A DNA stretch of 63,118 nt, the filler included, from Phoronis australis (Eukaryota; Animalia; Phoronida): assembly GCA_002633005.1 (NCBI GenBank). It is 10 parts of 10 records of this genome, joined end to end, with 100 filler letters (N's around TTAATTAATTAA, not from the genome) between each part and the next. Parts side by side here need not be neighbours in the genome. Positions count along the whole stretch, not along the records: positions 17,380 to 29,094 come from NMRA01000162.1; 9 more parts are not named here. One strand, 5' to 3'. How positions within the stretch are numbered: the stretch's first letter is position 1; each line of letters opens with the position of its first letter. The notes under the pieces were generated by a model that did not search any database, had not been told where the DNA came from, and was given only the letters and a program-made list of their open reading frames with translations. Shown here piece by piece: positions 1-63,118 of this stretch. Made by a program: the position numbers and the translations under genes.

Positions 1-1779
1 GGATTTTCATGAAATTTGGTATGTAGGCACCTGTTAGTGAGATGACGCTATCCTCCCATTTTCAGATGGATTCGACATAGTTTGCGCCACCTAGTGGCCA
101 TTTTTAGTGTTTTCGAGTCTGTTTTTGTGCGTCCACCCCTCTATCAACCAAACCGCTCAAAGGATGATTGTGAAAATTGGCATGTATATGCTTACTATGT
201 AGAGGACGGTTGACGATGATTTTCCGACGATTTCGACTACTGTGGCACATCCTAGTGGCATTTTTTTTGCGCCTATGGCTGTATCTCCTAAACCGTTCGC
301 AGGATCTTTACGAAATTGTGTAAGTATACTTATATGATGTTAACAACGGAAGATGACGACTTTTGGACGGATCCGATTACCGGTGTGCCCCCTAGTGGCA
401 ATTTTAGTTTTTTATGCTTACCTTTGTATCTTCAAATGTCCTGAACGGATTTTCATGAAATTTGGTATGTAGGCACCTGTTAGTGAGGTGACGCTATCCT
501 TCCGTTTTCAGATGGATTCGACATAATTTGCGCCACCTAGTGGACATTTTTACTATTTTCGAGTCTGTATTTTTGCGTCCACCCCTCTATCAACCAAACC
601 ACTCAAAGGATGATTGTGAAAATTGGCATATATGTGCTTACTATAAAGAGGACAACTGATAATGATTTTCAGACGATTTGGACTACTGTGGCGCCTCCTA
701 GTGGCAGTTTTGTTTTTTTGCGCCTATGGCTGTATCTCCTAAACCGTTCGCAGGATCTTTACGAAATTTAATAAGTGTATTTATATGATGTTAACAACAG
801 ACGATGACGACTTCTGGACGGATCCGCCTACGAGTGTGCTCCCTAGTGGCAATTTTATTTTTTTACGTTTACCTCTGTATCTTCACAAGTCCTTAACAGA
901 TTTTCATGAAATTTGGTATGTAGGCATGTATTAGTGCGATGACGCTATCCTCCCGTTTTCGGATGGATTCGACCTAGTTTGCGACACCCAGTGGCCATTT
1001 TTACTGTTTTTGAGTGTTTTTTGGCGTCCACCCCTCTATCAACCAAACCGCTCTAAGTATGATTGTGAAAATTGGCATGTATGTTCTTACTATGAAGAGA
1101 TCGGTTGACGCTGAATTTCCCATGACTTTGATTACTGTGGCGCCTCCTAGTGACAGTTTTTTTTGCGCCCATGGCTGTATCTCCCAAACCGTTTGCAGGA
1201 TCTTTACTAAATTTAGCAAGTGTATTTATGACTAGTGGCAGTTTTTTTTTGCGCCCATGGCTGTATCTACCAAACCGTTTGCAGGATCTTTACTAAATTT
1301 AGCAAGTGTATTTATGTGATGTTTACAACGGACGATGACGACTTTAGGATGATTCTGACTACCGGTATGCCTCTAGTGGCAATTTTAGTATTTTACATTG
1401 ACCTCTGTATTTTTATAGGTCTTCAAGTGTATACTTTGTGTTACTTCATGACTATGAAGGAAAAGTTCCAAGTAGAAATTTGTTTCTGGCATTCTAATGC
1501 TGTGCTAATCTCGTATGTTGGTAAATTTGTTTTTAATTCTGTGTTTCTGTGGGGCTTTAAGCAACTGATGTATAGGATGTGCTTGTATTATGAAGATCAC
1601 TCACATTTTGCCCCTAGCCTATTGAGGAGACAATGACCATGCCTTTCCATTTTGCAAAGTACAACATACTACATATATGCCCTCTACTGGCCAATTTATG
1701 GTACTAATAAACAACCCTAGAAGGATACCGTATACGATGCAATTGTGGGCGCATTTCAACGCTCTGCATTGCTCTTGTT
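1..1779 (+). mobile_element. Tandem array of ~450-bp units (each built of ~150-bp subunits) ending in a Helentron/HINE-like 3' end
   Basis: GATTTTCATGAAATTTGGTATGTAGGCA recurs at ~2, ~448 and ~899. CCTAGTGGC and GAAA(A/T)TTGG motifs recur about every 150 bp. After a unique tail there is a short imperfect hairpin CAACGC-TCT-GCATTG followed by CTCTTGTT at ~1757-1779, the layout of Helentron-associated non-autonomous elements. The left end is outside the window. Confidence 0.6.
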
Positions 1780-4700
1780 AATATTTGTGTACATCTTTTT
1801 CAGTAGGTTCCCTACTCTCAACTGTTAAACCATTGCAGTAGATCAATATGTCATGCAGTACGAGTAGTGTTTAAAAAAATGTGATTTGAATTATTTCAGA
1901 TCTTTTATTTTTTCAGGTCGTACATATTGGAGTTCATCCCAAATTTCCAAAGAGCTTCCGTGAAAGGTTTCAGTTTATGATCACACCGTTACATCACTAT
2001 AGTTCTACAGGTGGTGCTTTTGTGCAAAACTTTCAAGGACTAATTCTTACTCTGGCAAGCTATAGAAGGCGCAAGGCAGTTATGACGAGATATGAACACT
2101 GGTGAAGTTCAGTCACCAAGTAATGGCGATTGCGTTGAATAGCACGAAACCAGAACAACCCTGTGCTGGAAAGTGGTCTGTTACCAGTGTGAACATTCTG
2201 TTACGATATTTTGTTTTCTCTCTACTATTCGACCCGAGGATAACTTTTGATTAATATCAAAACATCGTTTTAATGCTACACTCTAGCGTCGTTTCCACTA
2301 TTTACCTCTGTCATCAATTATATTGAAGTGTATCAAATTATTATCGAGTCATTCACTGAATTAGAGCTAAGACTGTTTTATTGTATATTCTTTACTGGCC
2401 TGCTCTTAATTACAGAGCTGTCACATCGCTTTAGTTTGCAAGATGATATCAAAAATGGGGAAACTGAGCTGAAAGTGACCAAGCAACAATCTGAGTAAGA
2501 AGCCCATGAACTGTGTTGTTTGTGACCAAAGTTTCTTGTTTCCACTTGTCCCCAGCTTGTTTGAAGATAACAAAATGTTTGGAAAACGAGTTTGTTGTGG
2601 CAGGACTTGCGAGGGGAATAGTGAGGACAGTGGTGCAGTGGAATGTCTTAGTGTTTATATGAAATAGCGTTGCACTTGTAGTCAGGTACCTTGTTATGTA
2701 TGAACATGCATATGACAAATCACAAGCATTTTTAAGTCTGGTCTGCACGCCACCTGTTGGCCACATCACGTGACTTAAAGTCCTTCTCTCACGCGTTGTT
2801 AACCCTTATTACATGGTTAGAAGATGTTACAAGGATCCAAGAAGTACCTACCCCATAACTAATACACGATCCGTACTCGAAAACAGTTTAAATGAACGCG
2901 CCACTCACGATTCGCACCCGAAGAAACACCGCCATTTTGAACTTGCCGCGAACCCGGAAGTACAATTCATTCAGGAACCCAGGCCGAGAAAACGCCGTCA
3001 GTGCGACTGGAGCAGTGCCTGTACTGTTACCAGCCAGCAAACGGGGATAAAAAAATCGACAGCGCGCCTTAATTTTGATAAAATCAAACTACGGACAATT
3101 TTATGGAATTTGCTGAAGAAATGTGGCGAATAAATTTTGACAGAAATTATTTTGCCAGACTCGGGACCGCAGCCTATCGGACCCGGTGCGGATCGAGACC
3201 AGACACTGGCGAACGGTAAATGCATGCGGTTGCAAGCTGTTTTGTCGAAGTAAAATGGTCAAATGATAAATGCTGCATATATTCAAGGGTAGTTTCAGAC
3301 ACTTGCATGAAATTACGGGCTGGTTAGTCCTGTGTCACACTGCCGCGGCAGACCTTAGTTAGCCTCAGTCACCAGCTACCAGTGAAGACTATAGTCAAAA
3401 TACAGCTTGTTAGTAGGCCTATACAGCTTTGCGCCAAGACTACCCTTAGGCCTAACTGGTCGCTGGCCACAAACACAAAAAACACGAAAATTGAACAAAG
3501 TTTCTTTTTTGTAGCAACGTTTGTCAAAATGTATCAACGTTAAATCTTCACAAATTACAAAGTAGCCGATTGAACATGCCTTTCAGTTCAGCAAAAGTCG
3601 ACATTGTAGGTGCCGCCAGAAATGAGACGAAGTCCAACGGGAATTGTGAGCACATTTATCACTTAATGAGTAACAACTGCGAGGCTGAAATTTGGTGAAC
3701 ACTGCTAAATCGTGCAGAATAGTAAGTAAAGATATGTCTAACTAAATTTTACCGTAATTTGTTGGCGAAAACAATTTACACAAAGTTTTAAACTCGTAAC
3801 TCATCCCGCTGTCCTCCAATATGGCCGACGCGATCCAAACAAAGTGACCCAAATTTCGCCACAAAACTTGCAATAACTTTACAGTGCTTGCCCCGATTTT
3901 GATACTTTTTCGATTTTTACTGAGTAGAATGTACTACCTTTCCGATGATAGCAAAGTACTTTTTCAAAACGAGGAAAAAAATAAAACCGAAAAAAAATGG
4001 TTCGACCCATATTGGTTCCTAGGTTCGACCCGCCTACGTAAGGAACTAAACACCAATGCTATTTTAACATACTAAGTACGCGTAACATTCCAAAAAAATC
4101 AACGACCACTAACTACAAACTATAAATACACTACATATGCAAACGAATCACGATATATTACTAATAAAACAAAATAATGAAGACTTTTCGAGCAAGCCAT
4201 AGCACATTCAGTTACAAGGAAAAAATGGCGGCGTTCAGGACAAGTTCCTGAACTGATGAGCCGGAAATGTGGGTACGGAAATAACCGATGACAACCGGTA
4301 ATCATACGCTCAGAGAGAAGGGTCAAATACTGTTAAAAAATCGCTTTTGGCAAGAAAGGCGAAAAGAATATAAAGAAAGGGTGTCGAAAATAAGAATTTA
4401 TGTAGTAAGTATTTTCGGAAACTGGAACCACATGGGCAGTTTGCAAGAAGGACTTTAATGAACATAAGTCTTAAAAGATTTCTGCCCCTCTGATTTATAT
4501 TTCCATACCAGTTCAAGATTTACATTTTTATATACATACGACGTTTGTTAAAATGTGTCTCAGGTGTCTGAATGGTAACCGTTAACAGAAGTCACAAGAA
4601 CAAGGCCTGGCATTAGATGTTCTTTGTTATTTAGTTTTTGTAGACTTAGATCTATTTATTACTTGCATTAGGCATACCCTGTTCCATCTATGAATCATTA

Positions 4701-5039
4701 GCGACTTTTGGTTTTAACTGCTTTTAAGTGTCATGCAAATTCCTTACTGAACAGTCAAATATTGTTCTATATCTAAGTAGCCCGCAGTATAGACATTAAC
4801 AAGAAATTTACATGTATATAATCTGTGAATACACTGTCCTAGAGCCTTAAGTTTGCAGCTATGTTCACCCTGCTTCAAATGATTACAGTTCTTATACCGG
4901 TAGTACTTACAATATGTACTGTGTTCACCCCTCAGTGTAAAAAGGCGAAATGCGCCTCACACTCTGTCTTTGGGTACTGGATTTTTTTGCATTTCTGTCC
5001 TTTTGTTTCTTACTTTTCTGTTACAATAAAAACTCATGA

Positions 5040-6437
5040 CAGTGGCGGATCTANTCATGACAGTGACGGATCTAGGATATCACAAGGGGGGGCCCAACAT
5101 TTTGTCCGGCTGTAAGCATTTGCGCCAACCACGATTGTTGATGCGTATAGCACCGAATGGGGGGAGGTCGGGAGGGGAAAATTTTTCTGTTTTTTCCTCT
5201 AAAAATCAAACATTTTCCTTGATTCCTAAAGTATTATCGAAGAACAATAAAGCATAAAAAATTAAGAACGTGTCAAACAGGAAAAAATGCACATTCCACA
5301 GACTCGAACTCACGACCTAGCGAATAGAGCACGCGTGCTTTACCACTACACTACCACGACTTACCTACTAATCCTTTATTAAGAGACCTACTTGTTTGCG
5401 GTCCACAGCGTTTGCGTGCGAAACCTACTTCATTTTGTAATGCTTATTACATGTTTTATATTTTGTGCAATCGGTTCTGAACAAATTTGTTGTATTTAAA
5501 GTAGTCTTCAAATGCCCAAAAGACCAAATCCGTTTTTCGTGTTGGCAATAATGACGGGNAATGGGGGGAGGTCGGGAGGGGAAAATTTTTCTGTTTTTTC
5601 CTCTAAAAATCAAACATTTTCCTTGATTCCTAAAGTATTATCGAAGAAAAAAAAGCATGAAAAAATTAAGAACGTGTCAAACAGGAAAAAATGCACATTC
5701 CACAGACTCGAACTCACGACCTAGCGAATAGAGCACGCGTGCTTTACCACTACACTACCACGACTTACCTACTAATCTTATATTAAGAGACCTACTTGTT
5801 TGCGGTCCACAGCGTTTGCGTGCGAAACCTACTTCATTTTGTAGTGCTTATTACATGTTTTATATTTTGTGCAATCGGTTCTGAGCAAATTTGTTGTATT
5901 TAAAGTAGTCTTCAAATGCCCAAAAGACCAAATCCGTTTTTCGTGTTGGCAATAATGACGGGATTGCTTTGGAAATCGTCTTAAGTTAAGGTTTGACAAA
6001 GAGAGAATTATGAGTTTCCGAGTGTTTCACTAAGGCTTCGATTAAAATTCACATCTTACCAACAGCTTCTGTTTTTTCGTCGTCACTCAGATTCCATTTT
6101 CTTTAAAAAATGACGTAAATTTTCTTCATAGCACAGTGGAGCAGACGACGGAAACGGGGTCGTAGTGCGCAGCGCCACTGCCGGTCGCCTGGAATATCGC
6201 GGGAGAGCCTATACTTAGCCACGAATGCGCCCTGTTCCGAATTTGATACTTGAAATTGGATCTGAGCCCCCCCCAACAACACTAAAACTGCACACATTTA
6301 ATTCTTTTTTCATCCGTGTAACTTTTAATTACTTGGGTTAATTAATAAACTCAACATTTCCCTACGCACTTGCTGTTTTATTTTTTTTGCGGCAGCCAAG
6401 GGGGGAGAGGCCCGGGCCCCCCCTAAATCCGCCTATG
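5040..6437. mobile_element. Non-autonomous DNA element (MITE-like) with CAGTGGCGGATCTAGG-type termini and G/C-run subtermini
   Basis: Left end CAGT(G/G)(G/A)CGGATCTAGGATATCACAAGGGGGGGCCC at 5040/5061. Right end GGGCCCCCCCTAAATCCGCCTATG at ~6414-6437 is an imperfect inverted match. The same left end recurs at 33227. No clear TSD. Confidence 0.45.
5157..5962. repeat. ~400-420 bp near-identical tandem duplication joined at a single N (5559); contains a minus-strand tRNA-like segment
   Basis: 5157-5558 matches 5560-5962. The minus strand of 5298-5357 and 5702-5761 reads GTGGTAGTGTAGTGGTAAAGCACG...GAGTTCGAGTCTG (A-box and B-box like). Confidence 0.85.
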
Positions 6438-8222
6438 CATGCATTATTTTTATCTTGAAATATCTGGTATTTATAACTGGCCGTCTGGTTTTGTTGGAAT
6501 TTCTCGATATGAAGCACAAAATGGTCGTCGTTCAGGAATAGTTCGTGAACTAATGTACAGGGAACTAAGGTCACGGAAATGAACGGGCTATTCGGAGAAT
6601 TCTCCTCGCGGTGTCGCTGGTGTTCTAGTGGTGATTGAATTGCGCATGCGTGGCTGTCTGCATGTAAACAACTGGTAAAAGATGGAATTTTTATCAAAAT
6701 ACGACGTCGCGCTAAGCCATATTACTGCTAATTTCCCTGGTGCAAGTCTTCGACAGTAGTGGGTATTGAGCCAAACTCACTTGCTGACTGCAAGTAGAAT
6801 CGGTAGAAGCAGGAAAGAAGAAGTATCTGGACCAAGAGCTAAAGGCAGAGTCTGATGCGACTGAAATGCGAGACATGATATGTAAATGATAGTACACTGA
6901 CAGAAATAGGAATGAAATTATAAGAAAAAAATGATGAAGAAAATATTACAACTGGTTTGGTCCACAGCAATTTCCAACAAAGATTACCTGAAAGATATTG
7001 GCAAGGCTGAGATAATAACAATCTAGACAAACCTCTGAATTGTTTTGTAAAAACTATATTCATGGTAAAAAAAATATTTATAGTTTTCATTTTCTATCTT
7101 GACATATGCTGGCTAAACTGTCTTGGCCAGTATGGGTGGTCCTGTACTGTCTGGCAACAAGTCAGGTCTTTAGCGGCCTGACCTACAAAAATGTGAGGCA
7201 AAAATAGGAAAAAAGATCCTTAAATGAGAGAATCATTGTTCTCACAACGAGAAATTACTTTTTGGGCCTCTTTTACATTAACTTTTCAACAGGAAAAGTT
7301 GAAATGCTTTAGTTTGGGGATCAAAAATTCACCGCGATTCGAAGGAGTACCCCTAGCTGCAGTACCCGGAACTACGAAGTGGGTCAGAAATACACCCGGG
7401 CCCGGTCTCCAATCTCCGTACTCAGACTCATAATCATACTCGAGATTTCATACTCAAAATCGTGCTCACTGGAGTCGTACTCAAAAAAGCGTATCTAATG
7501 TCGGATTTCGAGTAGACTCCAAACGTACTCAAATCTGACNACTCATACTCGAGTTGCTATGGAACTCTTTATGATGTGAAATGCAAAATCACGCAAAGCC
7601 GCGCTGATTCATCGCTCCCTATTGGAATAGACCACTCCAAGAACTAGGCCTACATTATCGTCTGCTGTCGCTACAACTACATGTACAAGAGTATGTCTAT
7701 AACGTGGAATTCTGAGTGTTCTGTAACTGTTATTCATTTTTAGTTTCAATAAATATTCTTATGCCATTTCTTTGAATCATTTGGCAATTATCAAGCTTTA
7801 CTTCTTGAGTTCCTCACCCAGTCCCGAAAATGTCTTAAGAAATATGTAACGGCTTATCACATCACATCTCTGTTGCTAATTTAGTCTTGACATAAAACCC
7901 ATTGCTGTGTAGGCCTACGCTGATGTCAAACTTTGATACTGCAGCTTTGTATTTTACCGAGATGTATCAAGTGAGTTGACATTTGGCACGTGAGTTAAAA
8001 ACAATACTTGTGCAGGCATTCAGAGTTCACCATGAGTGGCAGTGAACGGGACGAGACGTCTACTTAGAAATCAGCAAACAAAATCTGGAATTCCATTTGG
8101 AGATTGAGGAATTATAGATGACTAAGTTATGATGAGAAATGTACCTGACAGGGAAGCGAACTTTTTTTAACTTCCCTCCCCTCCTCGTCTTTTGGAAACC
8201 CTACAAAACGTAGGCACACATA

Positions 8223-8322
8223 NNNNNNNNNNNNNNNNNNNNNNNNNNNNNNNNNNNNNNNNNNNNTTAATTAATTAANNNNNNNNNNNNNNNNNNNNNN
8301 NNNNNNNNNNNNNNNNNNNNNN
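8223..8322. other. Artificial scaffold gap linker N44-TTAATTAATTAA-N44 (also at 12983, 17280, 29095, 33254, 40116, 43313, 58122, 60434)
   Basis: An identical 12-mer with stop codons in all six frames is centred in each 100-nt gap. Confidence 0.97.
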
Positions 8323-9778
8323 ATCTGATCCACTTCAGGAATAAGAAGGAGTATCAATGATAGCGCATTGTCAACACACACACACACAGACCGTAACAGT
8401 GCCAGACTATACTAGATGCTCCGCTGTCCAGCTGTATTCCTTGGCGTCTTTCTAGCTTACAGAGTGAGGAAACAAAAACCCAACACAATGAACATGCTCA
8501 GACAGCACCATGAAATAATAAACATTCACAAGATAATCCAACACTGCGACCTTGTCATTCAGACACTGAGCGCAGATAATGTACTCTCCTGGGTCAGCTG
8601 AGTCAACCACCCAGGACACGGGATTGGTTCAGGATGACACCTTCCAATTCACAAACCAATCAGATGACGACCTGGCTGAACTGGTATATGTCAAACGACT
8701 GAACCACGGACAACCATTGTTTTCGGTAAATTTATTTACAAACCTAGATAACTCGCAAAGAGTAAATCAATTTGGATCTTGACTAATTTCAAAAGAGCCA
8801 CATGGTGTAGAATCTATGCTCATGTTGACATTGTCTGGTTTTAGTTTCCTTTCTCTGGACTGCAACATAGACCGTATGCATTGTATACTACCATGACCTT
8901 CAGGTTACCAGGACTCCAAGCTGCAAACAGTCACTGTCTTATTTACTAACACCTATACAAAGTGTAGTCATCCACCACGGCTAACGTGTATGAAACAGAC
9001 CAGCACGGCACAGCACGGCCCAACACGGCATGGAAAAAAGTCGCAAGCAAGCATCTGTGAGATTCAAATTTTAAGTTCATAACAAATTTTCACATAAATC
9101 TCAAACCCGGTCATTAAACAAGATCAGATGCATGAATTACCATATCCACCAGGGTATAACCCTATTTTGTAAGTTCCGCATACAAGCCCAATGGCTCGAA
9201 TATAAGCCCACCACTCTTACCTCCACGTCCTTGTTAAATCAAACCGATCTCTTCTGCAGCATGCACAATATTCAAACATAGGTTACTTGAAAGCTAGATT
9301 TGACCAAGCTTGATCAAGCTTACTGGTGGTACATCACCTTAGTTGATATTGTTCTCCGGGCTTAGATATCCTTATTCACACATGTCCAATCATTGCTCAG
9401 TTAGCATGAAAAATACTACTTATGAGCATGGTAAATGAGTCTTGTTCAGCAATCTTGTTATGTCAGTTACATTTGTCAACATAGAATTCCAAGCTTGAAA
9501 AACCTACTAGCCTCTTGATAATGGTTGCTGTGCAACCTTGAATAATTTTGCTAGTCAAAAACATAATTCAAGCCGCTTATCTTAAGCGAATTTCATCACC
9601 ATGCAAAACTCGGTTTCTTACCAAAAATAGACATAATTTTATGGGCTGTTCACCAGCAATAATGAAGCTCACATGGTACACTTGAGAGTACGAAAATAAA
9701 GACATCAGCCACGTAGCTAGCGAGATTATCCTACCTTAGTGGGGAAACTTAATACAGGAGGTCCCAAAACCTTGTCAA

Positions 9779-9920
9779 TGAATAATATTGAGCAAGCTTG
9801 GATAATACTGGATAAGCTTGAATAATATTGGCAAGTTGGATAATATTGGCAAGCTTGGATAATATTGAGCAAGCTCCAATAATGTGGGGCATGCTTGAAT
9901 AATACTGGACAAGCTTGAAA
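9779..9920 (+). repeat. Minisatellite, ~7 copies of ~20-bp GATAATATTGAGCAAGCTTG
   Basis: Repeated (G/A)ATAATA(T/C)TG..CAAGCTTG units read directly. Confidence 0.85.
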
Positions 9921-10946
9921 AACATGGGCTTATGGATGAGTGTGTCAAAGAAAAAATGCTCCCAAATTACAAGCCTTTGGGCTTATACCCTGGCGGATGC
10001 AGCATGTCCAAATTGAGATCAAACAAAGTTTTCAACAAGTCCTTTCACAGAAGAAAATCTATGCACATGACCCTTTAAAGATGACGGTTGCTGTTTGCAG
10101 CTGAAGTATAGCTGTCCATTGTCACCATGAATTCTTGAGTCTTGCAAAAAATTACACCACAACAAGACTTGGGAGGCGGGAATTATGAGGCTACATCAAT
10201 GGAGATTCATGACTTGTGAAAGGACATTTAAGTCAAGTTCATTTCCTCATTCTGAGAAAACAGAGGATTGTGTTTGAACTGGATGCAGTTTCTGCATTTG
10301 CTACCAAAGGTTGGATAGTCTTTCCGATTTAGCTGTCGAGCATTTCTCTATCGGATTCCAATCCATAAACCGGATCCTTCCGCCAAAGAAACTAATGCTA
10401 TTAAACTAGTCTTAAATTGTTCCTTAATCAAGACTAGAGGACTTGAGACCATAGTAAAAAGCGAAAGTTTGTCAGTGCTTGAGATCAAGCTCGGGCAGTA
10501 CATTGACACGTCACGACAAGCCAGTACTCATCTGCCAGTTCTTACATCCCCAGAGGTCCACTCTAATCAAGGTAAGGAGCAAGTTGAGACAACTTTCATG
10601 ATGGTCAACTATCTAAAGAAATAGGTATTTTTTCCGACAGAAGAAGGGTTTATACCCATTTTATGTCGCATTATAGATTTACTTGTAACAGTGAAAACAC
10701 TTTGCCACTTTACTTTATATAAAAACACACGACTTAGTCAACATCAAAAACGAAATGTCCTAGTGAGTACAATCCATTTATCGTTCCTCATAATTCCTCA
10801 CCATGTGTTACGAGGCGCATTATTCACCACTGTTAAACAGCCTAGACTGTCCCTTCCGTCGCCACGCGATGCGTGTTACTTGCTGCACACCTGTTCAGAT
10901 GCTCACACAGAAGCAACTTACCAAGTGAACAAATCTGTACATTATA

Positions 10947-10983
10947 AGAGAGAGGGACGGAGCGAGAGAGAAAGAGAGAGAGA
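10947..10983 (+). repeat. Imperfect (GA)n microsatellite
   Basis: AGAGAGAGGGACGGAGCGAGAGAGAAAGAGAGAGAGA. Confidence 0.7.
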
Positions 10984-13082
10984 TCGAGTGTGCATTCCCT
11001 TTGTATGACACCAGGTAGGTGAATGAGATGAACTGATCAGCTCACATTCCAATCAGTCAGGACATTAGCAATGCAAGGTTTAGGTTTAGGTTTAGTCTTA
11101 ACCAAACATTTTCTTCAAAACCAACACGATCATTAGTCAAAACTTGACAACAATGCTTAGTACATGCTATTTATTACCAACAATCCAAAATACAAGCAGA
11201 GTACTCACTTGATCTCTCTCCAAAGGGACACAAAATGCTTGATTGTATCGGCGCAGTTTCAGAACCATGCGACTGTATATGAAATCATGCCTCTTTTTCA
11301 AAAAAGCCTTTTTGCTCAGGTGCACGGGCCTAACATGCTTCACTTATAGGTACAGGTGCCTATCATTGGCATGGGCACATGTCTGAGAAAAGGTGATTTC
11401 TCTGGACACTTTTCACTTTAAATGGCAATAAAATCACCTCCATCACAAAACCAACTTTTGATTTAGACCATATAGCACAGTATAAAATTGGTCTCAAATT
11501 GTTGCTTAGTCAAATCAGATGTGACTTCAGGACTTCCAAAGAATTCGCAGACCAGACTTTACAAGTTTTATGTGCCAAGCAGGGTCACAAGGAGTAATGA
11601 ATTGACAGTTATTTGCAAGGCTAGCCGTACCTGTCCATCTGAGTAAGGAACAAGTTCGAGACCAATTGTGTAGCGATAATTGGCCTCAAATCAAAAGTTG
11701 GTTTCTTGGAGGTAACCTGGATTAATAACCAATCCAAAAAATTAAATAAATATTAAATTGAGAATGTTTCAACTTCATTTTGTGGAGGATAAATCAAGGT
11801 ACACTCAAATAGCGTTGCTATATCAACACGGTTTTGGTATTTGCTCTACAAGTGCTTCCCGCATAGATGCATACATCCAATTCCGAATATAGTATCAGGC
11901 ACAACTTCACATAGAGACGAATGGGCTTAAGTACTCGCACATACAATACCCACAGTTATTACAAGGTTAGGATAATACTCATAAATTTGTTGAGCCCAGG
12001 ACTGTCACATCAGCGCACGTTTGTATAACGCATCTTCAAAGAGATGGAATACTATACCTACCCAGGTCACTCTTAACCCGAACTTCCTGTCCTGGTAACA
12101 CACTATACGTTTGAGAAGACATTTTACCTGTTACGCAATAACTATCATCACTTCGGGTTCACCTCTCACATGGTCTGGGGACGCCTCATAATAAGAAGGG
12201 TTGCATGAACGGAAGACTAAACACTCCGGTTACTGGACAAAGGAATAGCTGAACTTGAGAGAACTGACCACGAGGCAATGATTATTGATGCAAAATGGTC
12301 TTTTTGCACCAACAAAAGAAATGCTACGTGGACAGAACGGCGAAAACTGGTTGTTGAACGTGTAGTGTAAAACTGAACTGTTAGAAGTAAATAAGGAACG
12401 ACAGTGAGTGCAGACGACAAAGAGAAAACGCAGAAGAGAAAATCAAAGCAGGTGTGAAAGACAATGAGAAAGTTTATGCACTTATACATTTCTTAAGAAA
12501 AGACATTGCAGTAAAATGGCAGATGCTCTAGTGATAAATATCTTCAATAACATACCGATAGATGTCGAGCGATGATACCCCTTGAATTACCATGGCTCTT
12601 TCAGAGTACTTTAATAGTGTGTATAAATATATATTTTTCAGTAAAAAGTGGAAAATATGTTGCGAACATTTTGTCCCGTCAGCACGCCATCTTTTGGTCA
12701 CATCACGTGACCTCATGTATACAAGTCCCCAACCGGGAATCAAACCCACGACCTCCTGCTAATAGTAGTTGAAAAATAGCGTGTACAAATTCAATGTACA
12801 ATGAAGCCTGTCTATCCGTGACTGTGAAGTGTCTACTTCAGTATAGTCACAAATTAAAACAGACTTTAAAAAAGTATTGACATGTGCCAGACTAACGCTT
12901 GCAAGCCTCGCTATAACAATACTACTACAAGTTTCTTTTGAATTGCCAATGCACAAAAATAACCTCCTTACTCTAACAAGAANNNNNNNNNNNNNNNNNN
13001 NNNNNNNNNNNNNNNNNNNNNNNNNNTTAATTAATTAANNNNNNNNNNNNNNNNNNNNNNNNNNNNNNNNNNNNNNNNNNNN

Positions 13083-15433
13083 GTATGAATATATGTATGA
13101 ATGTATGTATGAATGTATGTATGAATGTATGTATGAATGTATGTATGCATGGATGTATGTATGTATGTATGTATGTATGAATGTATGGATGTATGTATGA
13201 ATGTATGTATGTATGTGTGTATGTATGTTTGAATGTATGTATGGATGTATGGATATATGTATGTATCTATGAATGTATGTATGTATGTATGGATGGATGG
13301 ATGTATGTATGGATGTGTGTATGTATGAATGCATGTATGGATTTATGGATGTATGTATGTATGAATGTATGGATGTATGGATGTATGTATGAATGTATGT
13401 ATGAATTTATGGATGTACGTATCTATGAATGTATGTGTGTAGGAATTCATGGATGTATGTATGTATGAATGTATGTATGTATGGATGGATGTATGTATGG
13501 ATGTATGTATGTATGAATGCATGTATGGATTTACGGATGTATGTATGTATGAATGTATGTATGTATGGATGTATGTATTAATGTATGTATGAATTTATGG
13601 ATGTATGTATCTATGAATGTATGTATGTATGTATGAATTTATGGATGTATGTATGTATGACTGTATGTATGTATGTATGGATGTATATATGAATGTATGT
13701 ATGTATGTATGTATGTATGGTTGTATGGATGAATGTATGTATGTATGAATGTATGGATGTATGTATGAATGTATGTATGAATATATGTATGAATGTATGT
13801 ATGAATGTATGTATGTATGGATGTATGTATGTATGTATGTATGAATGTATGGATGTATGTATGAATGCATGTATGTATGTATGTATGTGTGTTTGAATGT
13901 ATGTATGGATGTATGGATATATGTATGTATCTATGAATGTATGTATGTATGTATGTATGGATGGATGGATGTATGTATGGATGTATGTATGTATGAATGC
14001 ATGTATGGATTTATGGATGTATGTATGTATGAATGTATGTATGAATATATGTATGAATGTATGTATGAATGTATGTATGAATGTATGTATGTATGGATGT
14101 ATGTATGTATGTATGTATGTATGTATGAATGTATGGATGTATGTATGAATGTATGTATGTATGTNNNNNNNNNNNNNNNNNNNNNNNNNNNNNNNNNNNN
14201 NNNNNNNNNNNNNNNNNNNNNNNNNNNNNNNNNNNNNNNNNNNNNNNNNNNNNNNNNNNNNNNNNNNNNNNNNNNNNNNNNNNNNNNNNNNNNNNNNNNN
14301 NNNNNNNNNNNNNNNNNNNNNNNNNNNNNNNNNNNNNNNNNNNNNNNNNNNNNNNNNNNNNNNNNNNNNNNNNNNNNNNNNNNNNNNNNNNNNNNNNNNN
14401 NNNNNNNNNNNNNNNNNNNNNNNNNNNNNNNNNNNNNNNNNNNNNNNNNNNNNNNNNNNNNNNNNNNNNNNNNNNNNNNNNNNNNNNNNNNNNNNNNNNN
14501 NNNNNNNNNNNNNNNNNNNNNNNNNNNNNNNNNNNNNNNNNNNNNNNNNNNNNNNNNNNNNNNNNNNNNNNNNNNNNNNNNNNNNNNNNNNNNNNNNNNN
14601 NNNNNNNNNNNNNNNNNNNNNNNNNNNNNNNNNNNNNNNNNNNNNNNNNNNNNNNNNNNNNNNNNNNNNNNNNNNNNNNNNNNNNNNNNNNNNNNNNNNN
14701 NNNNNNNNNNNNNNNNNNNNNNNNNNNNNNNNNNNNNNNNNNNNNNNNNNNNNNNNNNNNNNNNNNNNNNNNNNNNNNNNNNNNNNNNNNNNNNNNNNNN
14801 NNNNNNNNNNNNNNNNNNNNNNNNNNNNNNNNNNNNNNNNNNNNNNNNNNNNNNNNNNNNNNNNNNNNNATGTATGGATATATGTATGTATCTATGAATG
14901 TATGTATGTATGTATGTATGTATGGATGGATGTATGTATGGATGTATGTATGTATGAATGCATGCATGGATTTATGGATGTATGTATGTATAAATGTATG
15001 TATGTATGGATGTATGTATGAATGTATGTATGAATTTATGGATTTATGTATCTATGAATGTATGTATGTAGGAATTCATGGATGTATGTATGTATGAATA
15101 TATGTATGTATGGATGGATGTATGTATGGATGTATGTATGTATGAATGCATGTATGGATTTATGGATGTATGTATGTATGAATGTTTGTATGTATGGATG
15201 TATGTATGAATGTATGTATGAATGTATGTATGAATGTATGGATGTATGTATGGATGTATGTATGAATGTATGTATGTATGTATGAATTGATGAATGTATG
15301 TATGTATGTATGTATAAATGAATATATGTATGTATGGATGTATGAATGTATATATGGATGTTTGGATGTATATACATGTATGTATGAATGTATGTATGGA
15401 TGTATGAATGTATGTATGTATGAATGTATTTAT
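13083..15433 (+). repeat. Long complex (ATGT)n satellite with ATGA/ATGG variants, spanning an N gap (14165-14869)
   Basis: Continuous tetranucleotide repeat; it is the source of the MYVC/HTYI pseudo-ORFs. Confidence 0.97.
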
Positions 15434-15434
15434 G

Positions 15435-15626
15435 GGGGTGTATGGAGGATCCAGGGAGGGGTAGTACCTTTGGTGGGGGGCTTGTCGTACTCCTTAGGGG
15501 GTGGCTCGTCCACCTTTGGTCCCCACCTGTCCTCAGCTCTCCCCTGTGGCTCCCAGTAGCTGTGGCATGCGCAGCGGACACACCCCGGGACACCGCTTCA
15601 ACAGGCGGGCTAAACCAGATTGAGGG
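15435..15626 (+). ncRNA. Candidate variant HDV-like ribozyme at the RTE 5' end (expanded L3)
   Basis: P1 GGGGTGT 15435-41 / ACACCCC 15580-86; GG 15587-88; P4 CCGCTT 15593-98 / AGGCGG 15603-08; J4/2 GCTAA 15609-13; P3 GGC 15548-50 / GAC 15577-79 (one mismatch); L3 starts TCC; P2 15537-47 / 15614-26 is imperfect. Confidence 0.5.
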
Positions 15627-16200
15627 TAGCCGACGGGTCTCAAACCCTCGGTGTGTTAGGGACTGCCTAGCCTAGCATGTGAAGACTGGCTCCGACAGAC
15701 TGAGCGGATGAGACCCCCAGTGGTCCAACGGTCAAGACGGCGATTTCAGCAAGCGCCGTGGAGCGCTCAGAGCACGACGAGGCACCAAAGAAGTCATGGT
15801 CATCCACTTCAGCAGGGGTAACCTCCAGCCTTAACAGTTTTCTGTGCCACTGGATCAAGGTTTCCTCAGCCGAGAGAGTGGGATTGCCCCAGTGCAACGG
15901 CTTTACCACTTTAAAAACCATCACGCACAGGTTTGTTGTGTGATTCATCATTTCCGATCAGCACCTTTCAAGTCCTGCGGCGAAACTGCGCGTAGGCGGC
16001 CTTCGGACCAGTGGTCGCTCTTTCTCTGAACCCAGGGCATCAGAGAAGTCCGTTAGCATCCAGGGCTACTTTAGAACAGCACTGCCCACCCTCGCACGAA
16101 CGAGGGGGTTAGAAAAGGTACCCCAAACATTGCTTGCCCCATCAAGTCTGGCCAGCTTGCCGCGGTTGGCAGATCATCCACATGCGGTCGATCAACAAAG

Positions 16201-17279
16201 AACAAAAGAAAACTAATCTTCGGAGCATGGAACGCCCGAACACTGATGGATAGAGACACTGCAGCCAGACCAGAAAGAAGGACTGCACTTGTAGCTAGAG
16301 AACTCCAGCGCTACCGCGTAGACAATGCAGCTCTCAGCGAGACGAGATTCGCTGATGAAGGGTCACTGAAAGAGGAGAAGGGAGGCTACAGATTCTTCTG
16401 GAAAGGGAAACCAGAGGCTGAAGACAAGAATTTATGGAGTAGGATTTGCTATCAGGTCCACCATGTTGAAGAACATCCCTACTCTTCCCACTGGTGTCAA
16501 TGGGCGCCTAATGAAGCTTCGCTTCCCACTGAACAAATCTCGCCACATCACCATCATCAGCGCCTACGCCACAACGCTCACTAGTCCCGAAGAAGTCAAG
16601 GAACGCTTCTACGAAGACTTTGACCAGATCATCAGGACAACTCCCCCGAACGACAAGCTTGTAATCTTCGGAGACTTCAACGCCCGAGTCGGAAATGACA
16701 GCAGTTGGGAAGGTGTGTTGGGACGGCACGGAGTAGGTAAACTCAACAGCAACGGCCTGCTCCTACTAAGTAAATGCGCTGAGCACAACCTGTGTATCAC
16801 CAACCCTATGTTCAGACTAGCAGCCAAGTATAAGACCACCTGGATGCATCCCAGGTCCAAACATTGGCACATGATAGACTTTGTCTTCGTTCGCCAGCGG
16901 GATATGCAGGATGTCAAGATTACCCGGGTAATGAGGGGCGCTGAATGCTGGACAGATCACAGCTAGTGCGATCTCTTTTCAACGTGCACATCGTTCCCCC
17001 GCAGCGCCACAGGCAGAAAATCATCAGGGCATCATTCAACACAGCCAGGTTAAAGCATCCTCTACACCTTCATCGGTTTCAGTATTCTCTGGACGACACG
17101 CTATCAGGCAATACACCACTTGTTGGAACCAGCACTGAGAAATGGGCGCAGTTCAAGGAGGCCGTGACAGAAACCGCAGAGACGGTACTGGGACCGAATC
17201 CCCGGGTGCACCAAGACTGGTTTGATGAAAACGATGAAGCCATTTCTACAACCCTTGATGCCAAGAAGAAAGCCTATGT
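16201..17279 (+). pseudogene. Frameshifted RTE ORF: AP-endonuclease domain and start of linker
   Basis: Motifs GAWNARTL, AALSETR, IISAYA, GDFNARVG, TTWMHPRSKHWHMIDF, CWTDH and QDWFDEND are split over three ORF segments, with frameshifts near 16430 and 16962. Confidence 0.93.
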
Positions 17280-19489
17280 NNNNNNNNNNNNNNNNNNNNN
17301 NNNNNNNNNNNNNNNNNNNNNNNTTAATTAATTAANNNNNNNNNNNNNNNNNNNNNNNNNNNNNNNNNNNNNNNNNNNNAATTTCAAGGGCATGGAGTCT
17401 TCTACATGTTCATGTTATTATTTTTAGTTTTCTCGTGGGGGCAGCTTCGCTATAAGGGTACAGCTTACTGCTGGTTTTTCACAAGACGGAAACGTACCTC
17501 CACGGAAACAGTTCCAGTGTTACCATGGTAACCGATATTGCAGTGTCGGTGCCGTTTTTATTGACATTGATCATGAACCTATCATGTGATATCAAAATTG
17601 TTCAGAAACGATTCTGTTTGAAGCAGAAACTGGAGTAGAAAATTTGGTCAAAAATGACTCATTCCACACCCAGAAATTGCCTCATTTTGCCCCCCAGAAC
17701 TCTTCCCTTGTATCTCCTAAACCACCAAACTTTGTGGTGTCATACTTCACCTATTTTCTCGCATCCCTAATGTGATTTATCCGACTAAACACGGATCTGA
17801 ATGGTTGACCCCCCACCTTGCCGCTTGTTGGCTGTACAGTGGTCGGTGGATCCGTGGACTGATACTTAATCAGTGAAGAAAATTGGTTCTCAAAATTAAG
17901 GCAGGTTATACATGTATCAGACCATTACCTATTTGAATACAGTGAAAGGGAGATTACCAAGATATCAGTGCCAAACCACATACATGTAGTCTCGGATTAT
18001 GACGGGATGGCCTAAGTTTTTCAATTCATTTGAAAGGGAAACCCGTCGAATGTATATTCCATGTCAACTTCACATTCTACAAACATCAGGATTTACTCTT
18101 GTTTTACTGTTCTTCTCAAAAATCGGAATTGTGGTAACAAGTGTTGAAGGTGAGTCACTCTCACCAACACTTCTCATAATTTCAGTGTTGTTGGATACAT
18201 ATTTCATAAACAATTTCGAATGCGGTCCCTATTGATATGTTAGGCTTTAATAACGCATACATATCACTCCTTTCACTTATCTCAATTCAAAATGAGACCG
18301 GGTCTTTTCTAACGAGTTCTCTAAATAACGTTAACTGTGATTAATAGAGGTTTGGGAATACACAACCAAACACGATTTTTCCATTAATTTAATTTACAGC
18401 TGATGTCGTTTTCTTGTACTGTGCACACCTGAAAGTTTCGTTATACGAAGGAAGGAAATTTAAATTAAAACTGTGTCATATGCAGCATACGTTTTCCTAA
18501 AATACTACCCGACACATGTACACAGCATAAGCGCACCGGAATGTCCAAAGGTATATTGTACAACGCTGTAATAGGAATTCCTTTTGTCCCGAAGGTCCTC
18601 GTTTCGAAATGTCAGGCACATTTTTACAGAATATGACGGAAGACGTCCAGGTGTACTTGTATAACTAGAACATAGTTTAACCTTTTACTAGTATCCGGAA
18701 TGAAGAGAGATCATGTTTGGATAAAATTAAACCTGAAGACTTTCCTTGAACATCATGTGTTCACGCCTATTTGACGTTTTATCGACTTTCTCCTATTGGA
18801 ATTGCGGACCAAAGCACACTGAAGAACAGTAGTAATAGCTCGTTGTAACTGGGTGGGATTATAGAGTAATTTGACCGGGAAACCATGGGTGCGAATACGT
18901 CTTTATCGCAAAACGTGGAATTCCCGTGGCGCGAATATTGAAGTTACAAATGTTATTGATGGGCATTGCGCCTGTGTGGGTAAATACCACGAGATTCGGA
19001 TGTTGAAGTGTAATCCGGTGAGGACATATTGTGTAGAATAATTCAAGTCTTAAGATATAATGTGTCTCTGGATGACCATTTTGCCGAATTTCTTGGCGGC
19101 GACGTGATATGAACTAAGAGGTCGCCGGCAGCATCACTTGGCGGCCAGACTGATTATGTTGACCACATTACCGAAACTTTAGGGAACTACTGCGACACTG
19201 ATAGTCTAACATCTTAATTCATTCTTATCCCCAAGTTTTAGGCAAGTCACCATCCTTGTTAAGTCGTCCACATCTTTCTCCAGTATTCGACTGGCCATTT
19301 TCCTACTTTACACTTTGAAGTCCAAGGGATGACACAATTTTAATTCGATGGTTAGAAATTTTCAGTCCAAAGGCTTAATTAAAAGTGCCTGTGCCGGATA
19401 CAGACAGGTTACAAGTACATGTACGTGGATGACTGTTTGATCCTAGTTTGCTCTTCGTAACGTTACCATTAAATTTATCAATGTGAATC

Positions 19490-20000
19490 CCCTTACAAAA
19501 ATGAACTTAAATTTTTCGCTGAAAGTTTTTAGAAAATAACTTAAGTTTTAGAGGAAAACTTAAGTTCTTCCGAAAAACTTAAGTTTTTAAAAGAAACTTA
19601 AGTTTTAAAACTTAAGTTTTTCGCCAAAAACTTAAGTTTTTCAGCACAATATTAAGTTTTTAAGAAAACTTTAGTATTCAGGTGTAAAACTTAAGTTTTC
19701 ACAAGTAAAATTAAGTTTCAAGTAGTAACTTAAGTTTTCATGAAAACTTAAGTTTTTTGTACTAACAAAACTTAAGTTTTCGTGATAACTTATGTTTATG
19801 ACAAAACTTAATTTTTTTGTAATTTTAAAAACATAAGTTCTCCTGACTTCTTAAGTTTTTCGCAAACTTTAGTTTTTCCAATTATAGAAACTTAAGTTTT
19901 CCTGACTTCATAAGTTTTTCAGAAAATTGGATTTTTTCATGTGTGGAAAACTTGAATTTTCTAAAAACTCTAAGGTTTTTATGTGATGAAAATTTACGTT
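19490..20000 (+). mobile_element. Unpaired foldback-type terminus: array of AAAACTTAAGTTTT palindromic subrepeats
   Basis: Starts CCCTTACAAAAATGAACTTAA, the same as the terminus at 20840, and is followed by many ACTTAAGT units. Confidence 0.75.
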
Positions 20001-20839
20001 TTCAAGTTTTTTAAATTTGAATATAGTGAGATATTTAATTTTTGGTTCGAAATTTTCCCATTATTTTCCAACAAAAATTATTGTTTGCTCATGCAAAACC
20101 CATCATCTTATAAAAATGTTGCCCGAATGCTTCCATTTGAACATTTATATAGATACAAACCATGAAACGACGAACGTTTAACCTGGTCAGTACAGCTTTA
20201 GTGCCATTACGTAATGATTATCGCACGTCTTTGTGAATTTAAATGTAGACGAACATCCGGTGACCAACAGCAGTAAGAATGCACCCAATGTTAATCCCCT
20301 GAGACACTGACCTGGTCAGTACAATGTAATCAATAGAACTCATGCAATTCTTAAACGTAGTTATTGTGCAAGTTTCCTTTGTGTTGAGTTGTATTCGTAA
20401 GGCAGTTTCCACCGGAAGTAACAGTTTGAATTTTATAACCGACAGCCAACTTCGAAGAAAAAGTCGTGTGTTGGCAAGCCCATGACAATGAAGTTCATAT
20501 TACTATGAGCAGAGTCAGCAAGAAGACATTTCAGATGTTTTGGAATTCAGGTTGGTGCCAGAGAGCGTTCTAAAGTCGATTGGCCACAATCGGTGGTGTG
20601 ATTTCCAACGAACGTATTAAGTTCAGTTCTTATTGTCAGCGTGTCAGCCACTCACGAGCCACGCTCTCACAAACCGACATGGAATCATTCTGTGTGTGAA
20701 TTATCTTATTACTTCTAATGCGTAATATACTTCTGGAGGTCCATCAGAGGAAACCATAGCGTTCACATTAGGCTATTGTTCTTCTGTCTTCTGAGGTTGT
20801 GTCAGTGTGATCAATGCAAGGGGGGGACTACCAAGGCAA

Positions 20840-23800
20840 CCCTTACAAAAATGAACTTAAGTTTTCAGCAAAAAACTGAAGTTTTTGGTCTGAAAAACTT
20901 ATGTTTTCATTCGCGAAAACTTAAGTTTTTGGCGAAAACTTAAGTATTTTGGAAGAACTTTTTTGGAACAAACTTAAGTTTTCATAACTTAAGTTTTCAA
21001 AAACTTAAAATCTAAAAACTTAAGTATTTCAAAAACTTAAAATTTCTGAAGTTTTAAAAAATTATGTTCGTTCCAAAAAACTTCTTCCAAAATACTTAAG
21101 TTTTTGGAAAACATGAGTTTCAGAAACTTAAGTTTTTGAAAAACTTAAGTTTTAGAACAAGTTTTAGTAAGAAACATAAGTCATAAAGTTTTCCGAACAT
21201 AAGCTTTCAAGGAACTAACTTTTGAAAACTGAAGTTTTTTAAAAGCAATAAGTCTCAATAGGACGGGCATTCAAAAATTTCGATTTTCACTAAAACAAGA
21301 GTGGAGTACAGGAACAAATTTGATGATTCTCAACAAGATTTAACAAACCAGAGTTCTATTAACATTTCATTAACAGTGATCAATTGGAGCAAAGAAAATG
21401 TACTTTCTAAAATACACTAGATCCTTAAAATAAGTGAACATAAGTGAAATATCAAAATCTTAAAAACCAGAAAGATTTCAAAAATCAGTTCATCAAGTGT
21501 CATGCATACAATGTAGTCAAAACTAAATGGGGCTAATAATATATTCATATTTTCATCGTTCTCAGTCTATGACAATTATGCGATAACTGAGGGAGCAAAC
21601 TACATAGCCAGGAAGGACTACAACAAAAGTCTACGTTTCAACAGCACAGACTTTTTCAACTAAAATTACAGCAATGACACCAAGAATAACAAATCACTTA
21701 ATATGCCAAATCCAAGAATATCCACAGAGACAAAAGCATAACATAAAACGTAACAGGTAAGTAAAAGTTTATCGACAATTGCCACAGATCTGATTTTGAG
21801 AAGTACAATCCTTATGATAGAAATAATACCAAGAATCACCTATCATTGTTTTCAACCTGAACAATATCAATTTAAAAGTCAAAGTTTCGTTTTGTTGACA
21901 ATCATAATAACAGTAAATCCAACACACTCCATGGTGCGAACAAGTTTCACTAAAAGTAACCCTTAGTACAACCTGGCTATACGAGATGGAAATTAGAAAA
22001 CTTAGACCGTTGACCACAAAAATATTATATCTCCTTTAATTTAAAGCTACTGAACTTCATACACATACATGTATCTATAGAGCCTTTCATACTAACATCG
22101 ACGTGTTGTTGGGAGTTAATGTCAGTATGAACGCCTTAACTTTGGTCTTGGAAGGAAGTTAACAGAGTCAGTTAACTTCGCACTAAACAGGTGGATTTAA
22201 GTACTTAGGGTCAACGCTGCCACGCAGTGTAAACGATCAACTCCTGTCCTATCGAAGTTATTGCTAGAGGCCACTGTTATCATTAACAATTGCATAGTAG
22301 TGTGATGGCTAATAGTTACTTATACCTTGCTCTAATAATCACCAATCAATTTAAAAATAAGTTTTATGTCAATTAACACATGTAAATGTTTCCAAATTGT
22401 CACATCTTAGCGTGCAGTGCTACCTTGCGATACCTTCGATCACGAAAGTGTCAACTACTGTTTACTTCGAAGATCATTAACTACCGAAGCCAGAATGAAC
22501 AGTCCAGTTAACTTCGCAGTATACATCTACGTCGATGCTACGCTCAGACAAGAGTTACAGCACACATCACGAATTTTTGTCCGACCGGTCGGAAATTGGT
22601 CGACGACCGACCGTCGACCGGTTCGTCTAGCGGACCAGCAGCCGACCAACAACGGTCGGCTGGGAGCCGTCTGCTGAGTCGCCTCTGTGGTCGGCACTTG
22701 GGTCGGCTAAGTGGTCGGCTAGCGTAGATGACCAATTCGGATTAAGCATGTCCTTGGTCAGCAATTACCATTTTATGACTTAGCGGGTGAACTTTGGACA
22801 AACAAACATTTAACTGTTCGCTGTTCGTTTACCAGTGGCAACTCCGGTCTTGACATCGGTTTATCAACTTGTGTTCAACTATTGAATGGAGCTAAAATCG
22901 AATCAACCTACAAATACGAAGTGCGTGACATTACACTAGCCTAAAACTTTATGTAGAATTAATGACGAAGTGGTAAAATCAAACGTTAAGTGATATCGCG
23001 GAAGCATAATTTCTAACTTTAGATATGAGACTTTTTATACAGTACAGTGTGCATAAAGGAATCACGAAATTTGAAATTTACAGTAACATTGCATAAAAAT
23101 CAGAATACAACACTGGATATTTTACGACCTCAAGTGTTTTCATGCCGCGGAATGCTTAACAAGCAGCACTTATTCGCGCTCATCTGTTATTGCTCTTGAT
23201 CATCACTTCACCGCGCTGTATATTGCGCTTTACCGCATATAATTATTGCTTATTTCTGTATAATTTCTTAATATGTTGGTACAGCAATAGAACCCAAGTT
23301 TACTTTAGGAACAACATAAGCAATGGTTTGAACATAGCGCCGATATTAAATCATGGGCGCATGAAAGCGGAAGACTGTGATCATCATTCTGAAATTGTTG
23401 TCACTTTCGCAGAAAAAATCTTTTCGAAACTACAGCCTTCCTATCTATACAGCCAGTTGCATGAAGACTATTTTCAAAATACAGCAAGGTCCCACTGCTT
23501 ATTTAGATCAAACAGACCTCGAAACTTCACACAGCCCGGATAGTTACGCTTGTCACCTCGCCGAAAAGCTTGTATCAACATTAGTTCAAGACCGGCGTGT
23601 GTGCGTACAAAATCTAGAAGTCAATTGGCATTCAAGTTGGCCGTTACGGCCGTTTAAACGAAAAACATCCGACGTCATCTTCTCATGTAATTCTCTGCCT
23701 TTTTTAATGAAAAAACGTATGTCGTCGTTTTGAAAATAGTTCATTGTGAGACACGCGACACTTCGAAAATGTTTTCAACATCTCCCATTATGTAGAGTTG

Positions 23801-26251
23801 TGCATTTTGTTATCAGATTAACGAATTAAACAATGAAAAGTTCATCAAAAAATTGGAATTGTAGTTTATTGCATTTGCCAACAGTTTCATCATTTGATAA
23901 AGAATATTAATTAATTTGTCATAGAACTTGAACGAAAAAGTTACAGAATACGATACCTTGTTAGCCTGAAGTCCAACTTTTAATAACACAATAAGTTTTG
24001 TCATATGCACGGTTTGTTCTAGATTGTAATAGCATAATAGGTGACCATGTGCATGTTTTGTATTCAAGTTGCATAGAATAAAATTGTTTTGAATGTCGCG
24101 AATCCAGGATTAAAACTTCATTCAAAACAGTATGTGGAAAGCTGATCCACTGCGGTGCATGCTTGAAGTAAACTTGCAAACCAGTCTTGCACTTGAATCC
24201 TGGAGAGTAATTGGTTAAATTTTGAGTTTGAACACTATTGTCTAGGCTCTGTATATAAGTCAGGAAGATTTAAAAATCAGTGTTGTATAAACAGCACGAT
24301 AAATATCCAGCCAGTTAAGTTGTCTTATACTGGTAGCTTTTACCTGTCTGTTATTAAAATTTGTTGTCTTCATTGCAGAGTGTGCCTTCAACAATCGTTG
24401 GATAAGGAAGGCTACCTAGACAACACGACGTGCGCACTTACGAACTGCAGTTCATGAACCTATGGGTTCAGTTATCTGAGCTCAGAAACGCGCGTTTGTA
24501 GTCACAAAACATGGATTATTACCAAGTGAAGCTAAACGAGCAGATCTAGCTAAACAAGATTAAGTGGCTTGTGATCTACCCTAGGGCCCTTTCACATTGA
24601 CTTAACTCTTGTCTGGGCGGAGCATCGGCGTATACTGCGAAGTTAACTGGACCGTTCATTCCGGCTTCGGCAGTTAAAGAACTTCGAAGTAAACAGTAGG
24701 TAACGCTGTCGTGATCGAAGTTATCGCAAGGTAGCACTGCAAGCTAAGCTGTGACAACTTGGGAACATTTACATGTGTTAATTGACATAAAACTTATTTT
24801 TAAATTGATTGGTGATTATTAGAGCAAGGGATAAGCAACTATTAGCCATCACACTACTATGCGATTGTGAATGATAACAGTGGCCCCTGGCAATAACATC
24901 GATAGTACCGAAGTTGATAGTTTATACTGCGTGGCAACGTTGACGCTAAGCAATTTAATCCACCTGTTTAGTGCGAAGATAACTGGCGCTGTTAACTTTC
25001 TTCCATGACCGAAGTTTAAGCATTGATACTGACATTAACTCCCAAAATCTTCGACATGTGTATGAAGTTCAGCAGCTTTAAATTAAAGGATAACAAATAT
25101 TTTTGTGGTCAAAGGTCTAAGTTTTCTAATTTCCATCTGGTATAACCAGGTTGTACTGAGGGTTACTTTTAGTGAAACTTGTTCGCACCATGGAGTGTGT
25201 TGGATTTATTGTTTTTATGATTGTCAACAAAACGAAACTTTGACTTTTAAATTGATATTTTTAAGGTTGAAAACAAGTATAGGTGATTCTAAGCACTATT
25301 TCTAGCATAAGTAATGTACTTCCCAAAATCAGACCTGTGGCCATTGTCGATGAACTTTTAGTTACCTGTTACGTTTTATGAAATGCTTTTGTCTCTGCGG
25401 ATATTCTAGGATTTTGCATATTAAGTGATTTGTTGTTCTTGGTGTCATTGCTGTAATTTTAGTTGAAAAGGTCTGCTGTTGAAATGTAGACTATGTAATC
25501 ACATTTTCTTTGGTTGTGTTTCATGATTTGGTAGTGATTTCTCTGTTTGTACATTCCTGGCTCCCTTAGTTAGCGCATAATTGTCATAGAGTGAGAACGA
25601 TGCAAATATGAATATATTATTAGCCTCATTTAGTTTTCACTGCATTGTATGCATGACACTTGATGAACTGATATTTGAAATGTTTCTGGTTTTTGAGATT
25701 TTGATATTTCACTTATGTTCACTTATTTTACGGAACTAGTGTATCTTAGGAAGTGCATTTTATTTTCTGCAATTAATCACTGTTAATGAAATGTTAAAAG
25801 AACTCTAGTTTGTTAAATCTTGATGAAAATCATTAAATTTGTTACTGTACTCAGCTCTTGTTTTAGTGAAAGTCGAAATTTTTGAATGCATGTCCGTTTG
25901 AAACTTATTGCTTTTAGAAAAATTTAGTTGTCAAAAGTTAGTTCCTTGAAAAGTGATGTTCGGAAAACTTAGTTTTCAAAAACTTAAAGCTTTGATGACT
26001 TATGTTTGTTGCTAAAAACTTGTTCCAAAACTTATGTTTTCCAAAAACTAATAAGTATTTTGGAACAAGTTTTTTTGGAACGAACTTAAGTTTTTGAAAA
26101 CTTAAGTTTTCAGAATTTAAGTTTTTGAAAAACTTAAGTTTTCAGAACTTAAATTATGAAAACTTAAGTTCGTTCCAAAATACTTAATTTTTCACCAAAA
26201 ACTTAAGTTTTCGTGAACTTCGATGAAAACTTAAGTTCATTTTTGCAATGG
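20840..26251. mobile_element. ~5.4-kb foldback-like element with ~1.7-kb inverted arms (20840-22557 / 24602-26251) and ~2-kb spacer
   Basis: Termini CCCTTACAAAAATGAACTTAAG / CTTAAGTTCATTTTTGCAATGG. Outer ~300-400 bp are ACTTAAGT subrepeats. The inner arms are reverse complements, e.g. the mirror ORFs 21769-22017(-) and 25105-25305(+), and CCAGTTAACTTCGCAGTATA ~22504 vs TATACTGCGAAGTTAACTGG 24631. Confidence 0.9.
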
Positions 26252-26254
26252 TCG

Positions 26255-26880
26255 GAACTCACTAGGCTCAAGCTTGTGCCTGGAATGTATATCTAGTTCT
26301 GAATGACTTCCATCATATCTCAGAGGCCCTTTATCATGCATGAAGGGCGTGAGCCAAGCATTGTCGTAGGTCCCTTGAAGTTCAGCTTCAAAGACCGGTA
26401 ACTCCTCCAAAATTGCACTGAGATCTGAACCTTTAGAATCTGCATTACTTGTGACTGTTGTGTTAGTTTCCCCGTCAGTGTCACCGTCACTTTCGAGCGC
26501 CAACTTCAGCTCGTTTTCACTATCTGAGACTATGGACACTTCGTCAAGAAACTGGTCAACAGTCATCTCACCATGTTTGGCACCAGCTACGATAAAACTT
26601 GCGTAAACATTCAAATATCTCGGTAACAACTCACCACAGCCATGTGTTGTAAAACAGAAAAATGTACAGGAAACTATTAACTGTGGAATGCGCATGCTCA
26701 CATCTATAAACAGAATGCGGGGCTTTGACAACTTCTAAATGAAAAACACCAGTGGCCTGGGGTGAGTTCACTCTTCTTGCGCAGCCTAGCTGTAGCATAT
26801 CATAGGCGATTTAGTACACGCAACGCCGTTTAATAGGATAGTTGGCTTGTCGGCTCTCCTCGCCTTGCGCAGGATAAGGG
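26255..26880 (-). mobile_element. piggyBac-like transposon 5' remnant with N-terminal transposase fragment
   Basis: The minus strand begins TTAA|CCCTTATCCTGCGCAAGG (TTAA at 26881-84). An ORF from ATG 26566 is very acidic (DEVSIVSDSENE..ESDGDTD), followed by W..PF...GP as in PGBD-type N-termini. It is cut off at the foldback arm. Confidence 0.6.
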
Positions 26881-27549
26881 TTAAGTGGATAAATGTGAAT
26901 CTGAACTCGAAATGTCGACACTAGGCTCGAAATTGAACCTCGAGTCTATTAGTTACCAAGAACGAACTTGGACTTGCAACCCATTTGCGCAAACCATAAT
27001 GAAATAAAGTGCAGAGTACTGGTCACTCATCTTTAGTTCGTGAAATTGTCAAATGCTTTTCGAGATATTAACAGACTGTCGGCTATCGTTCAAGCAGTAA
27101 CTCTCTACCTGAGAAATGCCAAGGTTGCATTGCTAGACGTAGAGTTCTCATTCTGCTCGCTGAAAAAGAGATCGCCTAAATACTGACAACATGGCTCAGT
27201 TACTGGACTCGCCATAAAGCAAAGCCGATTACTGTCAAGTCAACATCAAGCGCTGTTCAAAGCTACATGTACCTTGCCCTTACGGTAAAGAACTTACAAT
27301 GTGTAACAATTGTTGCTCCAATTAGAATCTCCAGTAGCACTTTCATATCCGCCTGAAATGAAACGGGAAGTGTTACAAAATGACCACTTTTCTTAACAAA
27401 CTTGGAGAAAACATTCCACGACACAGTAGTCGAGGCAAGTTTAAATGGGTCGACATTCGGTACCTGCAGCAAGTGAAGACCTGAAAAGATTCCAACTGAC
27501 TCGCTGGCTGAGCCGGTCTATGTTCACCAACAACTGGTTGAAGACCAAG

Positions 27550-27753
27550 AAAATGACTTAAGTTCGTTTTTTGTTAAGTCTAAGATTTGTCCTAAGTTAC
27601 AAATTTTGAAACTTCCACATTTAGAAAATTATTCAAAATTAAGACAAAATGAAGGTCATACTTAAGATCTCATGGTTTTGAGACAAATCTAACTTTTATT
27701 TTAAAATTTAAGATTTGTCTTTGCAAAGTTATATTTGTTGAAACGGGCCCCAG
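27550..27753. mobile_element. MITE remnant ending TTGTTGAAACGGGCCCCAG
   Basis: Repeated TAAGATTTGTC/GACAAAT motifs and a GGGCCCCAG terminus; a similar end (AACCGGGCCCAG) occurs at ~43622-43633. Confidence 0.4.
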
Positions 27754-28138
27754 ATATGTAAGTCCTAAAGAGCTGTGGCCTAACCACAGAAGGAGTATCA
27801 CGTACCTGTAATGCACGAGTTATATACACTCATTCACTGTAGTGCTTTTCATTGGGCGTTGAACAACGAACAGTAGGTGTGAAATTGAAAGTCGTAGAAA
27901 AATATGTTGGGATTTGTGGATTTTTATGGTACCCACAGCATATGTGGGAGTGGCGTGGAATTTCCCAATTGATTCAACATGGGAAGCATACTGTAGGATT
28001 GCCGGGTGTACTGCACAAGGGGAAGTGAGAAATGAACGCCTATGCTAGGCATTTTAGTTACATCATTTTTGGCCATAGTAAGATAAAAGAACGGGCAGTC
28101 GCCGCACAAAAATGTATGTTCATTCAACGTTTCGTATA

Positions 28139-28353
28139 GTGTGTTGGTGGTTTCGACCACAGGTTGTGGTGCTTAGCGTCTAGTGTGGTAGTGTAGTTAG
28201 TAGTAGTATCTAGCTCTGCTTAGTGCTCTGCTTTCAGCTTCCGCCGCTGTTCAGTTCCGACTGTCAGTACATAGCTTCTCCCACAACAAGACTCGTGCAG
28301 TGCCTCCACGCGGCAACACATGGACTGGGTTTACTCAGGCTAAACTGTGCGGG
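28139..28353 (+). ncRNA. HDV-like self-cleaving ribozyme (nested double pseudoknot), long J1/2
   Basis: P1 GTGTGTT 28139-45 / AACACAT 28315-21 (G-U wobble at the cleavage site); P2 CTCGTGCAGT 28292-301 / ACTGTGCGGG 28344-53; P3 GCC 28302-04 / GGC 28312-14; L3 TCCACGC; P1.1 CC 28306-07 / GG 28322-23; P4 CTGGG-TTTA-CTCAG 28325-38; J4/2 GCTAA with catalytic C at 28340. Confidence 0.88.
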
Positions 28354-29094
28354 ATCGGGTTGGGGAAGGGGGTTTTCTGTCTTTAGCAGCCGCTGTTGTT
28401 TCGAACGATATGAGATGCCGAAAACCTTGTTGGAAGCATTCTCTGTTCTCGGGTGATTGATCAGTGGCTCTAGAGTGGGAGACCTCTCTAACCCAATCAT
28501 CCCCCTTTGGGGCGCCTCTTCGGGTCCGATTGATACCCCTTGTCTCCGGTGACACGGGAACCCTTGAGAACTAATACCCTGGTTCTTGAGTCTTAAGCCA
28601 GTTGCGGCTGGTGGTAAACAACACAGAACTTTGCGTATGAAGTAATCTTGGGCAAACCGCGGTGCACGGAGTAGCGCCTGTTGCACTAGGGGACAAGCCT
28701 CTGTACGGTTAGCCCTGGGAGGTTGCGAGGTTCTGGCACTTGGAGGTAGACATACTGAACCTGGGTAGTCCATTTGCAGCAGAAGCCCTTTCGCTGGGGG
28801 TCATATGCTCGCTTGGAGGAACCAGGGGAGGGAGCTGTTAAAACCAGTGTCAGATCCTATAGGTTTGCGGATGCAGGAAAGCCTTTGGCTGGGCCTTGTT
28901 GCCACCCTATGGATAAGGTGAATGCGGATGCAGACCTGAATCATAACCTATACTTGCTATATGGATCCACAGCGAAAACCAATAACCCACCCTGGTCAGG
29001 GTTCAAGTGACCAGCGCACAGGGCAGTCGAATGTGGTCTTTGCGGCCACGGACGTCCACCTCAAAGACTCCTCCCTAGGAGTTTCTATAAGGCA
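28139..29094 (+). mobile_element. Probable 5' UTR of a non-LTR retrotransposon headed by the HDV-like ribozyme; body lost in gap
   Basis: About 950 bp of GC-rich sequence contrasting with AT-rich flanks. It starts at the predicted cleavage site and runs into a contig break; no recognisable ORF is visible. Confidence 0.55.
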
Positions 29095-30065
29095 NNNNNN
29101 NNNNNNNNNNNNNNNNNNNNNNNNNNNNNNNNNNNNNNTTAATTAATTAANNNNNNNNNNNNNNNNNNNNNNNNNNNNNNNNNNNNNNNNNNNNATGAAA
29201 CTGTGTGAAAATGTCATCATGTGAATTCTAATACAAACAGTGGCTTGTCTACATAGCCATAGTTTACAACGTTTGCGATAACCAACATTTTTAATCAACA
29301 CAGGTGCTTTAAATAGGGACCAGCAATTTTAACAGCACACGAATTCTGTCACAGGACCATTGCATAATAGAGACTGACTATAAACATGTCCCCTCATTTA
29401 GTGAGTGTTCCAGATGACAGAAACTTTCTAATGGTGACATCAATCTGGACTATGTTTGATAGACAGCAAGACAATATCTTCCACGTGAAAATCTTTTCCA
29501 AAAGAACGGAAACACTGATTTAATCCCACAATTCAACAAACCAACATCGCCGACCAATCACATTTGTGACTGCCTTTTTGGTACGATTGGCATGAGCTCC
29601 AGCGACTCGCGAAACAATCGCTTTTCACTCGAATGGACTATATAAGCTAAGCATTCTTTTGCATAGCATCACGCATGGTAGTACACAGGCCTATTGATCT
29701 AACACATTCGAAAAATCTATAATTGATGCCATTGCTAAAGCAGCACGTGCTCTGTGGAATGGGCCATGTTTAGAATGATACACCGATTTTAAACAAAAGG
29801 TATTGCTAAAATTGCCGTTTTCATTTTTCAAGACTTCTTAAAGTGTTGTGAATAAGCCAGGATTTTAAAAAATATTAATGATACAGTAGAGAAGTTGAAA
29901 ATGATGGCAACAAATTACAGGTAAACACAATCGTCCAAGGCTGCCTTTACCGTGCAACTCAGAGATGTGGCAGTAAATTGCGGCAAAAATTGTTGAAGGC
30001 AAGTTCTGTGAAGGAATGAACATTAGCCAAGTATTAAACTATATGAGAGTTAAGAAAGTACTTAC

Positions 30066-30240
30066 TGATCCCCAGTTGAGGGTCCTGGCCAGGTCGTTAC
30101 CAGTACCCAATGGCAAGATGGCCACAGGTGGGGGAGGCTTGATGCCGACCAAGTCAATCGTGGACAAGATCCAGCCCACAGTGCCATCACCTCCGCAGGC
30201 CAAGATACGCAGGTTTGGAACCTTTTTATAGAGCTCCAGA
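30066..30240 (-). CDS. DGKZ: Internal exon of a type IV diacylglycerol kinase (DGKzeta/iota, rdgA-like), catalytic DAGKc domain
   Basis: Encodes [58 protein letters not shown] with GGDGT and [11 protein letters not shown] motifs. Polypyrimidine acceptor TTTTGTTTTGTTTAG (AG at 30242-41) and donor GTAAGT (30065-60). Length 175 nt = 1 + 58 codons. DGKZ versus DGKI orthology cannot be resolved. Confidence 0.96.
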
Positions 30241-31073
30241 CTAAACAAAACAAAAAAGAGTAACGTATATCAATAAAACAACTGTCAGTCTATTTCCTTG
30301 TTGTGAAAATGGCCCCTGGACAATATACTAGACATTCTGCCACCATCATGCCGTCAAATTGCCACCTGATCAAACGATTCACACAATAATGCGTCCACAT
30401 ATAAATATGTGGGCGCATAAAAATATCCTACAACTCAAAATGCATGTGAATGCAAGAAATTGCATTCTGTCTCTGTCAACTCAACCTGTCTTGCGCACCA
30501 GAATTAGAAATTGGGTCAAGTGAAAGATGCTTTTGCACTATCCCAAGCCTACAGAGTTGTGTGCAGATTGTTTCCTATTTCATAAAATGTTACTAAATGT
30601 AGTCTTATTTTAGTGACACATTTTAATCGATGAGACTAATTCAGCCCTCTGTATTCAAAACTGGTGGAACAAAAAAGGAAGGAATACCTTTAAATAAGCT
30701 AATTTCTACAACAGGAAAGTGGCATCAAAACTCATTGAAAATCACATTAGGTCCTATATCCTTATTTCCCAACTGCATTTTCCAATAGCTGCATTTACAG
30801 TGACAACAGACAACACAGTGGGGAGGCCTGACTTGTGTGGGGAACTGAACAATATGGCGCTTCTCTGAATTATCTCAATCCCCCCAATCCCTGAAGAGTT
30901 TTGGTGAATTTTGAATAAAGGAGGACATAATTATAAAAGGTGCTTTTAGCAAAACGTGTTTTTGTTCTCTGACCCCCGTGAAGGTTCTCTTTGCTCAACT
31001 AAAAATGGTTGATTTTTTCAAGTTGATGCAGCGATATGGTACTCTTCAGTTATCCACATTATCAAATATGTCA

Positions 31074-33226
31074 TCAGATGCCAGCTGAGCTGACAGCGAG
31101 ACACAAAGACAAGAAGTAATTAAGGGCTATTTTTGGCCCAAAAAAAAAACACCCCAAGGATGGGGACACTGGGTACAACTGCTAAAGTGCAAGTGTGCGG
31201 AAATCACTTGCAGGGAATATGACAGTCGACTGCTTTCAAACGTCAAAAAATTAATAAGGATCACAGCAGGAATAATGGATTGATATACTAGCAGTACACG
31301 ACACACTCGTTATATCTAACTAATTAGTCAAACGAGGGAGAACACATGAATTAGCTGTCCAAATGAGATTATTCTCTTGTAGCTTGTATTGATTGACGTG
31401 TTATGCATTGCAATCATCTTGAAAGAGGTACCGGGAAAAACAAGCTACAAATTGACAAATGCATTTTTAATAAATTCAGACTAAGCTCCTTCTAAGGATG
31501 GAAACTATTAATAATAAAGAGACAGGATGAATATTTGAATTGATAACTATCATTAGGTGCTAATAATTTCCCTAACAGAAAAGTCATTAAACAGTAATGC
31601 AGAGCTTGTGAGGCAGATTTATCATCGTGATGAAACTATACACATTTCGTGACCGACGTAAGGCTACAACCAAAAATGAAGATTCGGATATTGACTCTGA
31701 CATTGCAGTTACAGATTTAGACTAAGGAACTATGAGCGCGTGCGATTTTTATTAGTTATTTAAGTGATCTAGCACAAGGGAGACCATCTCTAAGAAGGGC
31801 AAAGGTCAACATGCAGGAAGTTTGTTGACTAAGAGTTTGCTCTAGTGTATTGTGGGTAGTAAGCTACTACTGACACATATTGTACCACGAAAGATGGTGA
31901 AGAGCAAGGAGCATCATGGGTAGTGAGATACTATTGACTTGTGCTGCATCACGAAGGACTGTGACCTCCGAGTACAGTGGGAGAAAATAGTAGTTGGTAC
32001 AAGGATTGACCAACAGGATGGTCAAGCGAGACACCGAATGTTGTACTGAATGAGCAACTGGCTCCAGAAGTGGCCTACAGGATCGTCATTCACAGAGCGT
32101 CGATNTCAGATGCCAGCTGAGCTGACAGCGAGACACAAAGACAAGAAGTAATTAAGGGCTATTTTTGGCCCAAAAAAAAAAACACCCCAAGGATGGGGAC
32201 ACTGGGTACAACTGCTAAAGTGCAAGTGTGCGGAAATCACTTGCAGGGAATATGACAGTCGACTGCTTTCAAACGTCAAAAAATTAATAAGGATCACAGC
32301 GGGAATAATGGATTGATATACTAGCAGTACACGACACACTCGTTATATCTAACTAATTAGTCAAACGAGGAAGAACACGTGAATTAGCTGTCCAAATGAG
32401 ATTATTCTCTTGTAGCTTGTATCGATTGACGTGTTATGCATTGCAATCATCTTGAAAGAGCTACCGGGAAAAACAAGCTACAAATTGACAAATGCATTTT
32501 TAATAAATTCAGACTAAGCTCCTTCTAAGGATGGAGACTATTAATAATAAAGAGACAGGATGAATATTTGAATTGATAACTATCATTAGGTGCTAATAAT
32601 TTCCCTAACAGAAAAGTCATTTAACAGTAATGCAGAGCTTGTGAGGCAGATTTATCATCGTGATGAAACTATACACATTTCGTGACCGACGTAAGGCTAC
32701 AACCAAAAATGAAGATTCGGATATTGACTCTGACATTGCAGTTACAGATGTCCTTCAAACAGAGATGAGTAGCGTCGACAATAAGCGTGTAATGAAGCTG
32801 GGTTCGACAAATCAAAAGGCACTGTATCAGTAAAAACTAAGTTGCTTCTGTTCAATGAATGGTGACTTAAGACTTATGAAAGAAAGCTCCCATTGCTCAA
32901 CTGCTGAATAAAGATTTAGACTAAGGAATTACGAGCGCGTGCGATTTTTATTAGTTATTTAAGTGATCTAGTACAAGGGAGACCATCTCTAAGAAGGGCA
33001 AAGGTCAACATGCAGGAAGTTTGTTGACTAAGAGTTTGCTCCAGTGTATTGTAGGTAGTAAGCTACTACCGACACATATTGTACCACGAAAGATGGTGAA
33101 GAGCAAGGAGCATCATGGGTAGTGAGATACTATTGACTTGTGCTGCATCACGAAGGACTGTGACCTTCGAGTACAGTGGGAGAAAATAGTAGTTGGTACA
33201 AGGATTGACCAACAGGATGGTCAAGC
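31074..33226. repeat. ~950-1120 bp tandem duplication (31074-32027 vs 32106-33226) joined at a single N; probably two haplotypes
   Basis: Near-identical copies with scattered SNPs; copy 2 has an extra 166 bp (32750-32915). Confidence 0.9.
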
Positions 33227-33379
33227 CAGTGGCGGATCTAGGATATCACAAGGNNNNNNNNNNNNNNNNNNNNNNNNNNNNNNNNNNNNNNNNNNNNTTA
33301 ATTAATTAANNNNNNNNNNNNNNNNNNNNNNNNNNNNNNNNNNNNNNNNNNNNTTATCCTAAAATATCTAATTAACTAA

Positions 33380-33950
33380 TGACTGTCAACCCATGAAAGT
33401 ATATATTTTCTGAAAACAGAAGTTAAAACGAATTCATCTATGGCATCCACAACATTGTGCCATTGTTGTGGTTTCGTTAGTCGGCATTTTGGGTGAAAAA
33501 GTTCTGAAATTGATCCATCAACCTTCATTAGTAAGACTTTGCCAAGGTTGGTCATTTTTAGTATTAGACCGTGCAATCTTCCTTCGATTTGCATCAGCTC
33601 CAAAGTGTGATTAATTTTTCATATATAAGTTAATTTTAGCATTATCTTCTGACCAGGAACATTGTCTGTAAATCAAGACTCCATTTGACATGTTATTCCT
33701 ATTTCCTTATGTAATCAGTTCATCATTAGCAGCATCTAATGAGGAGTTATGAATCCGTTGATCACGCATTGTATTTCCTCTCAGTATTTCATTTCCTCCC
33801 AGTCATGCAGTACTTTTTGATTTTAATATTGTCTTCCATAGCTTGATTTAAGGAGTGCGAAACAGTGCGCCAAAAACCCGCTGTTTTTTAATATGTAAAT
33901 TGAGAAAGTTAAAAAACATATGAATAGGATTTTTTTAATAGCAGTTTGTT
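33380..33950 (-). pseudogene. Possible highly decayed LINE ORF2 linker fragment
   Basis: Minus-strand peptide scraps in the expected order: FWRTVS, VLHDWEE, DNVP; many stops and frameshifts. Confidence 0.3.
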
Positions 33951-35029
33951 TAGTTTGAAAAATGTTTTGGTGTTGAGTTTTTGTTATTTTAGCATTTAAT
34001 AATACCACGTAACATCAAATTTCAAAATCGCATCATTCCAATCAATAGTCAATCTCTATTGTAGACATCAGTTGTAGTTCAGAAGGCAATTTTTAATTTC
34101 TGAAGGAAGATATTTCTTGCCTTAGAATATTCACATCAACTCAACATTTATCGCCATCTACTGAAATGCAGCGAGGTAATTGTTATCTTAAAAATGGCAC
34201 ACTTTTGAAGAGGTCAAATGACACTTTCTTATACAAGAATCTGTTTAAACATTTTTTTAAGAAATCTACATTGAATTAAAACTTTGTAAAATTGGTTGCT
34301 GGTAGTTGTTACGGTCTCTCAGCGTGGGTGTCTTGCTTCTTATGAAACTTTCACTATGATTCAACTGACTGGAATTGANGATGTTGAGAATTTTCAAAAT
34401 TTACTCAGCACATTTGATTAGCTTGCCAGGAAAGTAGTGTTGTAGAAAGCACATGTGACATTGTCAGCATGGATTTTACTTAAGCAGGCCACCTAGTTAT
34501 GTCAGATGTTTGTGAATGGAAAACAATCTGGTATTATTTGAAGAGTCTTTGTACTTTGATACAGTGTGGTATTCTGAACCAACTGATGGACTTTTAGGTA
34601 ATCTTTGGGCTGTGATAAATTGACATTTCGTAATGTTATTGTGTGTATCAGGTAAGAGGAGATTGCATGCAGGTTGTGATGTCTATGGGCCTTCCGTTTG
34701 CTGTGAAATTATCTTGATTTTCATATTTTAAAATTGTTTTTGCAGGAGATTATCTGATAATTGAGGAGCGCAACAATAACTGGTTGGGTGCCTGTTGTTA
34801 TTAGCAAGTCACATTTTGTGAAAACCTTTTGATGATTGAAAATTTGAGCTTGTTATTATTTTGTTACAAAGTATACTGCCAATCACTATCCAATGTTTAC
34901 AAGGTAAAACTAAACTATGAAGGATCAAATGTCTCGGGCTTCCTCATCCACTATGAAGTTGATACTGCAGATGGGAGCTGAAGTGGGAAGGATGGGAAGG
35001 AAATGGGACGGATGGAGGGATCTTGGAGG

Positions 35030-35107
35030 GGTCTTCAGACGAGAAGGACAGACCTTCAGATGAGAAGGATGGACCTTCAGATGAAAAGGATGGACCTTCA
35101 GATGAGA
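35030..35107 (+). repeat. Minisatellite, ~4 x 20-bp GAGAAGGATGGACCTTCAGA
   Basis: Direct tandem copies read from the sequence. Confidence 0.85.
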
Positions 35108-35972
35108 ATTACAGACCCAAAATGCAATGGACTGGCAGTAAATGGGTAGTACTCTAGGGTGGGAGGATAGTACACATTTTTAGGAATTTGATTCGATTCT
35201 TTGTAGGAGGAATTCAAGTATTTTTTATGCCAATCATATTTGTCAAATTAACTCTTTTTTTCTCAAATATATGTAGTTAACTTACCACTTGTACCAATTT
35301 TAATAAACAAAATTGTTAAATGTGATAAGATTCCAACTAATGAACGATCCTGAGCTGTTTATTTGTTCAATATCTCAATATTACTTTTCAAAAAATGCAA
35401 ACAAGTTGTAACTTTGTAAGACATCTAACAGCAAAAATTGGAAATAATAATTGAAACAAAACGGGCCTTGGCTTAATGATATCAAAATCAGTCGCTCTTG
35501 AATTGAGATTCAATTCATCGTAGCCTTAGTTAGAAGTACAGGTTTTGATGGCAAGGATGGGCTGATTTTCATTTTGGGATCTTGGATCACGTTTATTGTT
35601 CATTGTCATGTTGTGTATCAAATGCTGTAAAATTTTATTCACATTGCTGCCACTGCACTTGAGTTGTGTGCCCGTCATGAAAAAATAGATAATTATGGTA
35701 ATTCCTTACCTGTTTCGTACAAAATAAGTTCCAAAATTGTCATTTTGTTGACACAGTTGCGGTGTTATTACTAATAATGTCCACTTCAAATTCTGATATT
35801 CCATTCAAGTTTTTATGACATGTCAATAAATCAAATAATGGCACTACTTTCACAACCTTGTCCTTGCCAGCTCTCACCTGTTCTTTGTATTTTTGGGTCC
35901 GTCCTTGCAATCAGCAGTTTGAGCTCCACATTGATCTAATAAAATCTGTGTCTTATTTTATTTATCTTATTA

Positions 35973-36282
35973 TACTACTATCGAGTTCCGAATAGTTGTA
36001 GAGACAGCAATAATAATATAGACTGGAAAATTTCACGATTTTTAGTAATAGTAGAGACTCTAACACTAGTATAGACCCAACATTTTTGCCACTAGAAAAG
36101 TAGAATGAATTAATAGTATAGACCAGAAATTGTCAGAAAAAACTAATAATAGTATAGAATGGAATAATGGTATAGACGCCAAATTTGTGGAAATTTAAAC
36201 ATAGTATAGACTTGAATAGTAATATTGATTACAAATTTAGGTAAAATCTAATAATGATATAGAAGGGAATAAATAACGTAGA
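35973..36282 (+). repeat. Array of AATAGTATAGA(C/A) motifs, likely subterminal repeats of a non-autonomous DNA transposon
   Basis: About 13 degenerate copies arranged in pairs with ~50-bp periodicity. Confidence 0.55.
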
Positions 36283-36899
36283 AAATATATCTGAAACTAA
36301 ATAAGGCGATCCAGATCCTCCCAAGGATACTATTGTTTCATGAAATGAAGAATATAAATAAACTGAACATTAGCATAGTTAAGTTATTGCAGTGGTGTAT
36401 CCACCCATGCCATAACATAGTACAGTGAAGTGGAATAAAAGTGTCATTGCTAAAACAAAAGACCATTCGCTTATTCAATTGGAAGTCTATATAGATGTGT
36501 TTCAAACAGTATGCGAAATCAGCTCACTCAAAAAAGAATGTGACATTCATACTAGAGATGCCAATTTCGACTAAGTCCAAAAACTATAACAAGGAGGTAA
36601 AGATTTCAGCAGCAACGTCCAGTTTTCCAGGAAGCCGACATACTGAATAAAGATAATAAAGTGTCTAGGTAAAACGAGTCGCATTTTTATCGTACATGTT
36701 CCTTACAGTCGAGCCTTTGTTTTCTCTCAATCTCATGTCTTGCACAATGTTCATAGTCAATATCCTCGTAATGTTAGTCAGAATTCGACGTCAAAATGTC
36801 GGTACATCCAAAATTTTACACGGCCAGAAATTGAGATTTCTTGCAGAATTGCCCAACATTTGAGTCCACGACCACAAATGCGTCCACCATCTTGAATGT

Positions 36900-37812
36900 C
36901 TACGGTAAATACACAAACCAATTCACGTGCGTTTTTCCATTTATTTGGATGGGAAAACAAGTAGAAATCAATTTCAATAGATATTGACTGGATTGTCGAA
37001 CGTTAGCAACTATTTCACTTTCAAGATTGTCACACAAGTCCATTCTTTCTGTTCATAAAAACAATCTATTCTCAAGTTTGGAGCGAATTGTAAAAATTCT
37101 GATGTCCGATGTTGTCGCCAACTTGTTGGTACTTTGTTGATTGGAAGGTTCGGCACCGTCCATTAATTGCACGCGTATTTGCGCTTCGTTGAATGACCGC
37201 GTTATCACCACGGTCCGTATCTGTAGCTGGATTATTTGTCGTACCAGCATCTGAATCAATGTCTGTATCTGGAACATCTCTCGGTTTGTAAAATAAACCT
37301 TGAATTCTTTAGGCATTTGCACGGCAGACAGTATGATTAAGTATGTAGAATGCACATGTCAATAATGACGAAAACCGCAGATGACACTGGCTGTGCAAAT
37401 TCCTGGAATTACTTCCCCCGGAAATGCAAACTTCGGGGAAAGACACAGTGAAGAGTTGTAACGGCTTGCCAGTTTTTCACAAAGTGCAATCATAAATATT
37501 GGATCACCCAAAGAAACTCATCGAAAGCGTTTTTATTCATATGTATGTTGAGCTGCCGGCAACACCGATCTGTGTCACGGGGCGCGCGGAATATTGAAAA
37601 ATGCACTTTTTGTGCATTAAATTTCTCATTTCTGAAATTACTGATGGCCTATTTCTTTGAGCGACTGCCGACCAGCCGTTAATATTGAGAAAGTGGTCAT
37701 CATTTCAAGCTTTTTTAAATTTTGCCAACACTCTTAATTCTGACCGATCCCGTCGAACCCGTCCAAAATAACATTCTGGCCGTCCAACAGACGGCCACTG
37801 CGTAAACCCTTG
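36900..37812 (-). mobile_element. hAT-like transposon end with decayed coding-like sequence
   Basis: The minus strand begins CAAGGGTTTACGCAGTGGCCGTCTGTTGGACGGCC with GACGG subterminal motifs. Downstream is a CpG-retaining, low-complexity open stretch (DVPDTDIDSD..RTFQS). The inner boundary is approximate. Confidence 0.3.
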
Positions 37813-40800
37813 CTTGGGATTATTTTGCGCTTTGAAACGTACAGTTGTCATATTTAAAGAATAAAATCTTTTAATGTGTATGACATGTGACTTTTGTGTG
37901 TAATGCGGAGTTGTATATAGCTCTCTGGAAATTCACTAGGTTTCCCTTTCACCGATCTAAGCAGTTGCATGTACACTTCTTAGCACATTCGATTGACGAC
38001 ATTTTGTACAAAAACCGATTGTGAAATTTTTTATTGCCTTTCAGATGGAATCATGTTATCTTCATCCAAGTTTGTGCCTGCTATGTTCTATGATAACGTC
38101 TCGCCATTTTCAGACGCAGTGGCTAATGTGGCCTGTAAAACTTGGCTTGGAAAATGTGGCAATTGTGTAATTTTTGTTCCACTACTCCACGCTTTATACG
38201 TTTTAGTGTGTAAATCATTTGGCACTGCCACACTCTAACAAAATGTAGAGTGTGGCGTCGAGGACGAAGCAACTTCTCTTATGAGTGACTTGAAATAAAT
38301 TTAAGTGACACTATTGTAGCTCACACTTCCTTCCAATAGAAATGCCTGCAATCATGCAATCGCGTGGGATCCTAATCTCAAGAATTCCGTCATGCTGGTG
38401 GTCTATTTTTTGTCTCAGTCTGTTCCGAAGTTAAAAATACTACTGTTATTTGCGGTCACCTGGTGGATATTGGGCCTCCTATTTCAATTCGAGCAGCATT
38501 GCCACATCTTTTATTCAACTGCTGTCTTTTGCATTGTATGGTTGACCTAGTTTTTGAAAAGTAAGACTGCTAGCATACTTCTGAGTTGAGTAGAACAAGT
38601 TATGTAATGATTTTTCATGGCGCACTCAAATGTTTTGATGTCTGCATTGCAGCAACTATCTATGTACTATCATTGGTTATTGGCGTCACAATGCAAAATA
38701 GTGATTGAATAGTATGACAGTGGTGTACAACTGCTGCCTAAATAACCCAGAATGAGAGAGATGGCACTGTGGTATAAGGGATGTGGCAATTAGGACTGTC
38801 TTTTGTACAAAGCATTTTCTAATGTGACTCTTTTACCTCGACGATGATTCTGAAAATCCCACCAAAATGAGAGGTGACGCTGTTGACCTTGCAATAATGT
38901 TATGTAAAAGTTTTTGAGCTTTTATGGAAGTTTGCATGCTAAATGTGTGAAATTGAAGTTGCATCCTGGCTGCTGCTAATTCCATGCAGTTGGAAATGAA
39001 GGGGTCCAAATATTGACCCATTTGTTTTCCTGGAGTTGGCAGCACTAGTACCTAGACTGTGTTGAATACTCAATATACAGGCGGTCGTGGAGAAAAGTCC
39101 CTGGAGCTGGGTCCTTCTACCTTGGTCTACTACCCTCAGCTAACAGGCGCCCTTATTTCTGTTTGGATATTGGTGTTCTTATCAGCTGACATTTTATATG
39201 ACTCCTATTGTTTTTTTACAATTGCTTGTAAGGTTCTCGTTGTAGTGGTCATTTTTTGCAATAACTGGATAAGCGCACGTTCCCTCAAAAATAAAGTTTG
39301 ATTTAGAACACTTACTGCTTTGACTGATCTCAACTTGTTCTTAACTCCGATGAGAAGGGATTTCTAGGCTTATTAACAACAGGTCATTAATCTTTGAGAA
39401 TGCCTTTGGGAAATAAAATGACCTGCCACAGGCCCAGACTATAAGCCATGTATTGTTAAGTCTGGTCTCATTTACTAGCTAATTGGTAGTCCAAAGCCTC
39501 AGAAATCAACTTTAATACCAGTAAGGAAATTAACAAGTTCAGACCACTTTCCTAACAGATTGTCTATGATGTGTTTTTGATTATATTATATATGTCACTG
39601 AAATTGTCTCCATATAGAGCCACATAATCCAAATGGATCCTGGGCTAATAAATGACTGTTGCAGGTGGTGTTATATCCACCTAGTCTCATTCACATTATG
39701 GATGTCTGATTGATTCAGACAGACAGTGTGTGCGGGCAGTAGTAGTTTGTATTGTAGTCTTATGTTCTGTGACACACGATTAGGTGATCTGGTCACAAAC
39801 TATTTCATAACAGAAATCATGCCCAGTAATTTGACAACATTTCAAAATTTGTTTTAGTTTCCAGTTGTGGTCTGGCATTGAGTGTCTATTACTCGATGTT
39901 TAGGGCACAATATCATCAGTACTCATAGTTCCACATTTATTCACGTTATATTCCATTAAAGAAAATAGTGATGAACGTGAATATCAGTCACTTTGTGCTT
40001 GTTTATCCAGAGATGCTCGATAATAGTTTATGGTTTATGCAGGCATATATTCATCCATTCGTCAAGTGTACCATATGCTTATATCAGCGGCAGGCACTTT
40101 TTTCTTTCGTTTTCTNNNNNNNNNNNNNNNNNNNNNNNNNNNNNNNNNNNNNNNNNNNNTTAATTAATTAANNNNNNNNNNNNNNNNNNNNNNNNNNNNN
40201 NNNNNNNNNNNNNNNCCCCCGAGGTCCTGTTTTGGGTAAGTCGGTCCGATTTAAGAGGACCGTCGGTCATGTTGTTTCTCACCTGGGTAAATGGTAGTTA
40301 TTTAGAGAGACACTGCTAACCACTATAAACAAACCCAATGTTAAGGGTCATCAGTTACCTTAATTACCAAGGATCGAATTACTTAAGTAACTTTTAGGTA
40401 TCAATTGTAGACATACAGAACCATATAAACTACACTTACCAAAACAGTAAGTGTACCATCTGTTTTTCCCAAATAATTTTCAGTAATTTGAGAACATGGG
40501 CATCATTATTTCTATATTAACGTAATCAGTCCTCCCCAAAATGTGAATTATGTGTTTGGGAATGTTTGTTGTATGGTGGACAATATGATTTTAGGAAAAT
40601 TTGCTAGTCATAAGCAAAAGCCACAAAATGACTGCAGACTGTTGGCTTACTAAGCTGAAATGTTAAGAGGGCTTTTTCAAAAGCCTTTCATTAGGTCACA
40701 TTGCATAAAACTGAATCTGAAATGCAGAGAATATTACCACACCTGTGTTTAGTAACCCACTAAAAACAGTTCTCTTAAAGTTTGTTTTAACTCAACTGGG

Positions 40801-41639
40801 TTATCAATAAGACACAACATATACAATTAACATATAAACTGGGTTATCAATAAAACGCAAAATGATGATATTTCAATCCACATCCTGAAATGCACCTTTA
40901 AGAATAAAATTCAAAACTAGAGTGATCTTTCAATACAAATGAACCTCTAATTAAACCCGGCATTTTGTGATTTTCATTTTCTGGCTATTCACATTTTTCA
41001 CAAAACAGTGTCAAAAGATTTTGCACTGATGAACACAAGTAAAGTTTGAATAAAGACAATAACTTTTCTAAAATGTAGCGAAATATTTCGGCAGTAAAAC
41101 AGCCACCAATGTCCAGCTTTATTCAGAGAATGGATGCCAGGATGGCTACAGTGGTACAATACACAAAATTTCAAAACATGCAAAAATACCAAACAGGATT
41201 GGCTAGCAATCAACGAATCACAACTCAGTGTAACAGTTTCAACGACTCTTGGGAAACCTGTGCATTAAGCGTCAGGGCGTTTCTGAATACCAATTAAAAA
41301 TATAACATATTAAAAATTTACTTACAGTAAATAACAACAACAAGCAAAAATTGACTAAAAAACAAAAAAGGTGCCATCACTTTAAGTCTCAACATCTGAA
41401 AAATTTGTTGTAACGTAGTTAAAAAAACTGAGTCACAAACTTTGATGTAAAGTTAATTTATCCTGATATATTTGAATTTGACGTATTTAAGCTCTAAACA
41501 AACATCACCCAACTTTGTTAACCAGATAAAACGCGTGAAACCTCTTCTTGAAACAAATAAAAGCAAAAGAGACTAGCAAATAAAAAGTCAATACTGAATG
41601 GTTAATATTTGCAGAAGTTAAACTAATCACGGCTCTAAT

Positions 41640-42703
41640 GTTAGACCGGCAGCCCAGAGCACTTAGCATAGATGAACGAGGTACCAACATCTGACCACGG
41701 GAGCATTTCAAGTCCAACCCAGTATGTACAGAAATGGACGTCTGCCGTTGTCTGCACTCTGGGTGTGACCCCTCGGGGGCCTTAAAAAGAGCCCAAAAAT
41801 GAGCTAGACTAGATATTCGAGGTACCAACCAAAACTGATTTCAAACGAACAATAGTACCGCACTGAACACCAAATGACCCATGACAGACAAATTGCATTC
41901 TGGAATGGGTCCGGCAGAAACCAAAAAAGGACCCCCCAAAAATGAGCTAGCACATACATTCGAGGTACCAATTACCATGGAAACTATGTTCAACCCGAGA
42001 ACAGGCTTCAAACTTGAAGTTAATTTGACCAACTCCATGGGCACACTCGTCCTAAAAAACGGGGGTTGCTCGAATTGTTGAGAATTTGGACCTTTTACTA
42101 AGATTTACGGGGTACGTTCAGAGCTATGAATTATTGAATTTGGATGGTCTCTGCCTTTTTAGTGGACTCGTTCGCGTATGAGCCTTAAAATCTTGGGCGG
42201 GGAAGGCTCTAGCCCCCCCCCCCACTTATTTCAAAGCTGCGCCCCGCCCATGGGCGTGACTGGCACTTTTTAGTGGTTGAGCCATCTTGCCTTTACACTT
42301 GTGCATCAATTTAAATCGCGTTTACATGCGCTAAGTATATCTTTGCACGTGTGTTTAAATTTTACTCGTGGTAACCAGCGTCATGAAAACGGGGAACACT
42401 CAAGGCGTTAGACCGGCAGCCCAGAGCACTTAGCATAGATGAACGAGGCACCAACATCTGTCCACGGGAGAGCATTTAGAGTCCACCTCAGCGTATGTAC
42501 AGAAATGGACGTCTGTCGTTGTCTGCACTCTGGGTGTGACCTCTGGGGGGCTTACAAAGGGCTAAAAAATGAGCTAGACTAGATAGTCGAGGTACCAACC
42601 AAAACTGATTTTAAACGAACAATAGCATCGCACTGAACGCCAAATGACCCATGACAGACAAATTGCATTCTGGAATGGGTCCAGCAAAAACCAAAAAAGG
42701 ACC
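41640..42703. repeat. ~295-bp direct repeat (41640-41934 and 42407-42703)
   Basis: GTTAGACCGGCAGCCCAGAGCAC...CCAAAAAAGGACC occurs twice; the second copy ends at a single N. Confidence 0.85.
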
Positions 42704-42726
42704 NAACTGTGAACTGTGCGTCTGCT

Positions 42727-42848
42727 CATTTTTAGTGGAATTTTGTCTCGTTTCCACGGACTTTTTGATTATCTGAGGCGGGCGGACCTTTTTGCCCACT
42801 TCGCTAAATGGGGTGGCTTGTTCGAGCCCCCCCCCGGGTGCGCGCATG
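42727..42848 (+). mobile_element. MITE terminal fragment, family shared with 58720-58845
   Basis: GGCGGACCTTTTTGCCCACTT.GC.AAATGGGG...CCCC.GGGT.CGCGCAT at both sites. Confidence 0.6.
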
Positions 42849-45258
42849 AAATCTCACCACCATTTACTGTTTTTTAAGTATTACGTGAAACTGGGCCTTT
42901 TGGTTTAACACTATGAAAACATTTGAAATTATTTTCGTTGCTTTCATGAACTATATTTTATCAATTACATTTATTACCTTGTTTATTTTTCCGGTCATCT
43001 CGATTAATTTCAGATATCTCGCTTCATTGACATCTTTGACTCCTCCCTTCATTAAATAGGAGGCATATGTCTTCTAATTTTCTTCAGTCTGGGACATCTA
43101 CGCTTATTAACTCTGAGAAGAAGCTGATAAGTGTCCCAGATGAGTCTTTCATCAGGATTTCCAGAGGCCTCACTTTCCCTTTCCTATGCAGTGCTGCTGT
43201 GACGTCACACCCTGTCACTGCATGCACACCAGGCAATCCTGCAGCGAGAACCCTTATTACCGAAACACGTCGATGGTTATATATTTATTTAAATAGCATT
43301 GGGACTCCACCGNNNNNNNNNNNNNNNNNNNNNNNNNNNNNNNNNNNNNNNNNNNNTTAATTAATTAANNNNNNNNNNNNNNNNNNNNNNNNNNNNNNNN
43401 NNNNNNNNNNNNAGTCAAGCCACATACAGATTTTGGTTATGTAGAGCCAGGGCAACAATGTCCAGCAATGTCCAGTCAAGCCACATACAGATTTTGGTTA
43501 TGTGGCCTGAAACATCAAAACAAGATAAGTTCGTTGTTGCACAACGCCAAATCTATTGTTCAACCATAGCAACGTGATAAAGCGACGTCATTGTTGCTAT
43601 CCAGCGTATAAACTTTCAAGCAACCGGGCCCAGGAAACTGTGTCTAGAAGAATCTTTTGTCTTTTGGCATTTGGATAGAAATCCGTCTACATATGACTTA
43701 GCCTGTTTCACTTAATCAGACTAACGCTAAGTCAAAAAATCTGTCTACAACTCGAAGCCAAAAGACAGAAATTCGTAGCGTGCTTGGGAACAAACTAAAA
43801 GCCAAAGCCAAAAGAAAAAAAGGATAAAAAATTCAGATTTGACACTACTTTGTACTAAGTTTTGTCCGTATGGTACAAGATTTTTCCATGTCATAACTAG
43901 TGAGCCTTCTCTGGTAGAGATACTCTCCCTGTGTGACATCAGATGTGAAAACATACCGTTTGACATCCGATTCTTACGGAGCTCACCACTGGAAACTATC
44001 ATAAACATTGGAGAACGGGGCAGTGATGAATTCTTCACAGAATCCTCTTGGTGTTTAAAAACGTGCTTGACTGGTCTTGAATTGTAGCCTAATGAGTCGA
44101 CAATTCAAGACACAGTCAATGCGTACATGCTCCATTTTAATTTCAATTTCAAGATCGCCCAACCTCAACAAACGCGGTCATTCTTCCAACGCGCACTTCG
44201 CAACAAAACAGTCGTTGAGGTCTCTGACTCCATTTCAGTCAACTTTGACAGCCAGCCTTTCTTAGAAATCGGCTATTTGTAATAAAGTCCCAAAAACGCA
44301 TTTTAAAACGTATTTTACTGTTTTATAGTTCTGGTCAAAGTTAATAACTTCAAACAACCAAATCTATCCAAACTAACCCCCAGTTTAGATGCATTCATTC
44401 TCTTCATAAACCATAGCATTTCGTTCATTCAGTAATTGCTTTAATTTTTAGAAATGGGAAAATGTCGTAGTTTGCTTGTCCGAATTAGCATCCTGCACAA
44501 GTGCTGCGATACGCAGATTTTAAACTGATGACGAAGCTTTCACTGGAAAAAATAGATATAAACTCTACCGTACGAGATCATATATCTGTTTTTAAAACAA
44601 GGTTTAGCAACTGACAATAAATGCTGGCCATGTTCATCGAATAACTGAATGTTGTTGACTAAATAATTTCATTACAATGGTGAGTCAAATATCAGGCGAA
44701 TTTCATAAGACACAACTGAGTACCTAAAGAGGCCTGGAACGCAAAAACAGACTTAATTGCATAAGTCAAAGTCGATCTCTGCCACTGAAACAGAATCCAA
44801 CCTGTTCCCCAGATATTTTTTACAATTTGTTCGTAAAATTTTTGAATTTCTGTAGATGTCAAAAGATTTTTCTTTTAGTTTCGAATTTCGAAAAAGATCT
44901 GTCAACTGCTCGTCATTTCATCGATTTTACTCCCACAAGGCAAAGTATGTCGCCTTATTTGGTATGGCAAGACATAGCCGTAGCACATATCCCTTATACG
45001 GGAAATGTGACCTTTGACCTTTGACCAAAACGATGGTGATTACAAGCAGCAGGGAGCTCGATTAAGAGGAAATTTATATAAGTTCTAAGCGTTTAAAATT
45101 AGTGGGGTATCGTAGTAGTCAAATATATTCTAAAATGCATTTAAAATTCTTCCTGGGAAATTGCTTCCTCTACTGGCTTGACTCATACTGTGCTGGCATG
45201 ACAAGCTGCCGTTTAATATATCCATCTTGTCAGACAGCAGTTTGTCAAATAACTGTCA

Positions 45259-45268
45259 GCGCATGCGC
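45259..45268. promoter_or_regulatory. NRF1/EWG-type palindrome GCGCATGCGC at the putative promoter of the plus-strand gene
   Basis: Exact GCGCATGCGC, followed by a CpG-retaining ~600-bp tract ending at GTAAGT (45857), a candidate non-coding first exon. Confidence 0.35.
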
Positions 45269-46315
45269 GCATATATCATAAGTGGGAAGGAGATTAAAAA
45301 CTCTGTGGTGACTACAGAGTTTTTCCTTAGCTCGTATTTCAAAAATCGTGAATTTGGTGATTTTTTCCTGAAAATATCCTCACAAGGGAAAGACTCTGTA
45401 GTAGACGTTGCGAGATGGTACTTTCGTCAGGAATTGTGTTAAAATACATCTTGACGAGCTTTTCCGTTGAACGTTGTCGACCGTCGATGGCTGCATGCAA
45501 ACATCCTCAGAATGATGGTTAAGTGGAATTACAGTTATGTAATGACGTTCCCGTCTTGGGCCACGTATCACGCCCAATATCATTTTGACACTAATTCAGT
45601 CAATCATATGGTTGTGGATACCACAGTGGTCTATGACGTCCGATTTCTTGACGGAGTTCCGGGCTAACTACTGCTACAAACGTGTGAAGTGAGCCTATTC
45701 CTGCGTGTCTGCATACTGGCTGTGCTCGTGCAGACGAGTACCGAACCGACGTGCGGTTTCAGCAATGTACACCTGGTGGGTGTTGCCGCATGGAACGCGC
45801 TGGATACGCGAAAACCTATTTCTAGGAAAGAAGGCGACAGGGTCATGGATCGTGATGTAAGTCAGTGCCATCTTTCTGACATTTGTGACATCGTATCACG
45901 AGGCCCCAGGCAAAAACTTCATCACGTGACTGCAAGTCCATATAACCATCATTCTGCGGATGACAACAGCCGTTGTGTCTCATGAAGTTCGCCTGATACT
46001 CAATATTGCTTTTTGTATATAACAAAGGAACTTGGCGATTTCTATTTTTTACCTACAATGGGTATAATTATTGGTTACAGCTGATTGATTTCGCCGGTTG
46101 GGTCAACTAGCTACTCATATTTTTGGTTCTCGATGACTTCAGGCTTTTAAACCAATCAGATGTCTCAGCCAATTGACAGGGCGAAGTCAATCAAGAGTAA
46201 CCAATGTCTCACATTACAACTTTGTAAGATACTGCAGTTATCCAGTGACATTCTTGCCCTGACGTCATGTTTTCTTTTCTGTTAATTTCAGTTCAGATAA
46301 CGAATAATCCTTGCA

Positions 46316-46863
46316 ATGATGAAGTTCCGTCAGCGTTTCATGATACTTGCTTTCACGGGAGTATTCTCCGTAATCGTCATTATTGTCATTAACGTGACTT
46401 TATTCAGCAATAACTCCGACAAGAGAGAATTCCTTCACGGATTACCTTTCAAGAAGTCTGTTGGTAGTCGTCTATTTTCTCACGCAAGTGCTGGAGGTCA
46501 CTTGAATATCATGCGCAAAGACTTAGACACGAGTAATTTTGTCGAAGACAGTGGGCACAGGATATCAGATGGAAGAATATCGAACATGGACAAGAATGCG
46601 GATGCACATGGTCAGATATATATTAGATTTGTCACCGGCCTTCCCACGGAAGACGTTTTTGAAAATTCCCAAAGGACCCACTATATTCCAAGACAAAGTT
46701 CCTTGCAAAAAGACAGAGTCTTAGACTTGCAGCTTGATAGACATTTCCATAATTATCATCAAATGACAGAGGATGTTATCAGGAAAAAAATAGCAACTTA
46801 CAGGAAGAAGGCTAGGCATCGTGGAAAAAAATTGAATGTCATTTCATTGGAAGAACTCGGCAG
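46316..46863 (+). CDS. First coding exon of a type II membrane secretory-pathway protein, FAM20 (Golgi kinase)-like N-terminus
   Basis: MMKFRQRF, then a ~21-aa hydrophobic anchor and hydrophilic stem. Strong acceptor TTTTCTTTTCTGTTAATTTCAG ending 46291; donor AG|GTATGT at 46863/64 (phase 2). The start resembles the MKLKQR-TM N-terminus of FAM20B and invertebrate FAM20C, but the family call is tentative because no catalytic exon is visible. Confidence 0.72.
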
Positions 46864-46890
46864 GTATGTGAAGACCAAACATTGGGAATA

Positions 46891-48586
46891 CAGGGTGCGG
46901 AAAACATATTTCAAACGGCCATAATTAACAGTTTTACAAATTGTAGCAGTCGTTTAGCACGCGTGTTTCAGATTTTTCAAATCGCCGTTTTCAGTTAAGG
47001 TTATCTCCAACCTTATTCACAAAAAATGGCCATTTTTACAATATTTCACATGTGTCTAAAAAATACCTTATCTTCATTCTCGGGAAACTTCAAATACAGA
47101 ATATATACTGCGTAGCGAGAAAAAAAGATTTAACAGAAACACCTTGGAACCCGCAACCGCGTGGATATCTGTTTACTACTTATCCGAGGTCAAAGATTAA
47201 AGAGCTTTCAATCAAATCGAATCTCCCGCCAGGTACAGAACAGTTTCGTATACCCTCAGTACTTTCATTCACAAAATCGCCATAACATTGAGTCAGCGAA
47301 GTGTACTTATGGTAGAATGGTGCCGGAAAAAACAAAGACAAAACGTAGTTTTGATCCTGAGGGAGTTGTGCGTCTACATGCATGCGACCGTTGGCGTTGA
47401 GAATGAATGCTACGGTCGCGTCAGACATCTGTGGTCATTAACACAGAAAGTTGTGAAAAGAGATAAATCCTCACCCAAATTCCTTCATTCAGTTAATAAA
47501 TTGGCATTTCAATGTTTCGATATCATGCTAACGACATGCTTTCACCCCGATTCGATTTTTGCTATGCATTTCTTACTTGGTTTCGTATCAGTCTCCCAGC
47601 TCGTGACGTGTACAGGCTGTGTGTACAACAATGAACTATGACCTATTAGTATAAAAGTAAGTCAAAAGGTCGCAAACAACAGCTGGGAACGGTACGTTTT
47701 GCTAGTTGATTTGTCATAGAAACCAAACGAAAAGACTAATCGAAAATTCCTAACAGCGTTTTTGAGGTAACTGGTGAAGTTTTCATTTAAAAAAGTTTCA
47801 TTAAAATCGACCGAGGGGTTATTTTGCTATGAATGTACCTTTCTTAAAAATGAAATTTTGACTTAAAAAAGGTTTTTACGTAAAAATAATAATGGTGCAT
47901 TAATAAAAAAAGTATTTTCATATTCCCTAATCTTTTTTTTTCAGAAAATATATACTTTTATTGGTTGACAACGCTACGTTTTTTGATATACGAGTTAGAA
48001 TAGAGGCCACTAAATAAGGTTGGAGATAACCTTAAGTATAATCCAGTGCATAGCTATTGGTGACATAGTTTGAGCAGGTCTCGGGTTTAGTGAAACATAA
48101 ATGGTGATGAAAGCAAGAAACAGTTGCAACGGAAAATCTGTTTAGAAATGAATACAGCCAGAGTGGTGAAAATGAGCTTTATCTCATGGCATCTTTAGGA
48201 TTATCTCATGGCATCTTTAGGAACACTGTGGAGTTCCTTACATCACTCCATTCTATTTTCCTTGTCGCTGTCATTCAGTAAACACGGTGAATGTTGAACC
48301 AAACCACGAGAAAGTGAATCAGAAATTAAAATAGAATCTACCTGGAAAAATGTGTGCACTGCATAATTACTACAGCAAAACGTTCACGAGTCCACATTAA
48401 ACATAGTCATTCATTTTCAACTGGCGCTATGACGTTGAGAAAGTCCAGTTAATTAATTCACATAACAACTCCTGCTCATGTTCTACAACAAGAAATAAAT
48501 TGTAACATTCATGTTTGGGTAACTTTTTCATCTTGAAACGAAGTTACAGCCATTTAAAACTTGTCAAGTTTTTCGAAAGCACCCTG
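46891..48586. mobile_element. Tc1/mariner-type non-autonomous element (TA|CAGGGTGC ... GCACCCTG|TA)
   Basis: Inverted termini flanked by TA at 46889-90 and 48587-88, with weaker similarity further in (AAACGGCCATAATT vs AGTTACAGCCATTT). Confidence 0.6.
46999..48031. mobile_element. Kolobok-like non-autonomous DNA transposon, 19-bp perfect TIRs, TTAA TSD
   Basis: TTAA|GGTTATCTCCAACCTTATT ... AATAAGGTTGGAGATAACC|TTAA. Confidence 0.88.
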
Positions 48587-48673
48587 TATTAGTGTACGAT
48601 ATGACATAGCTTCGTTCATGGCATCCACCCTGTATTATTGTACGATATGACATAGCTTCGTTCATGGTATCCA
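48580..48673 (+). repeat. 46-47 bp tandem duplication that includes the mariner-like terminus
   Basis: CACCCTGTATT(A/-)..GTACGATATGACATAGCTTCGTTCATGG occurs twice. Confidence 0.8.
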
Positions 48674-49069
48674 AACTACAGGGTAGACATAGCACTTTTT
48701 TTGCTTAATAGACGTTTGATACTTGGGTTGATACTGACATAATTGCAGAATGTCGATTCATTTATGTCTAACACTTTATCGGCATACTCTGGATATGGCC
48801 ATATATGATAAGCGACTGTGCTATGCGGGTAGAATTGCCTTACTACGCTAGTCATAATTTCGACAATCGAGATTGTTTATTAATTGTTTTTGAAATTAGC
48901 TAAAGAAGGTAGCTAAAGCAAGTAGCTTACTTACAAAGGAGTGAATTAAAATTGTTGTTTTGAGATTCTCTGATAGCCATGCAGCCATGTAAGACCTAAA
49001 AATTGAGGGTCAACTCTCGCTGCATTGATGATCTTATATCGTTGGCCAAACGCGTGAATGTCACGCACC

Positions 49070-49410
49070 TAAATTACGCGCGCTAATTAATTATTGTGAG
49101 TGATGTAAATCAATTACTTTCTGCGTAAATTTCGCTCCCTAAATATGTATGGGTAAATTACGCACGTAAATAGTTTATTTACGTGCGTTTGGTAATTCGC
49201 GGCGCATCATAAGATGTTGGGGAGGCTAGAGCCCCCCACTTATTTCAGTGCTGCGTCGCCCATGGGGATGGGCAGCGCGCACCATGGGGGGTTGGGGGCT
49301 ATAGCCCCAATTTATTTCAGTGCTGCGCCGCCCATGATATTGCGCTGTTAAATAATTAATTCACAATTAATTTACGCCGTTAATAATTAATTTACGGCGT
49401 TCTAGATTAA
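49070..49410. repeat. AATTAATTTACG-subrepeat element interrupted by a GC-rich MITE fragment (49218-49336); related array at 55508-55725
   Basis: GGGTAAATTACGCACGTAAAT is shared at ~49151 and ~55543. The insert CCCCACTTATTTCA..GCTGCG.CGCCCATG also occurs at ~42219-42255. Confidence 0.6.
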
Positions 49411-49895
49411 TCTTGAACTCGAACCAATTATCTTCAAGATAACAAATGACAAACAATATGACAGCAAGTTTGTTTACATGAGGTACGTTGTCTGCAACAC
49501 CCGTCTGAACCACTCGAGATTAGAAGAATCTGGGGCTGTGTGGTGTTTGAGCCTTTTAGATTGAGGCAACCACCGCAAGCCGCCAGTAGTGACCAGTGTT
49601 TATAGTGTCGAAGGCGTTGAAATGCGGTCGATCGTGAGCAGATACTTACGGGAGCCGTGAGAGATATCTTTGAAAGTGGCTCAGTGGGCGAGAAAAGTGT
49701 TTTTGAGATCATATCCATGACGAATTCGAACTCATGACCTCAGCGGTCAATAAATGATTTCTAATTCACTGTCTTTAGTAGCACATTTTCAATAAAAATG
49801 AAGTGTGTTATGGATTAAACTGTCGCATATAGACCTATTATCACCCAGACAAGAAGCGCGCTCCAAAACGAGGCTCACTACGATAGCTCCGTCAA

Positions 49896-50047
49896 ATGGC
49901 TAATCAGCATAGTTGTGTTCCGCGTTGCTCGAACGGCGACAGAAAAAATACAAACATTCAACTGTCTTTTTTACAATCCCTAAAGACGTTGAGATTCGGA
50001 AGCGTTGGGTTGTTGCCATACGCCGCGACAAGGGAAAATTTTTCCGG
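49896..50047 (+). pseudogene. Frameshifted THAP zinc-finger N-terminus (transposon derived)
   Basis: MANQHSCVPRCSNGDRKNTNIQLSF (frameshift in T run) FTIPKDVEIRKRWVVAIRRDKGKFFR, then a possible GTAAAA donor. It shows the THAP C..C, P and W pattern. Confidence 0.7.
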
Positions 50048-50877
50048 GTAAAATCGATAACTTTTTTCGAAAGTTTGATCACATTTTGTCGCATCTCGGT
50101 TGCCGAGCATCATGGCAACCGTGAACGACCACGGAATCTTCGGCCAGAGAGGCTGTGTTTTCATGACTACTGGTTGGAACATGATGCATTTCTTTCCAAA
50201 AAGGACAGGGCCCTCAATCCCTCGATTTTGGGACCGAATATCGGCACTATTCCCCCTCTCAACAGTAGTGAAAAATCACGCGAAATTCCCCCACGAGGCC
50301 TAAAAATTTCCCCAAAATGATTGCAAATTTCGCCTCGAAGTTCAAATCACCTGTAACCACACAGGTGACAATTTGAAAGAGCACAAAATTCTACTTGAGA
50401 GAGAGCCTATGGGAGCTTGCAATTAACAGGGCGGGGGTGCCACTGACGGTGATCGAGAGGTAGAATTTTCTCCTCAATCGGCGAAAAATTTCCTCTCTCA
50501 GAAGGCACAGGTACCTTCCCTTCCAATCAACGAGGCCCCTGAAGAACATGATTATAACTATGTTTACTCTGCTCAGTTAACTGAAATTGAGTGCTAAAAC
50601 GAGATGGGTTATTTATTCAGGTTATGCTTTGGACGAACGAACTAGGTGTCTTAATTTTAAAACTCAACTTGGTCCAGATTGATATTTGAAACCTAACGTA
50701 TGAAATAGATGTAAGAATTTTTAAAGCCAAGAAAGCAGATTTGCTGGTCAAATAATTTTTTTTTTCAATTACCAGCCTGGTTTTTTATTTTAATAAAAAT
50801 ATATTTAATAATTTAAATCATTTCTGTAGATCAATCACAAATCAACCGTTAGTCCCGGACCAGGACCTACACTATGC

Positions 50878-51258
50878 TAATCTTTGTACTCAAACGACCT
50901 CGAAATTATTTTTGCCAATTTCTCTGCTCCTTTTGTACGAACTCAATTTAAGTGGTTATCAGACTGTGCTCGAATACATTATAGTTTATTGCTATGAATT
51001 TCTAGTCCAAGTTTGAAGACCCTTATATTCGTGCTACAAACTCAAGTAAAAACTCGTAATTTCGAGTTCAAGCTCGAACTTTTGGCCTTAATGTTGGGTT
51101 TATCAACTGCAAACTAGGACTAAAAATCATCCCACGTAAGTCATTATGTACTCGAGCTTAGAATAATAGACACTTATCTTGAGTTCGCGTAAAAGTAGAG
51201 TAGAAAATGCCAAACATAATTTCGAGTTCCATTTCGAGTAAAAAGATTAGAGACCGGG
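50878..51258. mobile_element. Palindromic MITE (~380 bp, long imperfect TIRs)
   Basis: TAATCTTTGTACTCAAA..CTCGAAATTAT at the left is inverse to ATAATTTCGAG..TTTCGAGTAAAAAGATTA at the right; a related end CCCGGTCTCCAATC lies at ~7401. Confidence 0.7.
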
Positions 51259-52136
51259 CTTGCACATGACCGCAAAATGCGATGAGCCACCACTGTCAAA
51301 TATATCTTCAATGGTCAAAAATACGAGCAGATGACCTGGTTCGTGTAATCAACAATTTATAGGAAGAAACGTAACTCTGCATTCTAATCCGTAACACGAT
51401 CGCTGTGGTCATATTTACTTTTCAGGTTTCTTACCTAGTTTTCCGAAAAACTTAATATACCCCTGCAGTCAGACAACTCTTTGGTGCTCTGACTTGTTCT
51501 CTATGTATTTTTCCACGTCTCTGAAGTTAATTATTGGCACATTTTTAAGTTTTAGGATCCAAGTTGGACTCACAAGACCAGCCATTTAACTCACGCATTG
51601 TCATCTTCCACTTTGTTTATCGCATCGAGCCTCGCTTTGGATTTTAATGTCCGCCGCGTGAGTTAGAAGTCTCGCTGGTTCCCTGCGCGCTGCTTGGTAG
51701 CCATTACGCAGATAGCACGCGCTTTATCATTGGTTGATGTAACCTCAGCAGTCGTTGGTTAGCTTTACAACAAAGTCAGAAAATGGCGGACTATGAACGA
51801 TTTTTACCCTTGTCATGCAAGTGGCGAAGCAGCAACTATTTCGTCACGGTTTTTGCAGTAGGCCTAATGTTCAATAGCCGCGTGCTTGAAGCACATGCAC
51901 GTACAATAAACACGCCGGTCATCGGGCCGATTTAATTAGTATGTTATTCACACTGTATGAATACAGGACAGCAACGTAAACAAAAGTCAGCGACAGTAAA
52001 AAGATGCACTCCGAAAAGGAGCAATCACAATTTTGTGGAATCAAATAGAGGTTGGAATGCCGTGCAGTTACCGACGGATAAAAATATATTTTATTTTAGA
52101 TCCATCTACATGTACTCAGCAGTCTGTAGCACACCT

Positions 52137-52165
52137 TTGACGAAGAGCGCATCGCTCGAAACGTC
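52137..52165 (+). ncRNA. Degenerate Penelope-type (type I, minimal stem III) hammerhead ribozyme core
   Basis: TTGACGA-A-GAGCG-CAT-CGCTC-GAAA-CG-TC; the C of CUGANGA is T and stem I is not intact. Confidence 0.5.
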
Positions 52166-53898
52166 GACACTGTGGAGTTTTCATTCAGGCCCTCAGTTGA
52201 AGCAGCTTAATCAGAGGAAGGGAAATGTGTATACACAACGATGACTCTCAGGTCTATGTTTTTGAGATTATACGGAATTAGTAATACCACAGATGAGGAT
52301 GCCGTGACGGTTGCTAGCAAACAACGGGACTCGATTTCGATGTAATGTGGTCCAAAACTTTGTCGCGTTACTTCCGGCCAAATTTTCAAGTCATTCATGC
52401 TCAAATGAATGATAACACCTACTTGGACAGAAATATGTAGTAGGACAATAAGTTGACGAAATTTTTTATCTAGTTATATTTTTGCGTGTTACTTAAAAGA
52501 GGCCTGAACTACATGTTTCAGCATTTTAATATGAATTTTGAAAGTATGAAGGTTGGTTACTGGCATCCGCATATTCCTAAACAGTGCACAGTATTTTTCT
52601 TTTTTACTTTGAAAAGTAAAAATTTATTAGTTCCGTAAAGACCCACTGCAAGCACTGTTTTTCGTGACGTCACTGAGGCTGTGCAGCACAAAGAGGTGTA
52701 GGTCATTAGCTGTGCGAGTACATAGTCCTGTGATCTTGATTCATCCCGGGGCCTAGCTAGCTAGCTAGCTAGCAGTATGAAGGCTATCTTAAAAATACAG
52801 CTAGGTACCAGTAGCACTGTGTGCTGAGCTCCGTCAGACTCCGAAATTTCACATAACCCGGGTAGTTCTGCTCGTCACCTCGTCGCGAAACTTACATCAA
52901 CATGTAGAGCTATAAACCGGCAGGGGAGCGTGCAAATATCTGGGTGTCAACCGACACTCACCTTGCCCGCCGATGCCGTTTAAGTGACAAACAATCTAGT
53001 AAACGTTATTTTATTTCGTAATTCTCAGCCTTTGGTAACAAAGAAAACAGTTCGCTCAACACGCTCTATTTCCTAAAATTTTGCGACATCTGTCGGGAGA
53101 TGATGACAGCTTCGCAGGAGCAAATTTTTTATGAAATTCGGTTTCCTGGTATTAAAATACTAAAAATTTGAAAGGAAATGAAATCAGCCGTGATAACTTG
53201 TTGTGACACGTACACAAGTTCGATCGCTTGTTATACTTGGAAGAAGAATAACTCGGAAAACAAAACTGGCCAAATAAGGCAACATGTGACGGCGCCGAAA
53301 GCCGAGCATCCAAATTTCAGCAGCAGAGTGAACGGTAGGCAATGACCATTGCCTCTGTTCAATTGGCCCGACCAGAGGCGATGCAGCTCCTATAGGCGCT
53401 GCATACGCCGGAAGCTTTTCGGCGAATTATGCTTCGCACCGACTAAAACATCAAAGTCATGTTGTTATAAATACCGTTTGCGCATAGAAGAACACGATGT
53501 GTTTAATTCCTTCCAACTCGAACAAATACTCCCGTTATCAAACTTTTTCTTCGAGCAGTCCCTATTTCAGTTCCCAAAATCGTGAACTCGGGGCCTCCGA
53601 GTCAGCTTCCTGGCCTGATGCCGAGAACGGCATGGTTCCACCAATAGTCAATTATAGGCAGTTAACTTGTAGTATGAACTTTTGAGAGCCGAGATCGCAT
53701 ACGAATTATTCACATTAAAGGACAATGCCTCCCGATTTAATTAGTCTTTTTTACCGTCTTAATTGGCCTGTGGCCACATCGGCTCAGTCAGTCGTACACG
53801 GTCGACCTTACCTTGCCGAGAGGTGTCGCGTTAACCTGTGAGGTAGGTGAGAAACTCCGCAGCGACGTCTGTGGTTCATCTGCACAGTGAGTGTCGCC

Positions 53899-54070
53899 AT
53901 CGTGTGGTGTGTCGTTCCCGCTTGTGCGAACTATGAAGCTGCGAGGAAAGCGGGTACATCGTTTTTTTGCCCCTCGAGAGCCCAAAATGCTTCGAAAGTG
54001 GCTCGCGGCAGTGAAACCACGACGTGTGCTTAATGCCGACGAGAAACATAAAGCCTCTTCTAATCATCTG
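53899..54070 (+). pseudogene. Second decayed THAP domain (start codon lost, frameshifted)
   Basis: GCCATC (possible ex-ATG) then VWCVVPACANYEAARKAGTSFF (frameshift in T run) APREPKMLRKWLAAVK..KASSNH; the last Cys is replaced by Ser. Confidence 0.6.
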
Positions 54071-56936
54071 CACGATCCTGTCATCTACGCAAATACCACT
54101 GGGGAGAAGTTGGGCCGGTTCGGACAGATGATTACGTGAAGCGCTTTGAATCAAAAACAAATTCAAAATTATTACTAACTCAGTTATCATTGTAGTTAGC
54201 AGTACAAGTAGTAGTAGTACCACAATTTTGCTGTTGTCCATCTGAATCCTATTTTTAACGGATAGGCTGGGGCTAGACCTTTATCGCGGAGGGGGGGGGG
54301 GGGGTCGATCGAACCCCCCNCCCCCCCAGGCTACGGGCCCGGACATGTCAGATGTACCACTGTAACAAATATATTTACTAATGTTTAAATAGACAAAAGC
54401 TTATTACGGTGAGGCCCATTTAAGACATGGTTCTCATAATAATTGCATTTTTGTATTACTGATTTTATTCCTTTTATCATCCTGGTGTAAAAAATCCACC
54501 CTGTGTGGAAATGTTTTCCACACAGCTGTAAAACACTCTGAATTGAAGTGATTCCATCGAGGCAATTTCCTCCCAGGTGGAAATTATTAACCATATTGTA
54601 CATTTTTTGTGTAAAATATTTAAATAATTTCCACTGATATTAATCACCCACGCTGGAAACGCCAGTAAGATACTCCAACATCCCATCAAAAACATAGACC
54701 CACTAGTTTTTAATCAATAAATCAGTTTATTTAAAACATTTAGGTCCTTGGCCCACGTGTAACATGTTGTTATAAAATATCGTTGAACAACGCTTCCCAG
54801 AGGTCAGTTACAAACACAAATAAAATGATGTTCATCCTTAAGTTGCGACAAACAAATATGCACTAAGTTTGAGCTATTATCCGCGGCAGTTCCAGTCTTG
54901 CAAAAAACAATTTTTAATTCAATATTAAAAAATTTCAAGAAAAGATGTTTCACTACCCGATTTTACCATACCATTTCAAAACCGTATCTTTGCAACAAAT
55001 TTATGGCAGATGAACCCCAATTTGTCCGACCGGCCTCATGCAATGTGACAAGCATGTGCTAATCTTAAAAGGCTGTTATATACCCGCTTTCCGTTAGGGA
55101 ACTAACTTCTTTGGTTTGGACCTTGCAGTCAAAAGACCAATGTTCAGCGTCATTCCTTATTTATGATTCATGGCTTGGATGGAACTGAACGTTCTGAGTC
55201 GAGACCAAGCTCAACAAGTTGATTGTATGCAATTGTTTATCGGAGCCGTGATAAGTGTGCAATAATTGTGAAATAAAGATCTGGTAACACATGCTACACG
55301 TTGTGTATCTAGTGCTCAAAATTGAGCGCGATTTATGCGAAAGTGCCGTACAAATTAATTGTGACACCTGGGACTCGGCAAAAGTATCACGACTCCAACT
55401 AGAAAAAAAACACGATTTTTCTTGCAATTTCAGTCATGTTCTACTTATCTCGAGTCAATGTAGAGCGCATGCGCCAGTTACAAAAACGACGGTTATTGGA
55501 TTAGAAAATAATTAATTTACGGCGCAAATTGGTTATTTACGTGGGTAAATTACGCACGTAAATTTATATTAATTTTCACCATAAATAATTAATTTACACC
55601 CTTCACAATTCATTTGCGTCGTAAATAATTAATTTACACGGTAAGCAATATATTTTCAAGGTAAAAATTAACTTACGGCGTGAATAATTAGTTAATGCCG
55701 TAAACAATAATTAATTTACTCACGCACTTTTCCAACATGATTTAACCAAAGAGGCTCTAAGTACCTGTTGAATATGAATGGATTGGGCATTGGACACGTG
55801 ATCAAAATTCTAACAGGTCATTGAAGTTCGACACAGGCACATTACGAAGCATGGGTAGCCCAATGTGTTCTGAAAGTGATGCTGATGTTGAAACACTTCT
55901 ACACGACTTTTATTTCGAAAGGAACATGCACCATCACGTGGGTAGTGGTCGGATATAACGTGACCGAATTGAGAACCAGTTTTCTCCACTGAATAATGGG
56001 CATCAAACTGGTTCTCAAAATACGGACACGTTATATCCGACGATTGCCCTATTGACTTGACAAAGAACATTTTGACCCATAGCAGAAATCTCTCGTGAGT
56101 TTGGCTTAGGTATTTCGTTCAATGAGCCGGCTATGTGGCCAGCGCACGTCTGATGCACCGCAGAAGACTTTAGACCACCTCCGCTTTTTTCTCGTCAAAT
56201 CATAAATGTTTGCAAAAACTGTGATAGTGTTTCAAAATTAGTGCCGAATGCAGAAGCAATAACTGCCGTTTGATTGGAGAACATGTTTGCTACAAATTGT
56301 GTCTTTAAAAATGGAGTAATTTACGCAATAACATGTGAGATACTTGATGACTGGTGACATTTTTGGGTCAATATGTTTTGATTTAGACCACATGCTCCGA
56401 TGACTTGTGGGCTTGAGGAGAACAGGTAATTCCATTGTGTCACGATGTGTTTAACAAGCTGGCTTGTATTTGGCATAGCGAGCCATTGGCATTAATATGG
56501 GAAAGTAAAATGAGACTAAATTATATGTGTCTTTTGGAAGACACATTTATGACTACGAAGTTTGCGTATACCAGAAATTGTACATAGTGATACATTGTGG
56601 TATATCTATAGCGCCAAATGATTTAGTACAGTAAATAACTAAAAAGAATTAAGATACATGCAAGTTGTTATGAAAAGTTTTCACCAACTTTCTCTTGATG
56701 TAACTATATCGTTTAATTTCATTTCGTTACTAGTTTTATTTCATTTCTTAAAAATATGGCTCCTGAAAATAAAAAGACTTTTGAAAATATATTTGGAGTC
56801 TTCTGACCGCATAATTGTGGAACATCCCAAGTGTCTAAGCATCGTAATTGCGATTTCAACTTGAAAACACTCGGAATGTGAGCACTCCACAAAGACATTG
56901 CAAACCATACATTTTTTCATCATGTACAGATATCGT

Positions 56937-57380
56937 AAACATTTTTAATTTCGATCAGAACGCCACCTGTGGCCACATCACCTGACCTAATGAAAATAAA
57001 TCTGATACACTCAATAGTTTAAGGACTAGATGCCCACTACCAAGTCTGATTCGGTTTCTGTATTCAACCAGTTGCCCCTATGGCTCAGTGGACTAGAGCG
57101 TCTGAACGTTTAGCGGAAGGCCCCGACTTCGGGTCCTGTCTCCCGTTCAGTAACGCTAGGACCTCGCTAAAAAGCAATACTTAGCGAGATTACGTGAGAT
57201 ATTGCCGTGTATTTTAAATGAGGACACGTGACTTTGACTAGGTTTTAGCTAGGTCCTAGCGCAGGTCCTAGCGTCTACTGAACGCACGCCTGGTTTGGGG
57301 CAGAGACCTTTTCAGACTTATGGTCATCAGGTCACGTGATGTGGCCACAGTTGGCGTGCTGACCAAACCTAAAAATGTTT
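56937..57380. mobile_element. MITE-like element with ~55-bp TIRs enclosing a tRNA-like sequence, itself interrupted by a 141-bp inverted-repeat element (57144-57284)
   Basis: AAACATTTTTA..CGCCACCTGTGGCCACATCACCTGACCT / AGGTCACGTGATGTGGCCACAGTTGGCG..TAAAAATGTTT; internal GCCCCTATGGCTCAGTGGACTAGAGCG...GGGGCA; inner TIRs CGTTCAGTA(-)ACGCTAGGACCT / AGGTCCTAGCGTCTACTGAACG. Confidence 0.75.
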
Positions 57381-60300
57381 GGATATACATTCTCACGCCG
57401 GTTTAAGAATTACGTATTTATATTATCTACAGCTTTTATGTAAGACTACACCAGTTGATACAAAATAATCCCTGTAACACTCGCTAAGTGAAAGAGCTTT
57501 GAACAAGCTTGAAACATTTTATGAAGTCTTAATACTGAGTCCGGCAGTAAGCGACATATAAGCCGTCATCAAATGGTCTTAAATTTACCAGATTTGTGAC
57601 TGGCCTATTCTAAACCTTACCAACATCTGCCCTACCCCCGTTTAAATGCATCTTTAAAGCTCTATTTTGCCTTTAATATCATAAAATCGGTCTCATAATA
57701 ATACTTACCGTTATAGGACTCCATTTCAGTTACCAACATAAACATCAAAACCGTCAGCGACTCAAGAAAACGCTTCAGAGTTTATTGAGGATGGCCAATT
57801 GCCGAATTCGAATATGGCGCATGTACGCATTATCTTTGGCTTGAGTTAGCAACGGAAATAGAATCATATTTCTGTATGAATTAATGAGACCGATTTCAAT
57901 AGAATGAGTCTCTAATTCGTTTCGTTTTCAGCCGGATAAGCTGGGGGAAATGCAGCTTTACTTTTTTGTTCGCAGAATCACTCATAGTAACAACTTTGAA
58001 TTGAAATGTTTGCATAGTTTCTTTATCATTGATTTCAAGGGACGAAAGCACCTTGACGTCATGGGAGAAGTTTTACTTGGGCATCTCACAGTACGAGATT
58101 TACCGAGAAGATGACTCGGCTNNNNNNNNNNNNNNNNNNNNNNNNNNNNNNNNNNNNNNNNNNNNTTAATTAATTAANNNNNNNNNNNNNNNNNNNNNNN
58201 NNNNNNNNNNNNNNNNNNNNNTTGAATTCTAAATTTTCAGGTCATTTGGTGCACCCATGGGGTCATTAGGTGCATTTTTCTTCTGAAAGTTTGACCAATT
58301 CATTCATGTTGTATTCTGAAGTGCTTAAAGTAAAACATCTATGATTCTTAGCATTAACCACACTTTAAATTGGTTTTATAATTATTCCCTCATCGGGGTT
58401 CATAATGCACCGGATGAGGTCAGTTAGTGGAAAGGTCATCAAAATATTAACATGTAATTTCTCCTACAATTTTTAAGAATTCCTTTTCATATTGGTAACC
58501 GGGATGCTGTCAGTAACTTCCCATAACAATTCCTTTAATACGCACGCGCAGAGTCCATTATTGTGACGCCGTGACAATAATCTTTCTAGTTTACTTTGTT
58601 AATGTCGATTTCAACGAAATCCTTATGCAGTATTAAACCTGTGTTATTTGTCAAAAACTTTTTTTTCAGGATATTGCCTTTACGAAATTGGTTTCGAACG
58701 TTTCGCCGAATTCCTGCCCTTTTAGAGAATTTTGTGTCGTTTTCTCGGATTTTTTATTTCTCTGTGGCGGACCTTTTTGCCCACTTTGCCAAATGGGGGC
58801 CTCGTTCGGGACCCTCGGCCCCCTCTCCCCTGGGTACGCGCATAGAAGTCCAAATGGGAATGATTTCAGAGCTTGAAAAGAGGCGACAGTTCGTTGTTTC
58901 GTCAGACATACAAAACTTGTCTTGTGACTTGATATTCAATGATCATGGTCTGGAAAGTAACTGTCTGTTCTTCCCAACCCCAAAGTGAATGAGACACATG
59001 ACAAAAACAAGTTCATAACGATAAGAGGACTAAATCAAACTCATTTTTGTCAGAAAGCACTGGTGTATTTCTTAGCAAGTCTGATAAACCTGCTATCGTG
59101 ACTAATGCTTGGACCAGTTAACCGAGCGTTCTCTGCAAAGGCCACTGTCTCAAACTGCACGGTTCTTTTTTGGAACAGTGATCAGGTACGTGCTTCATGT
59201 GAACCATGCAAATTGACACAGAATATGTCTCTCACGTGGAGTTTTTATTTGTTCAACTAAGGGTGGGTAACAAAACGAATTTTGGCTGAAATCACAAAAA
59301 ATGGTTAATTATCTTTTTAACTAACTATAAAGAACACCTAAAACAGGTTAAGGTTTCAATGTTTAATTATTTATTGTTTTTAGAAAATTATACTGAAGGT
59401 AACAGCTTTTGGTTTCGTAAATTCTTGAACTGATCATGACCACGACAGTGGATTGAGATACATGTATCTCCTCAAGTCTGCCCTGTGGCAATGACTTGTC
59501 CAAGAACACTTCAGAACCCTCGCAGTCGATGAAAAGTTGATTTTATAGTCTCTTCCACACATCGAGAGATCGTGCAGATGCAATGGATGCTGTATAATTA
59601 ATTCAGTTATGCCAGTTACGGTCGAAAAACCGTTTTAATACAGGGTGTGCCAAAATGATATCATTGTTCTGTAAATCGTCGTGACCTCAAATTCGATTCA
59701 TGTGGACCAGGCTCTTCGCCCGATTTTAATGTATTGCTACACTTTGCTGTGAAAGTAGTTGAGTGAACGGTCAGGTGCTTTATATGCAAGGGAATGGCAA
59801 ACAAAGAGAATGGAGAACGTTAATTTATTGAGTAATGTTATAGGGAACTAAAAAACTTTAGGAAGCGACTCGACTATTCATGTTTTCCCTGGGTTAATAA
59901 ACAATGCATGCATTTAGTTTTAAAGACTGAATTCCTGTTTTAACCACCACTTCATGAATTTCAACCAACAGTCTTGATCCAAAGTGTTCAATCAAGCAGT
60001 GGCTGTCATTTGAAGTGTGAGAGCCTTTTTAGAAAACTCTGTATGTTATATGTACCAATTTATTCAAGTACTTGTGACAACCAAGATAACGTGTCCATAT
60101 CAAACAATAGCGGAGTTGCAACCGAATCGATTTAACGATTGCGCATGTCCGGAAATTAGGGTGCGCAAAGGCTACTGGGATTGTTGATGGTAAACGGGAT
60201 GGCGACTGGTTTGCACGACGTGTAATTTGTGTGCATTAAACTACGCTGCTGTATGTAATTCTGCCGCTATTCGCCCTAACTAGCGCCCATGGCTCAAGAA

Positions 60301-63118
60301 GTGCCCCAACGCGTTTTCAGACTTTGCTAAAGTAAGCGCCCAGCCCATGAACTACATGCGAAAAATGCCCTTACCTACAGTTCTAACGTCTCCAATTTAT
60401 CAATTGAAAGATCCGACAGCCTGAATTTGTAACNNNNNNNNNNNNNNNNNNNNNNNNNNNNNNNNNNNNNNNNNNNNTTAATTAATTAANNNNNNNNNNN
60501 NNNNNNNNNNNNNNNNNNNNNNNNNNNNNNNNNCTTAAAGATGGAAATCATTGCATCGCGATGTGCATTAATTTGAATAAACATGAAACGACCCTTTCGG
60601 GGGACTGCTTACAACATCACACTATTAGTGATTGTTCTAAGCATTCAGTCTCGTGCTGTTCATTCAAGTGTAACCCTTTAAGTGCACCCCCAAAAGTTCT
60701 CTTAACATTTTAGACTTTCGTGTAAGCTATGTTTTTTAAACCGGTGCCCGCACTGTGTAAATCAGTCATTTTGTGACTTTTTGTTTTCTGAATACATGTA
60801 CCGAATTTTCCTAAAACCATGTGCTCACCTTATGACATCAACGCTTTAAGCGTATTTCAAATTGGCAGAAATTTTGTACAGAACATATGTGTATGCATGC
60901 AGGAATTATGCCCATATTATGTGATGGAAATATAAAGTATTTTTAAAATGTTTTTGTTTTGGCAAATTACTTGGCTTTCTGGGCTTAGTTTAAATCGTGT
61001 AATTTTACCAGTGGGTCTGATTTCGAATTGATTCAAGTGAAAAAACATGCCTAATCTACCTTTCTTCAAATCATGGCGACTGGCATTCAAACTCTTGTAT
61101 CACGTTCCTTACCTCATTTTCTGGAGTGACCCACCCCACCAGCAGGAACAAAAATGCGATTTGGAACATGGCGTCAAGATGTCTTTCTGGATAATATTTT
61201 CTTGCGAAGCGGTGCCTTTTATATCTTTAATTTGCATTGACGCACTTGACTTTGCAGCAAAAATATTTATTCGCCCTTGATGTAGATTAGCTACCTACAA
61301 GGGAACAAGGCAATTCAACGAAATTGATAACCTGTGAAAGAACAGTTGACATGCGTCAACACCGAAGGACTGTTTTCTCAGAAACCATAGGTAATGAAGG
61401 ATTGGCTAATATTTCACCTTCAGTTAGATTACGAAAGTTCACATGAAAGATTCGAGTGCATTAAAACATATTTGCAGACGGGCTGGTACCCGTTGTACCA
61501 GACGTGCTCAGGCCGCGCATGTGGGCCCATTACACTGATCACCTGGAACTATTTTGGAACTTTATTAATATACATGTGTGGTTGGGAGCTAGAAACCTGA
61601 CACAAGGGTCTAACAGTGTGGCCGCCAGTGTTAGTCAAACCCATGACCTCAAGTAAAGAGGGAGGTAATCTATCACCCTAGGGCACACCGCCTCCTCGAG
61701 TGCATTTAAGCAAAACTGTACTTTTGGTTTGAAGTGTACCACTTCTACAAAGATTCCGAATCCACTTTACGTCAACCGTTTTCCTTTGTCGACTATCTTA
61801 TGCGTTTTTACCTTTACTGCCTTACGACAGTGTCGTAAAAACCGGTCACGTGGTGTTAAGAGAAAAAACATTCATTGCCTTTTCGTAGAACATAAAGCTA
61901 TTTATTCAGTCATACTCACAAACAATATAAACAAGCAGTAAAACTGAACTGGAATGATTCCAAGTTTAAAATGATGTCTACTTCCCTTAAGTCATCCCTG
62001 AGCCACTATAACATGTTCAGTCGTCTGCAGACAGAAGAACCATAGGGGTCCATCGACTATTGGAATTGGAATTTTTTGAACAGCAAATTTCTCAAATGAT
62101 GTGATATTCAAATATTTCTTTATGAGTAAATTGAAACATATGAAGGATTTGAAAAATCTCTGGTGGTATATGCAATATTTATGTAAAATCATTGTTAAAT
62201 TAAAAACTCTTGTTCCAGACCTGTAATTTTTTAATGTTTTCAATACTATAAGTTAAAGACAAAGTATCGGATGGATGATTTATGGAGGAGCAAAAAAATT
62301 GCACACATTTACGAGCCCACTTCAACATGCCAAAGATTCATATTGGATTAATAAGAAACAGTGAGTTACCAATATTTATGCAAGTATCTCGATTAATCGT
62401 TGGGGACAACAACATTTCATTTTCCGCCTTCGTTGCTTGACGTCACTCTTTTACCAGGGCCCTTGTATCTCAACCATTTCCCATCTTAGTATGATTTGCA
62501 CTACTGTGACTAGGGGGGATAATCACTGTATCTATGTATAATATGCGACCATCAGTCAAGAATAGAATTATAAGGTTTTAAGAAAATAAAATGTTGACTT
62601 CTGCACGAGCTGGGTGCAGACCTCGACGTTTTGCATTCCTTTGCTTTCGTCGCATTTCGAGAAATATAGGTCACGCAACACTCTAAAATAATCTCAGCCA
62701 TCTTTTGTCACTGAAATTATGCATGACTCCGCAATATCTTCCTTTCGTTATATTCCAAACTATTAAAATCCAGACTGATATGATGAAAGCCAATGGTTCA
62801 CTAAATTTAAGGTGACAATACACTCCCAATCCATCGAAACACTAACCTTTTTCCTGACTAATAAGAGGGTTGATTTTTGGTCTTGCAAAGAATTGTCAAT
62901 CCGTCATTCCTTGATACAGCAGTCGCCGCATAAAATGACACGTCGTGACAAGCCAGTCTGTAATGCCTGGCCATGTTCTCCATCACTAACTAAGCCCGGA
63001 GATTACAATTTCTTTGCCTTGATCTTAGTTTCATAAAGGAATGATGCGATTCCAATTTTTTGTGATGTGCCCCATAAGATACGCAGTACCAAAAAGTTGT
63101 ACTGTATATATTTTCTCG

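Follow-up and report, generated by a model that had tools for sequence, protein, structure and literature searches.

HDV-like ribozymes that sit at RTE retrotransposon 5' ends are already in print (PMC6765202; PMC5786205); here and below, published systems are described from the available portions of the papers cited. The published search descriptor expects an L3 of the form TYYHCG(N)Y and a J1/2 of at most 51 nt (PMC4870747, supplement). In drz-Agam-2-1 from Anopheles gambiae, J1/2 is structured (P1.2), P2 is extended to about 12 bp and J4/2 reads GCUAA; P1.2 with the extended P2 accelerates the ribozyme, and the distal ends of P1 and P2 make no tertiary contacts (PMC4908430). The same 2016 paper states that for the HDV family, unlike hammerheads and hairpins, no stabilising peripheral tertiary contacts had been proposed (PMC4908430).

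We analysed a stretch of 63,118 nucleotides from Phoronis australis (the window), in which positions 15435-15626 hold all elements of an HDV-like ribozyme in order (P1, J1/2, P2, P3, L3, P3', P1', GG, P4, J4/2, P2'). From the comparison of this copy with homologous loci, we consider it likely that the RNA of the intact family adopts an HDV-like fold that cuts just before G15435 and carries a conserved hairpin in L3 as well as a predicted pseudoknot in which a bulge of P1.2 pairs with the loop of P4, the copy in the window being the decayed 5' end of a LINE. Like published RTE HDV-like ribozymes, the element has a double-pseudoknot core at the exact LINE 5' end, a conserved 3' side with differing upstream flanks, and a predicted release from co-transcripts. 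Unlike them, as far as they are described in PMC6765202 and PMC5786205, it has an L3 insert with a hairpin, usually A at the C24 position and a predicted pairing between the bulge and L4. It shares with drz-Agam-2-1 the structured J1/2, the extended P2 and J4/2 GCUAA, whereas the latter combines an L3 of 7 nt with a P1.2 that is much shorter and a P4 that is very long (PMC4908430). With genomic HDV it has in common a 7-bp P1, a 3-bp P3, a two-pair P1.1, the U20 and G25 equivalents and the J4/2 C, whereas HDV has an L3 limited to U20-U27, a short J1/2 and a conserved C24 (PMC1874588; PMC6326823).

Layout of the element in this copy

The features of the element and its surroundings are as follows (all on the + strand, with the evidence in brackets).

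14870..15434, +, (ATGT)n satellite, the flank that holds the inserted element (sequence, tandem repeat)
15435..15441, +, P1 5' strand and 5' end of the element, cleavage predicted just before G15435 (P1 partner, flank divergence, covariation)
15442..15536, +, J1/2 of about 95 nt, a predicted long P1.2 rod (fold z, covariation)
about 15462-65, +, conserved UAGY bulge in P1.2 (alignment)
15483..15487, +, 5-nt P1.2 bulge TGTCG, 5' side of the predicted third pseudoknot (covariation)
15537..15547, +, P2 5' strand, extended, about 11 bp (family reads, fold, covariation)
15548..15550, +, P3 5' strand GGC (pairs with family GCC)
15551..15558, +, L3 core, equivalent to HDV U20-U27: U, CC (P1.1), G15556 (G25 equivalent) and A15558 (loop comparison)
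15559..15576, +, inserted L3 hairpin and the following G (anchored pairing against shuffles, unbiased scan)
15577..15579, +, P3 3' strand, GAC in this copy and GCC in the family (family contigs and reads)
15580..15588, +, P1 3' strand ACACCCC (15580-86) and P1.1 GG (15587-88) (sequence, covariation)
15593..15608, +, P4 hairpin of 6 bp, whose loop bases 15599-603 are predicted to pair with the P1.2 bulge (family reads, covariation)
15609..15613, +, J4/2 GCTAA with the predicted catalytic C15610, equivalent to HDV C75 (sequence)
15614..15626, +, P2 3' strand (family reads)
16075..17279, +, AP-endonuclease part of the LINE frame, broken over three frames (Pfam PF14529, PF03372)

An earlier note on this DNA had pointed out that GGGGTGT, just after the satellite, is complementary to ACACCCC 145 nt downstream and that the HDV order follows; both strands lie where it described them (15435-41 and 15580-86), followed by GG at 15587-88, the 6-bp P4 at 15593-608 and GCTAA at 15609-13. 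In the family state P1, P1.1, P2, P3 and P4 form the nested double pseudoknot, a kind of structure that folding of single sequences cannot reveal. G1 pairs with a pyrimidine (G15435-C15586) in a P1 of 6-7 bp, L3 contains the U20 and G25 equivalents, and J4/2 has C at the catalytic position of CNRA (C15610 in CTAA), where no variant occurs among the matches listed (family contigs, RNA reads). The structured J1/2 and extended P2 are those of the large P1.2-type ribozymes (drz-Agam-2). By its anatomy the element would thus be a ribozyme of the HDV type, with cleavage predicted, and its L3, 26 nt long with A at the C24 position, falls outside the canonical form of the published descriptor.

A relaxed HDV-like descriptor, composed after the fold had been seen, matched the 63-kb window on both strands only at 15435-15626; it found nothing when the 1,845-nt element was doublet-shuffled 5,000 times, nor in 50,000 shuffles of the 200-nt head of the element. 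Rfam searches over 14000-20000 at E up to 10 returned no ribozyme match, HDV-type models included, and the matches obtained were repeat-driven microRNA only.

The copy in the window differs from its family at several paired positions. The family base at 15578 is C in all four DNA contig runs, which carry the labels of four different organisms, in all covering reads of three RNA runs and in run X5. At 15600 and 15619 it is G in the four contig runs and in every covering read of three RNA runs, and at 15542 every covering read of three RNA runs has A. The copy-specific changes are therefore C15542, A15600, A15619 and the P3' GAC, which leave P3 with a G-A mismatch, P2 with two mismatches and one pair between the bulge and L4 broken (A15600); the family bases restore P3, all 11 P2 pairs and that one pair. 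This bears out the earlier description of a decayed element with a mismatched P3 and an imperfect P2. P3 of HDV-like ribozymes is highly sensitive to mutation (PMC9901934), and G, the predicted -1 base of this copy (G15434), is the slowest in HDV (PMC1874588). Since P3 is broken, P2 has two mismatches, a kissing pair is lost and G stands at -1, this copy is probably inactive.

The family is transcribed, with 56, 48 and 22 reads in three RNA runs. First mates lie mostly on the + strand, and library strandedness is not on record; under common protocols this orientation means antisense RNA, and the family reads may be antisense. At 15950, 9 and 7 reads in two RNA runs leave the element for one other sequence, and read depth drops to zero just past this point; what is expressed may be a derivative with two ends and an internal deletion, or else one truncated locus.

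Homologous loci and the element's 5' end

One pattern scan was run over metagenome contigs, with TGGCTCC, GCC, part of P1', GG and GCTAAAC fixed and the rest of L3, J1/2, P2 and P4 left free. It returned 101 loci, which were sorted by P2 complementarity, a downstream APE-RT frame, an upstream P1 strand or likeness to other true loci, the L3 hairpin playing no part; 37 were judged true homologues and 64 chance matches, the latter serving as controls. When 19 of these homologues and the window were used to build a covariance model, none of the 37 scored below 42.6 bits and none of the 64 above 21.6 bits. As P3, UCC, part of P1', GG and GCUAAAC were fixed by the pattern, their invariance in the loci is not evidence.

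Of the 37 loci, 27 have a seven-pair P1 partner at a distance of 90-140 nt upstream of P3, as against 0 of 62 chance matches; of the other ten, three lack upstream DNA and seven are truncated or decayed. With P3' GCC restored in the family state, the P1 and P3 complementarity on which the earlier note had staked its reading is in place. P1 covaries at positions 1, 2 and 6, so that three of its seven pairs change on both sides, and its first pair is G-C in 19, G-U in 5 and A-U in 3 of the 27 loci. P2 and P4 also covary among the aligned loci. Covariation, which the earlier note had named as a check on its fold, is present in P1, P2 and the L3 hairpin; P3 was fixed by the search pattern, and its support comes from unbiased reads instead.

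Homologous copies begin at the P1 strand. In 15 of 17 pairs of near-identical ribozymes, the flanks before G1 match at only 6-14 of 30 bases, and the remaining two pairs share their whole upstream flank. In the window the P1 5' strand directly abuts the end of the (ATGT)n array (15434/15435). A run of five G starts at 15434, so the junction can also be read 1 nt earlier; G1 was assigned to 15435 because a P1 of 7 bp sets it there. Two P1-like strands, 8-9 nt apart, occur at the 5' end of many families (L031, L058, L063, L092, L093, L099); at 15435-15450 only the first is complete, and G1 thus stays at 15435.

Across the 27 loci, the base before G1 is most often T (17), with A and G in 4 each and C in 2. 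Cleavage of HDV is fastest with U at -1. RTE target duplications are reported to begin with T (PMC6007223), and the T excess therefore has two candidate causes.

Downstream of the ribozyme, the window sequence has no long frame before the frameshifted AP-endonuclease frame, which begins about 450 nt away and runs into the assembly gap at 17280, where this copy ends. This AP-endonuclease part is at most 73% identical to full-length APE-RT proteins, and the named matches include those of corals, lancelets, mantis shrimp and turtles. All five loci tested, and P0001, encode APE followed by RVT_1 downstream, and identity between the downstream frames of the loci and the best relatives of the window ranges from 75% down to about 25-30%. 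The arrangement found is that of the RTE clade, a single frame with AP endonuclease then reverse transcriptase and no ORF1, and the element is likely the decayed 5' end of a LINE retrotransposon of this clade. The earlier placement of the fold at an RTE 5' junction stands as regards the junction; the RTE name derives from the single APE-RT frame and not from named reference elements.

Given that G1 coincides with the junction, and by HDV chemistry and the precedents of R2, L1Tc and RTE elements (PMC6765202; PMC3774820; PMC5786205), we predict a role in cleavage. The element would be transcribed inside host RNA as a read-through transcript, the fold would cut just before G1 and free the element RNA from the host transcript, and this cut would set the 5' end of what is afterwards copied into DNA.

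Several observations concern the distribution of these elements. The window ribozyme is nearest to that of L015 (84%), and the window protein is nearest to that of L063, whose ribozyme is only 69% alike to the window's; RNAs with a short L3 are alike although their proteins stand apart. These relations suggest that 5' modules have been swapped between lineages. Runs carrying the labels of several different organisms, and a metagenome, contain sequence highly identical to 15435-17270, which could reflect horizontal transfer, close kinship of the hosts or mixed samples. Viral contigs gave no match in the protein search or the pattern search, and among prokaryote genome contigs one RTE-like fragment (L102), lacking its 5' end, was found. 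In L046 the P3'-P1'-GG stretch is duplicated in tandem (2408-2575), and L090 has two identical copies in opposite orientation.

The inserted hairpin in L3

L3 is 7 nt long in 8 of the 37 loci and 26-32 nt long in 29, with none between. Only four loci fit the L3 of the published descriptor, and it is this mismatch, together with the J1/2 of about 95 nt (against at most 51), by which that descriptor misses the element. The earlier note had foreseen that a variant of this kind would escape descriptors with a 7-8 nt L3, and the class with a hairpin in L3 would indeed escape the published ones on three counts.

In the window L3 comprises 26 nt (15551-76), with a 5-bp stem of GCTGT (15559-63) and GCAGC (15571-75) and a 7-nt loop. 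As the earlier note had it, this is a hairpin, and it remains paired across families despite sequence change. The 22 distinct long loops, the window included, begin with UCC-N-N-G-N-A and continue with a hairpin, which in 19 of them is followed by G. The insert is 18-24 nt long and lies at the 3' end of L3: HDV L3 is U20-U27 (PMC1874588), and the first eight loop bases equal this in length, which places the insert between L3 proper and P3'. Since model R1 left the 26-nt hairpins out of register, hairpins were counted in an anchored register, where on average 4.3 of five pairs formed; the corresponding values were 2.05 for shuffles, which never exceeded 2.8, and 2.07 for 29 chance matches. Sixteen of the 22 hairpins are perfect, three have four pairs, one has three, and two have stems shifted by one base. 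The stem varies by family (GCUGU, GUCACC and ACUGC types) with several pair types per position, and an unbiased pairing scan also recovers the hairpin.

In this copy GGC 15548-50 can also pair with GCT 15559-61, leaving the loop UCCCAGUA, so one might read a canonical 8-nt L3 and take the extra sequence as an insertion between P3 and P1'. The triplet is GCT in only 12 of the 22 long loops, however, and in seven it is GTC, TAC or GAT, which cannot close P3; it covaries with the 3' strand of the hairpin instead. Moreover, loose ends of contigs reveal a sister family with GCC directly after a 7-nt loop, as in the short-L3 sisters generally, and this fixes the register of P3. The 8-nt reading is thereby largely refuted by the aligned loops, and we regard it as hardly tenable.

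G at loop position 6, the G25 equivalent, which the search pattern left free, occurs in 22 of 22 distinct long loops and in all short loops, as against 12 of 29 chance matches, and A at position 8 occurs in 22 of 22, as against 4 of 29. By HDV chemistry, C15610 would act as the general acid, and a U15551-G15556 reverse wobble and the CC/GG of P1.1 would build the active site; the hairpin leaves the core after the eighth loop base. At the HDV C24 position, where published descriptors require C, 21 distinct long loops have A (13), C (7) or G (1). This A is the main argument against activity and a further, second deviation from the consensus in print; an R2 ribozyme whose L3 had undergone C-to-A and G-to-A changes showed no activity (PMC3774820).

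One could accordingly suppose that families with the hairpin no longer cleave, the fold being kept for binding or the initiation of translation and an internal promoter setting the 5' end. IRES-like roles and internal promoters have been described for other retrotransposon HDV-like folds (PMC6765202; PMC3383444), the 18-nt insert stands only two bases from the G25 equivalent, and in the RNA runs molecule ends do not pile up in the way that would mark 5' ends in vivo, the reads at 15405-36 having been cut by a repeat filter. Yet A at position 24 is equally found in families with a short L3 (three of four distinct loops), the G25 equivalent is invariant without constraint from the pattern, and families with the hairpin start exactly at the P1 strand and have compensatory P1 changes (L015, L029, L058). 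A loss of cleavage thus appears very unlikely to us, and a cleaving family remains the preferred reading.

One family with a short L3 combines the loop UCCACGC with J4/2 GCUAA, which is nearly the core of the active drz-Agam-2-1 (L3 UCCACGU; PMC4908430). On a tree of the APE domain (13 rows), presence of the hairpin requires three changes, two of them forced by well-supported branches, which points to more than one gain, loss or swap. Sister families with a short L3 dispense with the hairpin, which is probably a tolerated peripheral domain.

A search for a partner of the hairpin loop covered the ribozyme plus 220 nt of downstream sequence. Its best candidate, the motif GCATG near 15677, is complementary in just 7 of 18 sequences (1.3 expected) and was rejected. 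The motif itself, GCATG(T/A)GA-AG-CTG at 15676-15689, is conserved downstream of the ribozyme in many families.

The J1/2 rod and its predicted pairing with the P4 loop

J1/2 folds with z = -2.9 in the window and with z of -2 or below in 13 of 20 sequences, and both the distal helices and the proximal helix of P1.2 covary. The P1.2 bulge at 15483-87 is complementary to five bases (15599-603) of the 6-nt P4 loop, and the lengths of bulge and loop are constant. Eighteen of the 20 aligned sequences have both sides, the bulge being absent from L046 and L057, and 86 of their 90 cells are Watson-Crick; permuted partners gave a mean of 56.9 and a maximum of 74 in 100,000 tries. One kissing pair is broken in each of the window, L047 and L058. 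Four of the five pairs change on both sides. In an unbiased scan of 7,316 window pairs, this contact ranked second, after P4, and it ranked second again in an alignment made by a different method. Both sides are present in 13 of 19 held-out rows, and all 13 pair fully with G-U included, many of these rows being near-copies of training rows and L075 and L096 more distant.

On the best RNA tree, which was built without the columns of this contact, concordant changes numbered 15 (bootstrap range 13-16), compared with a null mean of 4.8 and a maximum of 13 in 200,000 draws. This tree is weak, with only two well-supported branches, and tests on independent pairs fell short of significance for that reason. 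The pairing occurs in families with long and with short L3 and is therefore independent of the L3 hairpin. Taken together, the comparative data predict a third pseudoknot. The earlier note covered neither a structured J1/2 nor a pairing between it and the P4 loop, and this predicted pairing is the added structural novelty here, better tested than the claim of the L3 hairpin.

We propose that P1.2 and the long P2 pinch P1 and P2 together, as drz-Agam-2-1 would suggest, and that P1.2 bends back and grips the tip of P4 with its bulge, which would brace the P1/P1.1/P4 stack and speed folding. J1/2 joins the ends of P1 and P2 in HDV-like ribozymes (PMC4908430), and L4 caps the far end of the stack, so that P1.2 must turn back for the pairing to form. 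In most families the proximal part of P1.2 bulges at the conserved motif TAGYACC (15462-15468 in the window), which the L034/L039/L042/L092 group lacks; this bulge could be the hinge that lets P1.2 fold back.

The need for such a turn leaves room for another interpretation, in which the pairing is real without being an activating clamp: it would belong to a fold that is alternative or inactive, or join two RNA molecules, and so time or limit cleavage or serve packaging. Covariation is blind to whether a pairing is intra- or intermolecular and to whether it belongs to an active or an inactive state. Contacts between dimers are also hinted at by palindromes of 6 nt in 7 of 21 distinct L3-hairpin loops, with 1.6 expected (11 of 20,000 shuffles), but this count spans related families, and 5 of the 21 loops lack even a 4-nt palindrome. 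The pairing uses only bases that the helices of P1.2 and P4 leave unpaired and so fits the active secondary structure, and the lengths of bulge and P4 loop do not vary. We hold the alternative to be unlikely, and continue with the clamp as the preferred reading.

A peripheral base-paired contact that locks core helices would resemble the loop-loop contacts of hammerheads and the kissing loop of the VS ribozyme (PMC4908430; PMC8495972), which have unrelated catalytic cores and in which the activating effect has been measured, whereas it is predicted here. A pairing of P1.2 with L4 is not described for drz-Agam-2-1 in the available text of PMC4908430, and neither a J1/2-L4 pairing nor an L3 hairpin is described for the HDV-like class in the accessible portions of the literature searched, Ruminski 2011 and Webb and Luptak 2011 aside. 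The covarying 5-bp contact between J1/2 and L4 would be a stabilising peripheral contact for the HDV family, and a hairpin beside G25 would mean that the active-site loop accepts a grafted domain, offering a new attachment place for sensors in engineered ribozymes. Such RNAs, hidden from published descriptors by the L3 hairpin, the predicted bulge-L4 contact and the long J1/2, may account for how 5' ends are set in a widespread group of LINEs.

More broadly, and with an even chance in our estimation, many animal RTEs may carry a triple-pseudoknot HDV-like class, invisible to published descriptors, in which the kiss between P1.2 bulge and P4 loop acts as an activating clamp like the hammerhead loop-loop contact. 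This class would tolerate a hairpin by the active site and would have been passed as a module between distant RTE lineages, and HDV-like ribozymes would then be far commoner in animal genomes than counted.

Elsewhere in the window, arrays of palindromic AAAACTTAAGTTTT-type units with periods of 14-59 nt lie at 19523-21181 and 26082-26212, and tandem repeats occupy 2-1229 (451-bp unit, 2.7 copies) and 5155-5963 (404-bp unit, 2 copies).

Follow-up and report, generated by a model that had tools for sequence, protein, structure and literature searches.

An HDV-like, predicted self-cutting ribozyme fold at the 5' end of a young, multi-copy family of probable retroelements in Phoronis australis

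What is a complete HDV-like ribozyme fold doing near a diacylglycerol kinase (DGK) exon of Phoronis australis, and does its predicted cleavage site coincide with the end of a mobile element? The window, i.e. the whole stretch of DNA that was analysed (63,118 nucleotides), consists of ten contigs; at each join a 12-base all-frame-stop linker lies between two N44 runs, and order and distances across the joins are uncertain. Judged from this sequence and from its copies in public data, the 215 nt from position 28139 probably (at roughly 0.85) serve as the self-cutting 5' head of a retroelement, either a non-LTR retrotransposon or a non-autonomous derivative of one. That a young retroelement family begins precisely with an HDV-like motif is a known arrangement, and the family itself is new; literature searches returned no published account of the element, which does not by itself establish its absence from print.

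Checking by coordinate revealed a complete double-pseudoknot layout of the HDV type, with all parts in order, on the plus strand. The initial annotation had described the same elements, namely a 7-bp P1 opening with a G-U wobble (28139/28321), a 10-bp P2 with three G-U pairs, a 3-bp P3, L3 UCCACGC, a CC/GG P1.1, a 5-bp P4, J4/2 GCUAA with the catalytic C at 28340, and a 146-nt J1/2 that opens with a GUGGU-UUCG-ACCAC hairpin, and each of these was found where it had been placed. The parts are as follows.

28139..28353, plus strand: HDV-like ribozyme fold, whole, with cleavage predicted between A28138 and G28139 (fold check, descriptor and 5' ends of copies)
28139..28145, plus strand: P1 5' strand; G28139 is G1 and forms a wobble pair with U28321
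28147..28160, plus strand: J1/2 arm 1, a 5-bp hairpin with a UUCG loop (pair probabilities 0.83-0.97)
28163..28287, plus strand: J1/2 arm 2, a domain closed by the 7-bp stem 28163-69/28281-87 (probability 0.99); its interior length differs between copies
28292..28301, plus strand: P2 5' strand, 10 bp with three G-U, pairing with 28344-28353
28302..28314, plus strand: P3 (3 bp) and L3 UCCACGC, which holds the CC of P1.1 at 28306-28307; the same core occurs in 17 viral contigs
28315..28323, plus strand: P1 3' strand (28315-21) and the GG of P1.1 (28322-23), by coordinate check
28325..28338, plus strand: P4 hairpin, 5 bp (28325-29/28334-38), by coordinate check
28339..28343, plus strand: J4/2 GCUAA; C28340, the counterpart of C75, is predicted to act as general acid, and 28339 is A in other copies
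28344..28353, plus strand: P2 3' strand, pairing with 28292-28301

The L3 loop of HDV-like ribozymes contains a conserved U, a conserved C and a conserved CG, all of which are present in UCCACGC (28305-11), itself enclosed by the P3 pairs 28302-04/28312-14, while the 2-bp P1.1 is formed by C28306-C28307 with G28322-G28323. This loop also agrees with the alignment to drz-agam-1 and with the viral loci considered below. P1 (28139-28145/28315-28321) begins at the cleavage-site G with the G28139-U28321 pair, its remaining pairs are Watson-Crick, and its 7 bp lie within the 6-7 bp reported for HDV-like ribozymes (PMC3774820). J4/2 provides both the catalytic C and the conserved A, and C28340 is invariant among the differences listed between copies.

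If the fold is functional, copies of the element should share its first base; this was assessed in reads and contigs of public runs carrying the same species label, of which X1 and X2 derive from one sample and may overlap. The mapping of 27790-28420 was performed at 92% likeness, and the findings draw on 12 of 25 loose ends and 16 of 50 pieces. The segment concerned is:

28139..29094, plus strand: visible 5' part of a multi-copy element, running on to the contig end (X1 depth; shared boundary)

Over 27700-29094, summed X1 depth was approximately 480-2,300 throughout the segment that begins with the ribozyme and ends with the contig, versus 50.8 in the unique flank, and at 92% likeness it rose from that 50.8 to 996 at 28142-28163, with the step located at 28139-28142. 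At least three X1 contigs and at least two X2 contigs start exactly at G28139 with different upstream flanks, and among the loose ends listed the agreement before 28139 was 0.64 in X1 and 0.65 in X2, about the value of unrelated flanks. At least two of these contigs represent different subvariants (X1 record 2 and X2 record 10), and one X5 contig begins at 28142 rather than at 28139, after 21 foreign bases. The shared 5' boundary called for in the initial annotation was thus located, the element being dispersed and multi-copy with copies that start at the cleavage site after unrelated sequence, and the predicted cut site is therefore the 5' end of the family. The coincidence of the predicted G1 with the observed family boundary argues more strongly than any other observation for a functional fold in the family.

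The earlier proposal that this end belongs to a young element is likewise upheld, since collapsed core contigs (depth 491-746) differ from the window by only 0-1 bases. Depth is not equivalent to copy number, but points to at least ten near-identical copies, and older relatives are present at 85-90% likeness. In long X1 and X2 contigs a 65-nt match is confined to the core (28304-28368, five differences), which suggests that the ribozyme core may outlast its surroundings. Among 40 of 190 differences listed, the core variants are G28339A, G28349A and C28317U, all of which keep the fold: G28349A turns a U-G into a U-A pair and C28317U a G-C into a G-U pair if the partner is unchanged, and no two-sided compensatory change was seen within the same set. 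The G at 28339 looks private to the window copy, other copies reading ACUAA, given that A was present at this position in all data covering it (eight X1 contigs, one X5 contig, 6/6 X7 reads and 16/16 X8 reads).

Run X6 (organism B) gave no match on 27790-28420 at 92% likeness, which may be a false blank, and no second copy of the element occurs within the 63-kb window. DNA patterns specific to the family found no match in metagenome, genome or viral contigs, two metagenome pattern matches, both in bacterial genes, being attributed to chance. In the RNA reads of X7, X8 and X9 there was no pile of read starts at 28139, an uninformative result given a depth there of 1-3 reads. Most RNA reads over the element body are less than 90% alike and first-mate-plus (173/227 in X7 and 110/141 in X8), i.e. 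antisense by the usual convention, the strandedness being uncalibrated, while the four X9 reads at 92% or above are all first-mate-minus (sense by the same uncalibrated convention).

A series of events may be proposed on this basis. A donor copy would be transcribed by read-through from a flanking promoter and its RNA would fold, the two-armed J1/2 and the 10-bp P2 holding P1 and P2 together as in drz-Agam-2-1 of the mosquito Anopheles. In the cleavage step, which would fall 5' of G28139, Mg2+ would activate the 2'-OH and C28340 would donate a proton to the 5'-oxygen leaving group; for the HDV ribozyme, PMC13635239 describes C75 acting as general acid and a divalent ion acting as Lewis acid. 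Once freed, the RNA would be copied to its last base by target-primed reverse transcription, so that full-length insertions would start at G1. Cleavage of this kind at the precise 5' junction, which removes upstream sequence and leaves full-length insertions beginning at G1, is described in PMC3774820 and reported there for R4, Dong, L1Tc, baggins, RTE and Drosophila R2.

What kind of element the ribozyme heads is less certain. Two features at the edge of the contig bear on the part downstream.

28961..29094, plus strand: frame of 44 codons that begins with ATG and is still open where the gap starts, a possible ORF start of the element (frame scan, putative)
29095..29194, no strand: scaffold gap (N44, 12-base linker, N44) hiding the 3' part of the element (sequence inspection)

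Because the element runs into this gap, no reverse transcriptase (RT), endonuclease, 3' tail or target-site duplication is visible; neither RT nor endonuclease was found in the visible 956 nt, and when 25 nt of left flank were compared with the 906 nt beyond the gap, no match exceeded 8 nt, the longest lying away from the junction. An RTE-type LINE is a reasonable guess by analogy, because RTE and baggins elements carry HDV-like ribozymes and depend on host read-through transcription (PMC6765202). R2 was rejected as the clade on account of the absence of any rRNA match in the window and the varied flanks of the copies.

The main alternative as to element type, a sub-case of the preferred explanation that differs from it only downstream of the ribozyme, is that the ribozyme heads not a full LINE but a short non-autonomous element of approximately 1-2 kb (SIDE- or SINE-like) which borrows the RT of another element. 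In its favour, none of the frames tested at the 3' end of the 956 visible nt yielded a protein relative, searches with the 44-51-residue frame, including those of Atlas and viral contigs, having produced nothing credible, and ribozyme-headed SIDEs are described for R2 in PMC3774820. Against it, depth remains high right up to the contig end, the ATG frame is open into the gap and in other copies takes up an in-frame 3-nt insertion after 29018, and an older copy in an 8,488-nt X1 contig is followed by approximately 4 kb downstream, which leaves room for an ORF. We regard a non-autonomous element as possible but as the less probable form of a ribozyme-headed retroelement.

Several candidates were discarded: a 27-residue Pseudomonas match to the frame was judged to be chance, three further matches to it are to tandem-repeat proteins inflated by repeated stretches, and a 178-codon minus-strand ORF over the ribozyme, devoid of a Pfam match, was dismissed as a shadow frame. 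Elsewhere in the window, a separate frameshifted LINE fragment (15435-17279, plus strand), which looks RTE-like, encodes an APE endonuclease (PF14529, E 8.5e-7); it lies behind an (ATGT)n array, is truncated by a gap, and contains no match to the HDV descriptor and no DNA similarity to the element at 28139.

Does the fold still cut? Folded alone, the 146-nt J1/2 gives the UUCG hairpin and the domain closed by the 7-bp stem (0.99), and owing to these two arms P1 and P2 would be joined by few unpaired bases. The interior of this domain is variable: another copy (one X1 contig, nine X7 and six X8 reads) contains a 47-nt duplication of 28170-28216, and one related contig, read by eye, has a 28-nt loose end before 28289 and appears to close the same 28163-69/28281-87 stem over approximately 12 nt.

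It is conceivable that the fold is intact on paper, and that the family or the window copy no longer cuts, being blocked by misfolding with the GU-rich J1/2 or with the flank, and that the 5' end was inherited from an older, active ancestor. P1 is indeed weak (-5.8 kcal/mol, compared to -12.5 kcal/mol for P2), a near-match to its 5' strand at 28183-89 competes at -4.8, and a local hairpin over P1 reaches -7.2 versus the -5.8 of P1 itself. The flank together with G1-U2 is furthermore able to pair with the P2 3' strand (-8.0 versus -12.5 kcal/mol for P2), which in the window copy could, according to these calculated energies, slow folding. Judging by depth bins only, one X9 read also seems to begin near 28138 and to continue unlike the window; it may be uncut read-through of another copy. 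P1 and P2 together (-18.3) nevertheless outweigh the flank alternative (-10.8), five P1 pairs form unprompted at 0.72 with a short flank, and young near-identical copies as well as diverged subvariants all start at G1, which renders a loss of cutting improbable. The segment 28177-28193, within which the near-match lies, is itself a degenerate internal repeat of the junction, identical to 28133-28149 at 14 of 17 bases.

At the insertion site, the element interrupts a separate repeat:

28048..28138, minus strand: what is left of another short repeat, which holds the GAAAC half of a likely minimal hammerhead of Penelope type and is broken by the element (repeat edges 28053-28067; minus-strand reading)

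An 813-nt X1 contig is identical to the left flank over 27700-28047 (348 nt), deviates by 14 base differences and six gap positions over 28048-28133, and then runs on without the element. On its minus strand, beyond 28133, this contig carries a CUGAUGA half that pairs in layout with GAAAC (28129-33), and the two, judged by eye, look like a degenerate form of the minimal hammerheads known from Penelope-like elements (PMC4209133). A 181-nt X2 contig is exact to the window over 27931-28111, and the site is probably polymorphic because both versions occur in one sample. The element-free contig does not provide a clean empty site, as the 86 nt preceding the element belong to another copy of the short repeat; this difference could stem from a tandem Penelope insertion, from gene conversion or from donor flank transferred along with the element. 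None of the contigs listed bridges the window's own junction between flank and element, the continuation of the element-free contig is absent from the window at up to three mismatches, and no complete hammerhead core was found in the window. A CRISPR-DR64 match at 28101-28137 (E 5.9), overlapping the GAAAC motif, was rejected. Further upstream, 27700-27753 forms the edge of a different high-copy repeat, one well represented among RNA reads (X7 depth approximately 87, first bin).

From the variable J1/2 and this nested site a bolder proposal can be assembled, to which we would assign little likelihood: that the family may represent an undescribed class of ribozyme-headed retroposon lacking a recognisable protein of its own, in which J1/2 is modular (approximately 12 to approximately 160 nt between active subfamilies) and the cut site fixed, and that the window copy, nested in an opposite-strand Penelope-type hammerhead, carried approximately 90 nt of donor flank along with it by homology-guided 5' attachment outside rDNA.

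That the fold might be a chance assembly of helices in GU-rich repeat sequence is very improbable. A generic HDV descriptor (L3 consensus, 3-bp P3, 7-bp G-started P1, GG, P4 of at least 3 bp, C in J4/2 and P2 of at least 6 bp), composed after the site was already known, matched once on the two strands of the 63-kb window, while 0 of 300 dinucleotide shuffles held any match. A perfect P1 partner alone would be expected by chance in approximately 4% of shuffles, and 28139 is the only one within 300 nt. Chance would moreover have to account for the coincidence of the predicted G1 with the independently observed family boundary. In its favour, the nested fold energy is no better than that of shuffles (z 0.76), as expected because the fold is a pseudoknot, and the Rfam scan of the window gave no match at gathering threshold over the ribozyme, drz-agam-1 aligning to 28281-28352 with 15.1 bits (E 6.7) against a gathering score of 37. 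Of the descriptor and covariance searches suggested in the initial annotation, the former therefore singled out the site while the latter remained below threshold.

The silence of Rfam carries little weight, since it likewise missed the phage HDV-like motifs in 5/5 loci tested. The same P3-L3-GGA-CUAA core is present in 17 viral contigs, 14 of which (several being near-duplicates) have, 8-10 nt upstream of P3, a perfect partner for a 7-bp P1 that starts with G, and such a core thus marks HDV-like folds. These phage-contig motifs (L001-L017) are mostly theta-like with short linkers; that of L014 abuts a tRNA, and none of the five scanned reaches the Rfam ribozyme threshold.

The position of the site relative to a host gene remains to be considered.

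30066..30240, minus strand: exon of a diacylglycerol kinase zeta/iota-like gene (catalytic domain), a neighbour outside the element (best matches 90%)

The distance of about 1.7 kb given in the initial annotation holds as a nominal value only, since it crosses the 100-base placeholder gap 29095-29194, whereas the opposed orientation is confirmed, the exon lying on the minus and the ribozyme on the plus strand. No other DGK exon was found in the 63-kb window by motif or by tblastn with nine homologues; an intronic location in the DGK gene is plausible from this one exon across a gap. As the element points against the direction of DGK, its pre-mRNA would carry only the inactive reverse complement of the ribozyme, and a DGK transcript running through the site would not be cut. 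Retention by the host as a regulator of DGK, on the model proposed for the intronic CPEB3 ribozyme, is hardly credible despite the nominal 1.7 kb, given the wrong strand, a young and multi-copy element, an X1 contig that shares the left flank and lacks the element, and the gap in the link to the exon. At this locus the window copy is most probably a passenger.

The CPEB3 ribozyme is single-copy and lies sense to its pre-mRNA. The two have in common an HDV fold near a host-gene exon, the CPEB3 ribozyme being described as conserved across mammals (PMC13635239), whereas that at 28139 is multi-copy, young and antisense to the neighbouring exon. Its closest counterparts are the ribozymes at the 5' ends of non-LTR elements (RTE, baggins, R4/Dong, L1Tc and Drosophila R2), with which it shares the double pseudoknot and the predicted cut at the first base; as in the ribozyme-headed families described in PMC6765202 and PMC3774820, sequence downstream is conserved and sequence upstream variable among copies. 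Unlike R2, the element lies outside 28S rDNA and is known here without a visible RT or endonuclease. Within Rfam its best ribozyme alignment over the core is to drz-Agam-1, but at only the sub-threshold score given above, and a large structured J1/2 with a long P2 is shared with drz-Agam-2-1, in which these features are stated to speed cleavage nearly 1,000-fold (PMC4908430). It differs from the latter in its two-armed J1/2 (a UUCG hairpin and a length-variable domain) and in a P2 of 10 rather than 12 bp. The theta ribozymes of phages (Kienbeck et al. 2024, PMC10879173) have the identical P3-L3-GGA-CUAA core, yet they possess a short J1/2 and follow tRNAs; assignment to that group was rejected, as J1/2 here is 146 nt and the window contains no tRNA. 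HDV-like ribozymes have been reported from sea urchin, lancelet, lamprey, nematodes and insects (PMC8256844).

The locus accordingly offers a well-bounded natural case of HDV-like ribozymes defining retrotransposon 5' ends, in an animal family missed by Rfam and with genomic copies that match the predicted cut site to the base, while its natural J1/2 length variants form a ready series on the tuning of cleavage rate by a peripheral domain. Knowledge of the ribozyme class as such is unchanged by the element, and there is no sign of a role in DGK regulation.

Other features were noted in the window. Two inverted 1.7-kb repeats, 20896-22557 and 24603-26237, are 82% alike, contain ACTTAAGTTTT-type sub-repeats and are likely a foldback DNA transposon. 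A weak THAP-domain match (E 0.002, below cutoff) occurs at 49913-50317 on the plus strand. The tandem duplications at 31074-32749 (643 nt, 98.8%) and 5156-5962 (403 nt, 98.3%), each split by a single N, are likely assembly artefacts of heterozygosity.
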